This document shows, in pieces, positions 1 through 64,000 of a stretch of DNA of 64,000 nt. Each line of letters begins with the position of its first letter. Within the stretch, counting starts at the first letter, position 1. A program made the position numbers and the translations under genes. The stretch lies in sequence record MG655269.1. One strand, given 5' to 3'. The notes under the pieces were generated by a model. That model was not told the DNA's origin and searched no databases. It saw only the letters and a program-made list of their open reading frames with translations.

Positions 1-1
1 C

Positions 2-625
2 CGTGGCGGCGAGTATGATAAGTACATCGAAGCAATTGCCTTGATGTATGGACTGGTGAGTAATAAGAAGGTCAAGACCAAAGGCTTCGGCGGGACGTAT
101 AACCACGTCAAGTTTGAGCAAAGCATCATGAAAGACAAACAGCTGTTGAAGACGTACCTTACGCTCATCAACAAGGTGTTCTCCTTCTTCTTTATTAAAG
201 TGAAGGAACCCGAACAACGCTGCCTCATTTATTGTGCCACGGTCGAGATGTGTTTGTACGTGACGGATTATCTGAGCAGTATTCATGATACCCTGATCGT
301 GCGTAAGTATACCCAGGAAGACCCGAAAGAATCGTTGTATGAATCTGACGTGAGTGTTTCGACACTGAAGTCAGCCGGTACCGGTGTGGATATCCCAGGA
401 CTCCGCACTTGCATCATGACGATCGCGATTGGGTCACGGCAAGCCAGTGATCAGGCATTGGGACGACTGCGGCGGTTGAAAGACTACCCGGACACTATCC
501 CGACGTTTGTTTACTTCGCCTGCACGGGTATCGAAGCACACATGAAATACCACAGCAAGAAACTCGAACTCTTCCCAGTGAAGACGTTGAGTCTGCGTGA
601 GGTGAACAGCGGCTTCTCGTTATAA
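2..625 (+). CDS. SF2 (RAD2/UvsW-like) helicase, C-terminal part; gene starts upstream of the window
   Basis: Frame is open from base 2. Helicase C-terminal motif V (SAGTGVDIPGL) and motif VI (QALGRLRR) are present. Confidence 0.85.
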   Translation, partial: RGGEYDKYIEAIALMYGLVSNKKVKTKGFGGTYNHVKFEQSIMKDKQLLKTYLTLINKVFSFFFIKVKEPEQRCLIYCATVEMCLYVTDYLSSIHDTLIVRKYTQEDPKESLYESDVSVSTLKSAGTGVDIPGLRTCIMTIAIGSRQASDQALGRLRRLKDYPDTIPTFVYFACTGIEAHMKYHSKKLELFPVKTLSLREVNSGFSL

Positions 626-640
626 ACTGACTGTGTAAAA

Positions 641-672
641 GACCAGGGGGCTTACTCCTTGGTCTTTTATGC
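641..672 (+). terminator. Hairpin after helicase with TTTTATGC tail
   Basis: GACCAGGGGG-CTTA-CTCCTTGGTC followed by TTTTATGC. Confidence 0.7.
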
Positions 673-709
673 TTTCTTTCCTTTTCTTTTTGTTAAGGAT
701 ACACAGCTT

Positions 710-1036
710 ATGAATGGTAACCGGCCAGTAATGGTGATTGGCAGCATGGGGTTGAGTCCTGCATTGATTGAGCGCTTACGACAGTTAGACGACCTGGAGA
801 TCAAGTTGGTGGCCGATGTGGCAATCAGTGATATCCTGGAGTTTGAACCGGGTTATGCTCGCGGCTTGGTTCAGGCGATTCAGCATCAGCAACAACGTGA
901 GTGGAATCCCTTCCGGGAAAGCTACTGGGATAACTTCATTACCCTGCGACGTAAAGAAGTCAACGGACATACCCGCATTCCTCCCAAGAAAGCCACCTGC
1001 AGCTCCCGTCGTAAGGGACGGAGGTTCAAGGGATGA
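710..1036 (+). CDS. Hypothetical protein with basic C-terminal tail
   Basis: AAGGA RBS before ATG 710; the longer ORF-track start at 659 overlaps the terminator. Confidence 0.7.
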   Translation: MNGNRPVMVIGSMGLSPALIERLRQLDDLEIKLVADVAISDILEFEPGYARGLVQAIQHQQQREWNPFRESYWDNFITLRRKEVNGHTRIPPKKATCSSRRKGRRFKG

Positions 1037-1356
1037 GCGAGATCGATTATCGTGCATTGAAGTATTGTGTCACCAAGGTTAGTCGGCGTATCCGCGACGG
1101 GGATTCCCGTAACGCGTCACGTTGCCTCTTCCAGTATGTTGAGACGCACGCCGCATTACAAGACATGGCCGCCATTGATCGTCTTTTAGCACAGTGCCGA
1201 GAAAATAAGGTACCCCTAAAAGAGATCAACAAAGTCTCGTTACTGCGTGCATGCTCGTGTTTACGCCCCCACCTTACAGAGTATCAGTCGTGTATGGACC
1301 TGTGGCGCCAGGACATTAAAGCGGCGGGTATGGAAAACTTATTAATAGGATTGTGA
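1033..1356 (+). CDS. Hypothetical protein
   Basis: ATGA overlap with the upstream stop; 107 aa. Confidence 0.7.
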   Translation: MSEIDYRALKYCVTKVSRRIRDGDSRNASRCLFQYVETHAALQDMAAIDRLLAQCRENKVPLKEINKVSLLRACSCLRPHLTEYQSCMDLWRQDIKAAGMENLLIGL

Positions 1357-1357
1357 T

Positions 1358-1720
1358 ATGTCTGATTATTGTGCGGATATCTTTAAAGCGATCAGTTGCA
1401 AAACCCCCACCAAAGGCAGTGAACTATACATCGATGATTTCGGTGATCTGTGGATGTTGATTCCCAAGCTTAACCGCTTCGGTGAGCAGTCAGTGTTTCG
1501 TCAGTATGCCGGTAACCTTGCGTTGATGGCTGACCGCGGGCAGATGTATCAGGGTCAGTTATATGTGTGTGAGTTGATCCCGGGATATCACTTGGTGTTA
1601 ACCAACCAAGCCGTGATGGTCAACCAATACAGCCTGGTGCAGTATGTGAAGACCCGTGCTGCGAAAGTGGAAGCGCGCTACCGTAAGAAACCCAAGCCGA
1701 TGAGCCGAGCTTACGCGTAA
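1358..1720 (+). CDS. Hypothetical protein
   Basis: AGGA RBS; start abuts the upstream stop; 120 aa. Confidence 0.7.
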   Translation: MSDYCADIFKAISCKTPTKGSELYIDDFGDLWMLIPKLNRFGEQSVFRQYAGNLALMADRGQMYQGQLYVCELIPGYHLVLTNQAVMVNQYSLVQYVKTRAAKVEARYRKKPKPMSRAYA

Positions 1721-1750
1721 GCAACCTGACTGACAAGAAAGGATAGACCT

Positions 1751-2260
1751 ATGTTCGAATGGTTCTCTGTGTTATTGATGAAGTGGTTGACCCGAAAGGA
1801 AAAGAAACACAACAGGACAGTGCGGGTAGAACCGGTGGTGTTTGAACCGCAACTCAAACCCACCCCGCAACCGTTGAGTAACGCGTTAAAAGAAGAAGCG
1901 CAGCAGATTCGGGACACCCTGCTGTTTGAGTCGCCGTTGAATAAATCCCGACCGATCCCGACCAAACCCACCTTACGGGTAGTAAGACCCAGTACAAGCT
2001 CCTCACGCCCACACGGTAAGGCGAACGATGACAGCATGCTAACACATGCCTTATTGATGCAGCAGGTGTTAGCAGACGATACAGCGCCGTCTGATCGTCA
2101 TCATCGTACTCATACCCCTCAGGATAACCACCGCCATGAAGACCGACCCTCGTACCATTCCACGCCCACTCATCATAGCAGCCCTAGTAGTAGTCGCGAT
2201 GATGATAACGGGAGTAATGATTACAGTAGCGGACCTAGTGACAGCGGTTCGTCTGATTAA
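1751..2260 (+). CDS. Hypothetical protein with short hydrophobic N-terminus and S/H/D-rich disordered C-terminus
   Basis: AAGGA RBS; MFEWFSVLLMKWL start; low-complexity tail. Confidence 0.65.
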   Translation: MFEWFSVLLMKWLTRKEKKHNRTVRVEPVVFEPQLKPTPQPLSNALKEEAQQIRDTLLFESPLNKSRPIPTKPTLRVVRPSTSSSRPHGKANDDSMLTHALLMQQVLADDTAPSDRHHRTHTPQDNHRHEDRPSYHSTPTHHSSPSSSRDDDNGSNDYSSGPSDSGSSD

Positions 2261-2299
2261 CACCCTCGATTAACCTTACGTAATAAGGAACGCCTCACC

Positions 2300-3208
2300 A
2301 TGACAGATCCCCACCCCATTCTCGCCGCAGCCATCGGAGAGCCCCAGGATGACGATTGCTGGGATTTTCCGGGCGAGACTGTTGTTGGTCACGGTGACTT
2401 GATGTACACCAACGTCCATAAGCCTCAGGCGTTATGGAACGGTGTTATCCGGTCACTGCGAAAACGTTTCCTTACTGAGCCATCAATTAACCAAAAGGAT
2501 ACTTGTATGACCGAGCAATACAAGCCATTACCTGACACCGGGTACCAAAACCCTTTCTGCGAGCCCGATGCTCTCAACACAAACGACCGGATTTATCCCC
2601 GCAAGAGTCTGGTGGCCTTACTGGAGAAATTCCCCTCCGATAATTTTCGTGGAACACCCGCAGTTCGCTATCCTTTTATGCGCCGTCTGGCGGTGTTGTT
2701 TAAGATAGCGTTCTTACAGACCAGCCTTGACCAGAAAGCTTTATCCTTGAATACACGCCAGACCGGTAAGCCACGGATCACGCAACATTCATTAACCAGT
2801 ATCTGTAATTTAATGCACCAGCTGCATTATGAGCTCAGAGAGCTTCAGTATCAGAACCCCAATCCGATTGACCTGACCCGTTACCTGAAACTTTTAACCG
2901 GTAAGGATGTCTGGGAGAAGCCGGCTGTGGCTGCGTGGGCTAGTGAATTTACCGAGCTCTATTTTCATAGACATCAAGCAGGTGTTGGTAAGTCAATGTT
3001 CTACAACATGCTACCAAAAATCAAACTGCACCTGGCGGGTATTCATGCGACGTTCGGTGGTCGGCCGTGGATCTATGAGAGTAATTGCAGGGGTCCTGCT
3101 GGCTTCTGGCCTGCCACGATTGAATACGGCATGGCGCATAATGGACCGGCCATCACTGCTCAGTTAAATCGCGAGCGTCTGGTGAAACCTAAGAAAGGAA
3201 AAGCATAA
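2300..3208 (+). CDS. Hypothetical protein; possible second in-frame start at 2507
   Basis: AAGGA RBS before both ATG 2300 and in-frame ATG 2507. Confidence 0.7.
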   Translation: MTDPHPILAAAIGEPQDDDCWDFPGETVVGHGDLMYTNVHKPQALWNGVIRSLRKRFLTEPSINQKDTCMTEQYKPLPDTGYQNPFCEPDALNTNDRIYPRKSLVALLEKFPSDNFRGTPAVRYPFMRRLAVLFKIAFLQTSLDQKALSLNTRQTGKPRITQHSLTSICNLMHQLHYELRELQYQNPNPIDLTRYLKLLTGKDVWEKPAVAAWASEFTELYFHRHQAGVGKSMFYNMLPKIKLHLAGIHATFGGRPWIYESNCRGPAGFWPATIEYGMAHNGPAITAQLNRERLVKPKKGKA

Positions 3209-4347
3209 TGGCACTGGATCAAGAGTATTATGAAAAGGCATTGGGCATCCTACTGACCAAAGGTTTCTCTAACCAAGAAGCTGACCAGATCGCCACCACG
3301 CTTTCGGTATATCTCCCGATGCGTTTCATCAAAGCTGGTGTATGGGCACTCATGCCTTACGACCAGCATCCGGCCGATCCCCTGGCATTTAAACACATGC
3401 GGCTACTCGACCGTATCCCTGAGTTAAAGAAACCAGTGATCCTTCAAATGCCGACTGACTTTACTTACACCACGTATGGTCAGGAGTATTGCCCTGGTGC
3501 TGACGCACCGACATACACCACAGGACCCGATGGTTATACACATCATCCGGTTGGTTGGGAGAGTGGCATTACTGGCATGCCAGGCGCAATGGGTCCGGCT
3601 GGGGATGACAATATTGAAGTCAGTGATTTGACCTGTGATCACCCCCAAGGCGATTTTAGACTATCGTTACCTGCCGAATCAATGGTTAGTCAGTTTACCG
3701 TCGTCATGCGGGTTGGTGGTAAACCTATTAAAATGACGCTGGAAGAACTCATCCAGGAAATTGGAGGTTATGACAAACTTCCTGCTTCTGCACGTGCTGC
3801 GATTGATCGTGTTATGGAAGAGCATCGCAATGCCCCTGTAACTACTGTATCTGTCCGCACGCCGTTACCAGGTGGAGTATCTCAGGAGCAAGCTGACTAT
3901 CTGAAACTGGGCGACCTCAGCGACATCGAAGGGATCAAACGGGCTTACCCGCTCATCGACGAGAAAACAGCTGAACGGATGTCTAAGTTGCATTGTCAGC
4001 TTAATCAGCATATCGCGCGGGTTCATCGTGAGCCGAGAGACGTTGAGGTATTTGATCTGCTTGCGGACGATCACTCTCAGCGGATGTTCCAATCTCGTCA
4101 TGCTAAACGTCAGTACCCAAACAGTTTGTTTGAGAAGTTCCTGCCGGATCAAGCAGACATCGATGAACCCGAGGGCATGACTGTTAAAATCAAAACCCAC
4201 AGCGTACGTCACTTCGGACACGGTCTTGAAATTAGCACGCCTTTGTTTGGCCAATCCCACAAAAACCCTACTGGACCACAAACCATGCCGGGGCTTGAGA
4301 AAGGCCGTGATGGTAAACGTAAACGTAATAAGAAGGGCAGACGATGA
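3208..4347 (+). CDS. Hypothetical protein with K/R-rich tail
   Basis: TAATG coupling; 379 aa ending GKRKRNKKGRR. Confidence 0.75.
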   Translation: MALDQEYYEKALGILLTKGFSNQEADQIATTLSVYLPMRFIKAGVWALMPYDQHPADPLAFKHMRLLDRIPELKKPVILQMPTDFTYTTYGQEYCPGADAPTYTTGPDGYTHHPVGWESGITGMPGAMGPAGDDNIEVSDLTCDHPQGDFRLSLPAESMVSQFTVVMRVGGKPIKMTLEELIQEIGGYDKLPASARAAIDRVMEEHRNAPVTTVSVRTPLPGGVSQEQADYLKLGDLSDIEGIKRAYPLIDEKTAERMSKLHCQLNQHIARVHREPRDVEVFDLLADDHSQRMFQSRHAKRQYPNSLFEKFLPDQADIDEPEGMTVKIKTHSVRHFGHGLEISTPLFGQSHKNPTGPQTMPGLEKGRDGKRKRNKKGRR

Positions 4348-5117
4348 TCGATCGCAGTTTTGAAGGTGGCTGGGAGTCTATACTGCAATGGCATGGGTTT
4401 GCTGATCGTGCTAAACAGGGGCTGTCTGAGCACTTTGTTATCGTGGATTACGGAACCCAGGCAGAGGCCGCCGCTTTTGAGCAATTGACAGCGCTGGCGG
4501 AGAAAGTGAAGTATGTCTCAGTCGAGCGAGTTAAAGCCGTTGACTTTACCCCGACGCTTGTACGTACGCTACATGAACGTGAACATGGCTGGCATTACTG
4601 TCATGTCATGGGGCGATGTGGTTACGGCGGCCACGGGATAATGATCGGTGATAATGGCGGCTGGACAGGCGCGCACGGCGGTGCAGGTGATGCAGGTCAG
4701 CCCTCAACACCTGATGATGGCTCGATACTATACCAGACAGATTACAGTAGTCTCGGTATCCAGGACCGAGGATTTACTACGCTGCAAGACATGATGGAAA
4801 ATGCCAGCCCTTACGATTACCCTCGGGAGATTCGTATAGTAGGGGATCGGCATGACCCGGATGTCAAAGCGTTAACGCAGGCGGTGATAAAGCTTGTTGG
4901 GCGTCGAGCTATCAAAGTAGTTAGCATACCGCATGCCGACATGATGTATAGACCCGGCCCGCACCGAACGTATAACCTCGCGCCGGAGAAATACCGGGAG
5001 CGATTTGACATTGCTTATAAACAAGCATTAGAAAATGTCAACAAGGCGGCCATCCTACCGTATGCCCGTGGGCCATTGCAGTCTGTTCTGGCGACTCAAC
5101 GCAAGAAACACTTTTAA
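4344..5117 (+). CDS. Hypothetical protein with a Gly-rich central segment
   Basis: ATGA coupling; 257 aa. Confidence 0.7.
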   Translation: MIDRSFEGGWESILQWHGFADRAKQGLSEHFVIVDYGTQAEAAAFEQLTALAEKVKYVSVERVKAVDFTPTLVRTLHEREHGWHYCHVMGRCGYGGHGIMIGDNGGWTGAHGGAGDAGQPSTPDDGSILYQTDYSSLGIQDRGFTTLQDMMENASPYDYPREIRIVGDRHDPDVKALTQAVIKLVGRRAIKVVSIPHADMMYRPGPHRTYNLAPEKYRERFDIAYKQALENVNKAAILPYARGPLQSVLATQRKKHF

Positions 5118-5144
5118 TCAGTTCCCCTCAACAGGAGAGTAACC

Positions 5145-5450
5145 ATGTGTAACATGCGATCGGATTGGTTTGTAGAAGACGAACCGTCCATGAAGGAAAG
5201 TGATCCGCATTTCGACAACAAAGCAATGGATGGCTTGATGGCAAAGATCCGTGACTTTGTTAAAGAGAGTGATGCGGCGACCTATGTCCCGCAAGCCCTG
5301 TTTGGCGAAGCCGGTAAAGTTAACCTGTCCAAAGTGGCAGCAGTAACCCGTCCGGTCGATCACCTCATTACCCTGAACCCAGTGGCCAATGACGGTGATG
5401 TGTATCTGGACTTCGCGCGAGGGAAGCGGCGTGGATACAAACCCCACTGA
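5145..5450 (+). CDS. Hypothetical protein
   Basis: AGGAG RBS; 101 aa. Confidence 0.65.
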   Translation: MCNMRSDWFVEDEPSMKESDPHFDNKAMDGLMAKIRDFVKESDAATYVPQALFGEAGKVNLSKVAAVTRPVDHLITLNPVANDGDVYLDFARGKRRGYKPH

Positions 5451-5661
5451 AGTTAACATCGAGCAGGCCAATCGTTATGAGGGGTCTACCGATGATTTGG
5501 TCCAGCAAGCTAATGATCGTGGTTTTCTCCAGGGGATTCGTATCACTTCTGGTGAGAACATCGATCCAAGCATTTGGACGCCTGAGAAGATCGAAAAGTT
5601 GAAAGCTGCACTTCGACATATTCGTGACTCAGAACAACGCATCAAAGGTAGCCAGGGGTAA
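5431..5661 (+). CDS. Hypothetical protein (probable GTG start)
   Basis: In-frame GTG at 5431 after a purine-rich stretch; followed by a terminator. Confidence 0.5.
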   Translation: MDTNPTEVNIEQANRYEGSTDDLVQQANDRGFLQGIRITSGENIDPSIWTPEKIEKLKAALRHIRDSEQRIKGSQG

Positions 5662-5678
5662 CACCCTGGCTTTATGCC
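5651..5678 (+). terminator. Hairpin with TTTATGCC tail
   Basis: GCCAGGG-GTAACA-CCCTGGC followed by TTTATGCC. Confidence 0.7.
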
Positions 5679-5699
5679 GGTTTAACGAGGACGTGTAAC

Positions 5700-6155
5700 A
5701 TGGAATCGAGCGGTTTGATTACGCTGGCAATGGTCTTTTTAACCTTCGTCATTGGGTTATGTTGTTGGCTGACGCGTTTCATACGCTATCACACCAACCG
5801 CTACACCGTTGACACCAAGAAGGCGTTAAAGCAATTTGCCTGTAAGCTTGAAAGAGTACTGGATGTCCCGCAGCCGTATTCGCTGGCACAAAGCGAAATG
5901 ACAAGGCTGGATAATGAACTGAACGCTTCTCTCTTCCTCTTTGAAGAGATCACAGGGAAGATCCACGATGAAACCAGTCGACTGTACCTGGAGTCAAGTT
6001 TCATGGTGGTACGCGGCACTCAACACGATACCCCGATTCGTATCTGTGTGGCGAACACAATCTTCAGCCTGTCAACAACTAACCACAATCACCACAGCGT
6101 CATGAAGGTCATCAACGACTTTAATAACCGCTTGGCTAAAATTGTAGAAAGTTAA
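5700..6155 (+). CDS. Hypothetical membrane-anchored protein
   Basis: GAGGA RBS; N-terminal hydrophobic helix LITLAMVFLTFVIGLCCWL. Confidence 0.7.
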   Translation: MESSGLITLAMVFLTFVIGLCCWLTRFIRYHTNRYTVDTKKALKQFACKLERVLDVPQPYSLAQSEMTRLDNELNASLFLFEEITGKIHDETSRLYLESSFMVVRGTQHDTPIRICVANTIFSLSTTNHNHHSVMKVINDFNNRLAKIVES

Positions 6156-6161
6156 GCACAG

Positions 6162-6191
6162 AAAAACTCAGACCTATATCACGCCCGTGAT
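6162..6191 (+). promoter_or_regulatory. Candidate early (virion RNAP) promoter
   Basis: AAAAACTCAGACCTATATCAC resembles the phiKZ early TATATTAC core; the GACCTA(C/T)AT motif recurs at 13827, 18113, 54045 and 63923. Confidence 0.55.
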
Positions 6192-6230
6192 AGACCCCTC
6201 AACCCCCATTAATCTTAAGTGAGTTCAATC

Positions 6231-6671
6231 ATGAAATACGTTTACGCTATTATCGCTGTTCTTGGTTTCTCTTTTGTGTCTGTTGCAGTTGCTGCAGATC
6301 AAACCAAAGTGGTGAAAGGCTGGTACGCTGAATACAACACGGCTTCGGTCCTGTATTCTGCTGGGCCAAAGAAAGGACAAGAATTGACCATGGAATGTGT
6401 ATTAGGTGGTTGGACGTTTGCGTATGCAGACAAGATGGGCGAGGAAGTAAACTCGGTCGATGATGACATGACAATCCTGGTCGACGGTGCAGCGTTTGCT
6501 GTGCCGAAGACTCAGGGTCAACGTGAGAAGTTATACGCAGCCATTCAGCACGCTAAGAGTGGTATTCAATACAAGACCCACGCCTATGGTGCGTCGGTAG
6601 TATTCCCAGTGGATGGCTTGGCCGAGATGTTTCGTGACCTGCCGTTTGAAGTCAGCCCGTGCATGAGCTAA
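6231..6671 (+). CDS. Putative secreted/periplasmic protein
   Basis: Sec-type signal peptide MKYVYAIIAVLGFSFVSVAVA-A. Confidence 0.7.
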   Translation: MKYVYAIIAVLGFSFVSVAVAADQTKVVKGWYAEYNTASVLYSAGPKKGQELTMECVLGGWTFAYADKMGEEVNSVDDDMTILVDGAAFAVPKTQGQREKLYAAIQHAKSGIQYKTHAYGASVVFPVDGLAEMFRDLPFEVSPCMS

Positions 6672-6684
6672 AAGGAAAACAATT

Positions 6685-7386
6685 GTGATGACCCCTACCA
6701 AACAAATTAAACGCAGCTACCGTCTGATCAAAGTGACTGCTGATGTAACACGGGATAACTGGGTCGGGAAAGACATCGACTTCATTGTTCAGCCCAATAA
6801 AGACATGATCGATGACACCACACGTGGTGGACCTAATCGCCTGCTCGCGACATACATCGTGCTGGGTAACCGTATTCCTGTAACCGTTAACAGCCATGCG
6901 ACCATTACCCGGGAAGAAGGCTTGCAGGATCTGCAGGTCAGTATTGTCGATGGTCAGTCAAACTACATTGACATCAGTAATGTGCGTTACGTTGTGTCGT
7001 GTGAGTTAGAAGAGCACTTCACCTACACCCCACCAAAAGAACCTTCGCTACTTGATCAGCTGGTTGGCGGACCAATGGGTGACCCAACCCATATGTTCAT
7101 TATCGATGAAAACTATAACGTCTTTGTCGGCACAGCGAACGATTCACAGGAAGATTATACCTTGGCTGGTCGTCTGATCAGTAACCTCGGTTCTCATGAT
7201 GCTGAAGCTAATGATTTGGAGATTATCGGCAGTTATCCTGATGACCAAGGTGACCACTACTACGTCTCCATTGACTGGAACAAGTCATTCATTTCCGGGA
7301 TTTCCAACAACGAGAAATGCGAATGGTTTAACCAACTCGATGCACTGGTAGCAATGTTGCTGGAAAAGATTAAAGTTACAGTGTAA
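6685..7386 (+). CDS. Hypothetical protein
   Basis: AAGGA RBS; 233 aa. Confidence 0.7.
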   Translation: MMTPTKQIKRSYRLIKVTADVTRDNWVGKDIDFIVQPNKDMIDDTTRGGPNRLLATYIVLGNRIPVTVNSHATITREEGLQDLQVSIVDGQSNYIDISNVRYVVSCELEEHFTYTPPKEPSLLDQLVGGPMGDPTHMFIIDENYNVFVGTANDSQEDYTLAGRLISNLGSHDAEANDLEIIGSYPDDQGDHYYVSIDWNKSFISGISNNEKCEWFNQLDALVAMLLEKIKVTV

Positions 7387-7395
7387 GTAATATCA

Positions 7396-7427
7396 GGCAG
7401 GGGGACTACTCTCTGCCTTTATTTTTT
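7396..7427 (+). terminator. Rho-independent terminator
   Basis: GGCAGGGGG-ACTA-CTCTCTGCC followed by TTTATTTTTT. Confidence 0.75.
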
Positions 7428-7498
7428 GTGGTATTCTGCCACAGAAAACTACTGGCCATACTACCAGTGGTATTCACTCAATAGACTGCGAGGAATAA

Positions 7499-8059
7499 AT
7501 GATGTTTGATAAAATTGAAGGATTGGCTGATGTGATCGAGCTGAAGTACGGCTTGCTTGATATCACCTATCACCGCGATAACGACAAAGACCTCTATGTC
7601 GATGTCTTTTATAAAGACACACGCTTGTCAAGCCGGCGTGACCTGACCGATGCCCTGGACTACGCTTATATCGGTGTGCGGTTGTGTAACCCTCAGTTCG
7701 GTGCCTGGTGTTATGGTGCTGAGCGTGAGTTAGTCATGTCGCATTTAATGGACGCATTGAGAATGGTGGGTAAGCCTGCACCCAGGGCTGTTGAAGACTC
7801 ACGGTTAAAGACAGGGATTCATCGTACCATTCAGCTGCTTGCCGAGAACGGTAACCTGCATCCGAAAGAGGATGATATCCGCATCACGATCCATCGTGCA
7901 GCACGAGTGGACTACGGTTCAACAGATACCATCGAAACAACCATCAGCATGACCAACCACGATATTACTATTAGTAAGCGACGGATTGAGTGTGTCAGTG
8001 GTGAGATGCGGGATTTACAAGCATGGGCGCGTAAGTTATATGCGAGACACTTTGAATAA
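7499..8059 (+). CDS. Hypothetical protein
   Basis: GAGGA RBS; 186 aa. Confidence 0.7.
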   Translation: MMFDKIEGLADVIELKYGLLDITYHRDNDKDLYVDVFYKDTRLSSRRDLTDALDYAYIGVRLCNPQFGAWCYGAERELVMSHLMDALRMVGKPAPRAVEDSRLKTGIHRTIQLLAENGNLHPKEDDIRITIHRAARVDYGSTDTIETTISMTNHDITISKRRIECVSGEMRDLQAWARKLYARHFE

Positions 8060-8069
8060 CGAGGTAGCT

Positions 8070-8471
8070 ATGGGTAGTGCGTACTGTAAGGTTGTGGCAA
8101 TCCACAGCATCTATGTACACAGTGCAGCGATGGAAGCGGTATCCGCTAAATACAGGAGCTGTTTTCGTTTGGCGTATAACTTCGTGAATGCTACGCAGTT
8201 AGCCCAACAGCTACGGCTTGCCGTGAAGAACAGCGAAATCCTGATTGTCGATACCAGTGACTTTACTCGCCGGGCACTTAACAATCTTAATGAGCAGTTC
8301 TACTGCATCTATCCGGGTGAGGAACAACATTCCGATATGTCAATCAAGCATCAGCGTAACTGTCGCATGACGCCTGACTGTATTCATATCGAAATTCAAA
8401 ACCTCAGCGACTTTGAGCGCTTAAACTGGGAAGTTCGACCCGATGCAGGGTTAAGGATATCACGCCGTTAG
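8070..8471 (+). CDS. Hypothetical protein
   Basis: GAGGT RBS before ATG 8070; followed by a terminator. Confidence 0.65.
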   Translation: MGSAYCKVVAIHSIYVHSAAMEAVSAKYRSCFRLAYNFVNATQLAQQLRLAVKNSEILIVDTSDFTRRALNNLNEQFYCIYPGEEQHSDMSIKHQRNCRMTPDCIHIEIQNLSDFERLNWEVRPDAGLRISRR

Positions 8472-8473
8472 AA

Positions 8474-8525
8474 CGGCATATAGGCCCTCCGTAATGGAGG
8501 GCCTTTTATGACATCTTTTTTTTTG
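8474..8525. terminator. Bidirectional terminator between convergent genes
   Basis: GGCATAT-AGGCCCTCC-GTAAT-GGAGGGCCT-TTTATGAC followed by a T run. Confidence 0.8.
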
Positions 8526-8535
8526 GTTTACAGCG

Positions 8536-8913
8536 TTATACCAGGCGCTGAGTTAACTGCGAACTATATTGAATAGCGTGATAGGTCGCAGGTTTCTCAA
8601 GCTGCTCGGTGCAGCGGTAGACCGGGGTCTTCATAAAAGGGCAACCGGCATTCATTAATGCCTCACGGTTGCTGGGCGACTCATCCACGCGAATCACCAC
8701 ATCCGTGGACTGGAAGCCAAAGACTTCCCGCTTCGTTGCAGTATATTCTGCATCCAGCACCACGATCTTACGGTTGATCACCAGCTTCACGGCCACCGGG
8801 TATTTGATTACCAGGTCTGACCCTAAGCCCGCCAAGACAAACTTAATGACAAACTTCTTAAGTCCATTTAGCAACTGACTCTCACTGGCCCAACTTTTAA
8901 CAATCTGCAGCAT
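8536..8913 (-). CDS. Hypothetical protein
   Basis: Fills the gap between the terminator and the upstream minus-strand operon; GGA-containing RBS before ATG 8913. Confidence 0.55.
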   Translation of the reverse strand: MLQIVKSWASESQLLNGLKKFVIKFVLAGLGSDLVIKYPVAVKLVINRKIVVLDAEYTATKREVFGFQSTDVVIRVDESPSNREALMNAGCPFMKTPVYRCTEQLEKPATYHAIQYSSQLTQRLV

Positions 8914-8988
8914 GTGTGTATTTCCACTCATATAAGGGGAAGTTAAGAAAAGCAACCTGAGGGCCCGTCCGTGATCCCTCATAATGTA

Positions 8989-9543
8989 TTACTTCATACC
9001 GTCCAACTGCTTTTGAAGTTCCTTTAACTGACGGCTTGCATCCGGCGTCTCGGCGTCATGATCTCTGATCGCTTCAATAAACGACTTCCGTTTGCAATAA
9101 GGATACTTCATCCATTTATCAAATGACAAACCAAATTTGCCCAAGATATCCGCACGCAGATATTCGAGCTCATACTTTCGATACCCAACTAACGCCAGCG
9201 AGTCTTCCTGCTCGACCTGTAAGATTAACGAGAGCGGCGAGGTTTCCGCGTTATGGTCAATAATCCCAAACGTGTCATCGTAAAGCTCTGTTAATCGAAT
9301 TAGTGGATACTCCCAGTTCTCGGTAAGAAACGTGGGGTTTTCTAACGCGACATCCCAGGCATCGGACCGATCACTTTCGGACAGACCGAAATCCCAATGG
9401 ATTAGATGTCGGCTTGATCGAACGTCTGATTCAGTGTATTCGTCATTAGGGTAAAAAAAACCCGTGCTACGTTCAGCGGGGTGTATGCCGGGAAGGTGTT
9501 GCTCACCAGCGGTTGACGCGCCTGGCAGTTCGGGCATTTCCAA
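8989..9543 (-). CDS. Probable -1 frameshift extension of the 9402..11021 gene (chaperone GT-like C-terminal domain)
   Basis: Overlaps the upstream ORF by 142 nt in the -1 frame across a T8 run; no ATG/GTG/TTG for about 100 codons after the run; helical C-terminus (KFGLSFDKWMKYPYCKRKSFIEAI) resembles tail/baseplate chaperone C-terminal domains. Confidence 0.55.
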   Translation of the reverse strand: MEMPELPGASTAGEQHLPGIHPAERSTGFFYPNDEYTESDVRSSRHLIHWDFGLSESDRSDAWDVALENPTFLTENWEYPLIRLTELYDDTFGIIDHNAETSPLSLILQVEQEDSLALVGYRKYELEYLRADILGKFGLSFDKWMKYPYCKRKSFIEAIRDHDAETPDASRQLKELQKQLDGMK

Positions 9544-11021
9544 CGCGGTACTGCGACCACACCGACCGTTACCCGGTTGATGAACTTGTTCAGCTCTTCA
9601 AAGAACGGTTTACGCATATCCGGGGTTGCACTGAATTGCTTCAGCAGCAATGCCACGTCATCGGCCGACTCAACATAGTTGCCATCGTTGAACTCGATCT
9701 TAGTCACCCAGTGGGCGTAACCACGCATGGAGGACAGCGCTGCCTGTTTGTTGATGTGCTGCTCACGCTGCTCACGCGTCATGCTGTCGTTGAAGCTGTC
9801 GGTGATCGCTTGTTGAATGCCGTTGATCCAGGCATAGCCCGCTGCATTCTTATCTTCGAGTGATGGCACCCGCAGATAGAACTTCACATCTTTCACAGTG
9901 ATGACATTGTCTTTCATCACTTCAAAGCCGGTCTGATAGGCAATGACCTGCTCGACGGTACGGCCGCTGAAGTGAGACATGTGCGCACGCTGGGTTGGTG
10001 ACAGACGATTGTTGTCAATGATCGACAGACGAGAGACGTTAACTTTCGCTGCTTCAACATGCACACACTTCTTCGGATCGGCGGCACAGGCAGTAACCAT
10101 GTGGTAGCCAGACTTAAAGCGTGCGCCCAGGTAGGCGTTAGCGATCAGATCAAGATCCTGCTCTTTGATTAACGGCAGCAGGGTTTTCTTATCGGAGACA
10201 CCGATGCTGCTGTCAGTGACCATACCCAGCAGGAAGTCAGTCATGTGCTTACGCACCACGACATCCAGGTTGTTAAACACCAGACCGTTGGTACGACGAC
10301 CGAGGATCGCTTTCTCAGCCATGATGGCGGTTTGCATATCCACAAACTCATCATCACCGGCAATCAGCAACGTAACCCAGATACCAGAATGTGGCAGCGG
10401 CAGATGGACATAGTCGCCCATGTTCATCACACCACGAGCACGCATCACTGCCTGTGGACCGGTCAGCAGTTTAGTGCCTTCGGTACTGCGCTTCACTGGC
10501 GGGCGAGAAACACCCTGCACTTTGTTGCTGTCAAGCAGAATACCTTGCAGCCACTGCGCGCCATCCTGACGAATGGTCAGATTCAGACCAGAACGGTACG
10601 ACAGGTTGGTGATGGCATTACTGGCCAGGGATAGCCAGATCATCGCTTTATCAGCACCGTACAGACTGACGATCTCTTTTAAGATCTTCTTGTCTTCGGT
10701 GTTGGTGTCGATCTCATTGATCAACGCCGTCGCTGCATCGTAATCCTGATGCATGATAGACAGCACACCTTCCGTGCCGACATCCTCCATGGAGTTCAGC
10801 TTTTCAATGATCGGGTTCTGATAGAGCGGATCGAACGCCTGCTCAACGGCTTCAACTTCAGGTGCTTCAGCTTCGCCCTGTTGGCTGGTTTCTGCTGGCT
10901 CGGGATCGGTGCCAATAGTACCAGTAGTCGCCGGACGGCCTGGATCAACTTCAGGAATACCAGAGTGGTTTTCTTCAACAGGCTCTTGCTGTGACAGAAT
11001 GGATGGGTTATCACCGGACAT
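9402..11021 (-). CDS. Putative tail/baseplate-hub assembly chaperone (T4 gp26-like Cys motifs)
   Basis: 539 aa; acidic disordered N-terminus; CAADPKKC and WKCPNC Cys pairs; syntenic position between helicase and vRNAP in phiKZ-like phages. Confidence 0.45.
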   Translation of the reverse strand: MSGDNPSILSQQEPVEENHSGIPEVDPGRPATTGTIGTDPEPAETSQQGEAEAPEVEAVEQAFDPLYQNPIIEKLNSMEDVGTEGVLSIMHQDYDAATALINEIDTNTEDKKILKEIVSLYGADKAMIWLSLASNAITNLSYRSGLNLTIRQDGAQWLQGILLDSNKVQGVSRPPVKRSTEGTKLLTGPQAVMRARGVMNMGDYVHLPLPHSGIWVTLLIAGDDEFVDMQTAIMAEKAILGRRTNGLVFNNLDVVVRKHMTDFLLGMVTDSSIGVSDKKTLLPLIKEQDLDLIANAYLGARFKSGYHMVTACAADPKKCVHVEAAKVNVSRLSIIDNNRLSPTQRAHMSHFSGRTVEQVIAYQTGFEVMKDNVITVKDVKFYLRVPSLEDKNAAGYAWINGIQQAITDSFNDSMTREQREQHINKQAALSSMRGYAHWVTKIEFNDGNYVESADDVALLLKQFSATPDMRKPFFEELNKFINRVTVGVVAVPRWKCPNCQARQPLVSNTFPAYTPLNVARVFFTLMTNTLNQTFDQADI

Positions 11022-11038
11022 TATGCTTATCCTTACCT

Positions 11039-11506
11039 TTACTTTTTAGTGGGGTCGACCTGAACCGGGTCATTGAGTTTGCTTGCTGCGCCAGCGGCAA
11101 CCGCGTTAGCATGGGCGCTGTCTGACATGGTCAGAATGGCAGCACCGTGACGCTGCATCGCATCCAGCAATTTACTTTGCAGGACGATGTATTGTTCGTG
11201 CACACTGAGGAAGTCAGCGATGGTGCTGTCATGCAAGGCATAACCGGCTTTGCCTTGATGCTGCTGCTTGATCATCGGCAGTGTTTCATCGATCTCTTTG
11301 ACTACAGCCAGCGCCGCTTCGATGTGCGAGCTTAACGCAGAGGGGTTTGGCTGAAAGCGAATGATGTTGGTGTTGACGGCCATGAGACAAGTATTGCTCA
11401 GCTCATTGCGCAAATTAATCGTATAAGTTGCCGCAGAATCCAGGTACTCCCAGAACTGATCGGGCTGATGGACCTCTGGTGCGAGAGGCGGTTCATTGGT
11501 TGACAT
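11039..11506 (-). CDS. Hypothetical helical protein
   Basis: AAGGA RBS; 155 aa; co-oriented with the downstream gene. Confidence 0.7.
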   Translation of the reverse strand: MSTNEPPLAPEVHQPDQFWEYLDSAATYTINLRNELSNTCLMAVNTNIIRFQPNPSALSSHIEAALAVVKEIDETLPMIKQQHQGKAGYALHDSTIADFLSVHEQYIVLQSKLLDAMQRHGAAILTMSDSAHANAVAAGAASKLNDPVQVDPTKK

Positions 11507-11598
11507 AACGGGTCCTTGAGGTGATTTATCTTGTGGCTTACATATATTGACACTACTAATGTCAACAATTACAACGTTTATACGGAAAAGGCGCGGTC

Positions 11599-12510
11599 AT
11601 GAGTGATTTTACTGACTTAACGAAATTGAAGACCGAATTACCACAAAACATCCAAAAGATTGATGAGCAGGATGATGTGGGTGACTTCAGCGATCTTAAC
11701 GACTACCTCATGACCATCATTCCGGATGAACGGCGTGAGCGCTTGATCGCGATCTGTCAAAACTTGAGCACCCTGCAGTACCATCAAGTCCAGCCCGATG
11801 TGGATCGGTTACTGATGATGGCTAACGACGGTGAAGCGCCGTCGGTACTCGATGACCTGACCCGGTTGTTATTTGAACACGCTTATGACTTAACGAAAAA
11901 CATGGGCTTTAACTGGGCTGATGAGATTGAGTTTGATCAGCTGTTCCTGCTCGGTGATGTAATCGAAGGTGCCATGTTGATTGATGGCATGGAAGACTAC
12001 GGCGACCTCTCAGCGATCCTGGATGGCGATGACTCGGTTGAAGAGAAGGTGGTGGATATCTGGGGCCTGGTGCTCGACAAAGACATGCACCATCTCTTTG
12101 AACAAATCCAGTCCATCGAACCGGCAGTGATCAGCGGGATCAAACAAGTCACGACCCGCCCGTATGCCGAAGACGATTATGCAGATGTGCAACGTCCACT
12201 TGAGTTCGTGGTTGAGCGGTTGGTGAAAGTCCGTGAGATGATGAAGACCGATGGCATTGCTTACCAGCATGTGGCCAAGGGCGGGGCATTAGGCGTTGAA
12301 CTCGATTCACTGATTACGCTATACACCCCTGAGTTGAATGCCGTAACCGATCCGATCGAACTGACCGACCTGCTGGTTGCCTTTACCCTGATCAGCAACA
12401 CCCCAGATGGTTTGGTGAAATCCACCGCATCCCGGCTGGCAGAAAAATGGATTGATGATATCGAAGTCATCAATGTGGTAGGTAAACATATCGACAGGTA
12501 TCCCGTGTGA
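11599..12510 (+). CDS. Acidic conserved jumbo-phage protein (probably virion-associated)
   Basis: 303 aa; coupled by GTGA overlap to the vRNAP subunit gene. Confidence 0.6.
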   Translation: MSDFTDLTKLKTELPQNIQKIDEQDDVGDFSDLNDYLMTIIPDERRERLIAICQNLSTLQYHQVQPDVDRLLMMANDGEAPSVLDDLTRLLFEHAYDLTKNMGFNWADEIEFDQLFLLGDVIEGAMLIDGMEDYGDLSAILDGDDSVEEKVVDIWGLVLDKDMHHLFEQIQSIEPAVISGIKQVTTRPYAEDDYADVQRPLEFVVERLVKVREMMKTDGIAYQHVAKGGALGVELDSLITLYTPELNAVTDPIELTDLLVAFTLISNTPDGLVKSTASRLAEKWIDDIEVINVVGKHIDRYPV

Positions 12511-13817
12511 ATATTCGCGACTATTTAATCATGGCCTTTCGGGCAGGGGCTTACAAGCAACGCCAGTGGGTGTTGAGTGTCATGAGTATCACCCAGACCC
12601 CGGATGGTAAATCCGTAGCAGACAGTATGATCCCGTATCAGGCACACCGCATCAACATCGGTGCGACACTCGACTGGGCTTACTGGGATGACTTCAACAA
12701 AACCTTTGTGCCGATTGAGGGAGTGGATGTTAACTTCCCGTTGTTTCGACCCGAGGATCAATACACACTACAACCTGGGGATTTCGCCAATGTCACTGAA
12801 GAAGTTACTACTACTTTCGGCCGTATTCTGGCTAACCATTATTATTTTATCGATGTGGTCGGTGAACGTGTCCCCTTTCAGAACGTAGAATTCAACCGCG
12901 GGATGCTGGAGAAGATCTACAAGGCCCGGGTATTAGAAGACGCCCAGGACTTGCGGCGTTCTGATCCGTTCTACCTGACCGTCGATGAATTCAAACGCTC
13001 CGTGGATAATGGCTTTGCCTTGGGTGGGTTGTCGAAACTTTGTGTACCGACTGCCTGTCCGGAAACCATGTATCCGCCGAAGTTCATCATCGAGATGCGT
13101 GACCGTCTGTTTGAAGAACACAAGGATGAGCTCAACAACCCGGTCGTCATGGGGCGTATTCAGGATGAGCTGTTAAAGCACTACCGTGAGTTCCTGATGT
13201 CCACCCCGTCAGCCAAGTTCTTTGTGATCAAGAAGACCATCGACCAGGCCTTCAACAACATGTTCCTGACCGGCGGTATTGCGGGGGCTTTTGGCGGTAA
13301 CACTGTTATTACCAACTCGCTGTACGAAGGCTGGAACCTGAAGAACTTCCCGGCGTTAGTGAATGGCTCTATCGAAGCTTCCTTTGACCGTGGTGCAGCT
13401 ACAGCTGATGGCGGCGAGAAAGTGAAGATGTTGATCCGTGCCACGCAGAACATCCGTATCACCGATGATGATTGTGGAACTCAGCTTGGGGTGCCGTGGG
13501 TGATTGAAGATGCCGGCAAGGCACGCTTCATTAACTCTTACATACTGGATAAGGGTGTGACGATTCTGTTAACTCCGGAGAACATTGATAAGTTCGTCGG
13601 TAAACCAGTCATGACCCGTTCACCCAGCTTCTGTAAGAAATCCCATGGCGACTCCTGTAAGTTCTGCGTCGGTGCGCATAACGCCACCAACCCACGCGGG
13701 ATGTCTTCTGGTACCTCGAAGATCGGTTCTACCCTGATGTTGTTATCGATGAAAGCGATGCATAAAGGCAGTAAGATCGATCTGATCGAGTATAACCTTG
13801 ATGAGGTCTTTAACTGA
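12507..13817 (+). CDS. Virion RNA polymerase beta'-like subunit, C-terminal part (phiKZ gp80-like)
   Basis: beta' C-terminal motifs ITDDDCGT and RSPSFC-x6-C-x2-C-x-G (Zn site); trigger-loop-like GSTLMLLSMKAMH. Confidence 0.88.
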   Translation: MNIRDYLIMAFRAGAYKQRQWVLSVMSITQTPDGKSVADSMIPYQAHRINIGATLDWAYWDDFNKTFVPIEGVDVNFPLFRPEDQYTLQPGDFANVTEEVTTTFGRILANHYYFIDVVGERVPFQNVEFNRGMLEKIYKARVLEDAQDLRRSDPFYLTVDEFKRSVDNGFALGGLSKLCVPTACPETMYPPKFIIEMRDRLFEEHKDELNNPVVMGRIQDELLKHYREFLMSTPSAKFFVIKKTIDQAFNNMFLTGGIAGAFGGNTVITNSLYEGWNLKNFPALVNGSIEASFDRGAATADGGEKVKMLIRATQNIRITDDDCGTQLGVPWVIEDAGKARFINSYILDKGVTILLTPENIDKFVGKPVMTRSPSFCKKSHGDSCKFCVGAHNATNPRGMSSGTSKIGSTLMLLSMKAMHKGSKIDLIEYNLDEVFN

Positions 13818-13826
13818 GGATATCTG

Positions 13827-13841
13827 AAACCTACATTATAA
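13827..13841 (+). promoter_or_regulatory. Candidate early promoter
   Basis: AAACCTACATTATAG at the start of the accessory block. Confidence 0.5.
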
Positions 13842-13871
13842 GAGGGAGATAACTTTTATAAGGAACGTACC

Positions 13872-14588
13872 ATGTATGGTTTATTAATCCTCGCCTTGCC
13901 TCAGTCACCGTACGTCCACATGAGTGCGATGACTGCGGACAGGTTTACTGAACTGCTCCCACAACTCCAGAAAGAGCTCGATGCAGATATCTTTCCTAAT
14001 GTGTGTTTCCAGGGTGCATTCAATGTCAGTAATACCCGTACGGTCACTCAGCTGTTTATTCCGTGTAGCGGATTGGTGGCGGCACGGGAGTTGGGGTATG
14101 AACAGATCCGCAATATTCTCGCCAACCCAGAGAAGGAAGTCCAGCATGTCACCAACATCGGTGATTGGCTGGGTATTCCTGGTAAGGTGATGTTTGATAA
14201 TGCGGATGGATCTGTGGATGAGGTCGTTGTGACTGACATGTACAAATATCTGGTACATGAAAGAAGAGAGCGCTCTGTCTTTCGGTTCAGTCCTATTGAT
14301 CTTAGTATAACCGATACCGAACCATTACCAACTCACCTCTACCCACGTGATCATTTCTACGACCAGGTCTACCTCGATAAAGACGGTGAGCGTGCTTTCC
14401 TGTCTTATGGGTCGTGTGGTGAAGAAGGCTGTGTCATAGAACCCAGAGAAGAGAAACCCGTGCAAGTGTACGGCGTTACCTACTCGTCACTGGATGAAGT
14501 GGCCCGATGCTATAACCTGCCTGAACAGTACGTGAAAGAACGCGTTGAATCTGACAGCCTTGAATGGCTGGAGTGGTCATATTTGTAA
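13872..14588 (+). CDS. Degenerate GIY-YIG/NUMOD1-like protein, paralog of 18137..18919
   Basis: Shares TNIGDWL, VTD(M/L)xKYL and C-terminal G-x-x-YSS-x-x-E(V/L)A with 18137..18919. Confidence 0.5.
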   Translation: MYGLLILALPQSPYVHMSAMTADRFTELLPQLQKELDADIFPNVCFQGAFNVSNTRTVTQLFIPCSGLVAARELGYEQIRNILANPEKEVQHVTNIGDWLGIPGKVMFDNADGSVDEVVVTDMYKYLVHERRERSVFRFSPIDLSITDTEPLPTHLYPRDHFYDQVYLDKDGERAFLSYGSCGEEGCVIEPREEKPVQVYGVTYSSLDEVARCYNLPEQYVKERVESDSLEWLEWSYL

Positions 14589-14716
14589 AAGTATTTGGGG
14601 ATGAGACGCAGAGCTGATTCCCATCTACGGTAAGTTGTTCAAGGAAGCAGCAAACCGGTTATAAAAAATGAAAGGGTTTTCGTAAGATAGTCAGTGCTCC
14701 GTACCCGAGACAATAC

Positions 14717-14914
14717 ATGACCACAAACCCGCAGTTTATTTTCGTGGCTCAGAATTCTGATGCTACACACAGCGTAGAGAAACTGGAAGTAGGACGCGAT
14801 ACCGATACCCAGAAGAACCTCACGGAACTTCGTAAAGGTTTGCCGTTCGACTTCTCGTTTATCATGTCTGAAGAGGCGATCTATCAACTTCGACAGGCAG
14901 GGCACATCAACTAA
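14717..14914 (+). CDS. Small hypothetical protein
   Basis: 65 aa ORF between neighbours; weak RBS. Confidence 0.5.
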   Translation: MTTNPQFIFVAQNSDATHSVEKLEVGRDTDTQKNLTELRKGLPFDFSFIMSEEAIYQLRQAGHIN

Positions 14915-14929
14915 ACTGCTGAGGTAGTC

Positions 14930-15382
14930 ATGACGAACAAATCGGAGATCTCACACGGTGGTGGTGATCAGCCTATGGAAAAAGAGCAAAGCAACTTATC
15001 CGTACTGGTGAACTACTCCACAGGTGTGATGGAAGGTGACCGTTTTAATTACTCGGTTGCATTGGCGCTGTTGAAAGACGGCATCAAAGTGAAACGCGAA
15101 GACTGGAAGAACGCTTTCCTGGTGTTCGTCCCGGGTAGTCAGAATGTTGAACTGCCAAAAGGGTCGCCGTATGAAGTCGCACTCCACGGTAAGAAGTCCG
15201 TTGCCAATATTCGTCCGCACATCGATCTGTACACGGAGTACGGTGAATTCGAAGTCGGTTGGACCGCCAACCAGGAAGACACCAACGCCGATGACTGGAT
15301 GATTGTCTTAGACAAGAACACCAATCAAGACGACAGTGCCGACGAAGAGAAAGAGTCCTCAAACGACGACTCGAAGTCATAA
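14930..15382 (+). CDS. DUF2829 (Tad2-like) domain protein
   Basis: Pattern F-x-x-x-x-AL-x-x-LK-x-G-x-KV-x-R-x-x-W ... RPHI ... W-x-x-x-Q-x-D-x-x-ADDW is typical of DUF2829. Confidence 0.75.
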   Translation: MTNKSEISHGGGDQPMEKEQSNLSVLVNYSTGVMEGDRFNYSVALALLKDGIKVKREDWKNAFLVFVPGSQNVELPKGSPYEVALHGKKSVANIRPHIDLYTEYGEFEVGWTANQEDTNADDWMIVLDKNTNQDDSADEEKESSNDDSKS

Positions 15383-15387
15383 ACCCC

Positions 15388-15415
15388 AGGAGAGCTTCGG
15401 CTCTCCTTTTATGCC
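15388..15415 (+). terminator. Hairpin with TTTATGCC tail
   Basis: AGGAGAGC-TTCG-GCTCTCCT followed by TTTATGCC. Confidence 0.8.
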
Positions 15416-15431
15416 CATTAAGGAACATGTC

Positions 15432-15791
15432 ATGAGTGAAAAGAAAGCGTTCGAAGTGGTATTAGACAGTCGTCATGAACCGTACGAGGCTTACCAGTTA
15501 TTAGTGGCGCGTATCAATACGTTATTACGCACCGGTCAAGGCTACCATGAAGTGAAACTCACGAAATGGCAGCTTTACGATAACGGTCTTCTTATCAAAG
15601 GAGATGATGATGTGCATATCTCCTTGTTGCGTCATTTCTATTACGATAAGCAACGCAATACATTTGGTGGTGGCTTCATGACCTTTGAAATCCTGGAAGA
15701 TCTGGGTCGTTACTACAAAGTGTCCGATATCACAGAAGGGATGAGCGAGAACGTTGGTCTCGTCTTTACGATCACGGTAACCACACCATAA
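15432..15791 (+). CDS. Hypothetical protein, tandem paralog 1 of 4
   Basis: AAGGA RBS; motif VKLTKWQLYDNGLLIKGD. Confidence 0.7.
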   Translation: MSEKKAFEVVLDSRHEPYEAYQLLVARINTLLRTGQGYHEVKLTKWQLYDNGLLIKGDDDVHISLLRHFYYDKQRNTFGGGFMTFEILEDLGRYYKVSDITEGMSENVGLVFTITVTTP

Positions 15792-15800
15792 GAGGTTTAG

Positions 15801-16166
15801 ATGAAACCACTCTTCGCCATGAAGTTCGATACCCGTGATGCGTCATTTACCAGTCAGCTGGATTTACTGCAATCCCGTATCAAGAGCTTCTCTAAACGTG
15901 GCACAACGATTAAGGATGTGGCAGTCACTAGTTGGCAGCTGTTTTCAAACAACATGGTGGTGGCTGGCGACGACCCCGCCTACGTCACCATCATCCACAA
16001 CTACCAGTATGACATTGAACAGCAGTGTGTAGTTGGTGGCGCCAGCGCGGTAGATACTCTCAGAGAGATCTGGTCGGCATATGGTCCTGACTCGACACTC
16101 CCACGTTACGGGTCTGTGCCGGGTGCTATCGATATTCAATACACGATTACTGTGTTCACTATTTAA
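15801..16166 (+). CDS. Hypothetical protein, tandem paralog 2 of 4
   Basis: GAGG RBS; motif VAVTSWQLFSNNMVVAGD. Confidence 0.7.
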   Translation: MKPLFAMKFDTRDASFTSQLDLLQSRIKSFSKRGTTIKDVAVTSWQLFSNNMVVAGDDPAYVTIIHNYQYDIEQQCVVGGASAVDTLREIWSAYGPDSTLPRYGSVPGAIDIQYTITVFTI

Positions 16167-16179
16167 AGGAGATACCCGT

Positions 16180-16572
16180 ATGGGAGTTTCTACTGCTGCT
16201 GCTCGTCGTTCTAAAGAAGGGGTGTTTACCCGGAGTATTGAAGTGCGTCATGATCACTGGAAACGGGACATCACGGATTTAGGACTGGATGTCCATAACC
16301 TGGTGTTGTGTAAACAGGAGATCGTATCCGTTACCCTCACTGCCTGGCGGGCGTATGATGAGTGCGGTGTATTGCGCGGCAGTGCCAAAGAGTTGAAGTT
16401 AGACATTACGGAATGGTTCCTCGGTGACAAAGGCCCGGTCATTAATGATGCGATCAAACCTCTCACGTTTGCCTTCATCATTAATCAACAACGCAGCCAA
16501 CGCACGCCCTGGGTAAAAGATGTCCGCTTAGGGCTTAACCTGTCCATTGTCTACAAGAGGATTCAGCAATAA
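16180..16572 (+). CDS. Hypothetical protein, tandem paralog 3 of 4
   Basis: AAGGAG RBS before ATG 16180; motif VTLTAWRAYDECGVLRG. Confidence 0.65.
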   Translation: MGVSTAAARRSKEGVFTRSIEVRHDHWKRDITDLGLDVHNLVLCKQEIVSVTLTAWRAYDECGVLRGSAKELKLDITEWFLGDKGPVINDAIKPLTFAFIINQQRSQRTPWVKDVRLGLNLSIVYKRIQQ

Positions 16573-16916
16573 TGGAAATTGTCCACCAACTCGATCTTAG
16601 CCACGGCTGGGAGCCCTTCAACCGCCTGAAAGCCGCCTTTGCCAAGAAACCCCCGGAGGCAATCTACATCACTGCCTGGGTTGCTCATGGTTATAAAGGA
16701 AACCTCATCGGTGATGAGCAAGTGGCGAAAGGGTCGTGTCAGGAGTGCCGGATTGATGTGACCCACATCTTCTTCCCCAGTCGGCCTGAGATCTTGATTG
16801 GTTTGTCGAGCTTCATTAACACTATTAACCGTGACGGGCCGGTGAAGATCCCGGCCTGGACCGGATCGATTACTCTTTGTCTTGAATTAGCGATAAGTTA
16901 TACGGATAGAATTTAA
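16572..16916 (+). CDS. Hypothetical protein, tandem paralog 4 of 4 (most divergent)
   Basis: TAATG coupling; motif IYITAWVAHGYKGNLIGD. Confidence 0.6.
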   Translation: MEIVHQLDLSHGWEPFNRLKAAFAKKPPEAIYITAWVAHGYKGNLIGDEQVAKGSCQECRIDVTHIFFPSRPEILIGLSSFINTINRDGPVKIPAWTGSITLCLELAISYTDRI

Positions 16917-17023
16917 TCGGCATATATTCTGTCTCGTTAGCGTAAGCTCGCTAAAAACCCTTTTAAAGTTTTGTATAACAAACTATCAACTTTGTAGAAA
17001 GAAACAAATAGGAAATTAATCTC

Positions 17024-17734
17024 ATGTTGCATGAAAACTTTGAAGCCTTAGTGGCGAACATCGCCAACCAAATCAATCAGCTGGAACCCGAGGATCTGCC
17101 GTCACTGATCCTGACCAAGAGCGAGGTCTACATCAACGACAAGCGACACGATCGCACGCGTCTACTGCTGAACCTGTTTACCCCACAACCCGGGCACACG
17201 CACGACGTGACCTTCGATCAAGAGCTGCAGGATGCCTTCGCTCACAACAACCTGGAGTTTATCAAAGTCGGTGAAGGGATCGCCTACGGACTACTGCGTA
17301 CCAGTATCGTTAACAACGAACCCGCAGTGTTCTGGATTCACGCTGATGTCTCCGATGATGCATCATTACTGAAGCAAGCCTGGGATATCATCACCGACCT
17401 GAAGAAGAATGCGGGTTACCCCCAGGCGTTTAACATTGACGTGCTCGACGTAAGCTGGCATGCGTTAAGCTGGGCACAACTGCTGGGGACTTTGCTTGAC
17501 CGCACTGACCCGACACGCCGGTTCCGTTTGGCAACTAACCCCGACTACGATTTTGTGTTATCCCAGAAAGCCATCACGTATTACCAGGAGACGTTGAGTA
17601 AACGTCCGATGGCACCGGTTGCTTACCTCGATGACACTAACCTGTTTAATGGTGGCGACTTTAACGACAGTGATCGCAACTGGGCAATCGCCCCGAACGA
17701 CAGCACCCGTCCTATCGTGAAGGTGTATGTTTAA
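17024..17734 (+). CDS. Hypothetical protein
   Basis: AGGA RBS after an AT-rich intergenic region; 236 aa. Confidence 0.75.
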   Translation: MLHENFEALVANIANQINQLEPEDLPSLILTKSEVYINDKRHDRTRLLLNLFTPQPGHTHDVTFDQELQDAFAHNNLEFIKVGEGIAYGLLRTSIVNNEPAVFWIHADVSDDASLLKQAWDIITDLKKNAGYPQAFNIDVLDVSWHALSWAQLLGTLLDRTDPTRRFRLATNPDYDFVLSQKAITYYQETLSKRPMAPVAYLDDTNLFNGGDFNDSDRNWAIAPNDSTRPIVKVYV

Positions 17735-17792
17735 ATAAACACAAGCTCCAGATGGTATACTTGGAAACATTTATTGATCTGGAGCCCCAATC

Positions 17793-18092
17793 ATGCAAAA
17801 CAATGACGATGTGGTGCCGATGCACTATAACCACAACGTGGACATGAACAACCCGCTCGACGTGGATGAAGAGGCGTTAAAAGTTCGCTTTGCCGCACGC
17901 CTGTGCAGCTTCCTTGATCTTGCCGAGCAACTGAATAAGGATGACTTAACCCAAAACGATATCAGTCAGTTCACCGTCGGTATCGTAAACTTAGTGTGTG
18001 ACTCAATGGGCAGTAGTCCCAAACGAGACCTTTACAGGAGACAGATGGTTGACAAACTTGAACCTGTTCTGTCGAGGCATCTGATTAAATAG
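17793..18092 (+). CDS. Hypothetical protein
   Basis: GGAG RBS; 99 aa. Confidence 0.65.
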   Translation: MQNNDDVVPMHYNHNVDMNNPLDVDEEALKVRFAARLCSFLDLAEQLNKDDLTQNDISQFTVGIVNLVCDSMGSSPKRDLYRRQMVDKLEPVLSRHLIK

Positions 18093-18136
18093 TCGGAGGC
18101 GTGACGGAACGCGACTACATTGCAGTATAAAAGGAT

Positions 18137-18919
18137 ATGGCTATGACGTTCGAAAAAGAAGGGGACACGTTGCACATTGTGCGACTGAGAACCAAAGGCT
18201 GGTACCACATGACGGTAACCAGCGATCCTGATGCGAGTATGGATATCGTTAACACGAACTTACGTCAGGGCACTTTTACTGATCCACTTTTACAACACCA
18301 GTACGACATCTGTAAAAAAGAGATGGGGCAAGACCCCAATCCAAATGACATCGTTTTCCACCAGTTCGTGACCACGCCAGACCAGACCGGGTATCAGTCT
18401 GGCCACTGGATGATTCGTGATCACATTCGCCACGGCTATTCACTGAAGTGTTTGACTAACATCGGTGACTGGCTTTCGACCGCAGCCTATCTTTATATCC
18501 CAGACCCTGATGATAAAGAGGGTGGTGAGAGAAAATACAAAGTAACTGACTTAGGTAAGTATCTCGACAAGGAAGAGTTGTTGGGTCACTCCGACCACCT
18601 GCCGATGTATTTCTTGCCTGATGAGGAACCGGGTGACAGCTATGATGAGTTGATTGAAACCCATCGTCTTCCGCAACCTGACAAAGGTTACTCTTGTGTG
18701 GCCATCAAGAACGGTATGTCGTTTAGTTTGCTGACGTACAACAACTCCAAGCGGGTGCTTTCAGAAGAGGAAGAACTGCAAACCACAACCGTCCCAGTCA
18801 GGGCAGATGGTTTGCTGTACAGCTCCGTCTTAGAGTTGGCTATGGCTAAGAACGCCCCAGTCTGGTTTGTCTTGGAGATGCTAACCTCCGAAACCGACCC
18901 AAACTGGCATTTCGTCTAA
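18137..18919 (+). CDS. Degenerate GIY-YIG-like protein with C-terminal NUMOD1-like helix
   Basis: NLRQGTFTDPLLQHQYD resembles the L-x-x-G-x-H-x-N-x-x-LQ segment of phage GIY-YIG nucleases, but the catalytic motifs are altered; paralog of 13872..14588. Confidence 0.45.
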   Translation: MAMTFEKEGDTLHIVRLRTKGWYHMTVTSDPDASMDIVNTNLRQGTFTDPLLQHQYDICKKEMGQDPNPNDIVFHQFVTTPDQTGYQSGHWMIRDHIRHGYSLKCLTNIGDWLSTAAYLYIPDPDDKEGGERKYKVTDLGKYLDKEELLGHSDHLPMYFLPDEEPGDSYDELIETHRLPQPDKGYSCVAIKNGMSFSLLTYNNSKRVLSEEEELQTTTVPVRADGLLYSSVLELAMAKNAPVWFVLEMLTSETDPNWHFV

Positions 18920-19007
18920 CCGAGATTGGCTGTGGGGAATCCTATGCAATTGCAAAGTGTAGAGAGAACCACGGCCAATCGTAAGCTGTATCATAAGGAG
19001 AGAGATT

Positions 19008-20588
19008 GTGAGTGAAGCTAACCAGAACATCGTAGAAAGCTACGACGACCTGCCGAAGAACGCGCAGAAAGGTGATCGCTATACCGTGCGTGAAGACGCG
19101 ATCGTTTACGAACTCCAGGAAGATGGTTCTTGGAAAGACGTAGACATCAACGAACAGGTTGATCAGGAAAACGAAGAGCAGGCGCAGACCGAAGATGGTC
19201 AGCAGTCTGACACCGGCGCAACTGATCAACCTGCCTCTGATGAAGAGGGCGATGCTGATTCGTCTAAAACTGCAGCTACCGATGAAGAAGACCAGGTAGA
19301 TGACAACGGCGATGACAAGCAGACTCCGGCTGAAGAGAAGCAGGAAGAAGCAGCGCAGGCGGTTGATGAAACCCAACCACGTGATGACCCTTACGTACGA
19401 GGAGCGAACAGCGATGCCAATCCGGCACAACCTGAAGATGCGAATCAAACGCAAGATCAGACTGACGAAGCAGGACAAACTCCTGATTCTTCTGACGATA
19501 CCAACACGCAGCAGGAAAGCACTGATGGCGTTGCGACGCAGGATGCGAAAGAGCAGGCTAACATCCCGGAAGGGGTAGATCCTGAAGAAGCGCAACCTGA
19601 CAACCAACCGCTGGCAGTAGCGCCAGTTGAGCAACCCCCTGTCCAGCACGAAGCGGTCGCGGTTGATCCTAACGCTGACCAGCCATCACCTGAAGCGCGT
19701 CCAGACAGCAAGATCGAAGAAGCGGCTGAACTGAACGCACAGAAAGAAGATGCAGCTCGTGATGAGATCGCTGAAGCCGGTGCCGATGCGCAAGCTGCGA
19801 TCTCTGCTGAGCAGACTGACGCTGGCAAAGCCAAAGAAGACGCACAGGCTGAAGGCCAGTTGCCGAACGATGGTGCTGCTGATGATGTCGCCGCTGGTAA
19901 ACCACGTAATGACCAGACCTACACCGAAGATCAGAAAGCGGCGAACACGCCAGCTCCTGAAATCGTGCAGGCTCAGGAAAACCATACGTCAGAGCCTGAT
20001 CCGGTAGTCAGCCAGGAAGAGACCCATGTGCAGAACGCCACGGACCCTGACCAGCCGACTATCATCCCGCAGGAAGCGAAGTCTGAATCACTGGCGCATC
20101 AAGCTACCGATCCAACGCAGGAAACTGTGTTTGTTAAGCAGGATGAAAACCTGGACCCGGAAGTGCGCGTGCTGCAACAGCGCATTGAAGAGTACATCGG
20201 CAACATGGGTGTGAACGGTAAGCACGATCGCCGTGACGGTCCGAAGTATCAGGCTCGCCTGTACAAAGACCTGCACTCCATCATGGCGCTGGAGCCAGTG
20301 AAGTTCAAGCAAGTGATGGACTACCTGCTGAACCGTGTGTATGAAGAACGTGCCGGTGCTTTCTCTGACACCTATACGCGCCGTTACTTCGATCAGCTGT
20401 CACCGATGCACATGCAGACCGATCGCGTGCGTGAGTTTGACAACATCCTGTCGCTGGTAACCACTGTGGGTCATTCCAAAAACCGCAGTCGTGCCCTGCA
20501 GCAGGTTGATCTGCAACGCGCCCTGAAGAACATTCAGGATGCCGGTAAGCAGCAGCGTATGGCAGCGTACTTTGATGCTCTGCGCTAA
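19008..20588 (+). CDS. Protein with long acidic disordered linker and helical C-terminal domain
   Basis: AGGAG RBS, GTG start; about 330 aa of D/E/Q/A/P-rich sequence, then a folded-looking C-terminal region of about 150 aa. Confidence 0.75.
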   Translation: MSEANQNIVESYDDLPKNAQKGDRYTVREDAIVYELQEDGSWKDVDINEQVDQENEEQAQTEDGQQSDTGATDQPASDEEGDADSSKTAATDEEDQVDDNGDDKQTPAEEKQEEAAQAVDETQPRDDPYVRGANSDANPAQPEDANQTQDQTDEAGQTPDSSDDTNTQQESTDGVATQDAKEQANIPEGVDPEEAQPDNQPLAVAPVEQPPVQHEAVAVDPNADQPSPEARPDSKIEEAAELNAQKEDAARDEIAEAGADAQAAISAEQTDAGKAKEDAQAEGQLPNDGAADDVAAGKPRNDQTYTEDQKAANTPAPEIVQAQENHTSEPDPVVSQEETHVQNATDPDQPTIIPQEAKSESLAHQATDPTQETVFVKQDENLDPEVRVLQQRIEEYIGNMGVNGKHDRRDGPKYQARLYKDLHSIMALEPVKFKQVMDYLLNRVYEERAGAFSDTYTRRYFDQLSPMHMQTDRVREFDNILSLVTTVGHSKNRSRALQQVDLQRALKNIQDAGKQQRMAAYFDALR

Positions 20589-20603
20589 TTGATCATTTGA
20601 TCA

Positions 20604-20652
20604 GCATAAGGAGAGGCCTCGCGCCTCTCCTGTTTATGCCGCCTTTTTTTTT
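20604..20652. terminator. Bidirectional terminator
   Basis: GCATAA-GGAGAGGC-CTCGC-GCCTCTCC-TGTTTATGCC followed by a T run, between convergent genes. Confidence 0.8.
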
Positions 20653-21155
20653 TACACTAAAATGCCGTTAAAAGCCACCGGGTCATTACCCAGGAATGGG
20701 TTGTACCGAACCACGGACCCTAATGTGTAATCGTAATAAATGAAATCCAAGCATTGCGCACCCTGGTAGGTAGTCCATGACTTTGATAGATAACCATTGC
20801 GATCTAACGCAACGTAAGCTGGACGACTCGATAACGGGGTAAACTTCATCAACACTTGTGGCTGGTTGTTGAGGTTGTTTGTAAATACAGGCAGGGAAGG
20901 ATGAGCATGCCTTGCAATGGAGCACAACCAAGAGTCGTAGGTAAACCACTCTTTATACGGTGTGCCGTACATGTTGTTGGATGTGTTCAATGTAGTATTA
21001 ACATATTTACCGGCAGTAGCAGACATACTGGTACTTGCGTTCGCTACCTTTGTATATTTAGCGGTATTAGCTGTAAGCCACTCCTGGAATTGCGCATAGG
21101 TCATCTTAGTACCTATCTGTGGCTGTGACTTACTGCCCATTAACATCTCTAACAT
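20652..21155 (-). CDS. Putative virion structural protein (MLExLM family), tandem paralog
   Basis: Clear alignment with 21168..21677 (NM-x-GTPY, IARHA, RNGY, LDFIYYD, FNG-x-L). Confidence 0.65.
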   Translation of the reverse strand: MLEMLMGSKSQPQIGTKMTYAQFQEWLTANTAKYTKVANASTSMSATAGKYVNTTLNTSNNMYGTPYKEWFTYDSWLCSIARHAHPSLPVFTNNLNNQPQVLMKFTPLSSRPAYVALDRNGYLSKSWTTYQGAQCLDFIYYDYTLGSVVRYNPFLGNDPVAFNGILV

Positions 21156-21167
21156 GGTAACTCCTGA

Positions 21168-21677
21168 TTAGATCAACACCCCGTTAAACGGTACCGGTGT
21201 GCCGCCATTTAACGGAGTCCACCGCATCACAACACCCTGGGTATTGTCGTAGTAAATAAAGTCAAGCACAGTACGACCGTTAAATGATCCGTAAGACAAG
21301 CTGGTGTAACCGTTACGATTGAGGCCTGAATAGGCACTTTTGGTAACATAAGGTCCAAGCTTCATTAAACAAAACTGTTTATTCGCCAACATGTAATCAA
21401 ACATCGTTTGTGCCGGACACGCATGTCGTGCGATCCTTGCCCAAGTTGAATCGTGAGTACAGGAGTTTAAATAGGGGGTACCCCACATGTTACCGCCATC
21501 AGCCGTCATGGAGATCCTGGCATAGCCGTTCGTAAACGTGGTGGACGAAGGGGTGCCTGTATTCGACGCTGCACTGACCGCACTGTACTTAGTGGTATTG
21601 GTATTTAACCAAGTAACAAAATCCGCATAGCTCATCTTTACAGTTTTCTTGCCAGCGTACATTAATAACTCGAGCAT
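21168..21677 (-). CDS. Putative virion structural protein (MLExLM family), tandem paralog
   Basis: GAGGTGGAG RBS; paralog of the adjacent gene. Confidence 0.65.
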   Translation of the reverse strand: MLELLMYAGKKTVKMSYADFVTWLNTNTTKYSAVSAASNTGTPSSTTFTNGYARISMTADGGNMWGTPYLNSCTHDSTWARIARHACPAQTMFDYMLANKQFCLMKLGPYVTKSAYSGLNRNGYTSLSYGSFNGRTVLDFIYYDNTQGVVMRWTPLNGGTPVPFNGVLI

Positions 21678-21747
21678 AACTCCACCTCAAAATAAAATCC
21701 CGTTAGCAAGGGTTCTGGTTCTCTAATACATGACTTATAGGATTTAG

Positions 21748-21780
21748 CCGGCATAACGGAGCAGGCAACGCCTACTCCTG
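21748..21780 (-). terminator. Hairpin with TTATGCC tail on the minus strand
   Basis: Minus strand reads GGAGTAGGC-GTT-GCCTGCTCC-GTTATGCCGG. Confidence 0.7.
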
Positions 21781-21818
21781 AATCCTGGTGTGAATAACGG
21801 TTGGTCGATTGGGGTATT

Positions 21819-22796
21819 TTAACCCGCTGTAGTTTGATCTGGGTAACCTCGACCTGTCCCCCAGACAATACGAACAATACCATCAGCACCACTACCTAAC
21901 AAACTGGTGCCGTCACTCTTGTACTGACTTGCCCCGCCGCCGCCTGCGCCCCCACCTGGAATCGCGGTAGGTATCCCCGCCCCTGATCCTGGCATATCCT
22001 TGATACGTCCTGTCGATTTAATTCCCCCACCACCTCGACCAGTATAGATCTTGGTAGTGCCTTGGGTCGTCAGGGTAACATTCCCGCCATAACCCGCTCC
22101 CGTATCCGCAGGGTTAGTGGGGGTTGCACCATAAGCACATCCTGTGCCGCCATCGCCCATGTAACCGCCTGCACCGCCACCGCCGACCGCACGTGTCGTT
22201 AATGACCCGGTGCCACCCTTTCCACCTGTACCACCCCCAACAATAGGTTTGGTAGCAGGGTTCTGGATAGGGTTGTTCGCGATCCCGGCTAACACACCGC
22301 CGACGACATTTAACAGCCCGCCGACCAAACCGCCTACTAATCCCCCTACTATATCCACCAATACCAGATCCAGGAGATTACCGGAAAGTCCATTCGACTG
22401 CGGCATGACGGTAACTGCCGTGTTACCGGATGCGTCCTCCCCGCCACCCACTGCTTTTAACAGATAAGTGCCATTACGCGCTATCCCGGAGAAAGACCCT
22501 TTATTCGCCGTGAAGGCGGTTTTAACGGGTGTTGGCGTACCAATCCCACCTTGCCCTACCACAACCGTCATCTTCTCACCAGGAGTCACAGGGATCGCAT
22601 TACGATAACGTAACGTTCCGCCATTCCCGCCGGTGTGTACAAGGGTAGTGCTACTGGCTGATTGCCCACCCCCTACTGCGACGGCACTCATGCTCGTTGC
22701 CCCTTCTGGCACAATCAGTTCGTACACCCCCGCCTTTGTGAAGAGCGTCTCTAGGGGTAACTTAATGTGTGTCTTGTTTAACAATAACCCAATCAT
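21819..22796 (-). CDS. Glycine-rich virion/tail-associated protein
   Basis: Repeated GGGG/GGxGG motifs, AVGGGQ and C-terminal GADGIVRIVWG typical of phage glycine-rich domains. Confidence 0.7.
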   Translation of the reverse strand: MIGLLLNKTHIKLPLETLFTKAGVYELIVPEGATSMSAVAVGGGQSASSTTLVHTGGNGGTLRYRNAIPVTPGEKMTVVVGQGGIGTPTPVKTAFTANKGSFSGIARNGTYLLKAVGGGEDASGNTAVTVMPQSNGLSGNLLDLVLVDIVGGLVGGLVGGLLNVVGGVLAGIANNPIQNPATKPIVGGGTGGKGGTGSLTTRAVGGGGAGGYMGDGGTGCAYGATPTNPADTGAGYGGNVTLTTQGTTKIYTGRGGGGIKSTGRIKDMPGSGAGIPTAIPGGGAGGGGASQYKSDGTSLLGSGADGIVRIVWGTGRGYPDQTTAG

Positions 22797-22854
22797 GCAT
22801 CATCCTTCTAGAATGAGTACCTTGACGACCTACTCGCGTCATAGCATTCCAGCC

Positions 22855-22897
22855 GGCATAAGGGAGTGGATACCCTGACCGTAGCCAAGGTATCCAC
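22855..22897 (-). terminator. Long hairpin with TTATGCC tail after the DNA polymerase gene
   Basis: Minus strand GTGGATACCTTGGC-TACG-GTCAGGGTATCCAC followed by TCCCTTATGCC. Confidence 0.7.
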
Positions 22898-22905
22898 GTG
22901 GTGCG

Positions 22906-24627
22906 TCAAGCCGCAGCCATGAAATCGATCTCGATGTGTTTTTCTACCATAAAGTCTTTCAGTAACGTAATGGTCTCAGGTGCTTTGTACAACTTACGTG
23001 CAAGTTCACCGGCATTGTTCATACCGCCGGCTGCCAGGTTTACTGCCACCTGACGATATTCGGTATCATCCAATCCTTCGATCTGGGTCATCTCAATCCA
23101 GGTGGTTTGTTTCCCCACATTCATGATAACCGTACCGGTCGGGTATGCCCCTTCTACGTCGATGTCGTTCGTACCGGTGCGCACATAGGACTTGACATTC
23201 GGCAGTTCTTTAAACATCGCTTTGCCGTTTAAAGCAACCAGCTCTGTTGGGAGCATGACGATCCAGCCACCCAGCCCCTGAATGTGATCATCCAGTTCGG
23301 TACGCATCTGATCTGATGTGGTACCCCAGATATACCCTTCTTTCATCACATCGTAATGCATCGCCTCAGCGATACGTGTCGGCTGCGATATAAAGTTACG
23401 GTAGTCTGACACCCCGCAGAACGTTGGAACCGCTACAGAGAGATCTGAGGTCTTCTCGTCCATCATTTCAACCACGATGCAGTCGAAGATGTTATACATC
23501 ACATATTCGTACTTGTAGTTACTCTGCATGAACTCATGCCAGTCCGCCCCGTGGTACCCTTCAGCTTCACTGAACTTCATCTTGGTCACCCCGAGTACTT
23601 TCTCAGCGATGTTATCCAGTTTGTAGTTCAGCTCTTTACCGTTCATGGTGCGCAGGTAGTAATAGGCTGACATCGATTCAGCCCAACGGAACGACGCAGG
23701 GGCATTGACGTAAGGCCACTTCTCATAGTTAGCTAATGATGTCTTGGTGACTTCTTTGCCATCATTTTTTACTTTGTGGGTTTTGCCCTCGTAGTAATAA
23801 ACGTTACGGTACTCTTGCGGTACCGAGGGATCGCAAATAACGTCAGCAGGGTTGATGCCGGCATTAGTTAATGTTTGGGTAAGGACCTTGTAGTCGAACT
23901 CGAGTACGTTCCAACCAGTGATAAAATCAGGCATCCACTCATGGGCGCGTTCAAACAGTTTGACAAAGCCATCCGCCGCACTGTCAACCAACACGAACTC
24001 TGGGTTGGTGATGCTGCGTTTGGTTGCCCAGTCGCCCAGGTATTTATCCCAGGCCAGTTTCAGCTTCTGATGAATACGCTCATCCGCTTCCCCGCCAAAG
24101 TAGCGACGGATCACAAAGGTAAAGGTGCGTTCTTTAAAGGTTAAGGATGCCATGATCGGCTCACCCTTATACCGCTCGTCTACCATTTCGGTTTCGATAT
24201 CGAACACACTGATTTTGTACGGTGTAAAGGTATCAGGAAACTTCGCTTCATACATCGCTTTGACAATCGAAGAGGGTTCGATGTCAGCGCCATACACGTA
24301 CGGACTGCGACACACCCGACGCAACTGCTGATCAGTAGCGCCTTTTCCCAGCATCTTTGAGATGTGGTTAGGAAGATCCCACTGCGGGCAACTGAACTTC
24401 TGCAGCTTGGACAGCTCTTCGTAATCTTTCTTATCCTGGTGATTGCGGTACGCTGGTTTGGTGAGGTAGTAATCACGCTTCATGTCTTTGATGATGCGGG
24501 TGTGGGGTTTGCTGTTCCCGTTCTCGTCAATCACATTCTCTTTCACGAAGATGATGTCTGATTTGCCGCGCAGAGAAAGGGTATAGATCGCGTGCTTGCA
24601 TTCGAAACGAAGGTTATTGCTGCTCAT
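22906..24627 (-). CDS. Split family-B DNA polymerase subunit carrying the 3'-5' exonuclease and motif A (phiKZ gp82-like)
   Basis: ExoI FDIETE, ExoII GWNVLEFD, ExoIII YNIFDC and pol motif A DIDVEGAYP; the protein ends before motifs B and C. Confidence 0.88.
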   Translation of the reverse strand: MSSNNLRFECKHAIYTLSLRGKSDIIFVKENVIDENGNSKPHTRIIKDMKRDYYLTKPAYRNHQDKKDYEELSKLQKFSCPQWDLPNHISKMLGKGATDQQLRRVCRSPYVYGADIEPSSIVKAMYEAKFPDTFTPYKISVFDIETEMVDERYKGEPIMASLTFKERTFTFVIRRYFGGEADERIHQKLKLAWDKYLGDWATKRSITNPEFVLVDSAADGFVKLFERAHEWMPDFITGWNVLEFDYKVLTQTLTNAGINPADVICDPSVPQEYRNVYYYEGKTHKVKNDGKEVTKTSLANYEKWPYVNAPASFRWAESMSAYYYLRTMNGKELNYKLDNIAEKVLGVTKMKFSEAEGYHGADWHEFMQSNYKYEYVMYNIFDCIVVEMMDEKTSDLSVAVPTFCGVSDYRNFISQPTRIAEAMHYDVMKEGYIWGTTSDQMRTELDDHIQGLGGWIVMLPTELVALNGKAMFKELPNVKSYVRTGTNDIDVEGAYPTGTVIMNVGKQTTWIEMTQIEGLDDTEYRQVAVNLAAGGMNNAGELARKLYKAPETITLLKDFMVEKHIEIDFMAAA

Positions 24628-24727
24628 GATGAATGATAATCCTATGTCAAAACACTACAAAGTGCACCAGTGTTTAATACGCGTTATAACATCAGGCGTG
24701 CAACTACATTTATACAAAGGAGATCAC

Positions 24728-25990
24728 ATGATCCTATCTAGCGGTCTGGAAGCGATTAGCTTTCAAAAGAATCCGCTCTTTTACAAACAGCTGGTTGTCG
24801 AATTCGGCCGTCTGATGGAACTTGCTAAAGCCAACGGTAAGAAGCGCTTGACCGAAGAGATGATGGCGCAATCTAACCTGGCGAAGATCACCATGGCGAA
24901 CACCGGTATCAAAGTCTCGCCTGGGGTGGATACCCGCATGCAGTGTAATGCGTACGTTATGATCCCAAGTATCAACTCCTATCACGTCTTCAATGATCGC
25001 ATGCGTCAGATCTTCTCAGGGTATGCCGAATCGTTTGAGCAGTTTCGTAAAGCCAACGATGTGTTGATTGGGTTGGTTGATCTGCAGAACTCCAAAGTGG
25101 GCGGGGTCTTCTCGACTATTGATCACCGCATCTGTCTGTCGTACGACATGATGACCGACTACGACATGACTCCGGGTGAAGTCGCCGCCATCTACATGCA
25201 TGAAGTCGGCCATGCTTTTACCTTCCTGGAGATGCTGCATTATACCGCTACCACTAACCTGGTGCTGACGGCCGGCATTGAAGCGATCATCAAATCAGAA
25301 ACTTCTCGTAAGCATGTCATCTTAAGTGATATCGAAAACTCCTTAGGGATTAAGATCGATAATAAAGATGAACTGGTCGCTTACGACAAGTATGAAGATT
25401 ATGCTGTCACGATCCTGTCGAAGTACAACCGCACCCTAGCGGCAGCCCTGGGTTCACCGGCACACGATGAATCGATGTCTGAGCAGATGGCGGATATGTT
25501 TGCCACCCGACATGGCGCGGGATTGGATCTGGCGCGCGGATTGTCCCGTATTCACAAATATTACAATTCACCGAAGTTTAAGTTTGCCCGCTATCTGGAG
25601 ATCTTTGTTGGCATCCTGCAGACCATGGGTTTGTCCCTGGTGTTCGATGTGCTGGGAGTGATCGTTGTCCTGACTGTCGGTAACTTCTTTGGTGGGACGT
25701 ATGACCGGGCGAAAGACCGTTTCATCCGCATGCGTAATGAGATCGTGGTCGGCCTGAAAGATGAAGAGATCAGTGCAGCTGACCGCAAACTCTTGATCAG
25801 TCATATCGCCGAGCTGGACAAGATCATTGCCCAGGCCAAAAACGAAAGCTCCTTTGTCGAGCAGCTGTCCCTGGTGGTGCGCGCCAGCCAGCGTGAGCGT
25901 TATGCCAGCAAGTACCTGCAAAAGGATCTTGAAGCCCTTCTTAATAATCCGCTCTATGTCAGTGCGGCCAAACTGAAAACATTGCAATAA
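24728..25990 (+). CDS. Head/virion protein with zincin metalloprotease motif
   Basis: AAGGAG RBS before ATG 24728; leader ILSSGLE; MHEVGH (HExxH) plus downstream EQMADMFA; hydrophobic hairpin near the C-terminus. Confidence 0.7.
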   Translation: MILSSGLEAISFQKNPLFYKQLVVEFGRLMELAKANGKKRLTEEMMAQSNLAKITMANTGIKVSPGVDTRMQCNAYVMIPSINSYHVFNDRMRQIFSGYAESFEQFRKANDVLIGLVDLQNSKVGGVFSTIDHRICLSYDMMTDYDMTPGEVAAIYMHEVGHAFTFLEMLHYTATTNLVLTAGIEAIIKSETSRKHVILSDIENSLGIKIDNKDELVAYDKYEDYAVTILSKYNRTLAAALGSPAHDESMSEQMADMFATRHGAGLDLARGLSRIHKYYNSPKFKFARYLEIFVGILQTMGLSLVFDVLGVIVVLTVGNFFGGTYDRAKDRFIRMRNEIVVGLKDEEISAADRKLLISHIAELDKIIAQAKNESSFVEQLSLVVRASQRERYASKYLQKDLEALLNNPLYVSAAKLKTLQ

Positions 25991-26003
25991 GGATTCATCA
26001 GAA

Positions 26004-26510
26004 ATGATTATTGACGTAGCAGAATTAAAGAAACAGATCGTGTCGGTGCGTTCTATTGCAGAGATCCCAACTACCCTGCGTACTAAACTGATTGAAACCG
26101 GTCTGGCCCGTGCGGTAGCGTATGGTGTTGATCTGCCAAAAGAGCTGGTCGGTAACCCGGTCTCCTATTTCGCCAGCAACGCCACTGACGCTAAGCAGGC
26201 ACTGGCGGTGATCAACGAAACCAACGTGATCAACATCTCCCGTATCCTGTCACTCGCCACCATCATCTGGCAGGCACGCTACAACATGGTTTATCTGCCA
26301 GCCACTCGCGAGTCCATGGAGTTGACTCATCAGGTATTGTCCGATCAACGCGAATGGTTATTCGATGCAGAGCAGCAGGATTTCCTGTCGGCGACCATTG
26401 GCGACGGCACTGTGCAAGACAGCCTGAAGCTGGCTCTGTTAACCTTCACCTGCCCGGCTGTGATCAACCCTAACCAGGTAGCACCAGTCACCACCGCTGA
26501 CGAGGAGTAA
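26004..26510 (+). CDS. Putative head protein
   Basis: AAGGA RBS; co-operonic with head proteins. Confidence 0.6.
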   Translation: MIIDVAELKKQIVSVRSIAEIPTTLRTKLIETGLARAVAYGVDLPKELVGNPVSYFASNATDAKQALAVINETNVINISRILSLATIIWQARYNMVYLPATRESMELTHQVLSDQREWLFDAEQQDFLSATIGDGTVQDSLKLALLTFTCPAVINPNQVAPVTTADEE

Positions 26511-26512
26511 TC

Positions 26513-27979
26513 ATGTCTATTGATCTGATCGCTTCCTTTATCGACGATTCGGGCAATGTCCCGATGACGGCGCTGACTGTGGTAAAGAAAGAGAACGACG
26601 AAGCCAACGCACAACTGCCGAAACAGGTAGCGATGCTGAAAGCCTCTAACGAACGTATCGTTGAACTTCAGTCTGTGATCGAGCGCGTACGTCGTGAAGG
26701 CATGAGTCGTGAAGTTGCCGCGATTGTTGCCTCGATTGCACCTGAAGCGTTGCCGGTTGGCTACGGTGCTGAAGGTTTCACTGAGCAACCCTCAAAGCTC
26801 GGGATGGCTGCTGGTCTGGAATCGATCACCGCCTATGTGATTGATGGTATCAAACGTCTGATTGCGTTCCTGATTGATAAGGCCAAGAAAGCCGCTGCCT
26901 TTATTGTGGATCAGTATCGTCGTCTGACGGGCATTGCTCCCACTGCGTACAAGATCGATCGTCGTGCTGCTTATCTTACGGCGATGTCTGCCCGGTTTGC
27001 TCAGCATTTCGGTACGGATCTGGCGACCCTGTTAGAGCAGGATATCAATGCCGGTTTTACCAGTATCGAAAGTACTCGCATGGTATTAAGCGGTATGTTT
27101 GCTGATGCGGAAGTGTTGCAGGCGGATCTGTCTAAATATGGCAAGCACATCAATGTCATGTCCAAACAGATCGAAGCGTTACTGGCAGATGCGCCAACGC
27201 GTGTGGTGCGGGTCAATGCGATTGTTAATGATGTCACGGTATCGCGCAATGGCAGCAACGATCGCAGTGCAGAGATCCTGCGTCTGATCGACACCCGTAA
27301 CCTCGATGCCCTGGTCAGTACCTTGCGCAGCGTCAGTAAGTTACTGGTCAGCAGCCCGATGTACAAATCCACTGGCACTGGTAAAGACGGCAAAATCAAA
27401 CAGACTATCCTTGAGCAGTTAAACAGCGATGGTTTCCGTGAGATGATGTCCGGCCTTTCCATGGCTGCTAATGCTGGCATGACCCACACCATGGACATGA
27501 CGGATGCCTCGGCGATCATTCGTTCACGTAATCTGGCTGAGGCTGTTAAAGAGCTCACCAATTACGAAGAAGTGAAGAAGCGTTCACTGGATGACCTCAA
27601 GTCTGCTACTGGTTCGATCAACAGCAACAAATATGTGCAGGCCGCTGAACAGTCACCGGGTGATGACCCGACCATGGCAGCTGTGGTGCAGTTTAACCAA
27701 TACTGGGATGATGTCACGACCGCCGTAAAAGTGGCACAGGACATCACCACCGCCTACGCGGAGACAGTATTCAAACTGCAGCTGTTCTCGGTGCGTTGTC
27801 AAGACCTGGCGCTGGTACAGTGGTCCGCTAACCCAGCCAATGCCGGCCTGGCAGAAGCCAATGCCGCGACTGAACGTCTGCAGGCGGTGGTCAAGCAGTA
27901 TCTGGATAAGGTCGTGAAGAACACCACGGGCTTGAAAGGTGCGCTGGATGACCTCGGCAAACTGGTCAATCAACTGTAA
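26513..27979 (+). CDS. Head/inner-body protein with propeptide (AGLE|S)
   Basis: GAGGAG RBS; N-terminal ~105 aa ends in AAGLES, followed by an amphipathic helix; alignable with the next gene. Confidence 0.7.
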   Translation: MSIDLIASFIDDSGNVPMTALTVVKKENDEANAQLPKQVAMLKASNERIVELQSVIERVRREGMSREVAAIVASIAPEALPVGYGAEGFTEQPSKLGMAAGLESITAYVIDGIKRLIAFLIDKAKKAAAFIVDQYRRLTGIAPTAYKIDRRAAYLTAMSARFAQHFGTDLATLLEQDINAGFTSIESTRMVLSGMFADAEVLQADLSKYGKHINVMSKQIEALLADAPTRVVRVNAIVNDVTVSRNGSNDRSAEILRLIDTRNLDALVSTLRSVSKLLVSSPMYKSTGTGKDGKIKQTILEQLNSDGFREMMSGLSMAANAGMTHTMDMTDASAIIRSRNLAEAVKELTNYEEVKKRSLDDLKSATGSINSNKYVQAAEQSPGDDPTMAAVVQFNQYWDDVTTAVKVAQDITTAYAETVFKLQLFSVRCQDLALVQWSANPANAGLAEANAATERLQAVVKQYLDKVVKNTTGLKGALDDLGKLVNQL

Positions 27980-27988
27980 GGAAATCGC

Positions 27989-29245
27989 ATGGAATCCACA
28001 TTACTTCAAACGATCAATGAAACCACGGAGTTGTGTGACTCTTTGATTTCGTTGTCACAACGTCTTGAGATGTTGGGTCCCATTGCTGCTGAATCCGTTA
28101 ACTTCGCAAAGATCCATGAATCGATTAACCTGAAGGTGGCGAAGATTGCCGCTTCGATGGAGTCGATTGAAGCTAACGGCATCAACCAGGAGGCAGTGTT
28201 AGAAATCAATACTGCCATGCCTGGTATCATTCCCAACACCATCCCTCTTAATGGATACACCAAAGCCCGCAGTCAGATGAATGTGGGGTTTGCCTTAGAG
28301 TCGTTGGAGTCAGGTAAAGCAGCAATGATCTCCGGTTCAGTAACAGGGATCGTGGCCGTGATCGTCAAACTGTTTCGTTGGGTTGTCATGACCATCAAGC
28401 AGTATGTCAAATCACGCCGTGATGCGAACCGTCTCGGTGTCTCTGTGACACAAGCACTGCAACGCGCGGGAACGATCAACGAATACCTGTTAGAGCAGTT
28501 GGCGAAAACCCCTGAAGCCAAAGCCGCTCGTCCGGGCTTTGAATGGCTGGTATCGATCTGGCGTCCGCAGGCTGGGATCTTTAAGTTCAATGAAGATGCA
28601 CTGGTGCAGTGGTGGCCAGAACTCGTCAATGAACTGGAGTACGAATACAACCAGATCAGCAAGGCGTTTGAAACCCTGCGTAGCGGTGGGTCGTTTGTCC
28701 CGAACATTGCGAAAGCGCATCAGTCTCCCTCCATGAAGCGTTTCTTTGAAGCCTTACCGCAAGGGACGGATCGTCAAGGGAACATCGTTGAGGTAGAGCT
28801 GGCGAAGAAGCAGTTTCAGGAGAACCCACAGCGTGCGTTGTTCCAGCTGGCTGAGCGTCTGCGCTACATGATCATGCGCGAGCCTAAATCAAAAGGTACT
28901 GACTTTGGGCAAGAGCTGATCTCAGTAGGTCGCAGTATTGAAGCTTACACCAATGTGGATCGTCTGGTGTTTGATCAGCTGAATACCTACGACACCAACA
29001 ACCGATTAGGGAAACTGGAAGAGGCGTTTGGTGCGTTGTATAAGCAAGTCCAAGCCACACGCTACACTGCAGACAAAGCCCTGGTTGATGAGTTCGTGGG
29101 TTACCTGAACCGTTATTCAGAAAAGCTTAACTGTTTCGTGCAACTGATCACCATTGTGAGTTACCTGGATAGCTGTAGTTTCCAGATCCTTGACAATGTA
29201 TCCAAAGCCACCATGAAGTACGTTGATATTGCTGCCAGTAATTAA
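27989..29245 (+). CDS. Head/inner-body protein with propeptide (ALE|S)
   Basis: ASMES and GFALESLES motifs; propeptide homologous to 26513..27979. Confidence 0.7.
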   Translation: MESTLLQTINETTELCDSLISLSQRLEMLGPIAAESVNFAKIHESINLKVAKIAASMESIEANGINQEAVLEINTAMPGIIPNTIPLNGYTKARSQMNVGFALESLESGKAAMISGSVTGIVAVIVKLFRWVVMTIKQYVKSRRDANRLGVSVTQALQRAGTINEYLLEQLAKTPEAKAARPGFEWLVSIWRPQAGIFKFNEDALVQWWPELVNELEYEYNQISKAFETLRSGGSFVPNIAKAHQSPSMKRFFEALPQGTDRQGNIVEVELAKKQFQENPQRALFQLAERLRYMIMREPKSKGTDFGQELISVGRSIEAYTNVDRLVFDQLNTYDTNNRLGKLEEAFGALYKQVQATRYTADKALVDEFVGYLNRYSEKLNCFVQLITIVSYLDSCSFQILDNVSKATMKYVDIAASN

Positions 29246-29248
29246 ATC

Positions 29249-29299
29249 GGCATAAAGGCCTGGCCCTCCGCAAGGAAGGCCAGAGCCTTACTTATGCCG
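29249..29299. terminator. Bidirectional terminator
   Basis: GGCATAAAGGC ... hairpin ... CTTATGCCG between convergent genes. Confidence 0.7.
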
Positions 29300-32249
29300 T
29301 TAAGCTTGACTTCGCTGAGGTATGTTTCAGGAAGGTGATGGAGATGTCTTCTTTCACCGTTAAGGTTTCATCCGACGCCACATCTACCCGTTTCTTGATA
29401 GCACACCGCATGGTGTCATCTAATGCGGTCATGACTTTGATATCACCGTTCACCCCGAGTGCTTTAAACTCGATGTCAACCACATCCGACGTTCGATACG
29501 GTTTCAGCGCATCAACCAGATCTGTCAGACCAAAGGTTGCCCGGGCAATCACTGCAGCAATCGCTGGACTCACTTTCGCTGACAGGTTGTCACGCAACGA
29601 GGTGTTCTTGTAACCGTTGTCGGTCATGTAGAAGGTTACGTCAAAACCAATCGCGGCGGAGATCTGACGAGACTCTCGTGCATTGGCAATCACATCGATC
29701 AAGCCCAGGGTTTGTTTCGGTCGTAACGACACCGTGGTCTTCTCAAGCAACTGCCGCTTCACCGTGACCATATCTTGCGTCACCCAGTCAACCAGATCAG
29801 AGATCACATCAGTGATGTATGTCTTATCCAGCGGGTTACCGGTAAAGTAGTAGACACCATCCAGACCCACCACATCGATCTCACGCACCACCACACGTTC
29901 ATTAAGCGGGATAGGGTTACCTTGCTCATCCGACTTAATGTCACCCACCCGATAACGATAGATGATGTTGTTATCAGCGTCATACATGATGTCGCCTTTG
30001 GCGTGCAGGATGATCGGTTGGTTGTTGCTGTCAAACACCAATTGGTTAGTGACCGCATCACGCTGATACACCGTCTCTGCATAACGCCATGGTACATCGA
30101 CATCGTACTTCTGATACTCGATGTCAGACACCACTGAACGCGACCGCTGGTACAGATAGGTCAGGGCTTTACCCATCACCACATCGTAGGACTGCTCCGT
30201 CACCACCACGAACTGCTGATCCAGGTAGAAACTCCCCAGCTTCTTATCACTGTCGCTGTACACCACGTCATTCGGTGATTTGGCCACCGCAATACAGTTC
30301 AGCAGGATGAAGTTCTTTTCCAGTACCGAGCGCAACTTAGACGGTGCATTACCAAACTGACCAAAGGAGGTCAGGATGATCTCGTCCTCGTTGGTGATGT
30401 CGAGATTACTGTCAATATCAAACTGCCAGACACGTTCGCGGGTTGCTGTCCGACCGATCATCACGCCATTGAGGTAGCCGTAGTTGCTTTCCCCTTCCGG
30501 CATGAACAGTAACTGACACGCCACATCACTGTCCGCCAGGTCTTTGTAGTAATCACCTGAACTCGTCACCACGGTTGCTCTAAAGCCATTGGCGGTTTTG
30601 GTAAAGGTAAAACTGTCCGCCACAAGTTCAACACCGATGGAGTTGTTCTCATAGCTGAATACCCGACCTGCCACAGAAGGACGATCCAGATCATAGACCC
30701 GAGTGGTAAACGCATCGTTATTCGCATCCAGCACCATGTAGAAAGGTGAGAACATGAACACGTTGTTGTTGACCGTCAAGGCCCGGCTGTCTAATCCCGC
30801 GCCGTTGATCGTGGCCAGCTCCGCATCCGATACCATGTTGTAGATACCGTTGACCAACCGGTATAAGGCTGTCGGAGTGATGGTGATGCGATTGCCGTTA
30901 TCACGCACTGCGGTATTACTGACCAACTGCAACATCGATGACTGCAGGGTAATAATCCCGGTGCCGGCCGGCGTATTGATGCCAGACTTGTTGGTCTGCG
31001 GATTCAGTGACCGTGTCGCGTGGTAAATGCGTTGCGTCACTGTGTCTTCTGATTTCAATGCCCCGTAGCCTAAATCGACCAGGGTTTGTGAGACCTGCGC
31101 TTCAGTAATCGGTAAGACCGTTTTGTTGGCCGAATAGATCACCGCTTCACGCAACGCTTCAACACTGAGACCATTCACCCCACCGCTGACACCGCTGCTG
31201 ATCGACATGGTCTTTTCATTAAAGACGGTCAATGGGGTAGAGTACTTATCCAACACCCGATCTTCGTAATTGAAGTCGCGGTAGACCGCACTGATTGAAG
31301 AAGACTGCAGCGCCAGCGTTTCGATAACCAGGTTACCTTTACTGGTGTAGACATCTGCCCGCACCTGACGACCCACTGCCAGATTGTTGGAGATGTAGAT
31401 TTCCGGTAGCACAACCTTCACTGAGTCTTCTAACACCTGGGCGACGAAGGTCAGCTTGGTGTTGTCATAGACCAGGTCATCATGGGTGACATACGCCTCT
31501 TCCCACTCATCGGTGACATTCGCCCGTGTAAAGACACGCAGGTAATAGAACTGATCACCTTTTAATGGATAGGTATTGCGATACCCACTCATGCTGGTAA
31601 TCTGACCGTAATAAGGCTGGGCTTTGAACTGACGTAAAGGTACCGTGATGTAGAGCAGTTCAACCCCGTTGAAGATCGCAGTCCGCCAGGTTAACTGGTT
31701 GGTCTCAACCGTCAGTAACGGACTGGGTTGCGACACATCGTACACCACCACAAAGCCGCCATGTTTCATCACCCGGATTTCAATCGGATACTCCAGACTG
31801 AAGGTGACATCCATCACCGTGATTTCCGTGTTGCGTGGAATCACCATCTTCGAGTAGATGCTGTCGATGTCATCGTTGCCACTGCTGTCGAGCTGCACTG
31901 CACGCGCCCGAATCTCATCGGCATTGAAAATGAAGTTGGTGGTGATACGTGACGGGGTACAGAAACGGTTCTTGTAATCCTCATCACTCATGTTGCGATA
32001 CAGATCTTCATACGTCCGCGCCATCTTCGGGTAGTACGCCGTATAAAGGTCTTCATGGTTTTGCATCACTGCTGAACCGGTCAGAGCAACCAGCTCAAAA
32101 GCAAACATCGCGGGGTTGGTGGCATTCATGATATCAATCGTGCCATCCATGTTTTGATCTAACAGATCGAGTGTGTAGTCCATCATCAAAGATGGATCAT
32201 TACGCAGGTCGATCATTTTCTGTTTACGTACGTCGATGCTGTCGCTCAT
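29292..32249 (-). CDS. Putative baseplate wedge protein (T4 gp6-like; phiKZ gp87-like)
   Basis: 985 aa; SGG-x-x-x-x-S-x-E-x-LR motif (SGGVNGLSVEALRE) typical of gp6/baseplate-J proteins; synteny. Confidence 0.6.
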   Translation of the reverse strand: MSDSIDVRKQKMIDLRNDPSLMMDYTLDLLDQNMDGTIDIMNATNPAMFAFELVALTGSAVMQNHEDLYTAYYPKMARTYEDLYRNMSDEDYKNRFCTPSRITTNFIFNADEIRARAVQLDSSGNDDIDSIYSKMVIPRNTEITVMDVTFSLEYPIEIRVMKHGGFVVVYDVSQPSPLLTVETNQLTWRTAIFNGVELLYITVPLRQFKAQPYYGQITSMSGYRNTYPLKGDQFYYLRVFTRANVTDEWEEAYVTHDDLVYDNTKLTFVAQVLEDSVKVVLPEIYISNNLAVGRQVRADVYTSKGNLVIETLALQSSSISAVYRDFNYEDRVLDKYSTPLTVFNEKTMSISSGVSGGVNGLSVEALREAVIYSANKTVLPITEAQVSQTLVDLGYGALKSEDTVTQRIYHATRSLNPQTNKSGINTPAGTGIITLQSSMLQLVSNTAVRDNGNRITITPTALYRLVNGIYNMVSDAELATINGAGLDSRALTVNNNVFMFSPFYMVLDANNDAFTTRVYDLDRPSVAGRVFSYENNSIGVELVADSFTFTKTANGFRATVVTSSGDYYKDLADSDVACQLLFMPEGESNYGYLNGVMIGRTATRERVWQFDIDSNLDITNEDEIILTSFGQFGNAPSKLRSVLEKNFILLNCIAVAKSPNDVVYSDSDKKLGSFYLDQQFVVVTEQSYDVVMGKALTYLYQRSRSVVSDIEYQKYDVDVPWRYAETVYQRDAVTNQLVFDSNNQPIILHAKGDIMYDADNNIIYRYRVGDIKSDEQGNPIPLNERVVVREIDVVGLDGVYYFTGNPLDKTYITDVISDLVDWVTQDMVTVKRQLLEKTTVSLRPKQTLGLIDVIANARESRQISAAIGFDVTFYMTDNGYKNTSLRDNLSAKVSPAIAAVIARATFGLTDLVDALKPYRTSDVVDIEFKALGVNGDIKVMTALDDTMRCAIKKRVDVASDETLTVKEDISITFLKHTSAKSSLTA

Positions 32250-32258
32250 CGTAGCCTC

Positions 32259-33284
32259 TTATTTTTGATCCTTCGGAACCCACCACTGGAATTCGTTCGT
32301 CATCACGTCGATATAAGGATAACCAATAAAGTTGTAGCGCTGCATTTCACCCGGGGAGATTTTGCGGAAGAACGTGTTACGGTTCGCGGCTTTCATCTGC
32401 GGGTTAAATAACTCGACACAACTGTTGAAATCCAGGATCAGGGATTGCGTGTTATAGCGCCAGCCCACACACTGCCAGTTACAACTGATTTGGTTATTGT
32501 TCTTGATCAGTGGGGTGTCTTTGGTGGTGCCAAAGTCAAACGCATTACCAATCGGGTTGGTGGTACAGATTGCTGCGTAGGGTGCACCGATCTTTGTCAC
32601 ATAGCGTGAAGTCTGATCCAGGATGATGCGATAGAAGCGCATGGTGTAATCAATATAGTTGTTAACAATGGCGTCCCAATAGGGAACCATGTCGCCAAGG
32701 TATACCGATGAGCTGTACGTTTGCAGCAGATCCAGAATCATGGTGATCGGGTCACCTGAGATGTTGGTGTGCGTTGATGTCACCTGATAGGCTTCATTAA
32801 ACTCCGACTGACCATCAACCATCGACCAGGTTTCTTTACGTGAGCCTGGTGGTGCAGTAAAGGTATCAATCACGATATCGGGAAAACCGGTCATCGATTC
32901 CAGGGTGTTTGATAAAATGGACACGAAGGCCTGTTGGTTATCAAACAGTCTGGAGTAGCTTTTTCGATCAATTGTGCCGGTCGCATCAAACATCGAACGG
33001 ATCGCACCTGGGATCGTATCGGCGTTGTTTGAAGCAAGCGAAAGCAGCTTTTCTTGTCGATTCAGATTATCGTATGACAGGTTAAGGATTGGGCGTGTGA
33101 AAAAGGTATACCCCATGACGTCTTTGTTGATGGGTAGAAAGGCGCTACGGTTACTGAATTTGTTCAAACCCCAATAGTTATGCGCAAGCGATGAGGTTAC
33201 ACTACCATACCCGGACTCCCTTGCAGCCGAGTCAATACTCTCGGTCCACAACCCAGGATTGTAGTCGTCATTGTCATTGGCCAT
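32259..33284 (-). CDS. Virion structural protein, tube/baseplate-like (phiKZ gp88-like)
   Basis: 341 aa; beta-rich; co-transcribed with the wedge-like gene; synteny. Confidence 0.55.
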   Translation of the reverse strand: MANDNDDYNPGLWTESIDSAARESGYGSVTSSLAHNYWGLNKFSNRSAFLPINKDVMGYTFFTRPILNLSYDNLNRQEKLLSLASNNADTIPGAIRSMFDATGTIDRKSYSRLFDNQQAFVSILSNTLESMTGFPDIVIDTFTAPPGSRKETWSMVDGQSEFNEAYQVTSTHTNISGDPITMILDLLQTYSSSVYLGDMVPYWDAIVNNYIDYTMRFYRIILDQTSRYVTKIGAPYAAICTTNPIGNAFDFGTTKDTPLIKNNNQISCNWQCVGWRYNTQSLILDFNSCVELFNPQMKAANRNTFFRKISPGEMQRYNFIGYPYIDVMTNEFQWWVPKDQK

Positions 33285-33337
33285 TACTCATCACCTCTTT
33301 GAAATAGAATATCCGTTGAATCCATAGGAGTACTTTT

Positions 33338-34504
33338 ATGTTACCATTAGTTACGGGGGCGATTACACTGGCCAGTTCGCTTGCGCTTGTCGCCGAACGT
33401 ATTCTGGCAGCCAAGAAAGCTGCTGGTGAAGTCGCTGGTACTGTTGACAATACGTTGGCCACGTTAGGCCAGATGGGCACACGTGATTTGGTAACCTTTA
33501 CCAAGGTGACCCGCATGGAACCTCTGGTGTTGTTAGATGATCGTTTGAAGTTTGATCCTTCGACCCCGGAGATCCTGCAAGTACTGACCAGTTTGATTGC
33601 CGGCTACTATACCCAGGCGTTTGCCCTGCTGGGCCAGGTCGACGGTATTGACGTCATCGGCACCCTGGATAAGCTGAACCCGTCACGTACTGGTATTGGC
33701 CTGAACAACTTTGAAGGTGATCTTGAGAAAGACGGCCTCCATAAATTTAGTAACCAGTCAAATACCCCTCTCTATAGTATCGGGCTGGAAGCACTGACTG
33801 AAGTGCAGAGCGCCGAGAACAAGCCGGTTAAAATCCAGACCGATAAAAATGTCGTGGCTGATATTTCGGCACCGACTAACCTGGCGCTGGGTAAGATGAT
33901 CAAGGTGACCTTGTCAGCTAATGGCAACACCATTGAGATCCCAATCACCATCCGTGTGAAACCTGTCACTACCGGTAGCGATGCCGTTACGGCGATTCTG
34001 GCCATCGGTACCACGAAGAACACCGTGGCTGAGCGCTGGAACCGTTTCAAAGCTGGCGAGCTGACCTTCACTAACCTGGCCACTGGTGATGACGTGATTC
34101 GTCAACACAAGAAGATCCTGGTGCAGGATACCTCGGGCTTCTATGCCGAGATCACCCGTCGTGCCCGTGGTAATGCGAAGAAAGGCGCCCTGTCCGGTAA
34201 CCTGTCGCTGGCTACGGATTCTAACGTGGTAATGATCTCTTCAGCCACGGCGCTGGATGTGGGTCGCGAGCTCGGCGGTGAACTGTCCAACTTCCGTATC
34301 CGTGAAGCGATGTTCGCCAAGGTGTACTCTAACATGCTGATCATCGTGGATGACCTGCGTGGCATGGTCTCCTTCTACTACCGCGGTGAGTCATTACCAA
34401 ACGTGCTGTCGCTGCAGGATATCAAACTGTATAACAAAGGCAGCGGTCCAGACATCATGTCGATCTTCAGTGCGTTTGCTGAAAACAAAATCCCTTCCCT
34501 TTAA
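33338..34504 (+). CDS. Major head/inner-body protein (phiKZ gp89-like)
   Basis: AGGAG RBS; internal IGLE|A protease motif; synteny. Confidence 0.65.
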   Translation: MLPLVTGAITLASSLALVAERILAAKKAAGEVAGTVDNTLATLGQMGTRDLVTFTKVTRMEPLVLLDDRLKFDPSTPEILQVLTSLIAGYYTQAFALLGQVDGIDVIGTLDKLNPSRTGIGLNNFEGDLEKDGLHKFSNQSNTPLYSIGLEALTEVQSAENKPVKIQTDKNVVADISAPTNLALGKMIKVTLSANGNTIEIPITIRVKPVTTGSDAVTAILAIGTTKNTVAERWNRFKAGELTFTNLATGDDVIRQHKKILVQDTSGFYAEITRRARGNAKKGALSGNLSLATDSNVVMISSATALDVGRELGGELSNFRIREAMFAKVYSNMLIIVDDLRGMVSFYYRGESLPNVLSLQDIKLYNKGSGPDIMSIFSAFAENKIPSL

Positions 34505-34516
34505 GGATCTCGTTCG

Positions 34517-35410
34517 ATGAACATTTTTAACTACGTCAAAGGCCTGATTGGTACGGTTGACAAACGCGATGTCCTAAGCGAGATCGATGCCCTGCGTGAT
34601 GAGCTCACCCGGTTCACCATTAACAACTATGCGAAAGCCATGGATGTTAATGTCAACACCGACGGCAGTAATTACTACGTAAAACAGATCAGCCGTGAAT
34701 TCGCGAAAGTGAAACAGGTTGAAGGTTTACGTGGTCAGAACCTGATCGCTCAAACGTACATCTCCTTAAAGCAGCTGACCCTGACCCTGGAGTGGATGCG
34801 CAAACAGGTTGAGCGTGAGTACGGCGGTCGTATTGCCCGTGAAGCCGTTGACTTTAAACAAGCCAACTTCCTGCGCTATATCGACTCGATCGACTTCTAC
34901 CTGCGTTACGCTCGCTCCATGCTGCTCGTGGTGACGTCCCTGAATGCTAACCCATCAGCGGATATCACTAAAGGCTTCACGGTGCATGAGATCCGTTTCC
35001 TGACCGATACTGCTGTGCACTTCATCTACCTGACCTCGCTGTTCTCACAGCCGGTGAGTGTGACTGAGAAAGTGTTCGATGCGGTGCCATCGGTTGTGGT
35101 CTCCGATGCGGATCAGCAAGCGATCGAAGCAGTACTGGGTAACAAGACTGATGTGGCGAGGTCTAACTTCATCCCATTGGGTTACAACCCGTTCTTCCTG
35201 ATTGGTCGTCTGCGTGCTGAACGTCGTGTGAAACGCCTGCGGGCAGCTGAAGCGGCAGCCATTGCCACTGAGCTGACCTTGAGCAAGCTCATGGACAAAC
35301 AAGCAGGCGGGTCAGAAGACCCCACCATTCAGAAACAAATTGATCATTATCAGAATCAGTTGAACCGACTGAACTTTGAGATCGATCAGATCAAATCCGA
35401 AGTCGAGTAA
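34517..35410 (+). CDS. Head/inner-body protein (phiKZ gp90-like)
   Basis: AAGGA RBS; helical; C-terminal coiled coil; synteny. Confidence 0.6.
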   Translation: MNIFNYVKGLIGTVDKRDVLSEIDALRDELTRFTINNYAKAMDVNVNTDGSNYYVKQISREFAKVKQVEGLRGQNLIAQTYISLKQLTLTLEWMRKQVEREYGGRIAREAVDFKQANFLRYIDSIDFYLRYARSMLLVVTSLNANPSADITKGFTVHEIRFLTDTAVHFIYLTSLFSQPVSVTEKVFDAVPSVVVSDADQQAIEAVLGNKTDVARSNFIPLGYNPFFLIGRLRAERRVKRLRAAEAAAIATELTLSKLMDKQAGGSEDPTIQKQIDHYQNQLNRLNFEIDQIKSEVE

Positions 35411-35420
35411 GGAGTCCGTC

Positions 35421-35960
35421 ATGGCAGATCGTGTTAGTACTGGTGCAGAGATTATCTACGGCACCGGCTTTACCTCCCATGGCGGCCCAGGACAGCAAGG
35501 CGTAAAGATCAACGTCGACAACAACGTCATTGATCTTTACCAGCGTTTGGCAGGCAACATCACGCTCGCCGGTAACTTTAACTTCCGAAAAGAAGTGTGT
35601 GTTACTGCTGCACGACTGTTACTGCCATTGCCAAACTGGCTCCTGGCCACCCGTAGTAATTACCTGCACTCCAAACACGCGCTGTTGTTCGCCCGTGACC
35701 TGGGGTTGATTGCGATGGGTAAGAGTCCGGACATGAGTGTGATGACGCGCATGCGTCTGTTTTCACCCAGTTCTGTGAAGTCCAACCCGGGTGAGCTGAA
35801 TGCGTCGAATTACGATGCACTCTCGTTGATCCCTAATAAGTTCATTGATGAGCTGCGTACCTATTCCAATGGTGCACAGCTGGCTAACCTGACCCGCGAC
35901 GCACAGCATGTGAAAGACCTGGTCACGTCATTATATGTCATGTTTGGTTCTGTTGAATAA
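35421..35960 (+). CDS. Putative head protein (phiKZ gp91-like)
   Basis: AAGGAG RBS before ATG 35421. Confidence 0.6.
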   Translation: MADRVSTGAEIIYGTGFTSHGGPGQQGVKINVDNNVIDLYQRLAGNITLAGNFNFRKEVCVTAARLLLPLPNWLLATRSNYLHSKHALLFARDLGLIAMGKSPDMSVMTRMRLFSPSSVKSNPGELNASNYDALSLIPNKFIDELRTYSNGAQLANLTRDAQHVKDLVTSLYVMFGSVE

Positions 35961-35997
35961 CAGGCCTCAAAATCGGAATGTAGAGGATACGTAAAAA

Positions 35998-37587
35998 ATG
36001 AGTAAAGCATACCTCCATACCCTGCTGACTGCAGGTAATGAAGCGTTTGATGCAGCCGGCGAACCAGTGGGTGTGACTGTGGTTGATGCCCCGATCGAAG
36101 TGCCTGTTGTTGCAGACCCAGCAGTTGAGCCAGAAGCCCCAGCGGTAACTGATGCGCCAGTGGTTACGCAGGACCCGGTTGAGCCTGATCCAGAACCAGC
36201 AGCGGTCGTCGTTGCCATCAACGAAGATGAGAAAGAGCTGGTCATTGCGTCTACTGAAGCGGCTGCGGCCGAAGTGGTTGTGATCGAATCTGATTGCGCG
36301 CTGGAAGAAGTTGAAGACCTGCTCGACGACCAGATCCAGGTTGTAGCGGAAACTGAAAACATCGTCGCCTCTATGGAATCGTTCGTCGGTTCTGCGATGA
36401 CCATGCAGGATGCGCAAGCCCTGCAGCAGTGGGTGCATAACGCCACCCGTGGTCAGTATGATCAAGCTAAAGTTGTCGGCTCTCTGGAAGCGTTCGGTAA
36501 CGACGTCTCTACCGATGATGCGCTGAACGCTGGCCTGGAAGGGATCGGCGAGTTCCTGAAAGCTGCCCGTAACAAAGCAGCTGATCTGCGTAAAGTCATG
36601 GTTGCGCGCTGGAACGCTTTCTTCAAAGATGTGTTCGTGGGCTTTGATAAAGTTGCACGTCGTGCTGATGCGCTGGGTAAACTGGCGAAAGGTACTTCAG
36701 GCGAATCCAACTCCTCTACTATTCAGCTGCCGCTGGATACGGCCTGGCGTCTGGTGAAAGATGGTAAGGTTTCTCAGAACCTGCCGAAAGATCTGGGTGA
36801 CCTGGGTAAATTTGCCAAGGCGGTCTTTAAAGACAACCCGGAAGCGCTGCTGGTGCATCGTAAGAAACTGGTTGACATCGCTGTTCGTCTGTCTACTGCT
36901 GACTATGACGACGCACTGAAGATCGGCAAAGAGCTGGTGAACTTCGAACTGCCAAGCGTTGGCGTGTGCAAAACCAAAGTGGTCAACAACTCCAACACGG
37001 TTGATGTGTATCGCTCTGATGAGTTCCTGGGTGCGCTGTCTATTTTCTATTGCAAGCCTGTTGACAAAATCAATGCGCAGTTACCACTGCCGCGTCAGCT
37101 GTCTGACAAGTTCAACTCCATCATCGCGATCGATGTGAGCGTGTCTGAAACCGGTAAGAAAACACCGAAGCTGGATGTCTCTATTGATACCCTGCAGCCG
37201 GCTGAAATCGCCAAAGTGGCTGATGATGTTAACGCTATCCTGGGTGACATCCGTCAGTACCGCACCAACTACGGTGAGTGGTATGCTGCGAACAGCGATC
37301 TGGATCGTGTGATCGGTATCCTGGCGAACGTACCGTGGTCTGGCGATGCTGGCACCACTACTGTCGACAGCACCACTGATGCCGAGGGTAACACCTCAAC
37401 CATCGTGAACATCATCGGTCTGAACCGCGACCTGGCGGATGTGATTGAAGGCATGCATGACATGTATAGCTACCTGTCTGTGAGCCCGATCCGTGTCCTG
37501 TCTGCTGAACTGCTGCCAATCCTGAACCGTGCACTGGAAGTGGGTGAACGTTCTCTGGCAACCTACAGCGACAACAACCTGGCGTAA
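35998..37587 (+). CDS. Internal head protein (phiKZ_IP-like paralog)
   Basis: Leader LLTAGNE|AFD; acidic Pro/Val-rich propeptide; ASME, GSLE and AGLE sites. Confidence 0.75.
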   Translation: MSKAYLHTLLTAGNEAFDAAGEPVGVTVVDAPIEVPVVADPAVEPEAPAVTDAPVVTQDPVEPDPEPAAVVVAINEDEKELVIASTEAAAAEVVVIESDCALEEVEDLLDDQIQVVAETENIVASMESFVGSAMTMQDAQALQQWVHNATRGQYDQAKVVGSLEAFGNDVSTDDALNAGLEGIGEFLKAARNKAADLRKVMVARWNAFFKDVFVGFDKVARRADALGKLAKGTSGESNSSTIQLPLDTAWRLVKDGKVSQNLPKDLGDLGKFAKAVFKDNPEALLVHRKKLVDIAVRLSTADYDDALKIGKELVNFELPSVGVCKTKVVNNSNTVDVYRSDEFLGALSIFYCKPVDKINAQLPLPRQLSDKFNSIIAIDVSVSETGKKTPKLDVSIDTLQPAEIAKVADDVNAILGDIRQYRTNYGEWYAANSDLDRVIGILANVPWSGDAGTTTVDSTTDAEGNTSTIVNIIGLNRDLADVIEGMHDMYSYLSVSPIRVLSAELLPILNRALEVGERSLATYSDNNLA

Positions 37588-37605
37588 CCGTCATAAGGCA
37601 AAGAG

Positions 37606-38991
37606 ATGTCTTTACACCAAAAGCTCCTCTCTGCCGGGCTGGAGGCGTTTGATGCGCCTCCGGCTGCTCCGGTAGTAGCGGCAGTAGTACCTGCTCCATT
37701 TGATAACAACGCCCCGGTTAGCGAAGACCCGGAACTGCTTCGTGAAGAGACTGCTGCCCGTTTAGCGCTCGTGTCGATCATCGAAGCGGAACGTGACGAA
37801 GAAGACTCTCGGTCAGCGGTTTATGAACTGCGTCGTCTGTCTGATGGTTTGGAAGGGTTGATGGTTGAGATTCAAAACGTCAACAACCCAGAAGAACCGA
37901 CTGAAGACGAAATGGCGATGTTGAAAGCCACCGCCCAGCAAGTACGTAAAGAGCTGCTGGAAGATGGTGAGCAAGAACTCGTCATCAATGTCGAAAACGG
38001 CATTCTGGTTGGTTCACAGGAAGGTCTGGCTGATGCCCTCAGTAATGTGGCGAAGAAGATCGGTTTTGCATTAGGTAATGCAGCGAAAGGTTTACTGAGC
38101 AAAGGCGAGCAGGCGAAAGCGCCGTTGTCTTATAACCGTAAACTGGCAGCTGAACTGAAAGCGAAAATCGATAAGCTCGGCACGACTGAATTTGACTTTA
38201 CCATGCCAGCTGATCTGGTCCGTCAGATTCGTGTGAGTGATACCGGTCCGGTTGATGCACTCAAAGCAGTAGCAGACTTCCCGGCAGCACTTGAGGCTTG
38301 GTATCTGACCCCTGCTGATGCAGCAATGAACCTGTTTGAAAAACACGCCAACATCGTGCAGGCGATTGCCGGTAGCAAGACTCTCGAAGAGTTCAATACG
38401 AATTATGCGAAACTGAGCTCACTGGCGCCACCGCTGCCTGCAGGCGCTAAACGCCTTGATCCGATTAACACGCGGGATTATATCTTCGACGTTAATGAAC
38501 ATCACCCAAGTATGGGTCGTGTGGCTCGCTACTATTATGTTGCGCGTCCGGATGTGGGTAAAACGCCTGAAGATAAAGCGCTGGATAATGTCATTGCTTT
38601 GGCGCAGTATTCGACCGGGATCTATCCGTTCGATAAGATCTCTAAACGCAAAGCAACTGATGAGCAGGTGAAGTTCAGCGCGGCTGAAGTCAAAGGCTTG
38701 CTGGATGACATGCTGAAAGCGTGTGACGTGGTTGATAAGTACCTTTCACGTCTTGCAGTCGCCAGCACAATGGATAAGCGCTACAACGCTCTGGTTGATT
38801 TACTCAATAGCGACTTGCGTAAACAAGAGTGGTGTTCCACAGAAGTCAACCGCATGGCACGCGTTGCGTTGATCTCAATGGATGCGTATTATTCATACGG
38901 GTTTGCTTATACCAGTCGTGCTTACGAGCTGATGGAGGTGATCGTCAAGTTGGTGAAGAAAGCCGTGTATAAATCTGACCTCAGTAAGTAA
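37606..38991 (+). CDS. Internal head protein paralog
   Basis: Leader LLSAGLE|AFD; acidic propeptide; GSQE site. Confidence 0.72.
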   Translation: MSLHQKLLSAGLEAFDAPPAAPVVAAVVPAPFDNNAPVSEDPELLREETAARLALVSIIEAERDEEDSRSAVYELRRLSDGLEGLMVEIQNVNNPEEPTEDEMAMLKATAQQVRKELLEDGEQELVINVENGILVGSQEGLADALSNVAKKIGFALGNAAKGLLSKGEQAKAPLSYNRKLAAELKAKIDKLGTTEFDFTMPADLVRQIRVSDTGPVDALKAVADFPAALEAWYLTPADAAMNLFEKHANIVQAIAGSKTLEEFNTNYAKLSSLAPPLPAGAKRLDPINTRDYIFDVNEHHPSMGRVARYYYVARPDVGKTPEDKALDNVIALAQYSTGIYPFDKISKRKATDEQVKFSAAEVKGLLDDMLKACDVVDKYLSRLAVASTMDKRYNALVDLLNSDLRKQEWCSTEVNRMARVALISMDAYYSYGFAYTSRAYELMEVIVKLVKKAVYKSDLSK

Positions 38992-39002
38992 ACGGAGAAA
39001 AC

Positions 39003-40373
39003 ATGTCCGCGATTAATGACTTTCTATTTACTGCGGGCATGGAGGGGTTTAACGACCCCTCCTCTATACCGCCCGTTGGTATAGTTGTGCCCTTTTTTGG
39101 TGTTGAGGAGTTCGCCGAAGCGGATGCTGAACAATCTGTACGTATGACAGAGATGAACCAGCAAGCCGAAGCAATTCAACGCCTGCAACAAACGCTGGTC
39201 TACATCAACGCTCACCGCCCAACCTTTGACCGTGAGAACGCCGCTGTCGTGCAGCAAGCGCTGGGTGAAGTACAGGTACTGATGCCTGACATGGAAGACC
39301 CGGTCACCATCATGGGGTCGCTGGAGCATTATACCCCGGCTTACACCAACCACTTGCTTGCGCACGGTATTGAAGGCATTGGTGATAAGATCCTGAGCGT
39401 GGTCAAGAAGATCATCGAACTCTTGAAGAAAGGTTATGCCTTCTTGAGTAAAGCCATCCAGGCAAAGGGTGTGGTCTTCGGTAAACAGAAGCGCGAACTC
39501 GATGAGCTCAATGCATGGTTTAAAGATCAACGCAAAAGCAACGATAAACCCGCTACCACCACCGGTAATGAACCTAAGGTTGTTACGGTCACTGCCCCGA
39601 CCTATCTGTACACCGTCGACAGTAACAAACCGTTAGCGGCGGATCGCTTAGCAAGCGAAGTGGCGAAGTACAACAAATTCCTGCAGGCCTTCTCGGTTGA
39701 TTTCATCCGGGCGCATATTACCCTGGGTGATCTCTGTATTCGCGCGCTGGGCACGCTGGATATTGCCAGTACCAGTAACGAAGAGTTGTTCACCAAGATG
39801 TTTAAGGGTCAGTTTAAATACCAGGCCTCGGGTGCAACGCTGTACACCAAACGCAATGGCGAAATGTGCGATATCGAAACAGTCGGGTTGATTGGTGGGA
39901 TTGGCTTTAAAGCCTCCATCGCGAATATCCTGGTCGCACCGCTTGAGATGACCGCAGACGGCTCTAACCAGCGTAAGTTCTTTAAGCAGATGAACGGGCT
40001 GTATAACTACAGTTTTGTCTCCAAAATAAAAATGGATGGCAGTACGGTGGGTAATACCCCAATCTATGCTTGCAGTCTCGCTGACGCTGAGCGGTTGGTG
40101 AATCAACTTGATATGCTGACCAACTGGATGATTAACAGTCAGCACGACGAAGAGATCCGTGACTTTAATAAACGGGTGACTGAGTGTGTGGATAAGCTGG
40201 CTGATCGTGCTGGTCGTCTGGGTAATGACCGCAGTGATTTTATCACTACTGTGATCAATGCCTTGTCTGGTATCTCCAGTGGTCTGGAAAATGTGTCTCG
40301 TGGCATGAATCAGCAAACGAACACATTGATCAACAACTTGCGTGAGTACGTTACCAAATCCACGAAAGCGTAA
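39003..40373 (+). CDS. Internal head protein paralog
   Basis: Leader LFTAGME|GFN; GSLE and HGIE sites. Confidence 0.72.
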   Translation: MSAINDFLFTAGMEGFNDPSSIPPVGIVVPFFGVEEFAEADAEQSVRMTEMNQQAEAIQRLQQTLVYINAHRPTFDRENAAVVQQALGEVQVLMPDMEDPVTIMGSLEHYTPAYTNHLLAHGIEGIGDKILSVVKKIIELLKKGYAFLSKAIQAKGVVFGKQKRELDELNAWFKDQRKSNDKPATTTGNEPKVVTVTAPTYLYTVDSNKPLAADRLASEVAKYNKFLQAFSVDFIRAHITLGDLCIRALGTLDIASTSNEELFTKMFKGQFKYQASGATLYTKRNGEMCDIETVGLIGGIGFKASIANILVAPLEMTADGSNQRKFFKQMNGLYNYSFVSKIKMDGSTVGNTPIYACSLADAERLVNQLDMLTNWMINSQHDEEIRDFNKRVTECVDKLADRAGRLGNDRSDFITTVINALSGISSGLENVSRGMNQQTNTLINNLREYVTKSTKA

Positions 40374-40466
40374 ATTATTATATGTGTTAATGGCCCTGCA
40401 GGAAACGCGGGGCCTTATCACAATACGATCGTATTTAATTTCATGAAATTAAGGTAGAGACTCACT

Positions 40467-41822
40467 ATGTCTATTCAAGCATTTTTAAACCTCGGCGCCG
40501 AGGCTTTCGAAGACGCACCGGTTGTTGAAGAAGCACCGGTTGTAGTTGTTGCACCAGTACCAGAAGAAGTGATCGAGCTGATTGCCGAGCGTGATGATTC
40601 GAACATCGCCCTGGCTATTGCTCAGGATGCGGCGGCAATGTCTGCTGCTGAGCGTCAGGTGGAAGAGTTTGCTTCCGCAATCGAGCGCGTTGAAAATGTC
40701 CAGGCATCAATGGAGCACTTCATCGAAGCGGGCCTGTCGCAGAAATCAGCAATGATGCTGCATCGCCAGATCTCAACAGTTATGGCATCTGTCGGCAAGG
40801 ATGGCAGCGCCATCGGTGGCGGTCTGGAAAACTTCGACAACGAAGAAGCCAGCATTGCACTGCTGACCGCTGGTCTGGAAGCACTGGATGCCGAGAAAGC
40901 CGATCTGTCCTCCCGTGCCGGTGCATCTATTGCCGGTATCGCTGGTAACATTAAAAGCTTTCTGGGCAACATCAGTACTCAGGCCGGTCGTTATAAACTG
41001 CGTGCTGAAGCGATCGTTAAATCTGCTGACGGCGCTGAAGCCAAGTCCGGTACTGTTGAAGTAAAAGATAAACACCTGGTTGTAAAAGGTGGCAATCCAT
41101 CAACTAACCTGAAAGGCGATCTGGGTAACTTCAGCAAGCTGGTTGGTGCGGCAATCGCTACCTTCATCGAAGGCGATATCGTTAAAGAAGGCAGCGCCCT
41201 GGCAAAAGCTGGCGAGACCATCATTAAAGCGACTACCGCTGATGTGGCAGTGAAAGCTGCAATGGGTGTGAAACACAATCCATTCCCGGGCGCAACCATC
41301 GCAGTGCAGGACAAAGACACCTTCAGTATCAAACGTACTGAAGTGGTTCTCGGCGGCTATGCGGTATTCGATCTGCAATATAAAGCCACCGGCGGCGAAG
41401 GTGCTGAAGCAGCTGTTGCGCATCTGAATGCACTGAGCAAAAACCGCGTTACTCTTCGTCAGGCTCCAGTTGAAGCTGGTAGCGAGAAAGTATTCTCTGC
41501 CACTATGTCTCCGGCCGATGGCGCAGCACTGGCGAAAGATGTTATCGCAATGCTGGACAACATCACAGCGGTCAATAACCGTAGCCTGGGTGCGGTAAGT
41601 GGCGCACTGGCCCGTCTGGGTACCAGCGCTGTGTTGAAAGGCGCTGTGGCGAAAGACGCAGACAAAGACGTGAAGAAAATTGCTGGCGCCATGGGTAAAA
41701 CCCTGGTTGGTTCTATCCAGGCTGTTAACAGTCTGCCACGCGATGCCCTGAGCGCTGCGCTGAAAGTGTCTGATGCTGTACTGAAAGTTGCTAAGAAAGC
41801 TGCTGCAGGTCAAGTAGACTAA
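40467..41822 (+). CDS. Internal head protein paralog (probably high copy)
   Basis: Leader FLNLGAE|AFE; ASME, GGLE and AGLE sites; codon usage typical of highly expressed genes; own structured leader. Confidence 0.75.
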   Translation: MSIQAFLNLGAEAFEDAPVVEEAPVVVVAPVPEEVIELIAERDDSNIALAIAQDAAAMSAAERQVEEFASAIERVENVQASMEHFIEAGLSQKSAMMLHRQISTVMASVGKDGSAIGGGLENFDNEEASIALLTAGLEALDAEKADLSSRAGASIAGIAGNIKSFLGNISTQAGRYKLRAEAIVKSADGAEAKSGTVEVKDKHLVVKGGNPSTNLKGDLGNFSKLVGAAIATFIEGDIVKEGSALAKAGETIIKATTADVAVKAAMGVKHNPFPGATIAVQDKDTFSIKRTEVVLGGYAVFDLQYKATGGEGAEAAVAHLNALSKNRVTLRQAPVEAGSEKVFSATMSPADGAALAKDVIAMLDNITAVNNRSLGAVSGALARLGTSAVLKGAVAKDADKDVKKIAGAMGKTLVGSIQAVNSLPRDALSAALKVSDAVLKVAKKAAAGQVD

Positions 41823-41842
41823 TCGAGTAACTTGATAACCTT

Positions 41843-41876
41843 AGGGGGAGAGGGGTTTCCCTCTCCTCTTATACCG
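41843..41876 (+). terminator. Hairpin with TTATACC tail
   Basis: GGAGAGGG-GTTT-CCCTCTCC followed by TCTTATACCG. Confidence 0.7.
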
Positions 41877-41893
41877 ACCAAGAAGGTGAATGC

Positions 41894-44236
41894 ATGTCAA
41901 CCATGACAGAACTGGGTCCGTCACAAGGCACACTCCTTGCCGATGAGAAAGCAGTACACGATGACGCGGCCACCGAAGCCACCGAAGTTGCACTCCACGT
42001 ATTAAAGAAGATTGGTAAGAAGAAAGAGAAAGATGACGAGGATGAAGAGGTCGTGCTCTCCTTTGGTAGCGAAGGCTATGCCATGCTCACCAGTATGTCA
42101 TTTGATCTGACTGAGAACTCCGATCTGGCCGTACAGGAACTCCTGGATAAGATCACCACCATCGTCATTGAAGCAAATGGCAATCTCACGCAGACCGATC
42201 TGGAGAAGATCAAGAGTGTGGGGAATGAGTCGTTGTTAGGCGATGGGAATGAAGACTATAAAGAAGTCGTCACCATGGTCATGAAACGGATCATGCAATT
42301 CATTCGCTGGGCGATCAACCAAGGTAAGGAAGGGATCAAGCGGGTTGCTGACCGCCTGAGTCGTCTGAGCGTGAAGACGATGTATGTTGAGCGTAAGATC
42401 GATATCTCCACTGACAACTCATTGCCGACTGACAAGTTTGTGTTACCGCGCAGCTATCCGATGCTGATGATGGCGAACAAACCGCCGGCCAATGCCATGG
42501 AAGTGATCAACGCCGTCAACCGCACCAAGTATCTCTTCACTACGCTACATAACGACTACCAAGGCTTCCAGACGTTGTTTAAGACGGCGGTGTCAACTGG
42601 TTCACGGGCTGACACCTTAGAGATGATCAACAACTATCTCAACGGTCTGATCAGTAAGCTCTCAGCACGCCCTAACCCACTGTTCGATAACCGCAATACC
42701 TTTAACCAGTTACCGGGTGGATATCGTCTGGTGTTCTCAGAAGGTCAGTCGTTTGCGGATTGCGGGGCAACGATCCTGCGTACGCCGGAGAAATACGAAG
42801 CCGCACCGGCTGTTCAGCGTCCAGATAAAGCGAGCCTGGTACGGTTGGTCAGTGAGATCAAAACCTACCTGCGGGTGATTAACGAAGTTTACGGTAAAGT
42901 CTCCAGTCGGTTGGAGGTTGATTTCCGTAACATCGTGAAAGCCGCTGAGAAAGAAGTGAAGGGGTTTGATTCAACAGCAGATATCCGCACTGCCTCAACC
43001 ACCATCGAGTGGTTCACCGAACAGCAGTCACGTCTGTATACCCGCTCAATGATGCTCTCTTGTACGGTATTGAATGCCGCACTTGATTACTGTCTGGGTG
43101 CCATTGGGGCGAAACCGGCTGCCGGTACCGAAAGCTTTGATATCCTTGATACCTCATCAATGGGTTATGCGATCGAGTCGCTGGGTGAGCAAATGGAACG
43201 GCTTGATGCTGGGTTATGTGAGTTGGAGATTGATACCCGTACTATGCAGTCGATCACCGATGTTAAAGAGATGGTAGATGTCGATAACGATCATGTTATC
43301 CAGCTTCTGATGCAACAGCGCCCAAGCAGCTATTTCAATCCACCGGATGGACTGTCAGAGTACTCGCTGGGTGATGCCTTTAACGGCAGTGCTACGGTAC
43401 GTTATATTGGCAGGCGCTTAACCAGCATCGTTAACCTCACGAATCAGCTTTCAGGCACCACGGATTTGATGAAAGGGTTATTGGCTGAAATGCCAACGGG
43501 CGAGATCAAGCCAGGCAGTGATGCGGATGTGATCGAGCGTAACTCGTTGCTTGACCGGGAGATGTTTGAAGGCCATCCCCTGTGTGCGTTCCTGCATCGG
43601 GTAGACCGGGAAGGTATCTACGCCACCGATGTGATTCGTTATGTTACTGACACCTATGAGAAGCTGCGTCAAGTGCGCACGACTCTGGCGGTTCAGGCTG
43701 AGCAGATGACACTAACAGTGGCTGATGGCGAGATGAACGTGAGCTTGTTGAAAGAGTTCCTGTTTAACGCCCCTCAGGAGCCCTTCACGGACAGCGTGCT
43801 CTGTGGTGGATTCAGACTACAACCTGTAGCAGAAAAGCTCGGAGAACTCGTTATACACGGTGCTGTGATGGATTCCCCTCCACCACTGAAACCGATGACG
43901 ACTATCCATCGCCCAAGCTACGACGAGTATAATGGTGTCAACCAGCTGGCAAGCCTGTTCGGTAATGAACTGCGGGAACTGGCTAAGATCGCAGAGCGGC
44001 TACAAATCGGCACAGGGTATTTGCGCTACATCACAACCTCAGTAGCGGACAACCTCAATGAGGATGGCTTGAAAGGGGGTGGTGATGGTTGGTTCAATAC
44101 TGCACTTGAGTACTTGGCGGTGTCAGCACGCCAGTATCGCTGGATGTATCGCCTAACTGTTCAGTTGGCGGTGTATGAACACACCATGATCAATGCCCTG
44201 CGTCACTACAACAACTCAGGAGGCTGGCATGACTGA
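41894..44236 (+). CDS. Large head protein, possible two-module polyprotein
   Basis: 780 aa; FGSE and VGNE sites in the N-terminal region; internal AGTE|SFD and YAIE|S sites near the middle. Confidence 0.65.
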   Translation: MSTMTELGPSQGTLLADEKAVHDDAATEATEVALHVLKKIGKKKEKDDEDEEVVLSFGSEGYAMLTSMSFDLTENSDLAVQELLDKITTIVIEANGNLTQTDLEKIKSVGNESLLGDGNEDYKEVVTMVMKRIMQFIRWAINQGKEGIKRVADRLSRLSVKTMYVERKIDISTDNSLPTDKFVLPRSYPMLMMANKPPANAMEVINAVNRTKYLFTTLHNDYQGFQTLFKTAVSTGSRADTLEMINNYLNGLISKLSARPNPLFDNRNTFNQLPGGYRLVFSEGQSFADCGATILRTPEKYEAAPAVQRPDKASLVRLVSEIKTYLRVINEVYGKVSSRLEVDFRNIVKAAEKEVKGFDSTADIRTASTTIEWFTEQQSRLYTRSMMLSCTVLNAALDYCLGAIGAKPAAGTESFDILDTSSMGYAIESLGEQMERLDAGLCELEIDTRTMQSITDVKEMVDVDNDHVIQLLMQQRPSSYFNPPDGLSEYSLGDAFNGSATVRYIGRRLTSIVNLTNQLSGTTDLMKGLLAEMPTGEIKPGSDADVIERNSLLDREMFEGHPLCAFLHRVDREGIYATDVIRYVTDTYEKLRQVRTTLAVQAEQMTLTVADGEMNVSLLKEFLFNAPQEPFTDSVLCGGFRLQPVAEKLGELVIHGAVMDSPPPLKPMTTIHRPSYDEYNGVNQLASLFGNELRELAKIAERLQIGTGYLRYITTSVADNLNEDGLKGGGDGWFNTALEYLAVSARQYRWMYRLTVQLAVYEHTMINALRHYNNSGGWHD

Positions 44237-44576
44237 TAACAGTAACAAGGCGTTGTATAATGCAGCGCGCTTGCCTGTTCTTTACGAGTACCCGCATGAC
44301 TTCACCCCGTATGCCCGTTTACTGGCTAACGAGAAGCAAGGCGCACAACCTTCGCAGGCGTTTGCTGAGATGCTGGCTAAGGTAACGGGTGATCCCTGGA
44401 CACTGACCCCTAAGCAACCGTATACCCTGTACGGTGCCAAGGTGACGTTGATTGGTGAGAACCAGCCCAACTTCCCAACCAGTAAACGGTTTCCTTACGT
44501 CCTGGTGTTGCAGTTGAGTACCAGGTATCAAGAACGCAAGTTATACCTGAGCTTTAAGATCTTGAAATCGAGCTGA
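44229..44576 (+). CDS. Hypothetical virion-associated protein
   Basis: GGAGG RBS before ATG 44229, overlapping the upstream stop. Confidence 0.6.
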   Translation: MTDNSNKALYNAARLPVLYEYPHDFTPYARLLANEKQGAQPSQAFAEMLAKVTGDPWTLTPKQPYTLYGAKVTLIGENQPNFPTSKRFPYVLVLQLSTRYQERKLYLSFKILKSS

Positions 44577-44613
44577 GCATAAGGAGAGGGCAAACGCCCT
44601 CTCCTCTATGCCG
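44577..44613. terminator. Bidirectional terminator
   Basis: GCATAA-GGAGAGGGC-AAAC-GCCCTCTCC-TCTATGCCG. Confidence 0.8.
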
Positions 44614-45315
44614 TTATGCTTGTGGTGCTTCGCCACTGCCATCAGCTGGCGTGGTTTCATCTTCACTGAACGTATTGGGAATACGAGGCAGATCACCAAT
44701 CACAGTTGCGGAGGTTACCGCGTTCTTGAAAGTCCAGTAACGCTCAAGGTACGCATTATAAGACTCCAGCAGACGCTCAACCACGTCGATCACTTCAACC
44801 GGTAAGAGTTCAACCATTTGACCGTCAACAGTACGCAGACGAAATTTGGTTTCATCGGAGGCCCCGACGCGTTTCTCACCGACCACACGCATGCCCATCA
44901 GGTTAGCGCGTTCTTCAGCAGTCATCACCACTTTATAGTCTGTGCTTTCATGAGTAAATGCAATGCCGTTGTTAAGATCATTACTGATGATCTCTTTGGC
45001 ACTTTGCAGTGACATGTCTTTACCCATTGCCAGGTTGGCTGCGAGCTCTTCTTCATTATAAGCCCGCACATCCCAGAATTGGTAATAAAGACCGTCATCA
45101 CCTTTAACCGGTGTACCTTCGGTCACCACATCGCCATCCGGTCGATCAACCATGTTGACCATGGCGTAAGGACGAGGAAGGTTCAGCAGCTTCTCAGACT
45201 CGATGGTGCTACCCCAGCTGGTCTGCATGTTGTCCTGACGGGCATCATACATGTACTTCGGGTAAGCCATATCCTCGATACGGACGAGGGGTGTAGAATT
45301 CGTTACTGTAGTCAT
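44614..45315 (-). CDS. Tail fibre assembly/chaperone-like protein (DUF4376-like C-terminus)
   Basis: Directly downstream of the fibre gene; PDGDVVTEGTPV...YQFWDVR segment and helical C-terminus typical of phage fibre-associated proteins. Confidence 0.55.
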   Translation of the reverse strand: MTTVTNSTPLVRIEDMAYPKYMYDARQDNMQTSWGSTIESEKLLNLPRPYAMVNMVDRPDGDVVTEGTPVKGDDGLYYQFWDVRAYNEEELAANLAMGKDMSLQSAKEIISNDLNNGIAFTHESTDYKVVMTAEERANLMGMRVVGEKRVGASDETKFRLRTVDGQMVELLPVEVIDVVERLLESYNAYLERYWTFKNAVTSATVIGDLPRIPNTFSEDETTPADGSGEAPQA

Positions 45316-45363
45316 TACGACTCCTTGAAGAATGCTGGGGCTTTCACCCCAGCACAGACGCCG

Positions 45364-48462
<3,099 letters not shown>

Positions 48463-48521
48463 TACAAACCTCTTTTAGTAACTATATTGCTGTTTAGTGT
48501 AAACGGGTTCACACTCGTGTG

Positions 48522-49055
48522 TTATGCCACGCTTTCAAGCTTCAGTGGCTGGCCGTCTTCAGTTGTGAGCCATTGACCACTTTCAGTCAGCAGGACAGGC
48601 TGCTGCGTCGCACCGGTGTTAATCAGTACCGCAAGGGTACCTTCATAGACGAGGCTACCTTGGAAGACGATGTCGTGCATGATACGACCTTCGCTGTCCG
48701 TGTTGTTCGCGTCAATGGTGCGATCTGAAATGTCATTGGCTGTGACCTGCAAGCCGTAACGACCGTTTAACGTCGCCAGCAGATCTTTAGTTGTGGATGG
48801 AGTACTAACAGTGAGTTCTGGAACAATGCCAAAAAACAACGTCGATACCTTGAGTCGGTCGAGGTTGACGATATTGCTCCCAACGTACCCTTTGTCAGCT
48901 ACAGCAATAACAGGGATGTCGGTATCGCGTTTACCCGCTCCTGTCACTGGCGTAGGGACACCAAAGTTAATTTGATCAGCCTGGATAGTAAGATTATTAT
49001 CCTGGTTAATTTGATCAACGATGATTTGGGCCGATGGCTGATTCAGGATGGTCAT
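48522..49055 (-). CDS. Virion structural protein, possible fibre anchor/adaptor
   Basis: GGAG RBS; 177 aa; C-terminal LLTESGQWLTTEDGQPLKLES motif; immediately upstream of the fibre gene. Confidence 0.6.
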   Translation of the reverse strand: MTILNQPSAQIIVDQINQDNNLTIQADQINFGVPTPVTGAGKRDTDIPVIAVADKGYVGSNIVNLDRLKVSTLFFGIVPELTVSTPSTTKDLLATLNGRYGLQVTANDISDRTIDANNTDSEGRIMHDIVFQGSLVYEGTLAVLINTGATQQPVLLTESGQWLTTEDGQPLKLESVA

Positions 49056-49186
49056 ACTTTTCTCCCGTAAGCGCCGTTTCTGATAATCATATAATAATTT
49101 CTTTTCTACAAAACTAACCTAATCAAATAGGTATTCTGTGGTGAAATCGTATAGACATTAAAAGAAAGGGGATTGAGGATTACATC

Positions 49187-50743
49187 ATGCCCATTGTGAC
49201 TGAAGCTACACCTGAGCAACACAAGTCGATTATTCGCCCGGTGGTCATTGAAGTCGTCAACCAAATTCTGCCTGTCATGCGCTTAAGCAATGACGACGAA
49301 TTGATCTTCAATGGTTTTGCGGATATTGCCATGTTGTCAAATTCCATGATCGGTGTGAACCGTAACCCTGACTCGCCCATTCGTCCACCGGGTCCAAGTC
49401 AGATCATGGTTAATATCGAGGAGAGTGCAACCAGCACCACCTCGCCTGAGATGGCAGTGCTTTATCCCGAGAACCGGTTTATCATGCGTGATGCTCGCCT
49501 GGGGATTGGTATACGTCCGGTTCGTAAACGCACCTTACTCAACATCACCTTTAATAAACGTTTCCGCTCCAAAGCCGCCGCTGACCGCTGGCATTCCAAC
49601 ATGGAACAGTTGATGGCCCGTTATGTGCAGGATTATATCCACACCCTGGATTACCACTACAACATCCCCGACGGTATGCTGGTGATGCTCAGTGAGTTCT
49701 GGAAGCTGCGTGAAGCACAAGCGCCGTATAACCAGAACTTCGGTGAATGGCTCTCCTCGTGCATGGCGCCGTACCAGACGGTCACCACTAACCAGGCGGG
49801 TAAACAAGCACAGTTGTCATTTGCTGAATCGTTAGATAACGTGCAGGGATGGTGGGATTTCGATGTGGTACCCTACCCGGTCCGTGAGAACACCCGTGGG
49901 AACTGGCAAGTCACCTTCGATTACAAAGTCGAATTTGATAAGGTGATTGAGTTGGTGATGAACTACCCGATCATCATTCATAACCAGATGCTTCCCCCGG
50001 AGATGATCCCTCAGCCACGCTTGCCGAGCTATCGCAACAAGGTATATCAGAAGAACGCGATGATGTATCGGGCCGAAGCCGTGCAACAGGAAGTAGAACC
50101 AGCAAACTACAGCCTGCGTGATTACCTGTGCTACCCGGTGTACGACGACTGGATACCGGAATACATCCCGCCGTATCAGATCGTGCAATACACTGCCCAG
50201 CTTGCTGTTGATCCGGCTGACCTGCGGTTGGTGGTTAACTTAAAAGAGTTGGGGGATTATGAGTTCACAGGAGCGGCGTTGGAGTACTTGCGCTATGTGA
50301 AGAACCGGGCTTTCGTCAATACCCGTTCGGTGATTCAGCTGAAGGTGTATGAAGAGGATGTGCTGATCGATTCGGAGAAGCTCACCCTGGACAGTAACCT
50401 GGATGTGCACTGCGCCTTTGATCTGAACCTGCGTAAATCTTACCACATCATGGTCACCATCGACTCCGACCTGGCAAAACTGTCTGAACAGACCGTCAGT
50501 GAGTTAAAAGAAGATGGCTGGTTTACTGAGAATGTCTTGCAGGTGATCTACCCGCAGTATCTCAATACGCCGGTTTGGCCAAAACCCAATGACCGGGGGA
50601 CGATCTCTGATCTTGCCTGGGATCGGTTTGTGGCGGCACTCTACCCGACCAACCAGTGGTACCGCAAGCCGGACATCGCCCAGCTAACGATTGGACAGTT
50701 TACCATTCTTGCTAAGAAGAGAAACGATCATGGCTATCGCTAA
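49187..50743 (+). CDS. Conserved virion structural protein (neck/tail completion candidate)
   Basis: GAGGA RBS; 518 aa; first gene of a structural operon. Confidence 0.6.
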   Translation: MPIVTEATPEQHKSIIRPVVIEVVNQILPVMRLSNDDELIFNGFADIAMLSNSMIGVNRNPDSPIRPPGPSQIMVNIEESATSTTSPEMAVLYPENRFIMRDARLGIGIRPVRKRTLLNITFNKRFRSKAAADRWHSNMEQLMARYVQDYIHTLDYHYNIPDGMLVMLSEFWKLREAQAPYNQNFGEWLSSCMAPYQTVTTNQAGKQAQLSFAESLDNVQGWWDFDVVPYPVRENTRGNWQVTFDYKVEFDKVIELVMNYPIIIHNQMLPPEMIPQPRLPSYRNKVYQKNAMMYRAEAVQQEVEPANYSLRDYLCYPVYDDWIPEYIPPYQIVQYTAQLAVDPADLRLVVNLKELGDYEFTGAALEYLRYVKNRAFVNTRSVIQLKVYEEDVLIDSEKLTLDSNLDVHCAFDLNLRKSYHIMVTIDSDLAKLSEQTVSELKEDGWFTENVLQVIYPQYLNTPVWPKPNDRGTISDLAWDRFVAALYPTNQWYRKPDIAQLTIGQFTILAKKRNDHGYR

Positions 50744-52001
50744 GACACCCGCATCGAAGGTTCCAAACCCGGTGCAGAACCCGGTGATCAAATCACCGGA
50801 GGTTAGAAACGAAGTGGTCGATTCCACTTATAACCCCCGTAAGTCGTTAATGACCTTTGTCGGGGGTTCGTCTTGGGTCATCACCTATTACAGTCAGGTC
50901 TTGGGTGAGGGCAGTGAACCCATGGCCTTGCAGCATGACGAGCAAGGGACCACACAGCAGTACCTGCGTATTCGTCGCAATGTCATGAAAGTCTCCACAC
51001 CACTGAACCATAACCCCGAGAAAGACCAGGGGCAAATGGAAATCACCGGGGCCGGCTATCTGATGCCAGGGATTGTACCGAACCAAGGTGACATGTTTGT
51101 CGCCGATGTGGGTGATGGTCGTGCTGGACTCTTTACCATCAACGATATCGAGATCATGTCCATCTACAACGACACTGCGTATCAGGTGACGTATGAGATG
51201 ACGGACTTCTGGGATGCTGCTATCCAGAAGCTGCTCGATGACAAGACGGTGCAAGACACGGTCTATGACATGGACTTTGCCCGTACGGGTAAGAACCCGA
51301 TCATCGCCTCGGAAGACTTCTTTAACCGTGAGCGCATGATGGGACTGGAGGCCTCGTTAATCCATCACTTCTTCATGACGTTTTATGATAACGAGTTCAA
51401 CACCTTCTTACTCCCGGGGCAGTTGCGCACTACTTACGACCCGTACCATGCCCGGTTTGTGGATAAGTTGATTGACTACGATTCACGCCCAGGTCATGCC
51501 CGGGTTAACATCTACGACGAGTCACTCAAGGGTAATGCAAAACCCACCACGATCTGGGACCTGTTAGTTGCACAAGACCCACTGATGTTTAAGTACATCA
51601 CCAAACAGATGCAAGTCTTACCCGCGACATACTTTCGCAGTGCCACCGCGCTGTACGGGGCAATTGCGTATGCAGGTATCTACGGGGTGGTTTATCCGGT
51701 CAGTACCGATATCTTCATTAATACCGATATCGCCATTCCAGTGACACCCATCAACCCCTTGCTGTTCAGTGGGATTGGGATCAACAAGACCTACGTGTTA
51801 AGTGAGGCCTTCTATCTGCAGCAACCGCATCTGATGAGCGAACTGGAGCGGCAGGTGTATAACCTTATTACCGGCTTACCCATCAACGTGGAAAAGCTGA
51901 TCGATTTGGTGGATGCCTACTTCGAGGCAGCTCCATTGGTACAATACTACGCATTTCCTCTATTAGTGTGTTTGTGCCGAACCGCACGTTATCGTTTATA
52001 G
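50730..52001 (+). CDS. Virion structural protein, head-closure/neck-like
   Basis: ATG at 50730; PNQGDMF...GLFTINDIE resembles the P-x-x-GD...LF-x-I motif of T4 gp14-type neck proteins (inference). Confidence 0.5.
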   Translation: MAIAKTPASKVPNPVQNPVIKSPEVRNEVVDSTYNPRKSLMTFVGGSSWVITYYSQVLGEGSEPMALQHDEQGTTQQYLRIRRNVMKVSTPLNHNPEKDQGQMEITGAGYLMPGIVPNQGDMFVADVGDGRAGLFTINDIEIMSIYNDTAYQVTYEMTDFWDAAIQKLLDDKTVQDTVYDMDFARTGKNPIIASEDFFNRERMMGLEASLIHHFFMTFYDNEFNTFLLPGQLRTTYDPYHARFVDKLIDYDSRPGHARVNIYDESLKGNAKPTTIWDLLVAQDPLMFKYITKQMQVLPATYFRSATALYGAIAYAGIYGVVYPVSTDIFINTDIAIPVTPINPLLFSGIGINKTYVLSEAFYLQQPHLMSELERQVYNLITGLPINVEKLIDLVDAYFEAAPLVQYYAFPLLVCLCRTARYRL

Positions 52002-52008
52002 GTGTTCT

Positions 52009-52638
52009 ATGACCCAGGTGATACATAGCACGGAATTTCTAAAGAGTGAACTGGAGCGTTTACAAGTGGTGCTGTTCGAGTGCCGTTATGAATGCCGTAT
52101 CCGCCAACGCGATCTCTACGATGTTGACTATCTGCAAAACGTGGGACTGCCATCATCTGGGATAGCTTGGCTCGATCAGGAGATGGACAACCAGTTAGTG
52201 GATATGTTCCTTACCATTAACAAGATGACCGAGTGTGTGAAGAACGGGTATAACTTCTACATCAACTACCCGGAGACCTACGCAGGGATCATCTACAAAG
52301 CGATCACCGACTACATCCGCTATTACGGCGAGCTCTCAGACCGTTTCCCGAACTTACCGTTACCGGATCAGGACGACTTTGAGATCCTGGACCAGACCGC
52401 CAGTAAGATCTATACAGTCTATCGCTGCTATGAGAAACCGGAAGAGCTTTCGGGGATTGTCGGTCGTCTGCGTCGACGTCGTCGCTCCTTCGACCTGCAG
52501 AACCCGGTAGCCGAAGTTGAGCTGCAGCGTGATGAAGACGGTAACGTGATTGCGAAGGAACATAACTCGATGCTGGATATGTTTGCTGATCGCATGACCG
52601 TGAAGAGGATTCCAAAGCATGAATTTGGAGAAGAGTAG
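52009..52638 (+). CDS. Conserved hypothetical protein
   Basis: AGGTG RBS; 209 aa; in the structural operon. Confidence 0.65.
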   Translation: MTQVIHSTEFLKSELERLQVVLFECRYECRIRQRDLYDVDYLQNVGLPSSGIAWLDQEMDNQLVDMFLTINKMTECVKNGYNFYINYPETYAGIIYKAITDYIRYYGELSDRFPNLPLPDQDDFEILDQTASKIYTVYRCYEKPEELSGIVGRLRRRRRSFDLQNPVAEVELQRDEDGNVIAKEHNSMLDMFADRMTVKRIPKHEFGEE

Positions 52639-53980
52639 TCTTTATAATGAAATCATCGCGATCGGGACCAAAGGCGGGCGCAGTGTCTACCGAATAAAGG
52701 CGGAGATCTTTTTTGATACCACCGTCTGTTCGGTATTCCGGGTACGCAGCCTCAATCGCTTTGATGACTTCATGAACCGCTACAGTGAAGAGCTGAACAT
52801 TGAAGTGGCAATGTCGGAGGGGGTGTACAACCAACAGATCATCCCCAATGCCACGCGGCTTAAGATGCACCTGGTGATTAACAAGTACGAACCGGGGCAA
52901 GAACCCGTCAGTACACGCTACACACTTCGGGTGTTTCCTAAAACCGGATATGACCCGCAGCTGACACAACAACGGGCCGCGGATATCAACCAGGCTGCGA
53001 TTGCTGCGACCTCCTTGCAGTTCTATCAGTTCCAGTTGTTTACCTCGGCGATTGAACAACTCAGTGCAACGCCGTGTGCCGGGATCTTTCCTACTACCTC
53101 ACCGGCCGCATTGATTCGGGTGTTACTGGGCGGGGTGTCAGAAGGGCTGGAGTTACCGTTAGAGGAAAAGCCGCTGGGGATGGAGATGTACCCGGTGGAT
53201 GCAGTCACACCAGATGGCAAAGAGATCATCAAGAACCATGTGGTGGTCAAGCCGATCCAGCTGTGCGACTTACCGGGCTTTCTGCAACACGAGTATGGGT
53301 TGTACAAGACAGCGATTGGGTCGTATTACCATAAGCAGTATTGGCATATCTGGCCGCTCTATAACACCAAACGGTTTGAACTGGTACGCAAGAACCTGAT
53401 CGTCGTCAACGTTCCTAAGGATAAGTTCCCCAACATGGAACACACCTATGAGATGCGTGGCTCGAGTCTGTGTGTCTTGGCGACCGGTGATACTGCAGTG
53501 CACGACACGTCGAACCTGGCGCAATACCAGGAAGGCAATGGTGTTAGAGCAACCCGCTCCTCTGCGATGAGTGGTGATGAGGGGATGGAGGTGAAGCAGG
53601 GGCAGGTGGTGCTGCAGCGTGGTGCGACTAACTCTGAGTTCATTACCAATACCCGTCAAGGTGCAGTTAACTTCGCCCCCATGGCTGGCGAGATCACGGA
53701 CAACAGTTATCGCATTGTGTCAAAGACCGCAGTTAATAACGGATCTACCATTCAGGTGACCTGGCAGAACGCCGACCCTGAGCTGATCTTCCCTGGCATG
53801 CCGGTGAAGTACCTCTACATGAAGTCGACGGGTGTTGAGCAACGCTACGGGACGCTGGTGATGGCAGAGGCGCATTATCGACTAGCACAGGACGGGTTAG
53901 CTGATGAGGTGATGTTGTGTGATATGGCCTTAACCTTGTTCATTGATACTACCGACGAAACCGCCAACAGTTCATTGTAA
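52619..53980 (+). CDS. Virion structural protein, baseplate hub-like
   Basis: 453 aa; beta-rich; C-terminal W-x-N-A-D-P-x-L-I-x-PGMPV segment resembles hub (gp27-like) proteins (inference). Confidence 0.5.
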   Translation: MNLEKSSLYNEIIAIGTKGGRSVYRIKAEIFFDTTVCSVFRVRSLNRFDDFMNRYSEELNIEVAMSEGVYNQQIIPNATRLKMHLVINKYEPGQEPVSTRYTLRVFPKTGYDPQLTQQRAADINQAAIAATSLQFYQFQLFTSAIEQLSATPCAGIFPTTSPAALIRVLLGGVSEGLELPLEEKPLGMEMYPVDAVTPDGKEIIKNHVVVKPIQLCDLPGFLQHEYGLYKTAIGSYYHKQYWHIWPLYNTKRFELVRKNLIVVNVPKDKFPNMEHTYEMRGSSLCVLATGDTAVHDTSNLAQYQEGNGVRATRSSAMSGDEGMEVKQGQVVLQRGATNSEFITNTRQGAVNFAPMAGEITDNSYRIVSKTAVNNGSTIQVTWQNADPELIFPGMPVKYLYMKSTGVEQRYGTLVMAEAHYRLAQDGLADEVMLCDMALTLFIDTTDETANSSL

Positions 53981-54044
53981 TTAGTGACATTCATCCCTAG
54001 TCTTATGAGCTCCTGGCTCATAGGCTAGGATGGATTTATTCTTA

Positions 54045-54057
54045 GACCTACATTATC
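54045..54057 (+). promoter_or_regulatory. Candidate early promoter
   Basis: GACCTACATTATC just after a terminator-like hairpin (53996-54029). Confidence 0.55.
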
Positions 54058-54089
54058 GAGATGATCCAATAAAATATAAGGACTTCACC

Positions 54090-55568
54090 ATGAGTCGCAA
54101 TTTCTCGTTGACCACCCTCATCAATCTCCTTCAAGCTGAGCTCGATTGGTACTCTACCCAGTTTCCTGAGTTTGAAGCCGATGTGCTGGACATTGTTAAT
54201 AACACCATCAGCGGTAAGTTAACCGCCAGTGACTTTGGCTGGACTTATAATCGCCTGATCTCTAAGTTCGGTCTGGTGATGCAGGATACCGGTAACCCGC
54301 GGGCAAGGTTCTTGCGCTGCATCGTACCGAATAAGTTCCACGGTATTATCCCACAACTGCAGAGCATTCGTAATTACGGTGATCAACACATCGACCGTGA
54401 TCACATCATGGCCAGTGCTGTAGAGATCTTGTTGGGAAATTCCGTCGCCCCGATTATCAGCAGTTTTTATAAAAGCATCAAACAGGGTGGTGATAGTGCG
54501 CCATGGGAGCGTGAAGGCTATTATGAACTGTTGTATATGCGCCTGCGCAACAACCGCCATCAATTCCCTTCAGGCTTTCAGGTACTGCAACCCCAACCGC
54601 GCTTGACGGATGAACTCTCCACTGAGATCTATCGTCGCTTTGATGAGATTGTTGGCACCCTGGAGAAGTTTAACAGCGACCCACAATACGCGTCAGGGAA
54701 CTACATCCTGCACGGCCTGCAAGATCCGTGGACTCATGCCGGGACTCGGGGCGATACCATGGCAGCGAAGTTGTGCCGTGCAATTGATGGCGAACGCCCC
54801 CACCACTACGACGAAGATGAAGACGAGGAGCTTTCGTTTAACCTCACGCCCTATAACCCGGAAGCGGATTTAGTGAGCACGCTGAATAACGTGCATCATC
54901 TTCAGCCGATTGTGAAAGCCATCATCAGTGCGGCAGCCACCAAAGAGTCCGCTGATGGTACTTATCCGTTTCGTCAACCTCACGGTGTGCTTCAGTTGGT
55001 GCAGAAAGGTTACTTCGACGGCCTGACCCCAAAGCACCTCAATGAGATCTACAGCACCGATCTCACGATCCCTGCGATCCACAACGTATTAAGTAAGATA
55101 ACTTACTATAGTCGCGATGACCACGCACAGCTTGAACTCGACCAGAACGGCAACATTCCTGATCGTCAGATCAACCCGGTGATCACTAACTTTAACCAAG
55201 CTTTAAATCGTGCATACCCAACCAATATCCCGTTACTGACCATTCCGATGCCGGTGGCCATGAACGAAGAGCTCGACTTTGCAGCCCTCGCGAAGACCGA
55301 GATCAGAAGCTATAACCGGGATGGGTATCTGTGGTTGTTGCTCGGTATCGTCTTTGACATCAGTAAGATGACCGTCACGTATCGCCGTCAACTGAACCGC
55401 ATCAAAGGCGTGCCGTTACGTAAGGTGTGGGAATTGCCTCTGATCGTCACGCCGCATCGCACCATCGAAGAGATCTTTGCTGATCTTGGTTATGAAATCT
55501 TAGAGGTAACTGATCCAAATGCCAAAACAGAAGCTCCAGTTCGAAAACCTGGTGGCAAGCGTAAATGA
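54090..55568 (+). CDS. Hypothetical protein
   Basis: AAGGA RBS before ATG 54090; about 490 aa. Confidence 0.75.
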   Translation: MSRNFSLTTLINLLQAELDWYSTQFPEFEADVLDIVNNTISGKLTASDFGWTYNRLISKFGLVMQDTGNPRARFLRCIVPNKFHGIIPQLQSIRNYGDQHIDRDHIMASAVEILLGNSVAPIISSFYKSIKQGGDSAPWEREGYYELLYMRLRNNRHQFPSGFQVLQPQPRLTDELSTEIYRRFDEIVGTLEKFNSDPQYASGNYILHGLQDPWTHAGTRGDTMAAKLCRAIDGERPHHYDEDEDEELSFNLTPYNPEADLVSTLNNVHHLQPIVKAIISAAATKESADGTYPFRQPHGVLQLVQKGYFDGLTPKHLNEIYSTDLTIPAIHNVLSKITYYSRDDHAQLELDQNGNIPDRQINPVITNFNQALNRAYPTNIPLLTIPMPVAMNEELDFAALAKTEIRSYNRDGYLWLLLGIVFDISKMTVTYRRQLNRIKGVPLRKVWELPLIVTPHRTIEEIFADLGYEILEVTDPNAKTEAPVRKPGGKRK

Positions 55569-55914
55569 TTTCGCTGGTCAACTGGGTCAGGTAGCTGTGC
55601 TGATCGAAGGCTTTGATGGGGGCGCTAAGCGCCCCTACTTAGCGTTTGCTCTCCATATGCTCCTTTCATCAGACGCGTCCGAGCGACTGGGTGCCGGTTG
55701 GTACCTGCTGCTCATTCGGGCTATGTACAACGAACTCGGCCATGAGTTCACTACCGTCGATGAGTTAGATGACTTCATCGATACCTTTTATGACTTGTTT
55801 GATGCGCACAACATCGAACTGAACGACGCCGTCGTGAACGAATTGAATATCGCTTTCGACATGTTTGAAGAGTCACTCGACCTGGGTGATGCCACCGACG
55901 AGTACGACGACTAA
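55519..55914 (+). CDS. Acidic hypothetical protein
   Basis: GAGGT RBS; 131 aa. Confidence 0.65.
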   Translation: MPKQKLQFENLVASVNDFAGQLGQVAVLIEGFDGGAKRPYLAFALHMLLSSDASERLGAGWYLLLIRAMYNELGHEFTTVDELDDFIDTFYDLFDAHNIELNDAVVNELNIAFDMFEESLDLGDATDEYDD

Positions 55915-55943
55915 TTCCTATCCTTAATTAACCGAGACGTAAA

Positions 55944-56165
55944 ATGAAAAAGAACATCCTACTGGCTGTGGTCCTGTTGTCCGCACTTCCTTCTGTAAAG
56001 GCATCCATGGATGTCCCGCCAGATCCGTACACCATTCAGTGTTTATCGGAGACTGAATGCTTTTATGCTAATGGACGTAAAGTGACTGAGCAGGAACTTC
56101 AGAAACTGGCGCTCCTGATTCAACAAGAGGAACAAAATGAGTCAAGTCAAAACAATGACGGCTGA
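55944..56165 (+). CDS. Small secreted protein
   Basis: Signal peptide MKKNILLAVVLLSALPSVKA; two Cys in the mature part. Confidence 0.6.
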   Translation: MKKNILLAVVLLSALPSVKASMDVPPDPYTIQCLSETECFYANGRKVTEQELQKLALLIQQEEQNESSQNNDG

Positions 56166-56919
56166 AGAGATCAGAAAGGCGATGTGGATCTATGATGCAT
56201 TGTCTAACAGCCACCGTGGTCTGTATGTCAAAGCAGAAGGTCCGGATGGTTCGGGTAAGTCAACCTTTGTGAAACTGTTAACGGAATGGTTACAGACACA
56301 GTTAGGTAACAGTCGGGCGATTATGACCCGTGAAATGGGCGGCACTGCACAAGGTCGTGTCTTTCGTGAAATGGTCCTCTTCCCTAAAGAGACCCAAGAG
56401 CTGGATCTGCAAACTGAAACGCTGCTGTGCTGGGCTGATCGGGTTGAAGGCCAGAAGCAAGTTAAAGCCTGGTTAAACGCCGGGATCGCTGTGGTTCAGG
56501 ATCGCACCTACTTCTCCACCTACGCTTATCAAGGCATGCTGTACGGACAGTCACCGTTGGTAAGCAAGATTCATTCCGGCCTGGACATCATGAACGCGGA
56601 TATCGTGTTTGTGTTGGACGTTGACCCAGAAGACATTCTGGCCCGCGTAGGTCGTCGTGAAGCAAAGGGTAATGAAGATCCAACGGGTAATGACCGGATG
56701 GATGTGATGACCGATCGGCAGCTAAAAGACCTCTGCTACTTTTACCGCGGTATTGAGCACCAGATGCCCGCCTGTGCCAATATCAAACAATCTAAAGTCA
56801 TCCACCTGGATGGCCGGCAAACGCAGGAGCAACTGCTGCAGGATGCCATTGTTCACTTAACCCGTTTTCTGGATGAGAAGGAACGCGAAGCAAATGACCT
56901 CTGCCGTGCTATTTGCTAA
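56137..56919 (+). CDS. tmk: Thymidylate kinase
   Basis: P-loop EGPDGSGKST; TREMGGT; LL-x-WADR; DRTYFSTYAYQG; DIVFVLDVDP. Confidence 0.92.
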   Translation: MSQVKTMTAEEIRKAMWIYDALSNSHRGLYVKAEGPDGSGKSTFVKLLTEWLQTQLGNSRAIMTREMGGTAQGRVFREMVLFPKETQELDLQTETLLCWADRVEGQKQVKAWLNAGIAVVQDRTYFSTYAYQGMLYGQSPLVSKIHSGLDIMNADIVFVLDVDPEDILARVGRREAKGNEDPTGNDRMDVMTDRQLKDLCYFYRGIEHQMPACANIKQSKVIHLDGRQTQEQLLQDAIVHLTRFLDEKEREANDLCRAIC

Positions 56920-57205
56920 TGTGACCGAACCTCTGTTACTGAAACTCAAAGAGGTGAATGAAGCGGTTGACCTCGAGTGGCTGATTGAACAGGGTAAGAT
57001 GGTCAGTCTTATTCGTAAGAACGTCGTGCGTGCTGAACGTGACGATGGCGCGCATGTGCATGTGATGGTGTTTCCCCGTGAGTATCTTCTGAACCTCGCT
57101 GACCGCCATGACGATGCGCAATATCAGGCCTGGTTAATCGAAAGCAAGATCAAGCCTTTTAAAGAGCATTACGCTCACGGTAGTCTCAGTATGTACGTGT
57201 ACTAA
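56894..57205 (+). CDS. Hypothetical protein
   Basis: ATG 56894 overlapping the tmk end; followed by a terminator. Confidence 0.6.
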   Translation: MTSAVLFANVTEPLLLKLKEVNEAVDLEWLIEQGKMVSLIRKNVVRAERDDGAHVHVMVFPREYLLNLADRHDDAQYQAWLIESKIKPFKEHYAHGSLSMYVY

Positions 57206-57214
57206 CTTTAAGCA

Positions 57215-57243
57215 GGAGTAAGGAAACTTACTCCGCTTATGCC
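57215..57243 (+). terminator. Hairpin with TTATGCC tail
   Basis: GGAGTAAG-GAAA-CTTACTCC followed by GCTTATGCC. Confidence 0.75.
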
Positions 57244-57268
57244 AATTTAATTTAACCGGACGTGTATC

Positions 57269-57679
57269 ATGAAATTAGGCTTTTATTACGCATTAGTAAA
57301 GAACCATGTGTCAGGTAAACGTGAGATCTTATCCATCCAACGTGAGAGTGTCGCAGAACTCTTCCCAGTGTGTTATACGCGACTCTGTAAAGAGATCGAG
57401 GAAAACCACAGTGGTAAGTACGAAACCTCAGCATTGGCCTTTGGTGCGCTTAAAATCGAGTATCATGCAGCCAGTCAATTGGGAACGGTATGGATTGGCC
57501 ATACCAAGGTCGGAATCATTACCCCGAAAGCCACGTTGATCTCGGTAGGTGTGGAGTATCCGATTGGGACTTTCTATCTATCCCCACCGCCAAGTCTGCA
57601 GCTTGGTGACCCGGAATTGATTCAGTTACGGGATGTGGTGGCCAGTGTTATTGGCGATGCAACATGGGTGATGAACTAA
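57269..57679 (+). CDS. Hypothetical protein
   Basis: 136 aa ORF; stop overlaps the next ATG. Confidence 0.65.
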   Translation: MKLGFYYALVKNHVSGKREILSIQRESVAELFPVCYTRLCKEIEENHSGKYETSALAFGALKIEYHAASQLGTVWIGHTKVGIITPKATLISVGVEYPIGTFYLSPPPSLQLGDPELIQLRDVVASVIGDATWVMN

Positions 57680-58176
57680 TGGCGAAGATCAATGTCTCGA
57701 ATGCCACGACTTATAAGTTCTTTAAAGAACGTGCAAACCATACACTGCGTCATTTTGCCCAAGATCTTGATCCGGGTATTCTGCCGGTCGTAAGGGAACT
57801 TAACGCAATAGAAGGGATCGCCCCCGTCTGGAGTTGTGAGTCACACCCTAAAGGTAATGCACATCTTCTTCGCGAGGCATACGTTATCTGTGTGGTCACT
57901 GGGCGGGGGATGGATAAGTTAGAAGAGATCTATAAAGAATGGATGCGGTTGCTAGACCAAGATCGATCATCCTGGCGTAAAGACGATACCGCCCATTCTC
58001 GTAGAAAACGAGTATTTGCTCATCATGTGGTAATCACGACACGTCGCTTGACTTGGCCTAATGACTTCAGTCGCCACTATACCTCTGTCTGTTTAGGGTA
58101 TGAGCGCCTTAATGCCGTCAACAAGCGCTTGGTGCTTCTGTCGTTTGAACAAGCTATCCGTAACGTAACCTTTTAA
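57679..58176 (+). CDS. Hypothetical protein with TYW3-like N-terminal signature
   Basis: LDPGILPVVRELN-x-x-EG-x-x-x-x-WSCESH. Confidence 0.5.
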   Translation: MAKINVSNATTYKFFKERANHTLRHFAQDLDPGILPVVRELNAIEGIAPVWSCESHPKGNAHLLREAYVICVVTGRGMDKLEEIYKEWMRLLDQDRSSWRKDDTAHSRRKRVFAHHVVITTRRLTWPNDFSRHYTSVCLGYERLNAVNKRLVLLSFEQAIRNVTF

Positions 58177-58183
58177 ACTTAAT

Positions 58184-58252
58184 CGGCATAACCCCCTGAG
58201 AGAGAAGCGCAATGCTTCTCTCTCAGGGATGCCTGAATCTCTTTTTTTTTTA
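58184..58252 (+). terminator. Long hairpin terminator
   Basis: GGCATAA-CCCCCTGAGAGAGAAGC-GCAAT-GCTTCTCTCTCAGGG-ATGCC followed by a T run. Confidence 0.8.
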
Positions 58253-58370
58253 GTCTGGTTAAATATAGTGGATAGAGAATTAACTTGAATAACAAAAAAT
58301 AAAGCAAAGTAATATCAACGCCGGTAAGGGCTACAACAGTTGTTCTAATTTTCAGGCACGTAGCCTAGGA

Positions 58371-58409
58371 GAAAAAAAAGGAGGAAGCAGCTTATCCAGT
58401 TACTTCCTC
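58371..58409 (-). terminator. Terminator of the helicase gene
   Basis: Minus strand GAGGAAGTAAC...GCTGCTTCCTC followed by CTTTTTTTT. Confidence 0.65.
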
Positions 58410-58450
58410 AAAAACGTTATTTCTCGTCGTCCCCATTCTGGGACATAGTA

Positions 58451-59983
58451 TTACCCAAACCACGGAGCTCCACCGCCATCAGAGTTTGTCTCTCCGGCAA
58501 CGTGCTTACGGGATTTGTCCTTTCCATTCACATCATCAAGAATACCGACTCCAGGTTCGAACTTGTAAACGCAATATTTATCACGCTCAGGTGTAATCGA
58601 AATGGTGCGATGCTTACCGCGCTGAATGCACAGATAAGACTCTTCACCAACACGGACAATATGGATAATCATTTCCACATCGACTTCTTGGTCGATCTTG
58701 GTACAGTTATCCCAATAACCTTTATTCGCTGTTTCACGTGGAAGGTCTTCTTCGAGACCGTTACGGACCAGCATCTTCGCAGCAGGACTCAACTGATGCG
58801 GAGTAATGACACAGATACCACGAGCTGAAGTAAAGTTACGGACACGACGGAAAAGATCACGGTACTCTTGTCCCGCAACACCTTTCTCGCAACCTTCTTT
58901 ACTGAACATCCCCAGGTAGTCGATGGTTAATAGATGAATCTCGTAGCCCATGTTCTCAAAGTGCTTGATACGCTCAAAGAGATTACGGTAACCAAACTGC
59001 GATGGGTTAACACGACAGAAGTTGACTTCATAACCGTTAACAGATAAGGCGGCTAAGACTTCACGGGCTGCTTCCGCTTCATCTACTGTCTGATGGTTAT
59101 GATCCAGGCCATCGATGTTTGCTTTGATCTTCTTCCACCACAGAACCATGTTGTCGGTCATGTTGTTTTCAGAAGAGATGTGCATGATCATCGGTTTCTT
59201 CTTCGGATCACGCATGTACGGTTTGTTAAAGGTGGCGATCTGACGTGTCAGGTCCATGGTGAAGCCGGTCTTGTTGTTGTGCTGCAATGCACCAATCAAG
59301 ACGAACTCACTGCGACGGAACCCGCCCACTTCACCCAGCATGCGGTTGATACCGGTGTAACCTGTCTTTAATACCCCAAGCGTAGAAGACTCTTCTTTCG
59401 CTTGCTTAAAGATCTTACCCACTTCTTCCAGGTTACTGACTGTAATGTCAGAGATCACCGCTGGGTCAAACTGTTCAGAGACACCGATGTTAACCGTTTC
59501 AATCTCTTCTAAGAGCTTGACTACCGCAGAATCCATGTCGATGTCTTCACCGCCAAAGATGATAGGTGCTGCAAACCGCTTGATGATGGCCTTCGCCCGA
59601 CGGTGCTGATCCCACTTACGCAGTTCACGTCCAATGGCGACCACAGACTGTTTGGCTTTGTAAGGATCATCCTCGGTGCTGCTGACACCCATTTCTAAGG
59701 CTTGGTAAGTTGCCGCGTCATGGCCGCAGTCAGTTAACAAGCGTTGAAGCAGATCAGTTTTATCCAGTGGTTGATTCTTAGGACGACTAATCATCCAGCG
59801 AATAGTGCGGCGTAAGGCTAGCTGTACATTGCGGGATTCGTCATCACCTGTACCTTCAACAGGGGTCGGAATGTTATCCAGGAGTTCATCAACGAACTCA
59901 CTGCTGTCATCGCTGTCAGTGCCAACAATGGACTCTTGATAAAATAACGTAATAATCTTTATGAGTAATAGAACGGTTTCCAT
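58451..59983 (-). CDS. dnaB: Replicative DnaB-like helicase (phiKZ gp118-like)
   Basis: GAGGGG RBS before ATG 59983; GYTGINRMLG; variant Walker A GALQHNNKT; Walker B LLTIDY; TPHQLS; DQEVD; QRGKHR. Confidence 0.88.
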   Translation of the reverse strand: METVLLLIKIITLFYQESIVGTDSDDSSEFVDELLDNIPTPVEGTGDDESRNVQLALRRTIRWMISRPKNQPLDKTDLLQRLLTDCGHDAATYQALEMGVSSTEDDPYKAKQSVVAIGRELRKWDQHRRAKAIIKRFAAPIIFGGEDIDMDSAVVKLLEEIETVNIGVSEQFDPAVISDITVSNLEEVGKIFKQAKEESSTLGVLKTGYTGINRMLGEVGGFRRSEFVLIGALQHNNKTGFTMDLTRQIATFNKPYMRDPKKKPMIMHISSENNMTDNMVLWWKKIKANIDGLDHNHQTVDEAEAAREVLAALSVNGYEVNFCRVNPSQFGYRNLFERIKHFENMGYEIHLLTIDYLGMFSKEGCEKGVAGQEYRDLFRRVRNFTSARGICVITPHQLSPAAKMLVRNGLEEDLPRETANKGYWDNCTKIDQEVDVEMIIHIVRVGEESYLCIQRGKHRTISITPERDKYCVYKFEPGVGILDDVNGKDKSRKHVAGETNSDGGGAPWFG

Positions 59984-60011
59984 TATGCCCCTCGTTATAA
60001 GGTAATTAACC

Positions 60012-60641
60012 ATGTACAATGAAAAGTTGGTAATTGTGCCAGCGCCAATCCTTCGGGCTATTCACAATGCAAAAGAAAGTGAAGCAATTTTAACGTGTCC
60101 GAAAAGAATGCTTTCCATATTATCCAGACGTGATGTCATTTTCTACTACGTGGTGAATACTCTTCTTTGTGACTATTCCTATAAAGCAGACCCAGCCAAC
60201 CCAGAACCACCGTTGGTGTCGGCGCTGCGGGATCTGTTGTCACACACTAACGGCGTAATGAATGCCTTTACCTCGCCGGCGTGGGTTGCGTTTGTTGATG
60301 AGAACGACGCCGATATCCAAAGTGAGCGTCGACTGAAAGCGCGTAGTATCTATGAGTACCTGACTGGTGAACCGTATGCATGGAATTCAACAGAAGGTGA
60401 CGATTCTTTAAGCTATATCTATGACACCCAGGCGAAAGTCGTGGGAGGTGAAGCCGTTGCAGTGTTGATTAATGCTGTGAAGGAGAACGATAGTTACAAT
60501 ATCATCAGTCATCAACGTTTATTCGAACAAACCATTCTGGCGTTCACTACACTGACAGCAGACACCAAAAGCTTTGCTTCCCTTTATAAAGGCTTTTGTG
60601 AACTGGTTTACCAAGACTCGCTAATCCGACGTTTTGTGTAA
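60012..60641 (+). CDS. Conserved hypothetical protein upstream of the capsid gene (phiKZ gp119-like)
   Basis: AAGGT RBS; synteny between DnaB and the major capsid gene. Confidence 0.7.
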   Translation: MYNEKLVIVPAPILRAIHNAKESEAILTCPKRMLSILSRRDVIFYYVVNTLLCDYSYKADPANPEPPLVSALRDLLSHTNGVMNAFTSPAWVAFVDENDADIQSERRLKARSIYEYLTGEPYAWNSTEGDDSLSYIYDTQAKVVGGEAVAVLINAVKENDSYNIISHQRLFEQTILAFTTLTADTKSFASLYKGFCELVYQDSLIRRFV

Positions 60642-60783
60642 GAATCTATGTAATAGTATGTAAATTGCCATTTCGATGGCGGCGTACTGTTATGACCGTG
60701 TGTTAGCGCGACACAACCCCCTGTTTATGTACATAGACAGGTAATATCGAAAACTTATATAAGTTATTGAAGGAAACAACGAA
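60642..60783 (+). promoter_or_regulatory. Structured 5' leader and candidate late promoters (TATG) of the capsid gene
   Basis: TATG at 60647, 60657, 60691 and 60726; four consecutive inverted repeats; AAGGA RBS. Confidence 0.55.
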
Positions 60784-63051
60784 ATGGCATTGAAACTTCT
60801 GCATGTAGCTAAAACCGCCGACATGCTGTCACGCATCCAATCTCAGATCAATGGCGGCCATGCATCAGGCGACGCTACCGCGGTTAAAAGCTACGGTATG
60901 GAGTCGCTTGACGGCAACACTCTGGGCGCGCAGGAAACCGCCATCAAAAATGGTATCTCTGTCATTACCGACGTGATCGCTCAGGGCACTGCATCTCAGG
61001 GCCAGAGCTACGCCGGTAACGGTCTGGAAGGTTTCTCTGATGCACAGATCCAAGCGGCATCAATCGCACTGACTATCGGTGGTGACTTCCAGGGTTACAT
61101 CGGTGCACTGAAAAACAACTCTAACCGTGCCATGTCTGCATCTGACCTGAGCCTGGTTTCCGGTAGCCGTTACGGCTCTGCTAACATGAAGCAGGGTTAC
61201 GGTACCGAAGCTTTCGAACAGGCGCAGAGCTTTGTTCCTCAGCAGAACGCAACGGTTGAATACAACCTGAAAGCGGCTAAGCAGGATGCCGTTGGTGAAG
61301 CCTTCTTCCCAACTACTACCCTGACGCCAAACGACATCGGCCTGAGCGTAACTGTGCCGGTTGACATCGTTGAACCTTTCATCAAGCACAAAGCAAATGG
61401 CGAAGTGACGGATTGGCAGCGTAAGAAGCTCATCAACGCAATGCGTGACCCGACCATTCTGCGTAACGACGCGATCAAGCTGATTCCTTATCGTCCACTG
61501 GACGGCAGCAACGACGCACAGTTCGCAGTAGGCGTGCCGAAGTTCAACGAAATTCAGGGCGGCGAAGAAGTACCAACTGGTGCACTGAAGCCTGGTATCA
61601 AAATCGGTTTCATGGGTCTGTGCTCTACTCCGTCTCTGGTTCAGGCCGGCGCGCTGGAAGCATCTGATCAGATCGACACCGGTGCGCGTCTGCAGTACAT
61701 CTGGATCGAAGTAGCTAACGCCTCTGGCACCAAAGAGCTGTTCAAGCTGCGTACTGATCACCTGGATCGTTCTACTTTCCAGAAATCTCAGGAAGGCGAT
61801 AAGTTCGAGACGTCTCTGGACTTCTCTAACATCACCATCGCGCTGAACGACCTGAACAAAACCACCGACAACACCGATTCAGCTCTGCTGGCTCCGTTGG
61901 TGACTTCTGGTCAGCAAGCGATCCTGGCGCTGGATATCAAAGGCACCATGAACCACGAGAAAGGCAGCCTGGTAGTTAACTCGCTGACTAACCCGTCTAT
62001 CATCCGTGTTTACGATACCGTGGCTAAAGAAGATGCGAACACCAAGTCTGGTGCTCTGCGTGACGCAATCGACGCTCTGACGATCACCTTCAAAGGTTAC
62101 TTCGTCCGCGCTAACCTGCGTAACAGCAACTTCCGTACCCGCGAGCAGCGTGTTGACCGCCAGACTTCCGTGTACAAGTACATGGTACAGCTGGGCGCGC
62201 CAATCACTGCTATCGCTCCAGTAACTGACGCATGGGGCCCGAAAGAGTCTATCGCAGTTGAAACCCTGAGCAACGCAACGTATGCACGTAACTCCGCAAT
62301 GGCTATCAGCCGTCTGCTGGACTACGTTGAAACCATCCGTGATGCAGGCGTGACCAACAACGGCCTGTGGCAGCGTTACGATGAGAACAGCATCGAAGGC
62401 GTTGGTAAAGCTGTAGTTGATCCATGGTACGGCGAAGGTAGCTTTGACATCTCTAAAGTTGTCAACGGTGTTAAATCTTCTCAGACCCGCGACGACGTTT
62501 CTGAAAAGATCCTGAACATCCTGCGTACCTACGCATACCGCATGAACGCCGAGTCTGGCTACAACGTTGCACTGCAGATGCTGTACAACGAAGTTCAGCC
62601 AACGCTGGTTATCGCAACCGACAACATCATCGCGCAGTACCTGATGGAAGTTGGTGACCTCCGCACAGCTGGTATCAGCTTCAAAGTGCACGTGGCCACC
62701 ACCAACAACATCGAGATGCGCGGCAAGATCATCATGACCCTGTCTCGTATGAAGTCAGGTGGTCTGGATCTGCTGACGTTCGGTATGCACCTGTGGGTAC
62801 CTGAGATCGTAGCAACTGTTAACGTAATGCGTAACGGTACCTACATCGAAGAAACCATGGTGCAGCCGCGTAACCTGCACGTAGTGGTTTGCCCAATCGT
62901 GGCGAACATCACCATCACCGGTCTGGAAGAAGCGTACACCGGCAAGATCACTGTCCCTGTTGACATCGTGAGCGAGCCTGAGTCTGCTGGTACCCAGGAC
63001 CTGGGTGGTCTGAACACTACTCCGGCAACTACTACCAACCCTGCTGCGTAA
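60784..63051 (+). CDS. Major capsid protein (phiKZ gp120-like)
   Basis: 755 aa; codon bias of a highly expressed gene; propeptide sites YGME, NGLE and YGTE|AF; AAKQDAVGEAFFPT motif; follows DnaB and gp119 as in phiKZ. Confidence 0.92.
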   Translation: MALKLLHVAKTADMLSRIQSQINGGHASGDATAVKSYGMESLDGNTLGAQETAIKNGISVITDVIAQGTASQGQSYAGNGLEGFSDAQIQAASIALTIGGDFQGYIGALKNNSNRAMSASDLSLVSGSRYGSANMKQGYGTEAFEQAQSFVPQQNATVEYNLKAAKQDAVGEAFFPTTTLTPNDIGLSVTVPVDIVEPFIKHKANGEVTDWQRKKLINAMRDPTILRNDAIKLIPYRPLDGSNDAQFAVGVPKFNEIQGGEEVPTGALKPGIKIGFMGLCSTPSLVQAGALEASDQIDTGARLQYIWIEVANASGTKELFKLRTDHLDRSTFQKSQEGDKFETSLDFSNITIALNDLNKTTDNTDSALLAPLVTSGQQAILALDIKGTMNHEKGSLVVNSLTNPSIIRVYDTVAKEDANTKSGALRDAIDALTITFKGYFVRANLRNSNFRTREQRVDRQTSVYKYMVQLGAPITAIAPVTDAWGPKESIAVETLSNATYARNSAMAISRLLDYVETIRDAGVTNNGLWQRYDENSIEGVGKAVVDPWYGEGSFDISKVVNGVKSSQTRDDVSEKILNILRTYAYRMNAESGYNVALQMLYNEVQPTLVIATDNIIAQYLMEVGDLRTAGISFKVHVATTNNIEMRGKIIMTLSRMKSGGLDLLTFGMHLWVPEIVATVNVMRNGTYIEETMVQPRNLHVVVCPIVANITITGLEEAYTGKITVPVDIVSEPESAGTQDLGGLNTTPATTTNPAA

Positions 63052-63078
63052 GCACCAGGCGCGAGAGTAATCCGTAGC

Positions 63079-63118
63079 GCATAAACAGAGGAGGAGCAAT
63101 GCTCCTCCTCTTATGCCG
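63079..63118 (+). terminator. Capsid-gene terminator with TTATGCC tail
   Basis: GCATAAACA-GAGGAGGAGC-AAT-GCTCCTCCTC-TTATGCCG. Confidence 0.82.
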
Positions 63119-63156
63119 TGTGATTTTATAGAGGCACACACCAGGGGCGGATAGTA

Positions 63157-63870
63157 ATGCTTGAATTACTAATGATAGGAAGGAAGAAAGTAACAGGGGG
63201 TGGGATACCTGCGGATCTTGGACCAGGACCTGCCTCCATGCTTGGGTATTACGAGCGACCGGATGGCGGTAACTCAGGGTACTTCGGTACCTTTACTAAT
63301 TTTGTTTCAACAGCCGGGTTATGTCAATCTATCGGGTTAACTGCAGGTTACCAGCAAGTTGAGAATGCCACTTGGCATAAGTTTCTGTTAGATGGTAAGA
63401 TCCTCTTTATACCAACCAACTATATCGTACGTAATCTTCACTGGAATTACATTTATAATGCCGGTGCGGTGTATGGCGATGACAGTTTTGGTGTTTATCA
63501 AAGCCCAACGCCAACAGCACAGAGTGCCAAGCATGTTACCGTGGATGGTCGGGTTTATCGTGTGCGGTTAGTATCTATCTCAAATGGTGATCCGGCTTTG
63601 ACAGGCCAAATCGATAAAACCACCGAATGGGGTCGGTTGATGTATCCGATTGATCCAACGGTAGACGCTAGCAATACTGAGGCGGGTAAGAAATGGGGTA
63701 ACGTGGGACTACTTTTGGGTTCAACGCAGATTCTGGCAAAGGAGACCTACGCCAGCACACCTGCTAGTAGCCTGGTTGTGGTTACGAATTCTACGACGCG
63801 CTCCGCTCAATCTAAATCATCCGCACCCAGTAACTGCACCTGGCGTCCGATTCTTGAACTTGTGCAGTAA
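63157..63870 (+). CDS. Putative virion structural protein (paralog family common in these phages)
   Basis: Starts MLELLM; GYFG...GLTAG...WHKFLLDGKILFIP; ends WRPILELV. Confidence 0.65.
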   Translation: MLELLMIGRKKVTGGGIPADLGPGPASMLGYYERPDGGNSGYFGTFTNFVSTAGLCQSIGLTAGYQQVENATWHKFLLDGKILFIPTNYIVRNLHWNYIYNAGAVYGDDSFGVYQSPTPTAQSAKHVTVDGRVYRVRLVSISNGDPALTGQIDKTTEWGRLMYPIDPTVDASNTEAGKKWGNVGLLLGSTQILAKETYASTPASSLVVVTNSTTRSAQSKSSAPSNCTWRPILELVQ

Positions 63871-63875
63871 GCTCT

Positions 63876-63906
63876 AAGAGGAAGGCTCCGGCCTCCTCTT
63901 ATGCCG
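63876..63906 (+). terminator. Hairpin with ATGCCG tail
   Basis: AAGAGGAAGGC-TCCG-GCCTCCTCTT followed by ATGCCG. Confidence 0.75.
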
Positions 63907-63911
63907 ATCTG

Positions 63912-63934
63912 AAAGAATTACAGACCTACATTAC
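63912..63934 (+). promoter_or_regulatory. Candidate early promoter
   Basis: AAAGAATTACAGACCTACATTAC; best match to the recurring motif. Confidence 0.6.
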
Positions 63935-64000
63935 TAACTAGATGTAACAGCGACGCTAGTGTTTAGTTGAAGCCTTACATCTATGTGGAGTTAGGCGCGT

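Follow-up and report, generated by a model that had tools for sequence, protein, structure and literature searches.

The window, meaning the whole stretch of DNA that was analysed, is the final 64 kb of Erwinia phage vB_EamM_MadMel (MG655269.1), in which a tandem array of genes for internal-head proteins is found. The genes on which this account is based are the following:

gp289, 24728..25990, plus strand: head protein of 420 aa, homolog of phiKZ gp84 and SPN3US gp45
gp297, 35421..35960, plus strand: homolog of gp91, the vertex-binding protein of phiKZ (PF25618, E 1.4e-41)
gp298, 35998..37587, plus strand: PF12699 internal-head protein of 529 aa (Pfam E 5e-76, 256.9 bits)
gp299, 37606..38991, plus strand: probable diverged paralog of 461 aa
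gp300, 39003..40373, plus strand: PF12699 paralog of 456 aa (32.9 bits)
gp301, 40467..41822, plus strand: PF12699 paralog of 451 aa (E 1.3e-45, 156.7 bits)
gp302, 41894..44236, plus strand: fifth, longer PF12699 paralog of 780 aa (35.7 bits)
gp320, 60784..63051, plus strand: major capsid protein of 755 aa
gp172, positions 139677-140465 of the record, outside the window: S80 prohead protease

With the Pfam gathering threshold for PF12699 set at 27 bits, only gp298, gp300, gp301 and gp302 of the array lie above it, and the Pfam search gave no match for gp299. When compared by hhalign with a profile of gp298 orthologs, gp299 aligns over 310 columns (probability 67%, E 5e-5), its N-terminal leader being the most confidently aligned stretch, and its place within the array also argues for paralogy. 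Judged by homology, gp298-gp301 form a tandem set of paralogs that belongs to the inner-body/ejection protein family of phiKZ (PF12699), gp299 being its probable, diverged member. The order of gp289-302 mirrors that of phiKZ gp84-97, including the gp91 homolog gp297, and since the latter serves as a synteny anchor, gp298-302 correspond to phiKZ gp92-97. The homology of gp289 to phiKZ gp84 and SPN3US gp45 is reflected in E values of 9e-27 and 7e-26, gp172 belongs to Peptidase_S80 (PF20034, E 1.6e-86; 30% identity to SPN3US gp245), and MadMel gp169 is a homolog of SPN3US gp243. Orthologs of gp298 and gp301 have been detected by LC-MS/MS in crude lysates, namely RAY gp295 (identical to gp298) and RAY gp298 (ortholog of gp301), as well as Deimos-Minion gp301 and gp304.

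Each of the four paralogs, and also gp289, starts with a short leader that ends in a predicted protease site, and further predicted sites are located downstream and in the capsid protein (↓ marks the predicted cut; all on the plus strand):

24728-24751: gp289 leader, 8 residues, MILSSGLE↓AI, with the site GLE-8↓AISFQK
35998-36042: gp298 leader, residues 1-15, ending GNE-15↓AFD
36538-36540: Glu codon of the predicted gp298 maturation cut, GLE-181↓G
37606-37644: gp299 leader, residues 1-13, ending GLE-13↓AFD
38020-38022: predicted gp299 maturation cut, SQE-139↓G
39003-39044: gp300 leader, residues 1-14, ending GME-14↓GFN
39372-39374: predicted gp300 maturation cut, GIE-124↓G
40467-40502: gp301 leader, residues 1-12, ending GAE-12↓AFE
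40878-40880: predicted gp301 maturation cut, GLE-138↓A
61027-61029: gp320 propeptide site GLE-82↓GFSD
61198-61209: gp320 YGTE, residues 139-142, with the propeptide site GTE-142↓AFE

The five N-termini and the capsid YGTE↓AF site listed in the preliminary description are exactly as written in the sequence. The starts of gp298-301 and gp289 have ribosome-binding sites (AAAGGAG ahead of the gp289 start at 24728) and coincide with those annotated for MadMel in GenBank. The leaders of gp298-gp301 share the consensus M-S-x(1-3)-L-x-x-hydrophobic-hydrophobic-x-x-G-x-E↓(A/G)-F-(D/E/N), whose end resembles the L-x-A-G-L-E↓G consensus around the maturation cut at residues 124-181; in gp289 a second copy of the motif occurs at GIE-185↓A. 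The N-terminus of gp302, unlike the four leaders, carries a distinct motif ending ...TLLADE-18↓K that is itself kept in relatives. All four leader proteins have the same layout, in which the leader is followed by a disordered arm rich in Pro, Val, Ala and acidic residues and then by the helical PF12699 domain. In the AlphaFold2 model of gp298, residues 3-19 form a helix, residues 21-71 are disordered and folding begins at residue 76, the confidence at the leader helix being only about 64. The leaders had been described as hydrophobic, but with their predicted helix they are amphipathic and not simply hydrophobic.

Taken alone, a bare [S/A/G]-x-E is uninformative, since the first 26 residues of a protein often contain one (92 occurrences among about 325 predicted MadMel proteins). 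A position matrix trained on 21 distant gp298 orthologs only, that is, without any MadMel sequence or other paralog group, nevertheless places gp299, gp298, gp300, gp301 and gp289 at ranks 1-5 of the 325 N-termini, scores of that height being reached at only 1-7 of 78,737 internal positions. Between paralogs, the leaders are 36-60% identical, as against 13-26% over the remaining protein. The extended leader is thus highly specific, and its sharing is not due to chance. Internal matches of the leader-built matrix fall in proteins expected to be protease substrates, namely in the capsid protein propeptide, at gp301 E138 (the best match away from an N-terminus), at gp289 E185, in gp6 and in the virion RNA polymerase subunit gp166. 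The same matrix also matches proteins unexpected in heads, the chimallin gp224 and the helicase gp132, and is therefore an unclean predictor.

The family alignment, which took in MadMel, SA002, phiKZ and SPN3US paralogs, relates these sites to cuts established by experiment. The leader Glu shares its column with SLE-13 of phiKZ gp93 (E13↓S14) and ARE-12 of SPN3US gp53, both experimentally cut, and the predicted maturation Glu, 110-166 residues downstream of the leader site in gp298-gp301, shares its column with the verified cuts at AQE-125 of SPN3US gp53 and ARE-137 of gp54; a further MadMel site falls in the column of SPN3US gp54 E124. Likewise, GLE-8 of gp289 aligns with SPN3US gp45 ...VASE-20↓SIGFQDK. 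When capsid proteins are aligned, SPN3US ATE-130 and phiKZ GLE-163 share a column, and GTE-142 precedes it by 6 residues. The SPN3US cuts at gp53 ARE-12, at the gp53/gp54 maturation sites and at gp45 ASE-20 (PMC10052503 Table 2) and that of phiKZ gp93 at E13↓S14 (PMC11297242) were verified by mass spectrometry or cryo-EM, and phiKZ gp162 (E17↓R18) and the phiKZ capsid protein (Glu163↓Asn164) are cut as well (PMC11297242). The distance from Met1 to the site is constant across phiKZ, 201phi2-1, SPN3US and MadMel. These columns, together with the S80 protease encoded by the phage, uphold the view that each leader closes with a site for the prohead protease and that a longer propeptide follows it, and from them we infer that the leader is very probably removed by gp172.

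Conservation of the leader extends beyond its cleavable Glu. Before residue 78, only M1, L6 and G13 are invariant among 23 gp298 orthologs, so the leader forms a conserved island ahead of the disordered linker. In about 10 of some 32 distinct gp298-type leaders the P1 Glu is replaced by Asn, Gln or Asp while L6 and G13 remain invariant throughout; relatives with such a P1 residue are P0002-7, P0015, P0018, L053 and paralogs 1-3 of Proteus phage 10. To our knowledge, the proteases of this family that have been characterized (phiKZ, 201phi2-1, SPN3US, T4) cut after Glu only. Not every relative can thus need a cut at the leader site, and retention of the motif must have a different cause; its survival after loss of the Glu points to a putative binding role. 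In the publications consulted we found no earlier description of the motif outliving the Glu in several lineages, and these lineages provide specific mutants with which a binding role can be tested.

Taken together, the observations probably reflect a processing route for these PF12699 paralogs, in which incorporation through the N-terminal region is followed by leader cleavage and downstream maturation. Full precursors would enter the prohead by means of leader and arm, whereupon gp172 would cut behind the Glu that ends the leader as well as at the later sites. The 12-15-mer would be lost, the arm may, if phiKZ gp93 is a guide, stay attached to the inside of the shell, and the helical domain would be released to travel with the DNA. 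The P1 replacements in relatives, the matrix matches in proteins foreign to heads and the modest confidence of the modelled leader helix speak against this route. That the leader itself contributes materially to incorporation is a tentative proposal, somewhat short of an even chance, and its being sufficient alone, as the T4 capsid-targeting sequence (CTS) is, appears unlikely.

For the role of the leader, a possible though rather doubtful reading is that it represents a cleavage site only, the first of several redundant sites that clear the propeptide, its extended conservation being due to protease subsite preferences and not to targeting. The extended pattern hydrophobic-x-A/x-G-x-E↓A/G-hydrophobic does turn up again at maturation sites farther inside the proteins and in the propeptide of the capsid protein, built-in site redundancy has been described for phiKZ propeptides (PMC9026906), and Ali et al. 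2017 give this rationale for SPN3US. However, the loss of 12-15 out of 124-181 propeptide residues would add little to clearance, and neither the constant distance from Met1 nor the retention of the motif with Asn, Gln or Asp in place of Glu is explained in this way.

The preliminary description had favoured a signal of the T4 type that could be used to load foreign proteins. In its strict form, in which the 8-15-residue leader by itself would bind a component of the prohead core and be both required and enough for packaging, we consider it unlikely. Position, length and terminal Glu are those of a T4 CTS (PMC9026906), given that a peptide of 12-15 residues (8 in gp289) ends at a predicted G-x-E protease site, and this part of the proposal stands. 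The reading is also favoured by the leader being the most conserved element of otherwise strongly diverged paralogs, and its conservation where the Glu is lost argues for a role in binding. In SPN3US, truncated gp47 that retains its propeptide is still packaged, and incorporation of gp53/gp54 needs gp243, the homolog of MadMel gp169. On the other hand, the terminal Glu is not kept in all relatives, and mature gp298-301 would not start directly after the leader, since homology places the maturation cut at 124-181, with 110-166 more propeptide residues in between, unlike in T4 internal proteins. Moreover, what is seen bound to the shell in phiKZ is not the leader but the stretch that follows it (gp93 14-84, gp162 19-134; PMC11297242). 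Among MadMel proteins, only gp289 and a single paralog family carry the leader, although dozens of head proteins need packaging, and it is thus not a general head-protein tag.

A different cleavage-independent role, either as an amphipathic helix guiding the precursor to a membrane-associated assembly site or as an intramolecular chaperone packed on its own domain until cut, would accord with the predicted amphipathic helix at residues 3-19, modelled with moderate confidence, and with the dispensability of the Glu in relatives, but the near-zero mean hydrophobicity is weak for membrane binding and a 50-residue disordered linker separates leader and domain, making this reading very improbable. 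Chance resemblance or mis-called starts, suggested by the frequency of the bare motif near N-termini, are refuted by the matrix ranks and by the presence of the same leaders in every relative with the five-gene array, the ribosome-binding sites and the annotation pointing the same way.

A more specific and speculative reading, to which we assign a low probability, would make the leader a cleavage-independent docking motif that binds a prohead component and that, alone or with the arm, suffices to bring any chosen cargo into the capsids of chimalliviruses so that it can be injected. Its putative core would read L-x-x-hydrophobic-hydrophobic-x-x-G-x-(E/N/Q)-(A/S)-F-(D/E), and the candidate partners, equally conjectural, would be the propeptide of the capsid protein itself or an assembly factor of the gp169/SPN3US gp243 type.

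Phages of the phiKZ-like, nucleus-forming jumbo group pack hundreds to thousands of PF12699 copies and inject them with their DNA, and we know of no separate scaffold protein identified, nor of any packaging signal mapped, in this group. A short transferable tag, if real, would explain how PF12699 proteins are recruited and would offer a simple means of protein delivery into bacteria by jumbo phages, as the CTS does for T4, and a docking motif would be the first mapped packaging signal of the family. The result for MadMel is mainly one of annotation: four "hypothetical proteins" can be named putative precursors of internal-head/ejection proteins, each with a predicted map of its processing, gp172 can be named as the prohead protease, and gp289 as a homolog of SPN3US gp45, a head protein that undergoes processing.

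[quoted passage not shown] The T4 CTS is immediately followed by the mature protein, and its sufficiency for packaging is proven, whereas a long second propeptide follows the MadMel leader, and the likeness rests on position, length and Glu and not on sequence homology. The analogy is not new, as Ali et al. 2017 already described the N-terminus common to SPN3US gp53 and gp54 as "reminiscent of the T4 CTSs". These "paralog family A" ejection proteins, also PF12699, share a 15-residue N-terminus with a cut at ARE-12, and they resemble the MadMel proteins in having a short N-terminal peptide conserved between diverged paralogs and a long propeptide, with leader and maturation cuts that fall into shared alignment columns. 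They differ in that the SPN3US leader is basic (…KSKLARE) as against L-L-x-A-G-x-E↓A-F-D in MadMel, in number (two paralogs versus four plus a fifth variant) and in that leader cleavage is verified in SPN3US and predicted from sequence in MadMel; the P3 residue is Ala in SPN3US, Ser in phiKZ and Gly in MadMel. SPN3US gp45 and gp289 are homologs with similar cut flanks, E↓(S/A)-I-(G/S)-F-Q, but leaders of 20 and 8 residues, and mature gp289 may, as in gp45, start directly after the leader. The phiKZ inner-body proteins gp93 and gp162 are homologous, encoded in a syntenic array and alike in leader length and alignment column; gp93, 94, 95 and 97 have a hydrophobic start ending in SLE at residues 11-13, and residues 14-84 of gp93 stay behind as shell-bound fibres in cryo-EM (PMC11297242). 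A foreign protein has already been loaded into phiKZ for injection through fusion to full-length gp93, and the MadMel leader is, as far as the alignments indicate, a new example of a feature already known from phiKZ and SPN3US.

The 5.8-kb stretch that encodes gp298–gp301 matches Erwinia phage vB_EamM_MadMel (MG655269.1, genus Agricanvirus) with 100% identity, and the group of RAY, Deimos-Minion, Simmy50, Special G and Ea35-70 with 97–99%; the window corresponds to positions 211001–275000 of the MadMel record. GenBank labels the four products hypothetical proteins, with gp302 next in the array; gp298, gp300, gp301 and gp302 score above the Pfam cut-off of PF12699 ("phiKZ-like phage internal head proteins"), and gp299, which is without a Pfam match, aligns in hhalign to a profile of gp298 orthologs with a probability of 67% (E 5e-5). 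Since the gene order from gp289 to gp302 mirrors that of phiKZ gp84–gp97, these genes encode the equivalents, in MadMel, of SPN3US gp53/gp54 and of the inner-body/ejection proteins of phiKZ; gp297 is homologous to the phiKZ vertex-binding protein gp91. The same five-gene array, with the same leaders, is present in Erwinia phage AH06, Salmonella phage SA002 and Proteus phage 10, as well as in several uncultivated viral contigs. Matches in tblastn with gp298 were limited to the Agricanvirus/SA002/Proteus-phage-10 clade, and distant relatives came from searching the phiKZ, SPN3US and 201phi2-1 records with PF12699. The array has only one sizeable intergenic gap, the 93 nt that separate gp300 from gp301, and it holds a G+C-rich, terminator-like hairpin (GGCCCTGC...GCGGGGCC, window 40392–40414) without a clear T-run. 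The last gene of the array is set apart by its N-terminus:

Window 41894–44236: gp302, fifth and longer paralog, with its own conserved N-terminus, unlike the four leaders

In gp302 and its orthologs (DNA pieces L040–L042 and L049–L055), this N-terminus reads ...LGP-x-Q-x-TLL-x-DE in Agricanvirus-like phages and ...LS(L/F)GV-x-HQ-x-(L/V)-x-x-E↓(Y/F) in the group of SA002 and Proteus phage 10, where the arrow marks the presumed scissile bond; the glutamate lies at residues 17–18, and its fit to S/A/G-x-E is not constant.

The leader, a short N-terminal peptide ending in G-x-E, is real and significant. The N-termini of the four ORFs read in the sequence exactly as the preliminary description had worded them, the start of gp289 at 24728 with MILSSGLE↓AI is confirmed and preceded by a strong ribosome-binding site, and YGTE↓AF is found, with YGTE at residues 139–142, in the major capsid protein gp320. 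The 275-kb MadMel genome was assembled from pieces of the GenBank record. The minimal S/A/G-x-E motif near the N-terminus was discarded as evidence, since it is too frequent (92 occurrences in ~325 proteins). A leader matrix derived from 21 distant orthologs of gp298, to the exclusion of MadMel sequences and other paralog groups, ranks gp299, gp298, gp300, gp301 and gp289 first to fifth among 325 N-termini, and equally high scores are reached at just 1–7 of 78,737 internal positions. Identity between paralogs is 36–60% in the leader versus 13–26% in the remainder, and the leader is the stretch aligned with most confidence between the gp298 profile and gp299. The proteome-wide scan for more leader-bearing N-termini gave none that was convincing beyond gp289; gp188, gp150, gp187 and gp169 carry A-G-x-E near the N-terminus and score within the null range.

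What the leader is becomes clearer from an alignment of the MadMel paralogs with those of SA002, phiKZ gp93–gp95 and SPN3US gp53/gp54. The leader glutamates (GNE-15, GLE-13, GME-14 and GAE-12) share a column with SLE-13 of phiKZ gp93 and ARE-12 of SPN3US gp53. The latter cut was detected by mass spectrometry in three wild-type virion replicates (PMC10052503, Table 2), and the former, Glu13↓Ser14, goes back to Thomas et al. 2012, cited by PMC5694885 and PMC11297242; in the cryo-EM map of the phiKZ capsid, the gp93 model begins at Ser14 (PMC11297242). The same layout is common to phiKZ gp94, gp95 and gp97 and to three 201phi2-1 paralogs, and the N-terminus of phiKZ gp162 reads ...FFASLE↓R in the genome, consistent with the Glu17↓Arg18 cut given in PMC11297242. 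Downstream, a second site (gp298 GLE-181, gp299 SQE-139, gp300 GIE-124 and gp301 GLE-138) occupies the column of AQE-125 in gp53 and ARE-137 in gp54, both verified maturation cuts (PMC10052503, Table 2), which predicts propeptides of 181, 139, 124 and 138 residues, respectively. A third site (e.g., gp298 SLE-164) aligns with the column of SPN3US gp54 AQE-124. Because both the leader and the downstream glutamates align with verified phiKZ and SPN3US cuts, the earlier proposal of a short leader preceding a main propeptide is correct by homology.

The protease expected to act on these sites and the other proteins considered are as follows (L002–L005 are pieces of the MadMel genome).

Prohead protease, candidate substrates and related proteins of MadMel
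Record 139677–140465, outside the window: gp172, full-length Peptidase_S80 (PF20034, E 1.6e-86)
Window 61027–61029: residue 82 of gp320, where ...AGNGLE-82↓GFSD forms a further strong copy of the motif, ahead of GTE-142
L002:6076–8934, minus strand: gp6, large head protein of 952 aa, phrog_3004 (head and packaging), with GME-182↓A and GME-280↓A
L004:31124–35707: gp166, virion RNA polymerase beta-type subunit, with motif copy ...NGTGLE-200↓NFDD
L003:47486–49609 (record 97486–99609), minus strand: gp132, DEAD/SNF2-type helicase of 707 aa, with two strong motif copies
Window 26513–27979: gp291, whose N-terminal 100 residues match PF12699 weakly, below threshold (E 5e-4)
L003:32729–33694, L005:5881–6321 and L005:6384–7349: gp111, gp187 and gp188, mutual paralogs, phrog_6709/10834, function unassigned
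L004:36667–38205: gp169, homolog of SPN3US gp243, with a leader-like N-terminal A-A-G-V-E-12

The protease gp172 shares 30% identity with the SPN3US prohead protease gp245 and lies in the same neighbourhood as in SPN3US, with virion RNA polymerase subunits followed by gp169 and gp170, the counterparts of SPN3US gp243 and gp244. In the best-supported reading, gp298–gp301 are the Agricanvirus versions of the PF12699 leader-plus-propeptide architecture, predicted from homology to be trimmed by gp172. In gp289, a homolog of phiKZ gp84 and SPN3US gp45, GLE-8↓AISFQK aligns with ...VASE-20↓SIGFQDK of gp45, where the ASE-20 cut is verified by mass spectrometry (PMC10052503, Table 2); Ali et al. 2017 (PMC5694885) point out the gp45 propeptide as the sole SPN3US one of T4-CTS length. 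In gp320, GTE-142 lies six residues ahead of the column that holds SPN3US ATE-130 and phiKZ GLE-163, both verified capsid-protein cuts (PMC10052503 and PMC11297242). The idea that P3 of the leader strictly tracks the capsid-protein site was rejected, as phiKZ combines SLE in its leaders with a capsid-protein cut at GLE-163.

A second matrix, built from all collected leaders, also matches internal sites, namely gp301 E138, gp320 GLE-82, gp289 E185, two gp6 sites and gp166, and is not clean, since it also picks chimallin and a helicase. The additional copy in gp320 suggests that its propeptide is cut into at least two pieces. The motif spacing in gp6 recalls that of the two cuts, at 161 and 254, in the SPN3US portal's long propeptide, and gp6 is possibly the MadMel portal. 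As for gp166, the homologous RNA polymerase subunit is described by Ali et al. 2017 (PMC5694885) as processed in phiKZ and 201phi2-1, not in SPN3US, and MadMel may thus follow the phiKZ pattern. The copies in gp132 (...AVGLE-659↓SFEE and ...FLSAGME-676↓AWLD, 30–50 residues from the C-terminus) could be due to chance or mark a C-terminal propeptide of a packaged enzyme. An internal ...PVGYGAE↓GFTE in gp291 resembles the capsid-protein site, and the syntenic phiKZ gp86, a minor capsid protein that belongs to the vertex complex and is processed, also gives a weak, sub-threshold PF12699 match. Finally, gp111, gp187 and gp188 may be further substrates, with A-G-x-E at residue 41, residues 19/70 and residue 18, respectively; proteins of neighbouring numbers are among the mass-spectrometry detections in RAY lysates.

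Since the all-leader matrix finds internal sites of expected substrates, the preference of this protease may simply account for much of the extended similarity (hydrophobic-x-A-G-x-E↓A/G-hydrophobic-acidic). The leader nevertheless behaves like an independent conserved element: before position 78, only Met1, Leu6 and Gly13 are invariant in 23 gp298 orthologs, and AlphaFold2 predicts a helix at 3–19 (pLDDT ~64), disorder at 21–71 and then a confident helical domain. Moreover, the P1 position is Asn in related sequences P0002–P0006, P0015, P0018 and L053 and in paralogs 1 and 2 of Proteus phage 10, whose paralog 3 has Asp; in P0007 it is Gln, and the remaining motif is retained in these sequences. 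In these proteins the glutamates of the downstream sites are conserved, except for one Cys at the GLE-181 column of P0007, and other paralogs of the same phages still carry the leader glutamate, so protease specificity is probably unchanged. The flanks are kept although the scissile glutamate is lost, which implies that the leader is maintained for something other than cleavage and lends indirect support to a docking role; together with the island-like pattern of conservation, this loss speaks for a binding function of some kind. As far as our literature search reached, motif retention after glutamate loss was not found discussed.

A role in packaging would be comparable with the CTS of T4, an N-terminal peptide of 10–19 residues, of which the first 10 in IPIII suffice for packaging (review PMC9026906). 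This analogy, drawn in the preliminary description, is already in print for sister phages: in Ali et al. 2017 (PMC5694885), the first 15 residues of SPN3US gp53 and gp54, which include AXE-12, are reported to be identical, cleavage there is deduced by analogy to phiKZ gp93 SLE-13, the conservation is called "reminiscent of ... the T4 CTSs", and giant-phage propeptides are proposed to be CTS-like, since gp47 continues to be packaged after truncation of its C-terminus. Of the MadMel proteins, just this paralog family and gp289 carry the leader, which thus cannot be a general ticket into the head. Entry of SPN3US gp53/gp54 into the head requires gp243, and gp169 is its homolog, as both are full-length matches to phrog_3841; A-A-G-V-E-12 of gp169 was rejected as a leader, its glutamate varying across orthologs (E, D or P). 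In phiKZ, the shell-bound segments are those immediately after the leader, according to Yang et al. (PMC11297242), so it is the arm, not the leader, that has demonstrated shell binding, and the phiKZ structure suggests that targeting depends at least in part on this adjoining arm. Cargo loading via the whole protein already works in that system, since plasmid-supplied gp93 with C-terminal mNeonGreen was packaged and injected (Guan et al. 2022).
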